From: Candidatus Harpocratesius repetitus
GTDB taxonomy: Archaea; Asgardarchaeota; Lokiarchaeia; Sigyniarchaeales; Promethearchaeaceae
Length of the DNA stretch: 32,000 bases
NCBI GenBank assembly: GCA_021498095.1
Contig: JAIZWK010000001.1
Span: 660,001 to 692,000, forward strand
Direction: 5' to 3'
The translations under genes and the position numbers were made by a program. Below are positions 1 through 32,000 of this stretch, one piece after another (the stretch's first letter is position 1; each line of letters begins with the position of its first letter). A model generated the notes under the pieces. It was not told the DNA's origin, searched no databases, and was given only the letters and a program-made list of their open reading frames with translations.

Positions 1-1
1 G

Positions 2-1198
2 GGGGAATACTATTACATATTGGCTGGGATAATATATTGTAATTGTTTCACCTACTTGAAAATTATGTACGGCTACTCTTGTCGTAGGAATTTCTATTTT
101 TATCAATTTTTTAGGGGGTTCTAAAGATAATTCAACACAATGATTTTTCATTGAATGAGTTTTATTTCCATTTACAAAAGTCTCCAATTGATATGGTGCC
201 AACATTTCAATCCTAAGCCACGCGCCCATGAACTTTACGCGATTTACTTTTCCAACAATACTATTTGTCTTATCTTGACGCCGCTTATGACGTGCTTGAA
301 AGTATTGCGATCTAATCAAAAAAGTAACTTTATCACCGATCTCAAAATTCTTTTCTGTTTTGGCAAATAAAAAGAAACCTTCTTTGGTCTGAATAACAAC
401 ACGCTGTAAGGGTTTACCTTTAAATCCAATCTTTTCCACCATTCGCACTTCTACTACTTTACCATTGAAATAATTCATTTCAGTTGAGAAAAAATTAGCT
501 ACAAACAAATCAACAGGTTCATATAATATCTCTTGAGGTGTTCCAATCTGACGAATTCTTCCTTGATCTAAAACAACAATCCGATCTCCCATCATTGCTT
601 CTTGCATATCATTCGTGACGTGCACGGTTGTCATTTGTAATTCCTTACTTTTTGCAATCTTTCGTACTTCTCGCCGTAAATTCATTCGAAGTCCAGCATC
701 TAGTGCTTTAAATGGTTCATCTAAAATAAGCAATCCTTTTTGTTCTAAAGCCATTATAGCCCGAGCAAGAGCAATTCGCTGCTGCATCCCTCCAGAACAT
801 TCATGAGGAAGGGCAGAGCCGCGACCTTCTAATCTTACTAGTTCTAAAACTGCTTCTCCAATTGCATATGTTTCAGTATGATTGGATTCATGCATATGAC
901 GAGCATAACAAATATTATCTAAAACAGTAAGGTGTGGAAAAAGAGCATAAGATTCAAACATCACTCCACAATGTCTTTCATATGGTGGAAAATGTGTTAC
1001 ATCAACACCATCAAATAGAATTTGACCTTTAGTTGGTTGATAAAGTCCAGATAAAAGACCAACTAAGCTTGTTTTTCCTGCTCCTGTCGGTCCCACAATT
1101 GTTAAATATTCTTGATCTTCAATAATTAAATTAATATCATGTAAGATTTCAACCTTATTTTGAATAAATGATACGTGTCTGAGTTCTACTCTAACCAT
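2..1198 (-). CDS. ABC transporter ATP-binding subunit (second ATPase of the operon), 3'-truncated by the window edge; not in the ORF track
   Basis: Manual translation from ATG at 1196-1198: MVRVELRHVSF..., Walker A GPTGAGKT, Q-loop region GVMFESYALFP, signature CSGGMQQR, Walker B LLILDEP, H-loop region VHVTND, then a TOBE-like C-terminus. No in-frame stop before position 1. Confidence 0.95.
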   Translation of the reverse strand, partial: MVRVELRHVSFIQNKVEILHDINLIIEDQEYLTIVGPTGAGKTSLVGLLSGLYQPTKGQILFDGVDVTHFPPYERHCGVMFESYALFPHLTVLDNICYARHMHESNHTETYAIGEAVLELVRLEGRGSALPHECSGGMQQRIALARAIMALEQKGLLILDEPFKALDAGLRMNLRREVRKIAKSKELQMTTVHVTNDMQEAMMGDRIVVLDQGRIRQIGTPQEILYEPVDLFVANFFSTEMNYFNGKVVEVRMVEKIGFKGKPLQRVVIQTKEGFFLFAKTEKNFEIGDKVTFLIRSQYFQARHKRRQDKTNSIVGKVNRVKFMGAWLRIEMLAPYQLETFVNGNKTHSMKNHCVELSLEPPKKLIKIEIPTTRVAVHNFQVGETITIYYPSQYVIVFP

Positions 1199-1228
1199 TT
1201 TTATCACAGTTTATATAATTGTTTTTTT

Positions 1229-2371
1229 CTATTGTAGATCCATTTCTTTTTGAAGATTTTTTGGATATTTGAATAAACGAACATCATCCATAAATAATCC
1301 TATTTGAATATTGTCCCCTTCACAAAATCGATATTTGAAAGTTTCAGGCTTTGAAATTTCGATTTCATCTCCGTTATCAATTTCAATAATAAAACGTCGT
1401 TCTTTTCCAGTATGGAATTTAGACTTAATTATTGCATCGGTTAAGAAAATGCCTGTCCAATCAGCTTGGGAGTTTTCAAAATCATATCCAAGAGGGAATA
1501 AATAAACATCCTCGGGGCGGAAAGCAACAATTATATTTTCATCTAAAGAAAATCTACTATATGGAGCATTAATTATGAGTTTTGGACCTCCAAGACGGAT
1601 TTTTACGTGATATACATCTGGATGATCTATATGAATAACATAACCTTCTAATATATTGATTCCTCCCAAGAAATTTCCTACAAATAATGATGTAGGATAT
1701 TTGTATAATTCATCTGGTGTGTCTTCTTGTAGAAGATGACCATCTCTCATAATTATAATGCGATCTCCTATTGCCATTGCTTCTTCTTGATTGTGAGTAA
1801 CTTGAATTGCTGTTAAATGTGCATCTTTAATAATATTTCTTAATTCCCATCTAAATTCTGCGCTTATCTTTGGATCCAATGATCCTAAGGGCTCATCCAT
1901 AATTAAAATTCGTGCTCCGCTACATATTGCTCGTGCAATACCTAATCTTTGGAGATCTCCATTTCCCCAGCCGATTGGATATTCGTCAGCACGCTCTAAT
2001 AATCCAACTATCTCTAATGCACGTTCTCCTTTTTCTATTATATAATCTCGCGAATATCCTTGGACATTAAGTGCATATGTACAATTTTCCCAGACAGTAA
2101 GGGGAAAAATATTAAAATTTTGAAAAACAAAAGCAATTCCTCGGGATTGAGGTGGTGAATCGGTAACATCAAGACCGTTAATAAAAACTCGCCCTTGCGT
2201 GGGTTGAATTAAGCCAGATATAGTACGAAGTAGTGTTGTTTTTCCACAACCACTTGGACCTAGTAAAAAAACAAAATCACCATCTCGAATGATCAAATTT
2301 ACATTATTAACTGCTATAACTTTTCCATTATCAAATATTTTGGTAATATGATCTAAGCGAATTTCGGGCAT
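1229..2371 (-). CDS. ABC transporter ATP-binding subunit (MalK/PotA/CysA-like with C-terminal TOBE-like region)
   Basis: Walker A GPSGCGKT, Q-loop FVFQNF, Walker B ILIMDEP, D-loop GSLD, H-loop VTHN. Signature is degenerate (WGNGD). Start overlaps the permease stop (TAATG). Confidence 0.95.
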   Translation of the reverse strand: MPEIRLDHITKIFDNGKVIAVNNVNLIIRDGDFVFLLGPSGCGKTTLLRTISGLIQPTQGRVFINGLDVTDSPPQSRGIAFVFQNFNIFPLTVWENCTYALNVQGYSRDYIIEKGERALEIVGLLERADEYPIGWGNGDLQRLGIARAICSGARILIMDEPLGSLDPKISAEFRWELRNIIKDAHLTAIQVTHNQEEAMAIGDRIIIMRDGHLLQEDTPDELYKYPTSLFVGNFLGGINILEGYVIHIDHPDVYHVKIRLGGPKLIINAPYSRFSLDENIIVAFRPEDVYLFPLGYDFENSQADWTGIFLTDAIIKSKFHTGKERRFIIEIDNGDEIEISKPETFKYRFCEGDNIQIGLFMDDVRLFKYPKNLQKEMDLQ

Positions 2372-4050
2372 TACAGTCCTTCCTCCTTAGTGGGTGAAAA
2401 TAAACGCAGTAGCAACAATAAAATTCCACTTAAAATTATTACTAATACACTGGCAAAAGCAGCAGATGAAAAACTGTTTTCTTCTACCCAATCAACAATT
2501 AACACTGGAATGGTGCGATCTGCCCCCATAACAATCAAGGTGGCACCTGTTTCACCTAAGCTGCGCGTAAATGCAGCAATCATGCCTGCAATTACTCCGT
2601 TTTTTATTGCTGGGAATGTTATTTTTCGAAAAGTTGTCAAACTAACCGCACCTAAGGTCGCACTTGCTTCTTCATGGCCAATATTCACCGTACGAATTGT
2701 TGCTGCAATAGGTCTAACAACATAAGGAAATGTAAAAGTCATATGGACAAAAATAATCATTTCAATACCTGGACTTGCAAGATCTAATCCTGCAGGACCC
2801 CAAAAAAGAAATACTGCAAATCCAAGTGCTGCTGAGGGGATGGTCAAAGGAATATCTAAAATTGTATCTAACACTGCATTCATTTTTCCCCATTTTTCCC
2901 GAGTTAATATAAAAGCAAATGGTATACCAAAGATAACATCAATAATCACTACAAAAAATCCGATTTGAAATGAATTAACTAAACTTGTCCATAGATGTGC
3001 CCATTTATTATCAGCTGCAAATAATTCAAGATGGATTTCATTGATATCAATCTTTGAAATAATATAGAAGGAGGGGATTAAAATGAAAATAATCATTAAA
3101 ATCCCAGCAAATACTTTCAAACCAATTGTAAATGGTTTACGAGAAAATGAATATTCAATATCATAATGAATTTGCCAAAATTTTTTAGTAGAAACATTTC
3201 TCCGAGCTAAAAGCTTGACGATAATAAGTAAAACTAAAGATATTCCAATTAGAATTAGTGAAAGGAAAGAAGCACTGGGAAGTTGTAACTGTTTCCTAAG
3301 ACTAACTACCACTATAGGTGCAGTTTCAATTAAGCCAGAGCAGATCATTGTTGCTCCTGTTTCTCCCAAACTACGAGTAAATGCAAGAATTGCACCTGCA
3401 ATTAAACCTTCTTTTATCAGTGGAAATGATATTGTCCGAAATACGGTAATTTTTGGTGCAGATAATGTCATTGCTGCTTTTTCTAATAAAGGATCAACTT
3501 TTTCAATAGCCAACTTTAGATTTCTGACAATATATGGGAATGTAAATGCGATATGAACGAAAATAACTAAAATTTTCCCAGGATTAACATTAAAAATTCT
3601 CCAAAACAGTAAAACAGAGAATCCTAAAGCACTTGTAGGAACTGCCATTGGTAGATCCACTAATGTATCTAATATTTTCTTTCCGCGAAAATTATTTCTT
3701 GTAAGTAATACTGCTATTGGAAATCCAATTAATATATCCACTCCAACAGCCAAGAATGCAGTTGAAAATGAATTCCATAAAGCAGTTTTCATTATTTGCC
3801 ATTGTAGATTCCCTAATAATTCATCAAAAAATAGTCGAGATCGAATTTCACGAATATTGTCGATTACATTGGATATTATATTAATTATAGGTGCTGCAAT
3901 TATCAAAATGAAGAAAGTAATCACAATAATTTCTAGAATTATACGATAAATTGGTTTAGAAAGCTCCTTTTCAATATTTAGCAATATTGATCTACGCTTG
4001 ATATTCTTATCTGGTAATTCTAATACAGAAGTATATAATTTTGGGGTCAT
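2371..4050 (-). CDS. ABC importer permease, two fused ModB/CysT-like transmembrane domains
   Basis: Internal duplication: DLPMAVP/DIPLTIP, FTFPYIVR/FTFPYVVR, EAA loops (LEKAAMTLSA, HEEASATLGA) and RSLGETGAT twice. About 12 hydrophobic segments. GGAG upstream of the start. Confidence 0.92.
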   Translation of the reverse strand: MTPKLYTSVLELPDKNIKRRSILLNIEKELSKPIYRIILEIIVITFFILIIAAPIINIISNVIDNIREIRSRLFFDELLGNLQWQIMKTALWNSFSTAFLAVGVDILIGFPIAVLLTRNNFRGKKILDTLVDLPMAVPTSALGFSVLLFWRIFNVNPGKILVIFVHIAFTFPYIVRNLKLAIEKVDPLLEKAAMTLSAPKITVFRTISFPLIKEGLIAGAILAFTRSLGETGATMICSGLIETAPIVVVSLRKQLQLPSASFLSLILIGISLVLLIIVKLLARRNVSTKKFWQIHYDIEYSFSRKPFTIGLKVFAGILMIIFILIPSFYIISKIDINEIHLELFAADNKWAHLWTSLVNSFQIGFFVVIIDVIFGIPFAFILTREKWGKMNAVLDTILDIPLTIPSAALGFAVFLFWGPAGLDLASPGIEMIIFVHMTFTFPYVVRPIAATIRTVNIGHEEASATLGAVSLTTFRKITFPAIKNGVIAGMIAAFTRSLGETGATLIVMGADRTIPVLIVDWVEENSFSSAAFASVLVIILSGILLLLLRLFSPTKEEGL

Positions 4051-4068
4051 TTTATTGGCTCCGTAATA

Positions 4069-5271
4069 TTAGGTACGATTTCTAGTCTTTAGCCACAAAT
4101 CGGGAATACGTGCGATAACATTTCCGTCTGTAGGAGGAAAAGTTTCAATTATTTGAGAAGGATCAGGCGTTACTCCATTCATCCAATTAAATGAAGCATT
4201 ATAAATTGATGAAATCTCAGGATCATTTAACCAAGTAGTATTAATTGGACGAAATCCTGCCTCAATGGCTCGTTCAACTAAAGACTTCTGTTGTAAAAAT
4301 CTTAAATACTCTTGAGCAACCATTTTCTGCTCATCGCTGACCCAATCTGCATCTAAAATACAAAATGGATGATCAGAAAACAAAGCCCCTTCTTTAGGAT
4401 ATATTGCAATTAATTTCTGATTCCACTTTTCCATTGCTTTTATAGCATTGTCCTTAATTAAATTCTCATATAAAATGGTAACTTGTAATGCATCAGGACC
4501 TTGAGTTAACATATATGTACCTAAAAATCCCGTTGATTTTCCATATAATACAGCTGCACTTTCGATTTCTGTCATCCATTTTGCCACAGATTCATCATAA
4601 ATCTCTTCTAAGGTAATATTTTCAGGATTCATTCCTAAAAAGGCACTAACCATCATGATTGTTGCCATAAAACCACTATTTGAACTAGTAGGATCAGTGT
4701 GAGCTAAATGAACTAATCCTGGATTGGAAACAATCAAATCGTGCAAATCATTTAATCCATTGAGATGATGTGTTGCATAAAAGTTTTCCCATGTTGCTAT
4801 AACAACGGGAGAATAAATGATTCGGGTGTAATTAGGAACTAAAGGAATATTTTTTTTTATATAGTCCATCCATTTAGCATTTAATAATGGAATCCAAAGA
4901 TTAGACGCAGGGGACCATATAACTGGTTTTATTTCCCCATTTAATAATGCTATAAGGGAATCTCCAGAACCATAGGGTTGAAAATCTAAAGCGATATCTT
5001 TAAGGGAGGGATCTTTTTGTTGAAGGGTTGCCCAATATTGCATGAAAAGTTCAGAAGATTGAGATATCCATGAGGATTTTTCACTGGAATAACTCATTGA
5101 TAAAACAATTACATCTTTTTCATTCTGTTCAAAAACCATCTTTCCCATTATCGCTCCAGCAAAAAAACCAAAAAGAATCCAGATTAGGATAGTAGAAGGA
5201 AGAATTTTTCGATGGAGATAGTTTTTTGTTCCAAAAGATCTATTTTTTTTTGCCATTATGTTCTCATCCAA
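4069..5271 (-). CDS. Membrane-anchored extracellular solute-binding protein (periplasmic-binding fold II, SBP_bac_11-like)
   Basis: N-terminal hydrophobic anchor. Motifs YSSEKSSW, GSGD, IWSPAS, SPVVIA, HTDPTSSNSG, YEN and IYPKEGALFSDHP. First gene of the ABC operon. Start may be the downstream Met (MAKK). Confidence 0.85.
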   Translation of the reverse strand: MDENIMAKKNRSFGTKNYLHRKILPSTILIWILFGFFAGAIMGKMVFEQNEKDVIVLSMSYSSEKSSWISQSSELFMQYWATLQQKDPSLKDIALDFQPYGSGDSLIALLNGEIKPVIWSPASNLWIPLLNAKWMDYIKKNIPLVPNYTRIIYSPVVIATWENFYATHHLNGLNDLHDLIVSNPGLVHLAHTDPTSSNSGFMATIMMVSAFLGMNPENITLEEIYDESVAKWMTEIESAAVLYGKSTGFLGTYMLTQGPDALQVTILYENLIKDNAIKAMEKWNQKLIAIYPKEGALFSDHPFCILDADWVSDEQKMVAQEYLRFLQQKSLVERAIEAGFRPINTTWLNDPEISSIYNASFNWMNGVTPDPSQIIETFPPTDGNVIARIPDLWLKTRNRT

Positions 5272-5389
5272 TAATTGACTTAATATAGCTATTTATGTAA
5301 GCAAATCCTAACCCGAGAGTAAATCCAAAAAAGAAAATTAAGAATATTTTAATCCGAAATAAATTCATTTCTTTGTGCTGCTTCACAAA

Positions 5390-5403
5390 TATATAAATTC
5401 GCA
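5390..5403 (-). promoter_or_regulatory. Putative archaeal BRE-TATA promoter of the ABC operon
   Basis: Minus strand reads TGCGAA-TTTATATA about 120 nt upstream of the binding-protein start. AT-rich background lowers certainty. Confidence 0.4.
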
Positions 5404-5571
5404 AGTCAATCTAAAAATTATGAATATTATTCATATGGAAGCACATGAAAATTATTTTGTTCATCTTATCCTTTAGAGCAATTTTGAAATAAAATAATGA
5501 TTTAAGGGAAAAAGAAAAGAAATTAAGTGATTAAAATTAATAGACAAAAAAAGAAAAAAGGATAGAATAAA

Positions 5572-7359
5572 TCATTCAATGACTAAGTCAATTGGACAAA
5601 ATTCTTCCACATCTATAAGCCCAATATCGCTGATTTTAAGAGAAGGAATAACTGGTAAAGCCATAAAACTTAAGGTCATAAAAATATTTTGTTCTGTAAC
5701 ACCCATTGTTTTAGCCGTTTTTTTAATATTTTCATATTTAGAAACAATATCTTGAAGTTTTTCTATGGACATTAGTCCACCAATTTGTAAAGGGAGATAA
5801 GTATATTTTCCTTGATATAAAATTGCCATTCCTCCTCCTTTTTCCTGTAGAAAATTCGCTAAATCCGCCATTTCTTGATCTGATGCACCAACTATTATCA
5901 AATTATGACTATCATGTGCGACAGTTGAAGCAAATGCACCATTAGAAAATCCTAAACCATGAATAAACCCTATAGATTTATTACCTGTATAATGATGTCT
6001 TTCAATTACAGCAATTTTCAATATATCTTGACTAAAATCTCTTTTAATAATTTTTGATGTTCCTTTACTTGAAACAGGGAGATTTTTGATAAGTTTTTTA
6101 GTAACCAAACTAATAGGGGTGATTCCAATTACATTTACTTTTGCTACTTTGTTTTTTCCTGTATAATTAACAATAAAATCTGAGGCAGTTAATTTTTGTT
6201 TTATTTTCATGCTTTTTAGAAGAATTCCATAGTCATACTCAAGATTGAAAGTAGGTGGTTTAAATTTTTGATAAACGATCTTTCCATGATGATACACAGA
6301 ATGGATTTTTAACTGTTCTAAATTATCAAGAACGATAATATTAGCACTAAATCCTGGTTTCAATTGCCCAATAGGGGGACGATTAGTTAGTTTTAAGAAT
6401 TTTTGAATATAATTCCCCGAAGTATAAGTTGCCAGTCGAATTGCTTTAATCATTGCACTTTCAAGGGTGTCTCTTCCGATCTCTCTGAATATTTCAGCAG
6501 AACGACGAATTATTCTATCAATATGTCCGAGATTAAATAAATCACTGGGGGATAAGTCATCAGAACATAAAGAACACTTATCAAGATTAATTTCTTGTTT
6601 TATTAATTCCGGAAGAATTTTATCAAGATCCTTTGTAGCACTACCATATCGAAGAGCGATATTCATACCAATCGCTAGTTTCTCAATTACTTCAGAGGCT
6701 GAAGTAGATTCATGATCATTCATGATTCGATTTTTTCCATCATTATAGCCATTTGAAGTATAAATTTTTAAATCGTCACCAAGAACTCCTGGACAATGAC
6801 CGTCTACAATCTTTCCTGAATTAAATACAAGATCAACCTTTTCACGAGCATCACCGATATTATTAATTATTCCAGGAAAATTCATCATTTCTCCAAGACC
6901 GTAAACTAAATCGTTTGAAATCAGCTCTTTTATATCTTCTATAGATATTGTTGCACCAGAATGTTCCATATGGGTTGCAGGAACACATGAAGGAATTCCT
7001 ATATACATATCTAAAGATACTTTTTGTGCTTGATCAATCCAAATCTCTAAAGCAGATTTTCCAGATATATTTGCTATTTCATGCGGATCGACTAATATTG
7101 TGGTTGTTCCGTGTTGTACTGCTATAGAACAAAATTGTAATGGAGGCATCATACTACTTTCAATATGTATATGACTTTCGATAAAGCCAGGTACTATGTA
7201 TTTTCCTTGTAGATCAATCGTTTGATGAATTGATGGAATATCTGACTTTTTAGGATTTATTGATTTGATAATATCATCTTCTATTAGAATAGAACCTTTT
7301 AAAATTTTCATAGATTCAACGTCAATAATTTTACAGTTTTTTAATAAGATATTTTTCAT
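5572..7359 (-). CDS. ade: Adenine deaminase (AdeC, amidohydrolase superfamily)
   Basis: GFIESHIHIESSM, GTTT..DPHEIAN, SCVPAT, LGEMMN, DGHCPG, DHES, SDD, AVIERH, STVAHDSHN, LSFMALPVIP. Confidence 0.96.
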   Translation of the reverse strand: MKNILLKNCKIIDVESMKILKGSILIEDDIIKSINPKKSDIPSIHQTIDLQGKYIVPGFIESHIHIESSMMPPLQFCSIAVQHGTTTILVDPHEIANISGKSALEIWIDQAQKVSLDMYIGIPSCVPATHMEHSGATISIEDIKELISNDLVYGLGEMMNFPGIINNIGDAREKVDLVFNSGKIVDGHCPGVLGDDLKIYTSNGYNDGKNRIMNDHESTSASEVIEKLAIGMNIALRYGSATKDLDKILPELIKQEINLDKCSLCSDDLSPSDLFNLGHIDRIIRRSAEIFREIGRDTLESAMIKAIRLATYTSGNYIQKFLKLTNRPPIGQLKPGFSANIIVLDNLEQLKIHSVYHHGKIVYQKFKPPTFNLEYDYGILLKSMKIKQKLTASDFIVNYTGKNKVAKVNVIGITPISLVTKKLIKNLPVSSKGTSKIIKRDFSQDILKIAVIERHHYTGNKSIGFIHGLGFSNGAFASTVAHDSHNLIIVGASDQEMADLANFLQEKGGGMAILYQGKYTYLPLQIGGLMSIEKLQDIVSKYENIKKTAKTMGVTEQNIFMTLSFMALPVIPSLKISDIGLIDVEEFCPIDLVIE

Positions 7360-7365
7360 GATAAT

Positions 7366-8079
7366 TCACTTCCCAAGATAATATTTTTCATTTACAGCGA
7401 TAATAAAAGGTAGGTAACGAAAATCATCTCCTGAGTCTATTCCATATCCTGCAACCCAGACATCAGGGATTGTAAATCCAATGTAGTCAATTTTAAGATT
7501 TAATCTTAAATTTTGGACTTCAGTTGTTGGGTTTTCCAAATTTTTATATAAAAGAGTACAAATTTTCACAGATGCGACTTTTTTCTTTCCAAGTAAAAAT
7601 CTTTGCAATTTAGATAAGGTAAAACCTTGATCGATAATATCCTCAATGATAATTATCTGTTCTCCCGAGAGATCTCCACAGTCCAATTGGATGTCTACAT
7701 CTCGAATTGTTTCGCCCTCTTTTTTAATCTCTTTCCGATAGGTTGATAATTTCATGGTAAAAAATTGAATATCTTGACCGCTTTGATGATATATTTCCCG
7801 ACCCAAGTCTGCAGCGAACATAAAAGCTCCAGTAAGAACAATTAAAAAATTATATTTTTTATTCTCCTTATTGTCTTCAATAATTTCAACAGCTAATTTT
7901 CGAATACGATTTTTAATTACATCTGCAGGAATTAGTAAATTTTTGCATCGTTCATCGTGATTTAATCTGTTGGAGAAAAATTGTTCAAAGGTTTTGGGAT
8001 TTCGATGATCTACAACGCCATCTAAAGGAACCTCAATAGTTTTTTCATAGTCTGGTAATGTTAATCTTTTTGGTGGCAT
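7366..8079 (-). CDS. hpt: Hypoxanthine-guanine phosphoribosyltransferase with N-terminal extension
   Basis: VLTGAFMFAADL, PRPP-binding IIIEDIIDQGFTL, ICTLL, IGFTIPDVWVAGYGID. Confidence 0.93.
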   Translation of the reverse strand: MPPKRLTLPDYEKTIEVPLDGVVDHRNPKTFEQFFSNRLNHDERCKNLLIPADVIKNRIRKLAVEIIEDNKENKKYNFLIVLTGAFMFAADLGREIYHQSGQDIQFFTMKLSTYRKEIKKEGETIRDVDIQLDCGDLSGEQIIIIEDIIDQGFTLSKLQRFLLGKKKVASVKICTLLYKNLENPTTEVQNLRLNLKIDYIGFTIPDVWVAGYGIDSGDDFRYLPFIIAVNEKYYLGK

Positions 8080-8106
8080 AGCTGCTTTTCATTCCTTATT
8101 TTTTAA

Positions 8107-8970
8107 TTATAAAATTGCACCGTCTCTAGCATGAGCGCATTCACAATGACGTTCTTCTGGAATCTGAGGAAGTGCAAGTTCAATTAATTTACGAAGGTTT
8201 TCAGCGTTCTTTTCCATTGTTTCTAATATTTCTTCGACGCTAACCGCAAGAGGTTTGATCTTTTGGCCACATTTTGGACAAGTATCTCCGTACATAACAA
8301 TTCCACAATTGGGACATTCACATGCCCAAACATCCAAATCAGTAACTGTTGCAATTGATGAATAGCACATATTTAACTCTGCAGCTAATACTACTTCAGG
8401 ATAGATTGTCATTCCTACAACATCACCCCCCCATTTTGCATACATTCGAGATTCTGCACGGGTTGAAAATCGAGGGCCGTTAATACATACATAAGTGCCA
8501 CCATTTTGAATGTCTAAGCCTAATTCTTTTCCTGCTTTGAAAAATATATCATTCATTTCAGGACAGAAAGGATCTGCTTGCCCAATATGACATACCTCCC
8601 CACCATCGTAAAAAGTATCTTTTCGACCTTTTGTGCGATCAATATATTGATCAATGATCACAAATACTCCTTTATCTGTTTTTGCTGTTAGTCCCCCTAC
8701 AGCACATGGAGAGAAGACTCTTTTTACTCCAAGTTCCTTCATTGCCCAAATATTGGCGCGATAGTTTAATTGGTGGGGTGGAATCTGATGATTTGGTCCA
8801 TGTCGAGATAAAAATGCCACTTTTTTTCCATTAAAGGTGCCTATTGTAATTAAATCTGAAGGTGCACCATAAGGAGTATAAATTTTATATTTTTTTGCGT
8901 TTTCTAGATGAATATCCGCTCCAGTTCCACCAATTATTCCAATTTCGATGTCATGCTTATTATAACTCAT
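8107..8970 (-). CDS. mtnP: S-methyl-5'-thioadenosine / purine nucleoside phosphorylase (MTAP family) with a Zn-ribbon insertion
   Basis: IGIIGGTG, TPYGAPSD, LSRHG, NYRANIWA, CAVG, DQYIDRT, GPRFSTRAES, VVGMT..PE, TVTDLDVW. Confidence 0.95.
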   Translation of the reverse strand: MSYNKHDIEIGIIGGTGADIHLENAKKYKIYTPYGAPSDLITIGTFNGKKVAFLSRHGPNHQIPPHQLNYRANIWAMKELGVKRVFSPCAVGGLTAKTDKGVFVIIDQYIDRTKGRKDTFYDGGEVCHIGQADPFCPEMNDIFFKAGKELGLDIQNGGTYVCINGPRFSTRAESRMYAKWGGDVVGMTIYPEVVLAAELNMCYSSIATVTDLDVWACECPNCGIVMYGDTCPKCGQKIKPLAVSVEEILETMEKNAENLRKLIELALPQIPEERHCECAHARDGAIL

Positions 8971-9131
8971 TTTTTCAACTACCTTTTCTTGTAAATAAGA
9001 GATCTTACATAATAATTAAGCGATAATGCTAATTAATGATTCTATATATTTCATTATTTTATTTAAATAGGGAAAAATCCATAAAGTACGGCGCATTATT
9101 ATTTGGTATTACTAATCTATGGATAAATAAA

Positions 9132-10430
9132 ATGGTAAAATTACGTTTTCTTGGAGCTTGTAGAGAAGTAGGGCGAAGTGGAATTCTGATCGAATCTGAA
9201 GAATCAGGAGATAGAATTCTTCTTGATTATGGGATTAAATCTGATCATACTACAATCTTTCCAGAGCATGTGAGCGGCCGTGATTTAAGTGCAATAGTTC
9301 TTTCCCACTCACATATTGATCATTGTGGAGGAATTCCTCTCTTTTATATTTCTGGTTCTGTTCCTCTTTATTGTACAGAATTAACATATAAGGTTTCTGA
9401 AATTCTGCTTAATGATATGCTTCGAATTAATCAACAATATCTTCCTTTTGGAAGAAGGGAAATAAAAAAAATGCATCAATATGTTCAATATCTATCTTAT
9501 AAAAAACATAAAAAGATTGGAAAAAACTCATGGATAACTCTCTATAATGCTGGACATATCCCTGGTTCTGCTATGATTCTAGTTGAGATGGATGGAAAAA
9601 GAATATTATATACAGGTGATTTTAATTTAATTCAAACACAATTATTAAATCCTGTAAATTTATCCGAAATCCCTCCGATTGATGCACTTATAATTGAATC
9701 AACTTATGGTTTAACTTCACATCCAGCTCGTGAGGAGACTGAAGATGAATTAGTATCAAAAGTGAATGAAATTGTCTCTAATGGTGGAATTGCCCTAATT
9801 CCTGCATTTGGAGTGGCGAGAAGCCAAGAAATTCTGATGGTATTAAACAAACATAATCATATCGATTATAAAATTACAGTCGATGGTATGGCAAGAGCGA
9901 TAATTTCTCAATATTCTAATTACCCTTCAATGTTTAGAAATTTTGAAGAATTAATTCATGCTTTTAAAAGCGCTCATATAATAAATCAATACCGAAAAAA
10001 GATTGAGAGATCAAATGCTGCAAGTAATTCTGGAGTAATTATTGCTCCCTCTGGAATGTTAAAGGGAGGAACTGCAAGATATTATGCTGAAAATATAATT
10101 AATGATCCTAAAAATGCAATTTTCTTGGTTTCATACCAAGTTGAAAACACTCCGGGTCAAATTCTTTTAGACACTAACAAATATCAATTAAATGAGCATG
10201 AAAAGATGATTGATATTGTTGCTAAAGTATTTCATTTAGATTTTAGTTCTCATTCAGGACAAACAGAATTGTTGCAATTTATTGATGGAATCAAATTTAT
10301 AAACCAAAACCAGAGAGATGTATTTTGTGTGCATGGGGACGAAGAGACTCTATTAGGATTTGCAAAAGAAGTTGAAAATCATGGATGCAATGTTTATTGT
10401 CCCTATATAAATCAGAAATATTCCCTTTAA
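9132..10430 (+). CDS. MBL-fold beta-CASP ribonuclease (stand-alone aCPSF2-like, no N-terminal KH domains)
   Basis: FLGACREVGRS, LDYG, SHSHIDHCG (HxHxDH), AGHIPGS, YTGDF, IESTYG, IPAFGVARSQE, FSSHSG, VHGD. Start moved from 9036 to ATG 9132 (MVKLRFLG), which matches the family N-terminus. Confidence 0.92.
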   Translation: MVKLRFLGACREVGRSGILIESEESGDRILLDYGIKSDHTTIFPEHVSGRDLSAIVLSHSHIDHCGGIPLFYISGSVPLYCTELTYKVSEILLNDMLRINQQYLPFGRREIKKMHQYVQYLSYKKHKKIGKNSWITLYNAGHIPGSAMILVEMDGKRILYTGDFNLIQTQLLNPVNLSEIPPIDALIIESTYGLTSHPAREETEDELVSKVNEIVSNGGIALIPAFGVARSQEILMVLNKHNHIDYKITVDGMARAIISQYSNYPSMFRNFEELIHAFKSAHIINQYRKKIERSNAASNSGVIIAPSGMLKGGTARYYAENIINDPKNAIFLVSYQVENTPGQILLDTNKYQLNEHEKMIDIVAKVFHLDFSSHSGQTELLQFIDGIKFINQNQRDVFCVHGDEETLLGFAKEVENHGCNVYCPYINQKYSL

Positions 10431-10501
10431 CTGTAAATTACAAAAAAAATGATTATTCAAACTTGATCACATTTTTTTTTAATTTAATGATACTTATTAC
10501 T

Positions 10502-11206
10502 TTAAAAATTACTTTTTTGTCTATTTGAATTAAAAAATTCTTGTATTTCTGATAGTTTAGGGCGTCCATAATGGGTTGAATATTTCTGTTGATCTATAGT
10601 AATTTTTAAGAAATTTGCTAGTATATGCGCAGAAGCCCCCCAAATATTATATTCACGACCTGAATTCTGATCTTGAAAATTAAAACTTAAAACATAATAT
10701 TCTCTTCCATCATGGGTTTTAAAAGGAATTTCATCAAATTTTGGAAGGTGAATTAAGAATTTAAGAGGAATATTGACAATTTCATCTACTTCATTTTGGT
10801 TTAAAACAAAATCTCCCTTTTGAACATTTTTTTTTATAAAACCGACAAAGGGATATATGTTATAGCCGGTTAAAGTGGGAAGGTTATCAATTTTGCCCCA
10901 GATTTCAATGTTTTTTGGAGAGATTCCGATTTCTTCTTGAGTCTCTCGTAATGCAGTTTCTAGAAAATTAAAATCTTTTTTTTTATCAAATTTTCCCCCT
11001 GGAAAGCTCATTTCACCATTGTGGTGGTGCAATCGCTTAGATCTTGCAGTCATGATGATAAATAGATCTTCTTTTTGCTTAAATATTAAAATTAATACAG
11101 CAGCAGGAGTTAAATAAGGAAAATCCATGTTGTTTGCTTTATACTTTTGAATTTGATTTTTAATTCTCAAAAATAAATCAGAAGTGTCTGAAAAATTTTT
11201 ACTCAT
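10502..11206 (-). CDS. Nudix hydrolase, CoA pyrophosphatase (NudL/NUDT7-like)
   Basis: AAVLILI, HNGEMSFPGGK, Nudix box ALRETQEEIG, YNIWGASAHIL. Confidence 0.9.
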   Translation of the reverse strand: MSKNFSDTSDLFLRIKNQIQKYKANNMDFPYLTPAAVLILIFKQKEDLFIIMTARSKRLHHHNGEMSFPGGKFDKKKDFNFLETALRETQEEIGISPKNIEIWGKIDNLPTLTGYNIYPFVGFIKKNVQKGDFVLNQNEVDEIVNIPLKFLIHLPKFDEIPFKTHDGREYYVLSFNFQDQNSGREYNIWGASAHILANFLKITIDQQKYSTHYGRPKLSEIQEFFNSNRQKSNF

Positions 11207-11249
11207 CAACTATAATAGGTGTTTTTGCTTTATTACCATGTGGAAAATT

Positions 11250-11576
11250 ATGCCGAAACAAAATCCTAAGCATCGAAAACCCATTACAGATCTTCCTAAA
11301 ATGGGAATAAAGAAAACCACTGGCACTTGTGGAGTAGATAGATGTAGCAATCAGATAAAGCAACATGTTGCGAAAGCTAATATTGATAAATACTCTTCTC
11401 AATTGAAATGGGAATTGAAAGGAAGTGTAAAGAAGACTCGAAAAATTGGATTATGTAAAGAACACTATAAACAATACCGTAAGATTCAGAAGAAAGAAGA
11501 AAAATTTACTCGACCACGTGATTTCGGCCTAGAAAAAAAACCTTCTCGATATAAATCTAATGCTTTTCTGGAATAA
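11250..11576 (+). CDS. Small basic protein with a putative C-x4-C...C-x2-H zinc site
   Basis: CGVDRC and LCKEHY motifs, Lys/Arg rich. ATG 11250 or 11238 is preferred over 11184, which overlaps the Nudix gene. Confidence 0.75.
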   Translation: MPKQNPKHRKPITDLPKMGIKKTTGTCGVDRCSNQIKQHVAKANIDKYSSQLKWELKGSVKKTRKIGLCKEHYKQYRKIQKKEEKFTRPRDFGLEKKPSRYKSNAFLE

Positions 11577-11603
11577 TCGGATTTTTTATTTTTTTCTGCT
11601 TTA

Positions 11604-11750
11604 TTATCCAAACACTGGAAAAATAAATCCATTTGCAGCCATTTCTTCAAAATATTTTGATATTAACGATACTTGACCGTTTCGTAAACCAATCGCAATG
11701 AAAGTCGTAACGATCAACAATGCAATGATACTCATACCAATTTTACGCAT
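11604..11750 (-). CDS. Small (48 aa) single-TM protein, not in the ORF track
   Basis: MRKIGMSIIALLIVTTFIAIGLRNGQVSLISKYFEEMAANGFIFPVFG. AGGATTGAT lies immediately upstream and the ORF fills an otherwise empty gap. Confidence 0.6.
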   Translation of the reverse strand: MRKIGMSIIALLIVTTFIAIGLRNGQVSLISKYFEEMAANGFIFPVFG

Positions 11751-11824
11751 ATCAATCCTATTTGTTTAAGAAGCTTTATATTTTTTATTTGGCGATTCTT
11801 GAAAAATAATAAAAAAATTGGTTT

Positions 11825-12757
11825 TTAAATCCAACGTGACTTTCGGGGTTGAGCATAATTATTTAAAATTTTAAGTCTATCTTCTTTATTTTCAATATCC
11901 TTCTCAATTTTCTTTTTTTGTTCATTATATTCGTTTTCATCAATCTCTCTCGCTTTGAATCGAGCCTGAATCATTTGGAGCTTATTACGGAGCCTTTTTT
12001 TCTCTGCTTTCTCTTTAGAAATCCAAATAATCACATTATCCCTTAATTCTTGCAATTCTTCTTCACATTTTCGATATTCTGAAGAATATTCCAGTTTAAG
12101 TTGCTCATAGATCTCTTTTTTTACTTTTCGTCGTTTATACTGTCGTTTTAATTCAATTAATTGTTCTCGTTGAATTTCCATTTGATCTTCTAATTCATCC
12201 ATTCGAAATTGTCCTTTTGGTCCTAATTTTTGACGGATTTCTTCTTCTTTACTCAATAATTCATCTTTAATTGATTTAAATGCTTGAAATTTCGCATTCA
12301 TCTTTTTTGCATAATCTATATCATTTTCAAATCGAAATGAATCTAGTTCTTCTTTCAAATCTTGGAGTTTTGTTTTAAGTTTTTTCTTTTTACTTTCAAT
12401 AACTGCCAACTCCATTTTAGCTTCAAGTTGTTCTACAATATTTTGGGGTAAATCGATTTTAGTCTGAAAACTTTCTGTTTTAGCTTTATTTTGATCTTTT
12501 TCTCCAATTTTAGATATATCTTTTACTTGAAATTCTGAGAGATTAGAAGATGAAGATGATCCTTTAATTACATTACTGTTGGAAGATCCAAGTTCTTTAT
12601 CTAGTTCATCGCGCTCTTCAGCAGAATACTTTATTTTCGGCTCTGATTTTTGAAGTTTTGAACCGCAAAATATACAGAATTTATCTGTATTCCTTACCAT
12701 ACGGCCACAGAATGGACATTGAATTTCTTGATATTTCGCCATTATTCTTTCCACCAA
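11825..12757 (-). CDS. Zinc-ribbon plus long coiled-coil protein
   Basis: N-terminal CPFCG...FCIFCG, low-complexity Ser linker, then about 200 aa of heptad-rich Lys/Glu helix. Confidence 0.85.
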   Translation of the reverse strand: MVERIMAKYQEIQCPFCGRMVRNTDKFCIFCGSKLQKSEPKIKYSAEERDELDKELGSSNSNVIKGSSSSSNLSEFQVKDISKIGEKDQNKAKTESFQTKIDLPQNIVEQLEAKMELAVIESKKKKLKTKLQDLKEELDSFRFENDIDYAKKMNAKFQAFKSIKDELLSKEEEIRQKLGPKGQFRMDELEDQMEIQREQLIELKRQYKRRKVKKEIYEQLKLEYSSEYRKCEEELQELRDNVIIWISKEKAEKKRLRNKLQMIQARFKAREIDENEYNEQKKKIEKDIENKEDRLKILNNYAQPRKSRWI

Positions 12758-12851
12758 TTTTATTAAATTAATTTCTCAATGTGAACTAATAGGTGATTGA
12801 ATATTTAATATTTTTAGGAACCGATAATTATGTAAGTGGATACTGAAAAAA

Positions 12852-14327
12852 ATGAGCATACCTAACAAAAATTTAATTCCAATTCATATTGGATTAATGG
12901 GTCATATTGATGCTGGCAAAACCGCAATTGCTCGTTGTTTTACAGAAATTATTTCAACTGCTGGACTGGATAAGCATTCTCAATCACAAGCGCGAGGGAT
13001 CACAATTGATCTAGGATTCACATTTTTCCAATTAGAAAAATACATGATTACTCTAGTGGATGCTCCAGGTCATGCAGATTTAATTAAAAGTGTTGTGAGT
13101 GCAGCAAAAATTATCGATATGGCGATTCTTGTAATAGATGCAACAAAAGGACCTCAAGTGCAAACAGGAGAACACTTACTGATTCTTGATATGTTGAAAA
13201 TTCCGCATGTATTTGTATTGATAAATAAAATTGATCTAATTGCTCAAGCTAAAATTGCTGAATTACAAGAAAAAATACTGAAAATTTTTCAAAAAACTCG
13301 ATATCATAATAAAATTTCCGTTTTTCCTGTATCTGCAAAAAAAAATAAAGGATTTGATGCTGTAAAAGGTTATCTTTTAGAATATTTACATCAAAACCCC
13401 ATTTTTCGAGACAAATCACCCCCTTTTAAATTTCTTTTCGATCATCATTTTTTCATTAAAGGAAAGGGAACAATTTTAACAGGAACTGTAATTACTGGTT
13501 CACGAAAAGTTGGTGAAGAGATAACAATTTTACCTTTAAATCAAAAGTATAGAATTAAATCGATGCAAAAATGGAAAACTCCAGTAAATGAAATTAAAGC
13601 AGGAGATCGATGTGGAATTGCCGTTAAAGGTTTAAATCCAGACTCAGTTCATAGAGGTGCCATTGCTGTTGATGATGTTAATCATTTTATCTGTACAAAA
13701 ATTTTATTAGTTGATGTTCTTATTAACGATTTCTTTATTCAAACATGTAGATTTGGCCAACATTTAACAATCGTTCATAATATGAGAATTCATAATGCTA
13801 AAATTTATCCTATTACTAAAATTCGTACAGACGATTCTGTGCTATTTAAATATCTCCCACATTCTGCAGAAAAAAAACACTTTCAAGCAATAATTTGGTT
13901 TGAAAATGAAGCCTTTTTTCAAGAAAATGATAAACTTTTATTAATGAGGATGGATCTTCCTCCTAAGCAACTTCGAATCGTTGGAGTTGCTGAATTTTAC
14001 TTAAGTCTGAATCTGCCAATTGAAATTTTTAGAGAAAAAATAAAAACTGGAAAAGTAATCAAGCCAGATTATTCATTGAATAGTGTTATTGTATCTGGAT
14101 TGGCACAATCTCTAATTGGTGCTCAAACAATTATAAATCACAAACTTGAATATCCTTTTATTAAAATAAAGGCGCCATTTGGGACAAAAGGTTATGTTGA
14201 AGTTATCTATGATTCTAATTACTTCACTCAAACATCAAATAAAGAAAAGATTTTAACTGAATTGCCTGTTATATTGAAGATCTTAAAACCTTTTAATCTT
14301 GATTTCAAGAAATCCTATCGTTTTTAA
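12852..14327 (+). CDS. selB: Selenocysteine-specific translation elongation factor (archaeal SelB/eEFSec type)
   Basis: GLMGHIDAGKT, TEIISTAGLDK, RGITIDLGF, VDAPGH, GPQVQTGEHL, NKID, DHHFFIKGKGTILTGT, AGDRCG. C-terminal GLAQS...APFGTKG resembles aSelB domain IV. Confidence 0.88.
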   Translation: MSIPNKNLIPIHIGLMGHIDAGKTAIARCFTEIISTAGLDKHSQSQARGITIDLGFTFFQLEKYMITLVDAPGHADLIKSVVSAAKIIDMAILVIDATKGPQVQTGEHLLILDMLKIPHVFVLINKIDLIAQAKIAELQEKILKIFQKTRYHNKISVFPVSAKKNKGFDAVKGYLLEYLHQNPIFRDKSPPFKFLFDHHFFIKGKGTILTGTVITGSRKVGEEITILPLNQKYRIKSMQKWKTPVNEIKAGDRCGIAVKGLNPDSVHRGAIAVDDVNHFICTKILLVDVLINDFFIQTCRFGQHLTIVHNMRIHNAKIYPITKIRTDDSVLFKYLPHSAEKKHFQAIIWFENEAFFQENDKLLLMRMDLPPKQLRIVGVAEFYLSLNLPIEIFREKIKTGKVIKPDYSLNSVIVSGLAQSLIGAQTIINHKLEYPFIKIKAPFGTKGYVEVIYDSNYFTQTSNKEKILTELPVILKILKPFNLDFKKSYRF

Positions 14328-14740
14328 TAATTTGCTTCACCAATAGCAATATTACTTAATAATTCTGTTAATTTTGTATAATATTTGCTTAATCTATGAA
14401 AATAATAACCCAATTTAGAAATACGTTTACTATGAGACAATAACATAAATTTACTATCATCTGAAGTAGTTATTATTGTATAACCGTCTTCACCAGTAAT
14501 GACAATTTGACTTAATTTTCCATACCTTAAACCTTCAGAAACTTTAGATGCTAAGGAAACTAATGTTGCTGGGGATGCAGAATGTTGATCGACATCTGTT
14601 CGTGCATGAGTAGAACTTGCGATCCGTAAACCTGTTTTTGTAACTAAAGCAGTCCCTTCTAAATCTGTAGAACTTTCTAACGCTTCAAGCATACGATGAA
14701 GATCAATTTGTAAATCTTTATCCAGATCAATTTCCGACAT
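14324..14740 (-). CDS. Roadblock/LC7 (LAMTOR2/MglB-like) domain protein
   Basis: LEGTALVTKTGLRIAS, helix ATLVSLASKVSEGL, GKLSQIVITGEDGYTIIT; 138 aa. Converges on selB with a 4-nt overlap. Confidence 0.88.
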   Translation of the reverse strand: MSEIDLDKDLQIDLHRMLEALESSTDLEGTALVTKTGLRIASSTHARTDVDQHSASPATLVSLASKVSEGLRYGKLSQIVITGEDGYTIITTSDDSKFMLLSHSKRISKLGYYFHRLSKYYTKLTELLSNIAIGEANY

Positions 14741-14869
14741 CTATAATCCACTAGGTTAATTCATACTTTAATTATTTTTCCCTACAAAAAAATTTTTGAT
14801 CTTTTCTTAAATAGTATAGGATAAGTTACCCAATCTTTTTAAATGATCTTAATCAAAAGATCTTGAATA

Positions 14870-16786
14870 ATGAAGAACATGCATAAATTTGGCTATATTT
14901 TTCTAATTTGTTTAGTAATGATGAACATTATTCATCAACTACCAGCATCGTTGGCCATTGATAAAGAAAACCATCTAAAAGTAGATGATATGGAATATAA
15001 TTTTAGTTATATCATTACTTCATCAAATGGTGAAGTCTATTTCTATCCCATTGGGATGGTTTCTACTGAAGTAGGTGGCAAAATTCGGTTAGATTTTACC
15101 GGATTCTATGATGAGTGGGGAACAGAACAACCATTTTATAATGTGAGTTTTTATTATAGTGATGGTCGTTTGAATTCAACAGTTGTGAATGTTTCTCAAT
15201 CTACAATCGGAATGAATTTAATCTTGGGTTTTGGTGGATTTTCCCCCAATATTTTAAGTGATACCGATTGGGATGCTCAAGATATCTTAGCGCGTTCTGT
15301 TGCTAATGCACCTTCAAGTGCATCATGGCCCGGATTAAATGGTACCTTAAACATTACTTCTGAATATGGAAGACATGTTTATGAATATCAGCAGAATCCT
15401 GCAAATGGAACACAAGAAACTCGGTTGGTTTATGAAGAGTCTTCTGGTTTACTATATGAATTTTCTTCTAAATTTGAAGGTTACCAGTTAAGTGCTTCTT
15501 TATTACCCGTATCTCATATTGAATACACTATTACTTCATCAAATGGTGAAGTCTATTTCTATCCCATTGGGATGGTTTCTACTGAAGTAGGTGGCAAAAT
15601 TCGGTTAGATTTTACCGGATTCTATGATGAGTGGGGAACGGAACAACCATTTTATAATGTGAGTTTTTATTATAGTGATGGTCGTTTGAATTCAACAGTT
15701 GTGAATGTTTCTCAATCTACAATCGGAATGAATTTAATCTTGGGTTTTGGTGGATTTTCCCCCAATATTTTAAGTGATACCGATTGGGATGCTCAAGATA
15801 TCTTAGCGCGTTCTGTTGCTAATGCACCTTCAAGTGCATCATGGCCCGGATTAAATGGTACCTTAAACATTACTTCTGAATATGGAAGACATGTTTATGA
15901 ATATCAACAGAATCCTGCAAATGGAACACAAGAAACTCGGTTGGTTTATGAAGAGTCTTCTGGTTTACTATATGAATTTTCATCTAAATTTGAAGGTTAC
16001 CAGTTAAGTGCTTCTTTATTGCCTGTATCTCATATTGAATACACAATTACTTCATCAAATGGTGAAGTCTATTTCTATCCCATTGGGATGGTTTCTACTG
16101 AAGTAGGTGGCAAAATTCGGTTAGATTTTACCGGATTCTATGATGAGTGGGGAACAGAACAACCATTTTATAATGTGAGTTTTTATTATAGTGATGGTCG
16201 TTTGAATTCAACAGTTGTGAATGTTTCTCAATCTACTATCGGAATGAATTTAATCTTGGGTTTTGGTGGATTTTCCCCCAATATTTTAAGTGATACCGAT
16301 TGGGATGCTCAAGATATCTTAGCGCGTTCTGTTGCTAATGCACCTTCAAGTGCATCATGGCCCGGATTAAATGGTACCTTAAACATTACTTCTGAATATG
16401 GAAGACATGTTTATGAATATCAACAGAATCCTGCAAATGGAACACAAGAAACTCGGTTGGTTTATGAAGAGTCTTCTGGTTTACTATATGAATTTTCATC
16501 TAAATTTGCAAATTATTCTCTTGATGGAATTCTTTATTTTGAGTCTCAACCTCCATATTTAAATTCCCATCTAAATTTGCAAATAATTACTACATCTGAC
16601 GATAATAATACTACAGATGACACAACTTCAGATGATACAACTTCAGATGACACAACTTCAGATAATGATGATATTGATCAAGAAAAACCTTATGGAATCC
16701 CTTCATACTCAACAACAGGAATATTTGTAATCGCATTATTTATGATTATAATGCTAAAAAAACAAGTTAATTTTAAAAAAGATTAA
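14870..16786 (+). CDS. Secreted/surface glycoprotein: signal peptide, about 3 x 172-aa repeats, Thr/Asp linker, Loki-CTERM-like anchor
   Basis: N-terminal hydrophobic signal; repeated unit (ITSSNGEVYF...YEFSSKF); many N-x-S/T sequons; TTSDD linker; C-terminal GIPSY + TM + KKQVNFKKD. Confidence 0.9.
   Translation: MKNMHKFGYIFLICLVMMNIIHQLPASLAIDKENHLKVDDMEYNFSYIITSSNGEVYFYPIGMVSTEVGGKIRLDFTGFYDEWGTEQPFYNVSFYYSDGRLNSTVVNVSQSTIGMNLILGFGGFSPNILSDTDWDAQDILARSVANAPSSASWPGLNGTLNITSEYGRHVYEYQQNPANGTQETRLVYEESSGLLYEFSSKFEGYQLSASLLPVSHIEYTITSSNGEVYFYPIGMVSTEVGGKIRLDFTGFYDEWGTEQPFYNVSFYYSDGRLNSTVVNVSQSTIGMNLILGFGGFSPNILSDTDWDAQDILARSVANAPSSASWPGLNGTLNITSEYGRHVYEYQQNPANGTQETRLVYEESSGLLYEFSSKFEGYQLSASLLPVSHIEYTITSSNGEVYFYPIGMVSTEVGGKIRLDFTGFYDEWGTEQPFYNVSFYYSDGRLNSTVVNVSQSTIGMNLILGFGGFSPNILSDTDWDAQDILARSVANAPSSASWPGLNGTLNITSEYGRHVYEYQQNPANGTQETRLVYEESSGLLYEFSSKFANYSLDGILYFESQPPYLNSHLNLQIITTSDDNNTTDDTTSDDTTSDDTTSDNDDIDQEKPYGIPSYSTTGIFVIALFMIIMLKKQVNFKKD
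15014..16508 (+). repeat. Intragenic tandem repeat, 516-bp unit, about 2.9 copies
   Basis: ATTACTTCATCAAATGGTGAAG starts at 15014, 15530 and 16046. Copy 3 diverges after 16508. About 99% identical by eye. Confidence 0.97.
16622..16666 (+). repeat. 15-bp tandem repeat x3 (ACAACTTCAGATGAY) encoding the TTSDD linker
   Basis: acaacttcagatgat / acaacttcagatgac / acaacttcagataat are contiguous. Confidence 0.9.
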
Positions 16787-16797
16787 GGGATATCTTT

Positions 16798-17286
16798 ATG
16801 GAATCAAAAGGAAAATCTAAAAATATTAAAAATATTTTAATTTTAAGTTTTTTTTTCTTTATTGTTATCAGTCTTTCATTTATTCTTCCATCTATTTTAC
16901 AAAATGATGAGAATATCGAAGAAAAATCTAAAAATTCAATTATTAAATATGATCCTTTACTACATTTTCGAAATATTAGTCTTACAGTTGATTTTAATAA
17001 TGGGACTATTGATATCCATAAGAATTTAACTATTTGGAAAAACTCCAGCACTGTTTATGATTTATTAACTATATTTTATAAAGTAGGTTATGATAGTTAT
17101 TCATTTGGGATTATAATAACCTCAATTGAAGGAAAAAAAAATGATGTAAATGCAAATACATTTTGGTTTTTCTGGGTAAATGAAGAATATTCAATGTTAG
17201 GGGCTTCTTCAGTTTATTTAAATGATTCTGATTCTGTTTTTTGGGCGTATAGAAATGCAAATGAAGTTCAAGATTTCAAATTTTAG
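16798..17286 (+). CDS. Membrane-anchored DUF4430 (transcobalamin C-terminal-like beta-grasp) protein
   Basis: N-terminal TM, then STVYDLL, GIIITSIEGKKN, FWFFWVNEEYSMLGASSVYLNDSDSVFWAY, the typical ITSInG...W.f.VNg....GA.......gD.i.w.Y pattern. Confidence 0.85.
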   Translation: MESKGKSKNIKNILILSFFFFIVISLSFILPSILQNDENIEEKSKNSIIKYDPLLHFRNISLTVDFNNGTIDIHKNLTIWKNSSTVYDLLTIFYKVGYDSYSFGIIITSIEGKKNDVNANTFWFFWVNEEYSMLGASSVYLNDSDSVFWAYRNANEVQDFKF

Positions 17287-17289
17287 AAA

Positions 17290-18246
17290 TTAATCATGAT
17301 TAATTTTTTTTTTAAATTGAATAAATATATCAGGATAATGATATCCACAAATACAACGAGTAGAAAATAGATCAGTATCAATTTGACATTCAGGACAAAA
17401 TTTTTTATTACATCTTTCACAAAATGTTCCAAAACTAAATTTGTTTTTACATCTGGGACAAAAATTAAAATTTTTTTCTGAGGAACTAAAGGATTTTTTA
17501 GGTTTTATCGTTGGTTCTTTTGATTCAATCATTTTTACATTTTTGATAAATTCCTTTTCTGCATTTTCATCTAATTTTCCTTCTTCATTTTGTAAATATA
17601 GAGGAATAGGTGCTTCAAATTTTAAATTTGTTTGATTTACCCAATTTTGTAATTTATTTATTCTTTTTTGGTGTAAAATCTGAAAATCTTGATAAAGTGC
17701 TTCAGAAATAAATTTCTTTGGATGTTTGTCTTTAATTACCGCTTTAAATTTATTAGACTCAATGATTTTCTCCCATTTTTGATCGAAAAATCTATTTGGC
17801 AGAAAAACTATACTGAATAAAATAAATATATAAAGAATTGTAAAAAGAATAAATATTATTGCACTCCATTTTAAAATTATTATGTAATTAAGAAATAGTA
17901 TTGTACTGAAAAAGAAGAGTAAGGGACCTAAGAAAATAAAGGCTCTAGTGATTTTTAGGCTTTTTTGAGCAAAAGGCTTCAAATTTAAGAAACAATATAC
18001 GCAAAGTAAATTAGACCTGCATTCTTTACATGTGGGAAGACCGCAATGAATGCATTTATTTGTAATTTGCATAGGTGAAATTGGATTTCCACAAATTTTG
18101 CAAAAAACTATGTCATCATTTGTTATTTTTGAGTTTAAATTTTCAAGATTTTTTTGTTGAATTTCATTTTCTATCTGAGAATAGATAGATTCCCACATTT
18201 TTTCTTCAGTTTTTTCTTTTAGCAAACTGTTTTTTTTTTCAACCAT
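17290..18246 (-). CDS. Membrane protein with N- and C-terminal Cys-rich zinc-finger clusters
   Basis: CKICG...CIHCG..TCKEC...LCVYC, two TM helices, C-terminal CPRC...FCERC..FCPEC...RCICG. ATG 18246 is preferred over TTG 18261. Confidence 0.85.
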   Translation of the reverse strand: MVEKKNSLLKEKTEEKMWESIYSQIENEIQQKNLENLNSKITNDDIVFCKICGNPISPMQITNKCIHCGLPTCKECRSNLLCVYCFLNLKPFAQKSLKITRAFIFLGPLLFFFSTILFLNYIIILKWSAIIFILFTILYIFILFSIVFLPNRFFDQKWEKIIESNKFKAVIKDKHPKKFISEALYQDFQILHQKRINKLQNWVNQTNLKFEAPIPLYLQNEEGKLDENAEKEFIKNVKMIESKEPTIKPKKSFSSSEKNFNFCPRCKNKFSFGTFCERCNKKFCPECQIDTDLFSTRCICGYHYPDIFIQFKKKINHD

Positions 18247-18565
18247 TTTTGCCCAATTCAAATCTTACGTGATTACTTAAAAAAGTTGCATCCAGAAAAA
18301 CAATAGAAAAAATTTTTTACTTTCACTCACCTCTCTTGATTATTAATGTGTCCTATTTTCACTGATCTGGAATGGTTCTTTTCTAGGACGAAAAAAAATA
18401 ATACGAAATCATTAACAATAATGATTAATGAAATCAAAGTTATAGTTACACCGAGATTAGACCACAGAAATTCAAAAAATAGGATTTTTCTTTTTAATTT
18501 TTTGCAAAAATTCAATAAACTCATAAGGTGGTTCTTTATTTTTGTCGGAAAATAATCTTTTAAAT

Positions 18566-18790
18566 ATGATTTTTTATGGAGATCATTTTATTGAAATCAG
18601 TGGGTATATAGAATCAATCGGAAATAATTTTATTAAAATTCGAATTGAAAATTCTGGAAGATGCATTTTTATCCCTATTTTTTTCCTAAAAAATAATGAG
18701 GCAATAAGAGTAGGTGATTTCAACAAGATTTTTGTACCAGAATGGTTTGTTCGTAAACAAAGAATTAAAAAATTAGGAAAAATTACGTAA
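18566..18790 (+). CDS. Small hypothetical beta-rich protein
   Basis: Alternating beta-like segments ending in IFVPEWFVRKQRI. ATG at 18566 is in frame with the ORF-track TTG. Confidence 0.6.
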   Translation: MIFYGDHFIEISGYIESIGNNFIKIRIENSGRCIFIPIFFLKNNEAIRVGDFNKIFVPEWFVRKQRIKKLGKIT

Positions 18791-19214
18791 AAAGCTTGAA
18801 AATTGCATCTAATTTATCAGAAGTTGCTTGAATAGGATCTTTCTTGAATTGTGGGAAATTATCATTTTCATATCTTGGAACAATATGAAAATGTGCATGG
18901 GGAACAATTTGCCCTGCAACTTCAAAGTTATTTTGGATTAAATTGAAACCTTTTACCTTAAGTTTTTCCATAATAAGCTTAGAAACCTTTTGAATATCCT
19001 CAAAAAAACCACCCATTATATCTTTTGGCATATCTATTAAGTTGTAGAAGTGTTTTTTAGGAATAACAACTGTATGTCCTCTTGTAGCAGGGGCTATATC
19101 CAATATTGCTACAGAAAAATTTGATTCATATATAATTCTTGCAGGAATTTCTTTTTTAACAATTTTACAAAAAATACAATCTGTTTCCATCGATAAATCA
19201 CCACGTATTATCAA
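18783..19214 (-). CDS. hit: HIT family nucleotide hydrolase (Hint-like)
   Basis: DCIFCKI, LDIAP..RGHTVVIPKKH, QNN...AGQIVPHAHFHIVPR (HxHxH triad). Confidence 0.95.
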   Translation of the reverse strand: MIIRGDLSMETDCIFCKIVKKEIPARIIYESNFSVAILDIAPATRGHTVVIPKKHFYNLIDMPKDIMGGFFEDIQKVSKLIMEKLKVKGFNLIQNNFEVAGQIVPHAHFHIVPRYENDNFPQFKKDPIQATSDKLDAIFKLFT

Positions 19215-19300
19215 TTAAATACCGTTTTATTACCTTTTAAATTTTATATTAATCATTCAAGGAGTCATATTATTTGAGTATTTTAATATAAAGGAAATTA

Positions 19301-20095
19301 ATGTTTTTCAATCAAATTGAGACTGTATTAAAAAAGAATTTTCCATTTGATTGGACTTTTAACAATTCTCATGCACATTTCGTATTTGGGCAAAAAAACA
19401 GTAATAAAGTCTATAGCTCTTTGGGAATCTCTCTTTATCCATCAAAAGATATTCTTTTATCCGCGAAAAAGAGAAATATTCACCTTTTAATTACGTATTT
19501 TTCTCCCTTTCTTAATCCAATTCAGAAAATTAGTGATTCTAATATATTACTTGTAAAAATCATGACATTAGCAGATATTTCAGTTTTTGTAATAGGTGAT
19601 CTTATCAATTACATTGAAGGTGGGGTATTAGATTTAATTATTCGAAATGCCTCACTAAATAGGGTAAAGAATATTTATCTTGAAGGATATACTACTACAG
19701 TTCCAATAGGTAGAAAGTGCACTACTCTTCAGGAAAAAACTAACATAAAAATTATCATTCAAAATTTAAAGAAAAATTTTAAAGCTCCAAATATCAGTCT
19801 TTGGGGAGATCCTTTTACAACTGTTAAGAACATTGGTATTTTTGAGCCTAAATCCTTAGAAAAACTTGATATAGATCTTTTATTAATAGAACAATTAGAT
19901 TTAATTATCTCATATGATCTACCATTAAATTTGATTTGGAGATACTTTAATATTGGAATTAATGTGATAAATTTAAATAGTTATTATTGTTTATCAAATG
20001 CACTTCAAAATTTTCAGAAACAGCTTAATTTATTGTTACCTCGCATTAAAATCGAATTTTTATCTCAAAAACTTGAAAATTTAGTAATCGAATAA
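19301..20095 (+). CDS. NIF3/YbgI-fold protein, apparently lacking the metal ligands
   Basis: Length and motif order follow NIF3 (LLIT..P, EGGVLD, PIGRKC, DLIISYD), but the His/Glu ligand positions are substituted. Confidence 0.65.
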   Translation: MFFNQIETVLKKNFPFDWTFNNSHAHFVFGQKNSNKVYSSLGISLYPSKDILLSAKKRNIHLLITYFSPFLNPIQKISDSNILLVKIMTLADISVFVIGDLINYIEGGVLDLIIRNASLNRVKNIYLEGYTTTVPIGRKCTTLQEKTNIKIIIQNLKKNFKAPNISLWGDPFTTVKNIGIFEPKSLEKLDIDLLLIEQLDLIISYDLPLNLIWRYFNIGINVINLNSYYCLSNALQNFQKQLNLLLPRIKIEFLSQKLENLVIE

Positions 20096-20134
20096 TAATT
20101 TCTTTCTTTATATCTCAAATATATTAAATTTATT

Positions 20135-21031
20135 ATGGAAGAAAAATCTGAAGTTTTAATGCGAGAATTAATATTTAATCATGGTTTTGTGGAGTTAGTT
20201 GATGTATTAGGTTCAGATCAATCAATCGTAAATGCTGCACGTACATCTTATGACAAAGGAACAAAAAAAGTATCTTCAACCAGACAATTAATGAGATATT
20301 TACTTCGTCACAACCATTCTGGTCCATTTGAGTTTGGTGTTTGTGTATTTCGTATTCGTTGTCCACTTTTTGTAGCGCGCCAATGGTTTCGTCATAGAAC
20401 TGCATCGTATAATGAAATTAGTCTGCGCTATTCCGAAGCTCAAGAAGAATTCTATATTCCACATCATGAATGGATTACCACCCAAGATAGAAGAAATCGC
20501 CAAGCTAGGACCCAAAATGAAATTGATAATGCTCAAAGAATTCAAAAAATGCTACAAGATGATGCAAATCTTTTACTGGAACACTATAATTATTATTTAG
20601 ATACGGGTGTTGCTCGCGAGATCGCACGAATTAATTTACCTTTATCATTATACACTACTTTTGCTTTTAAAATGGATATAAGGAATCTTTTACATTTTCT
20701 TACATTGCGAACAGATCCACACGCACAATTTGAGATTCGGCAATATGCCTTGATAATGGAGAAGATGGTCGAGAAATATTTTCCTTTAGTAATCGAAGCG
20801 TGGCGTGACTATCAAAAAAATGCTCTAAATTTTTCAAAACCTGAATTAATTATCTTAAAAGAAATTTTGCAAGAAAATTTAGATATTAAAAAGAAGGTTC
20901 ATGATTATATAGAAAAAAATCAAAATTCTATCCGACTTGCAAAATTAGAACAGGTAGAATTTATGGATAAGATTCGATTACTCTTGGATGAAGAATTAGA
21001 TTTAAACTATTTAGGAAAAGGAAATCAATAA
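20135..21031 (+). CDS. thyX: FAD-dependent thymidylate synthase
   Basis: IVNAARTSY, RHNHSGPFEF, RQWFRHRTASYNEISLRY (RHR-x7-S-x-R), EIARINLP, RNLLHFLTLR, AQFEIR. Confidence 0.97.
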   Translation: MEEKSEVLMRELIFNHGFVELVDVLGSDQSIVNAARTSYDKGTKKVSSTRQLMRYLLRHNHSGPFEFGVCVFRIRCPLFVARQWFRHRTASYNEISLRYSEAQEEFYIPHHEWITTQDRRNRQARTQNEIDNAQRIQKMLQDDANLLLEHYNYYLDTGVAREIARINLPLSLYTTFAFKMDIRNLLHFLTLRTDPHAQFEIRQYALIMEKMVEKYFPLVIEAWRDYQKNALNFSKPELIILKEILQENLDIKKKVHDYIEKNQNSIRLAKLEQVEFMDKIRLLLDEELDLNYLGKGNQ

Positions 21032-21056
21032 ATTTTAACGATTTTTTATTTAACTA

Positions 21057-21434
21057 ATGCAAGAAAAACGGACTAAAGATTTTGCTCAAATTTCTGAGGA
21101 TAAATTAACAATAGAATATGATCTCAATGATTTTAATGAATCATTGCCAAATTTAGCTAAGGAATTGTACGAAAAAAAAGAATCACCTGAGATAATTATT
21201 GAAGGAATTCGCAAAGAAGAAAAACCAAATGATCCAGGAGTAATTGATTTTATCCAACGCTGTAAAACCTCAGAAGAAGCCTTTGAAATAATCAATTTTC
21301 TAGAAAAACAAGGAGAAATTGATCCTAAAGAAGCAAATAATCTAATCTCTCAGATAAAAGAAAATGGAATTCGTTCTTTTGGACCTTTAAAGACATATGG
21401 TCATTATGAAAGGAATTTCCGTAATTACCACTAG
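21057..21434 (+). CDS. DUF2095-family archaeal protein
   Basis: PGVIDFIQRCKTSEEAFEIINFLEKQGEI...GIRSFG...GHYER matches the recalled family pattern. Confidence 0.8.
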   Translation: MQEKRTKDFAQISEDKLTIEYDLNDFNESLPNLAKELYEKKESPEIIIEGIRKEEKPNDPGVIDFIQRCKTSEEAFEIINFLEKQGEIDPKEANNLISQIKENGIRSFGPLKTYGHYERNFRNYH

Positions 21435-21478
21435 AATAATTTACAAAAAAGAAATCACTATTGATTACATATTACTAA

Positions 21479-21925
21479 TTATTGAATAAAATTGGGGATT
21501 ATCATTGAAATCCGGAATTTTTGAGGATATGCAATAATATATTCTAATAGTCTTTTTATTTCTTCTTCTTCTTCTTTTGAATCTTTTAAGTATGAAATAA
21601 ATTTATCTGGTCCTATGGCTACAAGGAATCCGGATAAATCTTTTTCACGTTTCATCAAAAATCGAAAGGGAATTTCGCTTTCATTTTCTTTAATCATTAA
21701 TAATATCCAGGGATTAAGGGACCAATCTTTTCCATTTGGATCGATTACAGATTCAATTCCTTTACCAATCATATAACGGTTTAATATTTTTGTAATATTT
21801 AGTAATTCAACGTAGAAATTCCGATTGATATTCAGATATCCATCAATAATTTCCTTAATATCGGTTAATTCAACAAGATTCTCTTCATTTTCTTCTAATT
21901 TAAGCGAAATTCTCCATTTTTTCAT
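21479..21925 (-). CDS. Hypothetical protein
   Basis: 148-aa ORF with ATG start filling the gap; no family recognised. Confidence 0.7.
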   Translation of the reverse strand: MKKWRISLKLEENEENLVELTDIKEIIDGYLNINRNFYVELLNITKILNRYMIGKGIESVIDPNGKDWSLNPWILLMIKENESEIPFRFLMKREKDLSGFLVAIGPDKFISYLKDSKEEEEEIKRLLEYIIAYPQKFRISMIIPNFIQ

Positions 21926-21979
21926 ATTTATTGCTCCGAGTAAAATCTATAATATTCTCTCGATATGTATGATATTAGG

Positions 21980-22026
21980 AAAAGAAAGTAAAAAATATTA
22001 TCAAAATACATGATAGTATTTTGATA
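21980..22026 (-). terminator. Hairpin plus U-rich tract directly downstream of the RHH gene
   Basis: Perfect 11-bp inverted repeat TATCAAAATAC-N6-GTATTTTGATA (21999-22026), 4 nt after the stop at 22031, followed on the minus strand by TTTTTTACTTTCTTTT. It could instead be an operator for the next gene. Confidence 0.6.
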
Positions 22027-22030
22027 GATT

Positions 22031-22213
22031 TTAATTTAGCAAATCTGGGACTTCTTTGGATTGATAACGAATAAATCCTCCCAATTCTGTTTTCAGTAAA
22101 TCTCTTACTGCTACCCTAATTGCTTCAGATCGATTCGGATATGCTTCATTCGTTACTAATTTATCAATTCCTGCCAAATAGGCTTCCGGTAAGTGTACTG
22201 TGATTAATCGCAT
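22031..22213 (-). CDS. Ribbon-helix-helix (CopG/Arc/MetJ) transcription regulator, CdrS-like
   Basis: MRLITVHLP beta-ribbon followed by YPNRSEAIRVAVRDLL. Confidence 0.93.
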   Translation of the reverse strand: MRLITVHLPEAYLAGIDKLVTNEAYPNRSEAIRVAVRDLLKTELGGFIRYQSKEVPDLLN

Positions 22214-22416
22214 TTTTAATTACCAACATATAGTTTTAGATAATACCTAAATAAGATTCAAGTAGATTTCCTATTAATTAAATATATGATCTGGATATAT
22301 ATGTTTAAAATAAAGTCTCTAAAAACTGCATCCATCTAATTCTCTGCTAGTTCACAAAAACAAATGCACAACAAAATATTAAAAAAGTGGAAGATTGAAA
22401 TTGAAGTGTGGGCATA

Positions 22417-23241
22417 ATGATGAGAAAACGCAATTCTTTCTTCGTTCTGATAATTTTCTCACTTTTTCTCGGTGCTTTAATTCAAGTCGTCTCAGCTCAA
22501 GATGAAACGTGGAGTCGTCCGGAAGTTACATCGAATCCGGGATTTGAAGCGGTGATCGACGGAGTTAAAGAAGAAAGCTGGGGATCTAAAGTAAATTCAT
22601 CTTCGTATGTCTTAGATGGACTTCAGTTTAAAGTATTCGTACAACATTACAATCAGTATATTTATTTCTTAGTTGAAGCGCGATTTACTACAGAGGTCCA
22701 GAATGAAACAGTGTCATTATTTTTATCTCAATCCAATCAAACAACAACTTTTCTGGATAAAAAACAAATTACTATTTTTAATGCTTCAGAATCTGGGAAT
22801 GAATCGTCAACATATTCTGATTATTACAAGAATTCAGACTCTTATGTTGTAGATCAATTTGATTTAGGATTTAACGGTGCTGCTGGAATAGGAGAGAATG
22901 GGTATCGAATTTTTGAATTTAAAATTTTATTACAACCTGAAGAAAATAGTTCAACTGAAGATGTAACTTTGAATATTTATAAGAATTATGCAATTGAACT
23001 GGGTTATAATAATTCTAATAGTGATGAAATAAAGATTTCTGATCCTTTATTAGTTCAAATAGGACCTAAAAGTTCTGCAAGTACTGAAGGTGAAATTGGA
23101 GAATATAATTTTGATTCAGAATTATTTATCTTAATTGTTTTAATTGTTGTTTCTGTTTTTGTTCTTAGCTACGGAGGATTGTTATTAGCAACTAAGAAAA
23201 AACAAGGAATTCAATATATTGAACAGGAGGAGGAAGTATAA
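22417..23241 (+). CDS. Signal-peptide, C-terminally TM-anchored protein with a DOMON/CBM9-like beta-sandwich
   Basis: Signal peptide ending VSA-Q; AVIDGVKEESW, YIYFLVE, YRIFEFKI; many sequons; C-terminal TM plus KKK. Domain call is tentative. Confidence 0.75.
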   Translation: MMRKRNSFFVLIIFSLFLGALIQVVSAQDETWSRPEVTSNPGFEAVIDGVKEESWGSKVNSSSYVLDGLQFKVFVQHYNQYIYFLVEARFTTEVQNETVSLFLSQSNQTTTFLDKKQITIFNASESGNESSTYSDYYKNSDSYVVDQFDLGFNGAAGIGENGYRIFEFKILLQPEENSSTEDVTLNIYKNYAIELGYNNSNSDEIKISDPLLVQIGPKSSASTEGEIGEYNFDSELFILIVLIVVSVFVLSYGGLLLATKKKQGIQYIEQEEEV

Positions 23242-23243
23242 TA

Positions 23244-23711
23244 ATGTCAAATAACAGTAATTCTGCAGAAATTTCCAAGAAACAGATTCATGAAAATCAG
23301 AGAATGAACCTTAAACTACAAATGTTTAACTCAGCAAAGATTTCATATATTCTTGCTTTGATTTTCTTTATTATTTCCTTTCTTTTTAATGGATTAATTA
23401 TTACTCCATGGAATGATTTAGTGCAAAATGCTGCAAGTTCTGCTGAAGGACCAACTGCATTAGGTGTGATTGATATTGCAATTAAATCTGTTTCTATAAT
23501 TCTTTTCTTTTTATTCGCTTTTATTTCTTGGGGAAATCTCCAAGAATTGCGTGGATATATTATAACTTGGAAAGAAATGGTTGTTTTGATTATACTGACC
23601 CTAATTCAAGCAACAATTAATGGAACAGTTTTCTTGATTTCCACGATTGGTGTTATCATTATATTAGTCTATTTCTATTTCATTCAAGCAAAAATCTCTG
23701 ATGATTACTAA
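23244..23711 (+). CDS. Hypothetical 4-TM membrane protein
   Basis: Four hydrophobic segments; starts 2 nt after the upstream gene. Confidence 0.8.
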   Translation: MSNNSNSAEISKKQIHENQRMNLKLQMFNSAKISYILALIFFIISFLFNGLIITPWNDLVQNAASSAEGPTALGVIDIAIKSVSIILFFLFAFISWGNLQELRGYIITWKEMVVLIILTLIQATINGTVFLISTIGVIIILVYFYFIQAKISDDY

Positions 23712-23738
23712 ATTACAAATAGTAATTACTCAGATTTC

Positions 23739-23912
23739 CTATTTTTTTAAATTTTCCTTATTTTTTATTGCTATAAATGCTTTTTCTTTAATGATTAAAT
23801 CTCGAACCGCATGCCTAATTGTTTCAGATCTATTTGGATAGATTTCTGCTTGAACTAGCTTTTCAATTCCTTCAATATATGCCTCTGGAAGATTTAATGT
23901 AATTAATTTCAT
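23739..23912 (-). CDS. Second ribbon-helix-helix regulator, CdrS-like
   Basis: MKLITLNLPEAYIEGIEKLVQAEIYPNRSETIRHAVRDLI. Start set at ATG 23912; the track's upstream extension is not RHH-like. Confidence 0.92.
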   Translation of the reverse strand: MKLITLNLPEAYIEGIEKLVQAEIYPNRSETIRHAVRDLIIKEKAFIAIKNKENLKK

Positions 23913-24012
23913 TGTTATCAAGAAAGGAGAAAAGGAGCAGCTTTCTATATGAGGGCAACATTTGAAATATATAATGATGATATCTGGATGGTAGGTTGTA
24001 AGGGGATTATAC

Positions 24013-24183
24013 ATGAAATCAAAAAAAAATGAAAATGAAGAAGATATTATTGAAAAAATCGAGAATTTTGAACAAATCGCCGAAAATTTGAAAAATACTA
24101 TGTTTCTTTTATCCAAGACATTAAAATCGTTAGAATCACGTCTAGATACTCTTGAAAAAATTGTAAAAGAATCAGATGATTAA
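24013..24183 (+). CDS. Small (56 aa) coiled-coil protein, not in the ORF track
   Basis: MKSKKNENEEDIIEKIENFEQIAENLKNTMFLLSKTLKSLESRLDTLEKIVKESDD; AGGGGAT upstream; heptad pattern. Confidence 0.7.
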   Translation: MKSKKNENEEDIIEKIENFEQIAENLKNTMFLLSKTLKSLESRLDTLEKIVKESDD

Positions 24184-24213
24184 AAGAAAAAAAAAAGAAG
24201 CAATCATAAATTT

Positions 24214-26358
24214 TTAGTTCTTTTTTACAATTACTGCGTTTCCTGGAGGAATTGTGCGAATTAAATCATTCAATGATGTTAATCGGACCCAAGGTTTGAA
24301 TTTATCGTCAGCTTTTGATACTAATATGGATCGAATCTCTTTTGCTATATCACTAACTTTTTTCCCTCCTTTATCAGGTCTGATTTTAACATATAAAATA
24401 TCTTTATTTTTGAATGCTGATTCAGGTGCTGATACAACTTGAGGAAAATATTGGTTTTCTTCTTTTTCTTCATCATAATTTTCAAATGAGACGTCTTTAT
24501 CCATATTTCGAGACGAATTTTCAATAAGAACTAGTTTTACACCTATTGATATTTCCAAAAAAGGTTTTTCTAAGTAGTTTTTCTTTCCATTAATTACAAA
24601 GGATCCCTTTTTTAAAAATTCTCCTGATTTTGGTGTCTTTGATACTTGTTCAGGAAAAACGTAATAAATATCTGCATTTCCCCATCCTTGTTTCCATGCA
24701 GATGAATAACATGCTGCAAATTGTCCTGCTTCCTTGATTGTAGTTAGTGGAATTTCTCTATTTTCATCGTTTTTGATTAAGCAAACTGCAGCGCCTCTAA
24801 CATCTGTGTGGAAGAATAGATCATTTTTATTCATATGAGAACTGAATAGTTTTTCATTAGAAGAAGCGTCTCGGCCTCCAACAATTAAAAAATTATCTGA
24901 GGATATGAACCATCGGAACTTTTCGTACCATCTTAATTTAGGGCGTTTGATCAACATTGCTTTCTGAGATTCGGTAATTATGCGTTCTTCTTTTTGTTGT
25001 TCTACCTTCTTTTTCGTATTTTCTAAGGCTTTTTTTGCACCAATTATTTTCTTTTTTGCCTTTTTGGCTCTTTGATAAATTTCATCTGCATTTTCAACTG
25101 CATTCTTTTTTAGATCCAATTTAAATTCATGTCCTTCTAAATTAACTAGAAGTTTTACTTCTTTTGGAAAAATCCTCTCATAAATTTGACACTCCGCAAT
25201 TCCCATTTTTTTCCCCTGAATAAGTTTTTCATGGATTAAATCCCATGAATAATCTTCTTCTCTTTTTTTATTCATGATAGTCGAGATTAAGTTATCGATC
25301 TGTGGTAAATATTGGTAAATTAAATGGCCATATTCCAATGATTTCTGGCGTAATTCTGCAGATTCTTCAATTTTTTTCTGTTGTTGCAATAAAATTTTTT
25401 CTGATTTCGATAATTGATTTTTTACTTTTTCAATTTCTCCAGAAAATAAAACATTTGAATCAATTGCAGAGAAAAACAAATCCAAAGCCTCATTAAAGGA
25501 TTCAGTTGGTTGGATTGAAAATTCAGAGAATAATTTCATCTTAAAAGGTTCAAATCTTACAAGAACATCATCATTAGTATTACTCTTTACAACATGAGGT
25601 GTGATTTTGAAATTTTTCAAATTTTCAATAATCTCTCTAATACTTTGATAAATTTCACTTAATGCGGAATCTGATAATTTCGAAATATCTTCCTTTTTAT
25701 CAATATTTGCTCTCAAGCAAATTTCTTCAGCCAAATATCCTCCCATATTGAATGAGCGCGCTAAATTTCGCACAATTTGACCTGATTGTTTTCGAATTAT
25801 TTCTAAAAACTGATTTTCCTCCAAATTTATAACATCAATACCACGTGATTCTGGAAAAGAATATTCCCTTTTTGGGAGAATTTCTCGAATTCGGTATTTT
25901 TTATAATGTTGGGCAATAATTACTTGATTTTCACCATTAACTAAAATAAAATTTCCTCCTCCGAAAAACTCAATTATAAATTTCCAGGCGGCACCTTCTT
26001 TTGAACCCAATTCTATAATTAATATTCGATCTAAATGGTATTGATAGATCCTCGTAATTCGGCGCCCTTTCATAAATTTTCGAAGGGAAAGTATGAATTG
26101 AGAAGGAAATTTTGGTACAGGATAATCGTAATGAGTAATATTAATTCTTTGGGTTGTATCAATAATTATTTTTTGAGGACCTGATTTTGATCGACATTTT
26201 AAAAGCAAAATGCGTCGATCTGTCTCAATTTCGTAGATATTTGAGATAAAACCATCTGATAGAATCTCATTCAATTCATGTGCAAGGATTGTGAGATCAA
26301 TATTACTAATATTCTTTTTAATTATATTTTTGGGAATTTGTTCTCCATTTTGATTCAT
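24214..26358 (-). CDS. rqcH: Ribosome quality-control protein RqcH/Rqc2/NEMF (NFACT family)
   Basis: LRKFMKG, QYHLDRIL, IIEFFGGGNFIL, NADEIYQRAKKAKKK, WYEKFRWFISSD, GGRDASSNE, FFHTDVRGA, VSKTPKSGEFLKKGSF. Confidence 0.96.
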   Translation of the reverse strand: MNQNGEQIPKNIIKKNISNIDLTILAHELNEILSDGFISNIYEIETDRRILLLKCRSKSGPQKIIIDTTQRINITHYDYPVPKFPSQFILSLRKFMKGRRITRIYQYHLDRILIIELGSKEGAAWKFIIEFFGGGNFILVNGENQVIIAQHYKKYRIREILPKREYSFPESRGIDVINLEENQFLEIIRKQSGQIVRNLARSFNMGGYLAEEICLRANIDKKEDISKLSDSALSEIYQSIREIIENLKNFKITPHVVKSNTNDDVLVRFEPFKMKLFSEFSIQPTESFNEALDLFFSAIDSNVLFSGEIEKVKNQLSKSEKILLQQQKKIEESAELRQKSLEYGHLIYQYLPQIDNLISTIMNKKREEDYSWDLIHEKLIQGKKMGIAECQIYERIFPKEVKLLVNLEGHEFKLDLKKNAVENADEIYQRAKKAKKKIIGAKKALENTKKKVEQQKEERIITESQKAMLIKRPKLRWYEKFRWFISSDNFLIVGGRDASSNEKLFSSHMNKNDLFFHTDVRGAAVCLIKNDENREIPLTTIKEAGQFAACYSSAWKQGWGNADIYYVFPEQVSKTPKSGEFLKKGSFVINGKKNYLEKPFLEISIGVKLVLIENSSRNMDKDVSFENYDEEKEENQYFPQVVSAPESAFKNKDILYVKIRPDKGGKKVSDIAKEIRSILVSKADDKFKPWVRLTSLNDLIRTIPPGNAVIVKKN

Positions 26359-26430
26359 TTAACTCAAATAGAATAAATTAAAAATAAAAATAAAAATTAT
26401 TGAAATAAAAAATAGTTGTTAACATTGAAA

Positions 26431-27819
26431 TTAATATTGATTAGAGTTCTTTTTTTGATGTTTCCCAGTAATTACTGCAATTACTGGAATGAGTAATCCC
26501 GCAAACATAATGCCTTCCCAACCGAAAGGAACGGTTCTTTTACTGGCAGTATCATTTGCAACTGGGGAAGGACCTGGATCTGGAATATATACTCTATCAA
26601 TCCCACGAACACCATCTGCAATATATAAGTAATCTCCCACGACTTGAAGATTATATGCATTTCCTAAAGAATTATAGACAACATTTGTTTTATTAGTAAG
26701 ATCTAATGGATTTTCGATATCAATAAAAAAGGTTCCATTATCAGGTGTGTTGTAGAATAGAATATTATCATGTAATAATAATTGTTGGCCTGGATTCAAA
26801 GTGAAATTTACTGCATTAACTAACTGTGGAGAAACTATGTCTGAAATATTGTAGATAAGCAATCCATTATAGCTTGTTGAAAGAAATATGAAATTATTTT
26901 TTATTTCAATATCATTAAACGTATCATTTGTTAATGAAATAGTAGAAATAATTTCAGATGAATCAATATTTGAGATATTCAGAAATTTCAAAGCATGTTC
27001 AGATGGAATAGAATAGATTATAAGATTTGTTGATATTTCTATGCTTGAAACTGTTTTATTCGATTCTAAATGAAGAATATTCGAAGGATTAGATGAATTT
27101 GAACAATCATATACATACAGTCCCGAATTTTCAGTTCCAAATATCAGTTTTGAATTATTAAATTGCATTTGAGTTATAGAGCAATTTGTTGGAATATTTC
27201 CTAAATCAATAATAACTGAAGGATTTGAAACATCAAGAATTCGAATTCCATAATTATGATCTGCCAAATATAGCGTAGTTGCGCTTTTTTCAATCAAACG
27301 TGCGTCAATATCTCTAATATAATACTTTCCCAATAATTCTCGATGATTATAATTTTGAATATTTATAATTAACAATCCATTTTCTCCATCAGCAACATAA
27401 GCAGTATTATTATCAATAATAATATCATAAGTATCTGCAGGATTAGTAACTTGGTCTTTATAATCACTATAAGTAACTAAAGTGAAACATGCAGTTGAAA
27501 CAAGCATAAATATAAAAAAGAAAGCTCCAATCCCAGTTTTAAGTATTTGTTTCCAATCCCATTGTTCTTTTTTATAAGGAAGGCGAAAAATCAGAAAACT
27601 CTGAATAAATGGCCATATTAATATAAATCCGACTAAATAAAGAAACATCCACCATCCACGTAGATCAAAAACAAGAACACCAAATAATGCAGAAATTACA
27701 GCAACTATTACTTTAACCCAATAAAACTTTTCTTCAATCGTTCGTTTTTTATTTTTCTCTTCTTCAATTGCTTTCTTTTTTGTTTTAACAAGATATTTGG
27801 GTTTTCTTTTTCTTACCAT
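26431..27819 (-). CDS. Membrane protein: N-terminal 3-TM (EMC6/Rab5ip-like) module, LVIVD-repeat beta-propeller, C-terminal VPFG-TM anchor
   Basis: Basic N-terminus and three TMs (aa about 32-116). About seven LVIVD-type repeats (AYVADGENGLLIINI, LYLADHNYGIRILDVSNP, YLYIADGVRGI). Many sequons. Ends in TVPFGW + TM + KHQKK. Confidence 0.88.
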   Translation of the reverse strand: MVRKRKPKYLVKTKKKAIEEEKNKKRTIEEKFYWVKVIVAVISALFGVLVFDLRGWWMFLYLVGFILIWPFIQSFLIFRLPYKKEQWDWKQILKTGIGAFFFIFMLVSTACFTLVTYSDYKDQVTNPADTYDIIIDNNTAYVADGENGLLIINIQNYNHRELLGKYYIRDIDARLIEKSATTLYLADHNYGIRILDVSNPSVIIDLGNIPTNCSITQMQFNNSKLIFGTENSGLYVYDCSNSSNPSNILHLESNKTVSSIEISTNLIIYSIPSEHALKFLNISNIDSSEIISTISLTNDTFNDIEIKNNFIFLSTSYNGLLIYNISDIVSPQLVNAVNFTLNPGQQLLLHDNILFYNTPDNGTFFIDIENPLDLTNKTNVVYNSLGNAYNLQVVGDYLYIADGVRGIDRVYIPDPGPSPVANDTASKRTVPFGWEGIMFAGLLIPVIAVITGKHQKKNSNQY

Positions 27820-27892
27820 ACATTATAAAAATAGAAAATATCAAAAAAATTTGTTGCTTTCTTAAAAGTGAGAAATTCTAAATTTTACTTTC

Positions 27893-28390
27893 TTAAAAGC
27901 TTGTTCGTAAGATTTCATCTTGATATACAATACGTTCACAATAAGTGCACGCAATTTTAAGAGGATCATCAGAAATTACCCTAAATTTTGTTATAACTGG
28001 TTCTCTTTCAACATTTGTAATACATTTTTCATTTGGACATTTAATGATTCCTTGAATAATATCAGGAATTTTAACCACAAACTTCTTTACTACTTTATAA
28101 TCCTCGATAAAAGAAACTTTACATTTAGGAGAAATAATCGCAATCTGGTGGATTTGCTTTTGATCTAACATAATATTTTCGACTTTTACAATATCCTTTT
28201 TACCACTTTGAGATGAATTTGATTTGACATTTATCCCAACTGTGATTAAACTACCATCTTTTCCTTCTAATCCGAGAATTTTCAACACTGAAAAAGCGAA
28301 TCCTTCTTTAATATGATCTATTACTGTTCCTCGCTGAATTTTCTCAACATAGAGCCTTTTTCCATCTTTACTTAAGTTATCTGAATTCAT
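27893..28390 (-). CDS. pyrI: Aspartate carbamoyltransferase regulatory chain
   Basis: LYVEKIQRGTVIDHI, KKDIVKVE, IAIISP, Zn site CPNEKCIT...CTYCER. Confidence 0.97.
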   Translation of the reverse strand: MNSDNLSKDGKRLYVEKIQRGTVIDHIKEGFAFSVLKILGLEGKDGSLITVGINVKSNSSQSGKKDIVKVENIMLDQKQIHQIAIISPKCKVSFIEDYKVVKKFVVKIPDIIQGIIKCPNEKCITNVEREPVITKFRVISDDPLKIACTYCERIVYQDEILRTSF

Positions 28391-28468
28391 TGTTCTCAAC
28401 TAATTAATAATGTCTGTAATATCAAAATATTCTAAAAATATTAATTCTTTTATTTCAAAATTAATACG

Positions 28469-29353
28469 TTGGTGGATGTCATTATTCGCAAGAATCGAAA
28501 TGAAATAATTGAGGAAATTAATTCTTTAATGGAAAAAATGAATTGGAATCTACAAATAAAAATAGAAAATGTAGAATTTCAAAAGAGCAAAAAAAATTAT
28601 GTTTTGAAAATCTTTAATTTACCAAGAAATTTAGAAGAAAAATTCCATGTTAAAGATATAATTATAAAATATTTTGATCGTTCCATTCCAGATTCAGAAT
28701 CAAGATGGAGGAATGAATTGCGGTGGTATAGTTATTTTTTAAAAAATCCTTTTGATTCAAAAATTAAAACAGCTCAACTATTATATTCACATCCTTTTCT
28801 CTTATTTTTTCGATATATTCCAGGAAAAAATTTACAAAATTTGCTTATCGAGCAAAATTTGAATAATTATTTAATAGAATCTCTATCTAAATGGTTTTCA
28901 TATCTTCACCAGCAAAAACTTATATTCAAAGATGCTCGTTTGATTAATTTCTTAAGTGATAATCATAACAATTTATACATAATTGATCTTGAAGAAATCT
29001 CCCTAAATTCTGAATTTCTTTCCGATCTTGGAGAAATTTTATGTTCATTTATAACTTTAACACCAGGAATATTCGAAGGATATATCAATCCATATGCATT
29101 TTCTAAAATGATTTTATTCTTACAATATTACACAAATTTAAATTCAAATAAGAAAATTCTTCCAAAAGAGGCAGTATCATCAAAAATTTATGAATTTTCT
29201 TCGTTTTGGATAAATATTTTTATGCTAAGTCTAAAGAAAATTGCTACTCGTAGAAATCTAAAATTAAATCAAGAATACTTTACAAAAATAGAATCTCTTT
29301 TAACTTCTTGTTTGATTGAGTATATGAGAAAAAATCCATTTCCGAAGAGATAA
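28469..29353 (+). CDS. Protein-kinase-like fold phosphotransferase (Bud32/RIO/Kdo-WaaP-like)
   Basis: IIIKYF (Lys), NELRWY (alphaC Glu), FRYIPGKNL hinge, LHQQKLIFKDARLINF catalytic loop, IIDLE. Confidence 0.75.
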   Translation: MVDVIIRKNRNEIIEEINSLMEKMNWNLQIKIENVEFQKSKKNYVLKIFNLPRNLEEKFHVKDIIIKYFDRSIPDSESRWRNELRWYSYFLKNPFDSKIKTAQLLYSHPFLLFFRYIPGKNLQNLLIEQNLNNYLIESLSKWFSYLHQQKLIFKDARLINFLSDNHNNLYIIDLEEISLNSEFLSDLGEILCSFITLTPGIFEGYINPYAFSKMILFLQYYTNLNSNKKILPKEAVSSKIYEFSSFWINIFMLSLKKIATRRNLKLNQEYFTKIESLLTSCLIEYMRKNPFPKR

Positions 29354-29692
29354 ACAAATTGCTTTAAATCGAGAAGGATTACTATAAAAAATTCGATTGT
29401 GAGGACATTCATCATCTAATATACATTTATTTCTTGATTGATCAAAGATCATTGGATAAAAACGACATCCCATTGGTCGAATGGGATAAATTAAACACTT
29501 TTTTTCGTTTGGAATGTAAAATACACAATGATCATCTATATTTTTTAATCGATAAAATCGACCATCAAATTCAAAAAAATCTATATTTTGAGACTTTTTA
29601 GAAAAATAATCTAAAATTCGCTGAACATCATCAGAAGAAAGTATCATTTCAGTGTGTGTACAACAAATTCCACAAGATTGACAAATTTTCAT
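29300..29692 (-). CDS. YkgJ-family (CxxCxxCC) cysteine-cluster protein
   Basis: CQSCGICC, HCVFY, CLIYPIRPMGCRFYP, C...C. Confidence 0.92.
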   Translation of the reverse strand: MKICQSCGICCTHTEMILSSDDVQRILDYFSKKSQNIDFFEFDGRFYRLKNIDDHCVFYIPNEKKCLIYPIRPMGCRFYPMIFDQSRNKCILDDECPHNRIFYSNPSRFKAICLSLRKWIFSHILNQTRS

Positions 29693-29733
29693 GATTAGTA
29701 AGAAAAAATGAGAAAAATACCTTAAAAAAGAAT

Positions 29734-29922
29734 TTATTGTTTAGAATTGATTTTTTGGTACATATTTTTAGATATTCTATGAATATATCCGCGTTTATAA
29801 AATTGTTTCAAAATATTTCGTGCTTCCCGTGCATCTTCTCTTTCCATATCGAGTACAGCCATAAATTGATAAATTGAGAAGTTTTCTGGTAATAATTGTT
29901 CAATTAAATTGTAAAGACCCAT
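29734..29922 (-). CDS. Small winged-helix-like protein
   Basis: 62 aa; helix pattern ending ARNILKQFYKRGYIHRISKNMYQK, typical of a wHTH wing. Confidence 0.65.
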   Translation of the reverse strand: MGLYNLIEQLLPENFSIYQFMAVLDMEREDAREARNILKQFYKRGYIHRISKNMYQKINSKQ

Positions 29923-30039
29923 ATTATTCAGCTTTGATCAAGAATTTATAATTTAATAAGAAATTCAATTGTACATAAATTTTAACTTTTTTGGGTGTAC
30001 TTTTTAATCACACAAAGAATTAATCTGGATCGATCTTCT

Positions 30040-32000
30040 ATGGAAAAAAAAAAAATAAAATTCATAATAATCATAATATTCATTCTTTCATTTGTTCCAA
30101 TTTCATTCTATAAACTTAATTATTTTACTGATAGTAATATAACAGAGAATTCTTTTGATAAAATTGCTTATACATCAATCCAATCAACTATTTTAAAAGA
30201 TCTTTTTCCTTCATCAATAACAGCACAAGAAAAAGACCAAGTTTTAATTGATCAAGATTTATCCAATTATGTTTTTATCATTTTTGATGAATCAGTAAAC
30301 TTTGATCAACGAGATTCCCTTATTGAAAAGATTGATAGAAATGCTCAAATAAAATATAATTATAAATATATTCCTGTAGTATCAGTTAAATTTTCTCAAG
30401 ATATCAACAAAATATACCTAAATAATCAAAATTCTTTTTATGGAATAAAAAAAATAACTAAAATTCATAAAACACAATTTGAGGAATATAATGATTTAAG
30501 TAGTTTAAACAAAAATCAAACGAAAATTCTTGATGATCAGGTGAATTTAAATGAACTTTTGGAAAATTGGTGGTTAAATGCAATAGGTGTTGATAATGTT
30601 CCATATACAGGGAAAGGAGTAAAAATTGCAATCATAGATACTGGAATTTCAGTTCATCCTGATTTCTTTGAAAATGGAAATCCCAAATTTTCACGAATAG
30701 TTGCTAATGTCAATTTTAGCAGTGAAACAGGGGTTTTAGAAAAAAATTATTATTTTGATGATTATGGTCATGGAACTCATGTTGCAGGAATTGCTGCTGG
30801 AAGTGGATATCTTTCAAATGGCGAATATTGTGGCGTTGCCCCTCAGGCTCTTCTTTACAATGCAAAAATTTCAAATTCTTCTGGATTTATTCAAGAAGAT
30901 GATGTAGTCGCAGCAATTGAATGGTGCATAGATGAGCAAGTAGATATTATGAGTATGAGTTTTGGAGATATAAATCCCGAAGTTTGGACCGTTCAGACTC
31001 TTGCAATTCAAAAGGCGGTAAAAAATGGAATTCTCGCATTTTCTTCAGCTGGTAATAGTGGTCCTGGTTTTTTTACTTCTGGGACTCCTGCAAGTGGATT
31101 ATACTCAATAGCTGTTGGAGCTACAGATAAAAACAATCAAGTATCTTACTTTAGTAGTTGGGGTCCAACATTTTCTAATCAATTAAATCCTGAAATTTGT
31201 GCTCCTGGGGTTGATATTGTTGCTCCTTTATCAAAATCATCTATTTTAGATCTTGAATTCTCAATTAGAGATAAAATTGTTGGTTTGTCTTCAAATTTTG
31301 GTTATATCCCATTATCTGGAACAAGTATGGCCAGTCCAATGGCTGCTGGTGCTGCTGCTCTTTTAATCGAAGCTTTTCCTGAGGCTTCTCCTGAGACTAT
31401 AAGAAACGCCTTGATTTTGGGAGCATCTTCTTTAGAAACTAAGACTCTTGAGGGTGAGATGGTGAGAGATGGTGCTGGATTAATCAATGTAAGTAAGTCT
31501 TTACAAATTTTAAATGAATGGAATTCTTCTATCGATGGAGTCAATAATAATGCTCGTTTATTTCCTCGGATTTTTCCATATTCTCCATTTGATTTTTTTA
31601 AATATCCAGGAGAAGCGGTACTTTTAAATTATACCCTAATTATGGGTTCAGCTAAATCAATAGAATTGGAGCTTCCCCATATTTCTGGAATTAATTTCAG
31701 TATTCTTTCAGATGTTTCTTCACTTCATGAAAAAGTTATAACTATCCCAATTTATGCAAGAATTCTATATAATGCGACTCCTGGTACTTATTTTGGGAAT
31801 TTTACAATTAAGAACTCTGAATCTGGAATGATTTTAGATCAGATCTTTTTCAATATTTCTGTTGAAATTCCCAAAGCTAAGATTTTTTTTGATTCATACC
31901 ACGGATTGAATGATTTTTTTCCTAATAATATTAGCACATATTCCCAAATAGATTTGTATCACCTATTTTATTCATTATATTCCCAAGGATTTCAAGTAAT
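30040..32000 (+). CDS. Secreted subtilase (peptidase S8) with I9-like propeptide, 3'-truncated by the window edge; not in the ORF track
   Basis: Manual translation: signal MEKKKIKFIIIIIFILSF; triad motifs AIIDTG, DDYGHGTHVAGI and SGTSMASP; oxyanion SAGNSG. No stop before position 32000. Confidence 0.96.
   Translation, partial: MEKKKIKFIIIIIFILSFVPISFYKLNYFTDSNITENSFDKIAYTSIQSTILKDLFPSSITAQEKDQVLIDQDLSNYVFIIFDESVNFDQRDSLIEKIDRNAQIKYNYKYIPVVSVKFSQDINKIYLNNQNSFYGIKKITKIHKTQFEEYNDLSSLNKNQTKILDDQVNLNELLENWWLNAIGVDNVPYTGKGVKIAIIDTGISVHPDFFENGNPKFSRIVANVNFSSETGVLEKNYYFDDYGHGTHVAGIAAGSGYLSNGEYCGVAPQALLYNAKISNSSGFIQEDDVVAAIEWCIDEQVDIMSMSFGDINPEVWTVQTLAIQKAVKNGILAFSSAGNSGPGFFTSGTPASGLYSIAVGATDKNNQVSYFSSWGPTFSNQLNPEICAPGVDIVAPLSKSSILDLEFSIRDKIVGLSSNFGYIPLSGTSMASPMAAGAAALLIEAFPEASPETIRNALILGASSLETKTLEGEMVRDGAGLINVSKSLQILNEWNSSIDGVNNNARLFPRIFPYSPFDFFKYPGEAVLLNYTLIMGSAKSIELELPHISGINFSILSDVSSLHEKVITIPIYARILYNATPGTYFGNFTIKNSESGMILDQIFFNISVEIPKAKIFFDSYHGLNDFFPNNISTYSQIDLYHLFYSLYSQGFQV

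Follow-up and report, generated by a model that had tools for sequence, protein, structure and literature searches.

Two neighbouring ATPase genes, found in a 32,000-nucleotide stretch of the Candidatus Harpocratesius repetitus genome (hereafter the window), encode the predicted motor of a binding-protein-dependent ABC importer in which three departures from consensus appear to gather in a single ATP site. We infer that the two proteins, A1 and A2, work most probably as an obligate heterodimer in which one ATP site is consensus and the other degenerate; judged from sequence, this one-degenerate-site importer design is conserved across Asgard archaea. How many ATP molecules a type I importer spends per cycle, and whether both sites are needed, is a long-standing question that has been approached mostly by engineering single-site mutations into homodimeric motors (HisP and MalK, for example). 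The family described here is a predicted natural importer with one consensus and one degenerate site. Its members were followed through a set of 80 de-duplicated cassettes from Asgard archaea and from Thermoproteota/Bathyarchaeia. All features listed below lie on the minus strand.

ATPase A2 (an a2-type protein; Pfam ABC_tran, 97.9 bits) occupies positions 2..1198. The original prediction treated this span as the gene: its motif calls hold, its extent does not, for the gene leaves the window, beginning with an ATG at position 1198 and encoding 413 aa (full gene L001:1457-2698), the last 14 of which lie outside. The Walker A motif GPTGAGKT (1070..1093) is intact and recurs exactly in 66/80 cassettes; the signature CSGGM (785..799) has an intact SGG core, and xSGGx is present in all 80. 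Walker B and the D-loop read LILDEPFKALD (698..730), with the catalytic glutamate kept, as in 77/80 cassettes (DEP; the remaining three have DQP or DDP). Two positions depart from consensus: the Q-loop glutamine is a glutamate (E85, in MFES; 953..955) and the H-switch histidine an asparagine (N199, in VTND; 611..613). Ungapped HMMER alignments to the MalK-like protein 2it1 and to E. coli PotA (8zx1) set the glutamate opposite the Q-loop glutamine and the asparagine opposite the histidine of VTHDQ. Both substitutions are invariant in 120/120 A2 homologues (39-98% identity), all of which share FE[SN]YA, VTN[DE] and K-A-L-D. Among the cassettes the a2 Q-loop residue is Glu in 60, Ala in 2 and Gln in 18, and the H-switch residue is Asn in 56, Gln in 4 and His in 20. 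Nucleotide binding at the A2 Walker A site is probably kept, since both Walker A and the A-loop aromatic residue are retained.

The same alignments reveal a non-standard D-loop that had formed no part of the original prediction: K167 stands opposite the usual serine (KALD versus SALD). This lysine occurs in 51/80 cassettes and in all E/N-type A2 homologues.

ATPase A1 (a1-type, 380 aa; 1229..2371) matches ABC_tran with 94.2 bits and, weakly, TOBE_2. It is encoded by a separate gene, with a 30-nt spacer, and is 37% identical to A2. Here Walker A (GPSGCGKT, 2237..2260), the Q-loop glutamine (Q84, 2120..2122), Walker B with the D-loop (LIMDEPLGSLD, 1874..1906) and the H-switch histidine (H193, 1793..1795) all conform to consensus; in the cassettes the Q-loop residue is Q in 79/79 scorable cases and the H-switch residue H in 80/80. 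The exception is the signature, WGNGD (1955..1969), which an ungapped HMMER alignment to 1v43 places opposite L-S-G-G-Q, so that serine has become glycine and the first glycine asparagine. A degenerate signature is present in 120/120 A1 homologues (52-100% identity; WGNGD or FGNPG in every one, with Q and H intact) and in 76/79 scorable cassettes. Translation and alignment thus bear out the motif states originally proposed for both ATPases: in A2, intact Walker A/B and CSGGM with Q-loop Glu and H-switch Asn; in A1, intact Walker A/B, Q-loop and His with a degenerate signature.

The surrounding genes identify the system as an importer: a BPD_transp_1 permease with EAA loops, an operon-encoded binding protein and ATPases of the MalK/CysA/PotA type, which carry a TOBE-like beta domain at the C-terminus. 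The permease is a fused double protein of 559 aa (2371..4050) with two BPD_transp_1 halves (PF00528, 94.9 bits over two stretches), each carrying an EAA-like coupling loop (3394-3483 and 2584-2673). Its halves are nearest to CysT/W, ModB and WtpB. The best NCBIfam matches of the ATPases are PotA, PhnT2, CysA and UgpC, all under the equivalog cut-offs. Next comes a membrane-anchored substrate-binding protein of 400 aa (4069..5271), recognised weakly by SBP_bac_11 (37.5 bits). An NCBIfam search with it returned no match, and its profile gave only marginal matches to PDB sequences (1sbp, E 0.1); its AF2 model is a confident periplasmic-binding-protein fold (pLDDT 92.7), and the top Foldseek matches are the sulfate-binding proteins 5um2 and 1sbp, at TM-scores of only 0.50-0.65 (Sbp 0.62-0.65). 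A PhoU_div gene lies just outside the window and adjoins the cassette in 66/80 instances.

Each ABC site combines Walker A, Q-loop, Walker B and H-switch from one subunit with the signature from its partner. Scored in this way, the site composed of the a2 Walker, Q-loop and H-switch elements and the a1 signature carries at least one defect in 78/80 cassettes, and the other site in 0/80. The original claim that in a heterodimer all three defects fall in the same composite site, the other being consensus, is thereby supported. Its proposed check, namely that the Glu/Asn pair and the degenerate signature should co-occur in homologous operons, gives the same answer in 30 Asgard loci and the 80 cassettes: in the 30 loci a degenerate-signature A1-type gene lies directly upstream of an E/N A2-type gene on the same strand, wherever the flank reaches. 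As a sequence pattern, the pairing of E/N with a degenerate signature is far beyond chance. The sequences are related, and counts across homologues or cassettes overstate their independence; further decay is also to be expected in a site that is already dead, which tempers the same-site counts.

The defects differ among lineages while falling in the same site. In a2 the H-switch histidine is replaced by N or Q, the Q-loop glutamine by E or A, Walker B by DQP or DDP, and Walker A may read GPSGSGPS, with loss of the lysine; in a1 the signature takes the forms LSRGx, LSAPx, LNTPE, FGNPG and WGNGD. Milder relatives from the Thermoproteota show degeneracy in the signature alone. Rates of evolution are also unequal: in the E/A lineage 1809/1891 genome pairs show stronger conservation of the a1 NBD than of the a2 NBD (71.1 versus 65.1% identity), and where a2 keeps Q and H there is no a1/a2 rate difference (57/153 pairs). 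A tree of the a1 and a2 NBDs together with canonical ATPases has weak deep nodes and gave neither a duplication order nor a root; in it a1 and a2 are clustered, with canonical single ATPases nested among them, and the branching orders of a1 and a2 are congruent.

Modelling of the heterodimer, a further check proposed at the outset, also came out in its favour. Folded together with two ATP, A1 and A2 gave an ipSAE of 0.74 against 0.00 for the best control, a mark reached by 58/80 solved complexes and 2/110 mismatched pairs, although this success may reflect likeness to the solved MalK and PotA dimers. The alignments used were made within the present analysis. Separate runs have 85% or more of their contacts in common, partner pLDDT does not fall below 81, and in the predicted interface each Walker A faces the D-loop of the other chain, with the C-terminal domains also taking part.

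These observations suggest the following scheme. The binding protein, the fused double permease, A1, A2 and PhoU_div would make up one type I importer, in which the non-identical halves of the permease would set the docking place of each ATPase. In the head-to-tail dimer, the consensus, hydrolysing site would be formed by the Walker A/B, Q-loop glutamine and histidine of A1 opposite the CSGGM of A2; the degenerate site would comprise the Walker A/B, Q-loop glutamate and H-switch asparagine of A2 opposite the WGNGD of A1. The latter most likely still binds ATP, with hydrolysis there slow or absent, and the nucleotide held there might help to keep or regulate the dimer. About one ATP would then be spent per pump cycle, as proposed for heterodimeric exporters. 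Because the catalytic Walker B glutamate of A2 is retained, we only infer that hydrolysis is lost at its site.

That same glutamate is the starting point for a different reading, in which both sites are active: the Q-loop glutamate, H-switch asparagine and variant signature would represent a co-adapted chemistry, spending two ATP per cycle as MalK2 does. A2 retains Walker A as well, DEP persists in nearly all cassettes (77/80), and the E/N pair is invariant rather than drifting. Such strict invariance implies selection, here purifying selection on exactly these residues, and it could fit an altered chemistry that is still active. Set against this, cassette relatives lose the catalytic glutamate (DQP, DDP) or the Walker A lysine in the very same site; the signature serine and first glycine, the gamma-phosphate clamp, are both replaced; and A2 outpaces A1 in evolution only in the lineage with E or A in the Q-loop. 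H-switch histidine mutants, such as HlyB H662A, are moreover essentially inactive. On balance we regard two active sites as improbable. A little less so, and still rather unlikely, is an elaboration of the degenerate site into a selected nucleotide-sensing device or latch, in which the Glu/Asn pair and the D-loop lysine, together with PhoU_div, would form a regulatory module that controls an oxyanion (phosphate) importer in response to the ATP or phosphate status of the cytoplasm.

It is also conceivable that no heterodimer forms, the two proteins acting as separate, alternating homodimers or A2 being a regulatory pseudo-ATPase off the permease. Nothing speaks for this directly; its sole basis is that homodimers prevail among MalK/CysA/PotA-type importers, with solved homodimeric structures among them. 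Pairing A1 with itself would put a bad signature in both sites, and pairing A2 with itself would give two E/N sites; therefore only the heterodimer contains a fully consensus site. Every one of the 80 cassettes has exactly one a1-type and one a2-type gene, beside a permease with non-identical halves, and the two proteins' congruent branching argues in the same direction; we consider a system without the A1/A2 heterodimer very improbable indeed.

The A1/A2 heterodimer invites comparison with the heterodimeric exporters TM287/288, TAP1/2, BmrCD and CFTR, whose one-degenerate-site pattern has been reviewed (PMC7756269, PMC3971661) and with which the original prediction rightly recognised a resemblance. 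Common to both are two non-identical NBDs, one fully consensus site and asymmetric D-loops; the layout of the defects is the same, with H-switch and Q-loop changed in one subunit and the signature in the other. The exporters, however, have the type IV transmembrane fold, lack a binding protein and have usually lost the Walker B glutamate, whereas the present system combines a BPD_transp_1 permease and a binding protein with MalK/PotA-type NBDs that have C-terminal domains and keep that glutamate. Its loss has been called a hallmark of the degenerate site (PMC7544095); in A2, which reads DEP, this hallmark is absent. The likeness is one of mechanism only; beyond the ABC fold, the two groups share no specific ancestor.

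The design had further been thought unusual among binding-protein-dependent importers. This may stand for two-subunit importers of the MalK/PotA type: a full-text collection that lacks most subscription journals contained no description of a degenerate site in them, and likewise nothing about this cassette or about PhoU-linked ABC systems in Asgard archaea. It does not stand for importers overall: the fused-NBD proteins RbsA and NupO (B. subtilis RbsACB and NupNOPQ) have one degenerate site by sequence analysis (PMC11466899). These too belong to binding-protein-dependent importers, but their NBDs are fused, they are CUT2 / type II-like and the Walker A lysine is lost; here, by contrast, there are two separate MalK/PotA-type subunits, a fused permease and an intact Walker A. 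The closest solved relatives by sequence are MalK2 (1q12, 2r6g), PotA2 (8y5f, 8zx1), CysA (1z47) and the ModC/WtpC-type protein 3d31 (E 1e-43 to 1e-60). Motors of the MalK2/PotA2/CysA type share the NBD plus C-terminal beta-domain, and the involvement of the C-terminal domains in the predicted A1/A2 interface recalls MalK; they are nonetheless homodimers with two identical consensus sites, whereas A1 and A2 are paralogues with complementary defects.

The binding-protein sequence family is almost wholly Asgard. A strictly Asgard-specific family was considered and set aside: a search with the binding protein also found the cassette in MAGs of Thermoprotei and Bathyarchaeia. The Asgard cassettes and the milder ones from Thermoproteota would together provide a graded natural series in which the role of a degenerate site in an importer can be tested.

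The cassette probably takes up a tetrahedral oxyanion; that this is phosphate or a phosphate-related anion has, in our estimate, somewhat less than an even chance. Against TIGR00969 the permease scores 218 bits (cut-off 240), and against modB 196.6 bits (cut-off 182.6), the latter only as the sum of its two halves; scores against the WtpC model are 193-208 bits (cut-off 440). Like the ABC importer PstSCAB-PhoU, the system has a genetic link to a protein of the PhoU family; unlike in Pst, the binding protein is not PBP_like_2, and the partner is PhoU_div (DUF47) rather than classical PhoU. No PstS (PBP_like_2) was found in the genome, and neither PstC nor PstB was found there above cut-off: the best PstC candidates are the two permease halves (43 and 37 bits versus 196), and against PstB the two ATPases score 129.5 and 97.5 bits (versus 343). 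The cassette occurs without PstB in G000, in MK-D1 and in one other genome. It is also a candidate system for the uptake of an oxyanion, possibly phosphate, in cultured Asgard archaea that lack Pst; were the sensing or latch reading true, a one-ATP family would be the main high-affinity phosphate route in Pst-less Asgard archaea, including Promethearchaeum syntrophicum MK-D1. A simple replacement of Pst by the cassette is disfavoured, because PstB exceeds its cut-off in 3/5 cassette-bearing genomes (and in 4/5 genomes without a match to the A2 query), a small sample of related genomes. In some Asgard genomes canonical Pst and the cassette thus coexist.

An ORF survey placed four closely packed genes on the minus strand at 1-5271 of the window (G000:C1:660001-692000; the host genome, G000, is a single contig, C1, of 4.36 Mb and ∼30% GC). 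They encode a binding protein with a membrane anchor (4069-5271, 400 aa, with a weak Pfam match to SBP_bac_11), a permease of two fused halves (2371-4050, 559 aa, matching BPD_transp_1 twice) and two ATPases matching ABC_tran, A1 (1229-2371, 380 aa) and A2 (2-1198). The genome sequence shows that the A2 gene extends beyond the window start: in L001, the host-genome region reaching past this point, it occupies 1457-2698 and, starting with the ATG at window position 1198, encodes 413 aa. It is followed, outside the window, by a gene for a 232-aa PhoU_div/DUF47 protein (L001:635-1333; PF01865, 86.7 bits; PhoU, 27.8 bits). A1 and A2 are 37% identical; the permease halves are non-identical and carry one EAA-type coupling loop apiece. 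Among NCBIfam families both ATPases are nearest PotA, PhnT2, CysA and UgpC, all far under the equivalog cut-offs, and the permease halves are nearest CysT/W, WtpB and ModB.

Translation reproduced every motif state given for the two ATPases in the original prediction. A2 has the Walker A motif GPTGAGKT, the signature CSGGM and the Walker B/D-loop LILDEPFKALD, with Glu in the Q-loop (MFES, E at 953-955) and Asn in the H-switch (VTND, N at 611-613). A1 has GPSGCGKT and LIMDEPLGSLD as its Walker A and Walker B/D-loop motifs, a Q-loop Gln (Q84, 2120-2122), an H-switch His (H193, 1793-1795) and the signature WGNGD (1955-1969). Ungapped alignments to solved importer ATPases settle the assignment: against MalK-like 2it1 and E. 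coli PotA 8zx1, E, N and K167 of A2 fall opposite Gln, His and the D-loop Ser, and against 1v43, WGNGD of A1 falls opposite LSGGQ. The D-loop lysine, K167, is a further deviation, absent from the original list.

A consensus site arises only from the A1/A2 combination, since pairing A1 with itself would give two bad signatures and pairing A2 with itself two E/N sites, and the sequence logic argues strongly for a heterodimer. A fold of A1, A2 and two ATP gave an ipSAE of 0.74 (three runs, 0.72–0.78) against 0.00 for the best control, a pass that counts as likeness to MalK/PotA dimers and not as proof of binding, since solved dimers of this kind are similar and the input consisted of our own alignments with ligands along for the ride. 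Of 80 solved complexes 58 attain that mark, and of 110 mismatched pairs, 2 do. The runs share at least 85% of contacts, with partner pLDDT of at least 81; the confident contacts include those of each Walker A with the D-loop of the opposite chain, those of the H-switch regions and extensive ones involving the C-terminal domains.

The E/N pair and the degenerate signature co-occur in homologous operons, both in 30 Asgard loci and in a wider cassette set. The best 120 homologues of A2 (39–98% identity; those named are from Promethearchaeota/Lokiarchaeota, Thor-, Hermod- and Odinarchaeota) have FE[SN]YA, VTN[DE], K-A-L-D and an SGGM signature in 120/120. In the best 120 homologues of A1 (52–100% identity) the signature is degenerate without exception, being WGNGD in near relatives and FGNPG more broadly, with Q and H intact. 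In the 30 Asgard loci, wherever the flank extends far enough, the A1-type gene immediately precedes its A2-type neighbour on the upstream side. When 1.84 billion representative proteins were searched exhaustively, the result was only ∼7 clusters of the strict E/N type at 50% identity, together with additional clusters in which the Q-loop has E and His is retained; all named clusters of both kinds are Asgard archaea.

For the wider set, 40 regions were fetched from Asgard genomes and all GTDB species genomes were scanned with a binding-protein profile; ORFs classed by purpose-built HMMs defined 98 cassettes, 80 after de-duplication. In every cassette, exactly one ATPase of a1 type and one of a2 type (counterparts of A1 and A2) accompany a binding protein and/or fused permease. 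The cassette is not confined to Asgard classes: MAGs of Thermoprotei and Bathyarchaeia have it too, in a different gene order (a2, a1, PhoU_div, binding protein, permease). Across the 80 unique cassettes, a1 retains Gln (79/79 scorable) and His (80/80), and its signature is degenerate in 76, canonical-like in three and unscorable in one. The a2 signature is xSGGx in 80/80, with E (60), A (2) or Q (18) in the Q-loop, N (56), Q (4) or H (20) in the H-switch, and DEP (77), DDP (2) or DQP (1) in Walker B; in another metagenomic relative the Walker A Lys is gone (GPSGSGPS) along with DQP. The convergence of all defects on one composite site, as originally predicted, extends to this family: at least one defect falls in the site pairing a2 Walker/Q/H with the a1 signature in 78/80 cassettes, versus 0/80 for the reciprocal site.

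These defects form a graded series. At one end are rare, fully canonical pairs; then come pairs with the signature alone altered to LSRGx (Thermoproteota and one Asgard family), pairs with LSAPx and Q to E, pairs in which H is also changed, to Q or to N, and Lokiarchaeia-type genomes with FGNPG or WGNGD together with E, N and the D-loop K. In a maximum-likelihood tree (weak deep nodes, root unclaimed) genome families of the E-type lineage branch in the same order in the a1 and a2 subtrees. Of 1891 genome pairs of the E/A lineage, 1809 show higher conservation in the a1 NBD than in the a2 NBD (71.1 vs 65.1% identity), and a1 and a2 are conserved alike where a2 keeps Q and H (57 of 153 pairs), counts that are descriptive and not independent tests because the sequences are related. 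The LSRGx signature, with Arg for the first Gly and partner Q and H kept, was seen in Thermoprotei/Thermoproteales MAGs (loci L137, L139-L142, L145, L147-L151 and L154), all ordered a2, a1, PhoU_div, binding protein, permease. At L050:9054-10013 (genome G130) the a1-type gene is truncated or broken between Walker A and Walker B, with Q-loop and signature both unalignable.

This co-occurrence, the comparative test proposed in the original prediction, supports the one-degenerate-site interpretation put forward there, that of a type I importer with a putative naturally degenerate ATP site. ATP would be hydrolysed at the consensus site, formed by A1 Walker A/B, Q84 and H193 with CSGGM of A2. The signature Ser and Gly form the gamma-phosphate clamp; these, together with the H-switch His and Q-loop Gln, would be missing from the degenerate site, where Walker A and the catalytic Glu are retained. 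By analogy with TM287/288-type exporters, that site most likely binds ATP with slow or nil turnover. The A2 D-loop Lys would adjoin the consensus site and may join in cross-talk between sites. The main grounds for caution over loss of hydrolysis are that the Walker B Glu is kept and that E and N are strictly invariant; both could also fit the chief rival, that chemistry at the degenerate site is altered yet active, which we consider improbable. A degenerate site of low or no turnover, occurring naturally in a type I importer, would be of real interest for ABC-transporter mechanism.

Among exporters, pairs of one consensus and one degenerate site are frequent (PMC3971661, PMC7756269). The original view that such a design is unusual in binding-protein-dependent importers is right in general but not absolute: sequence analysis assigns one degenerate site to RbsA and NupO of B. 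subtilis (PMC11466899). The NBDs of those importers are fused, whereas here the two ATPase subunits are separate. In the searchable literature, whose coverage is limited, we found no account of a degenerate site in MalK/PotA-type importers whose two ATPase subunits are separate, and none of the present cassette.

The substrate is probably an oxyanion, judging from an Sbp-like fold, a CysT/W-ModB-WtpB-like permease, the PhoU_div context and the Pst findings; that it is phosphate is close to a toss-up, tilting slightly against. For the binding protein, a confident AF2 model (pLDDT 92.7) has as its best Foldseek matches the sulfate-binding proteins 5um2 and 1sbp (TM 0.62–0.65 by target), then AfuA and PotF/D. 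PhoU_div adjoins the cassette in 66/80, often with a MazE-PhoU gene close by. Marker-based completeness of the host genome is 93.6%; it contains a single Pit (PHO4) gene (C1:1899365-1900282) and lacks a PBP_like_2 PstS, and neither PstB nor PstC exceeds the NCBIfam cut-offs in it. Its top PstC-like matches are the fused permease's two halves. PstB above cut-off is also absent from the MK-D1 genome. Checks of five genomes besides that of the host, however, showed PstB together with the cassette in three.

No more than a few kb from the cassette at three Asgard loci (L040:341-4823, L046:13539-17055 and L056:2063-3497) a short PstB-like ATPase gene precedes a PhoU-like gene, which suggests a phosphate-related neighbourhood; L040 and L046 have a permease-like ORF next to these genes, and the PstB-like gene of L056 (genome G206) exceeds the PstB cut-off. 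In one Asgard family, f3, a second PhoU_div gene lies ∼2–3 kb past the first, on the same cassette side, in many genomes (L041, L042, L045-L047, L049, L051, L052, L055 and L056). Many binding-protein relatives are named 'Ca-activated chloride channel family protein' by JGI, a name that looks carried over from vWA-fusion proteins, the fold being that of a periplasmic binding protein.

Immediately upstream of the importer, ∼300 nt from the binding-protein gene and on the same (minus) strand, lies a purine-salvage trio (5572-8970): adenine deaminase (5572-7359), a phosphoribosyltransferase (7366-8079) and an MTAP/purine nucleoside phosphorylase homologue (8107-8970; PNP_UDP_1, 144 bits). Toward its C-terminal part the last has a CxxC-x9-CxxC insert (CECPNCG...CPKCG) that looks like a small zinc-ribbon.
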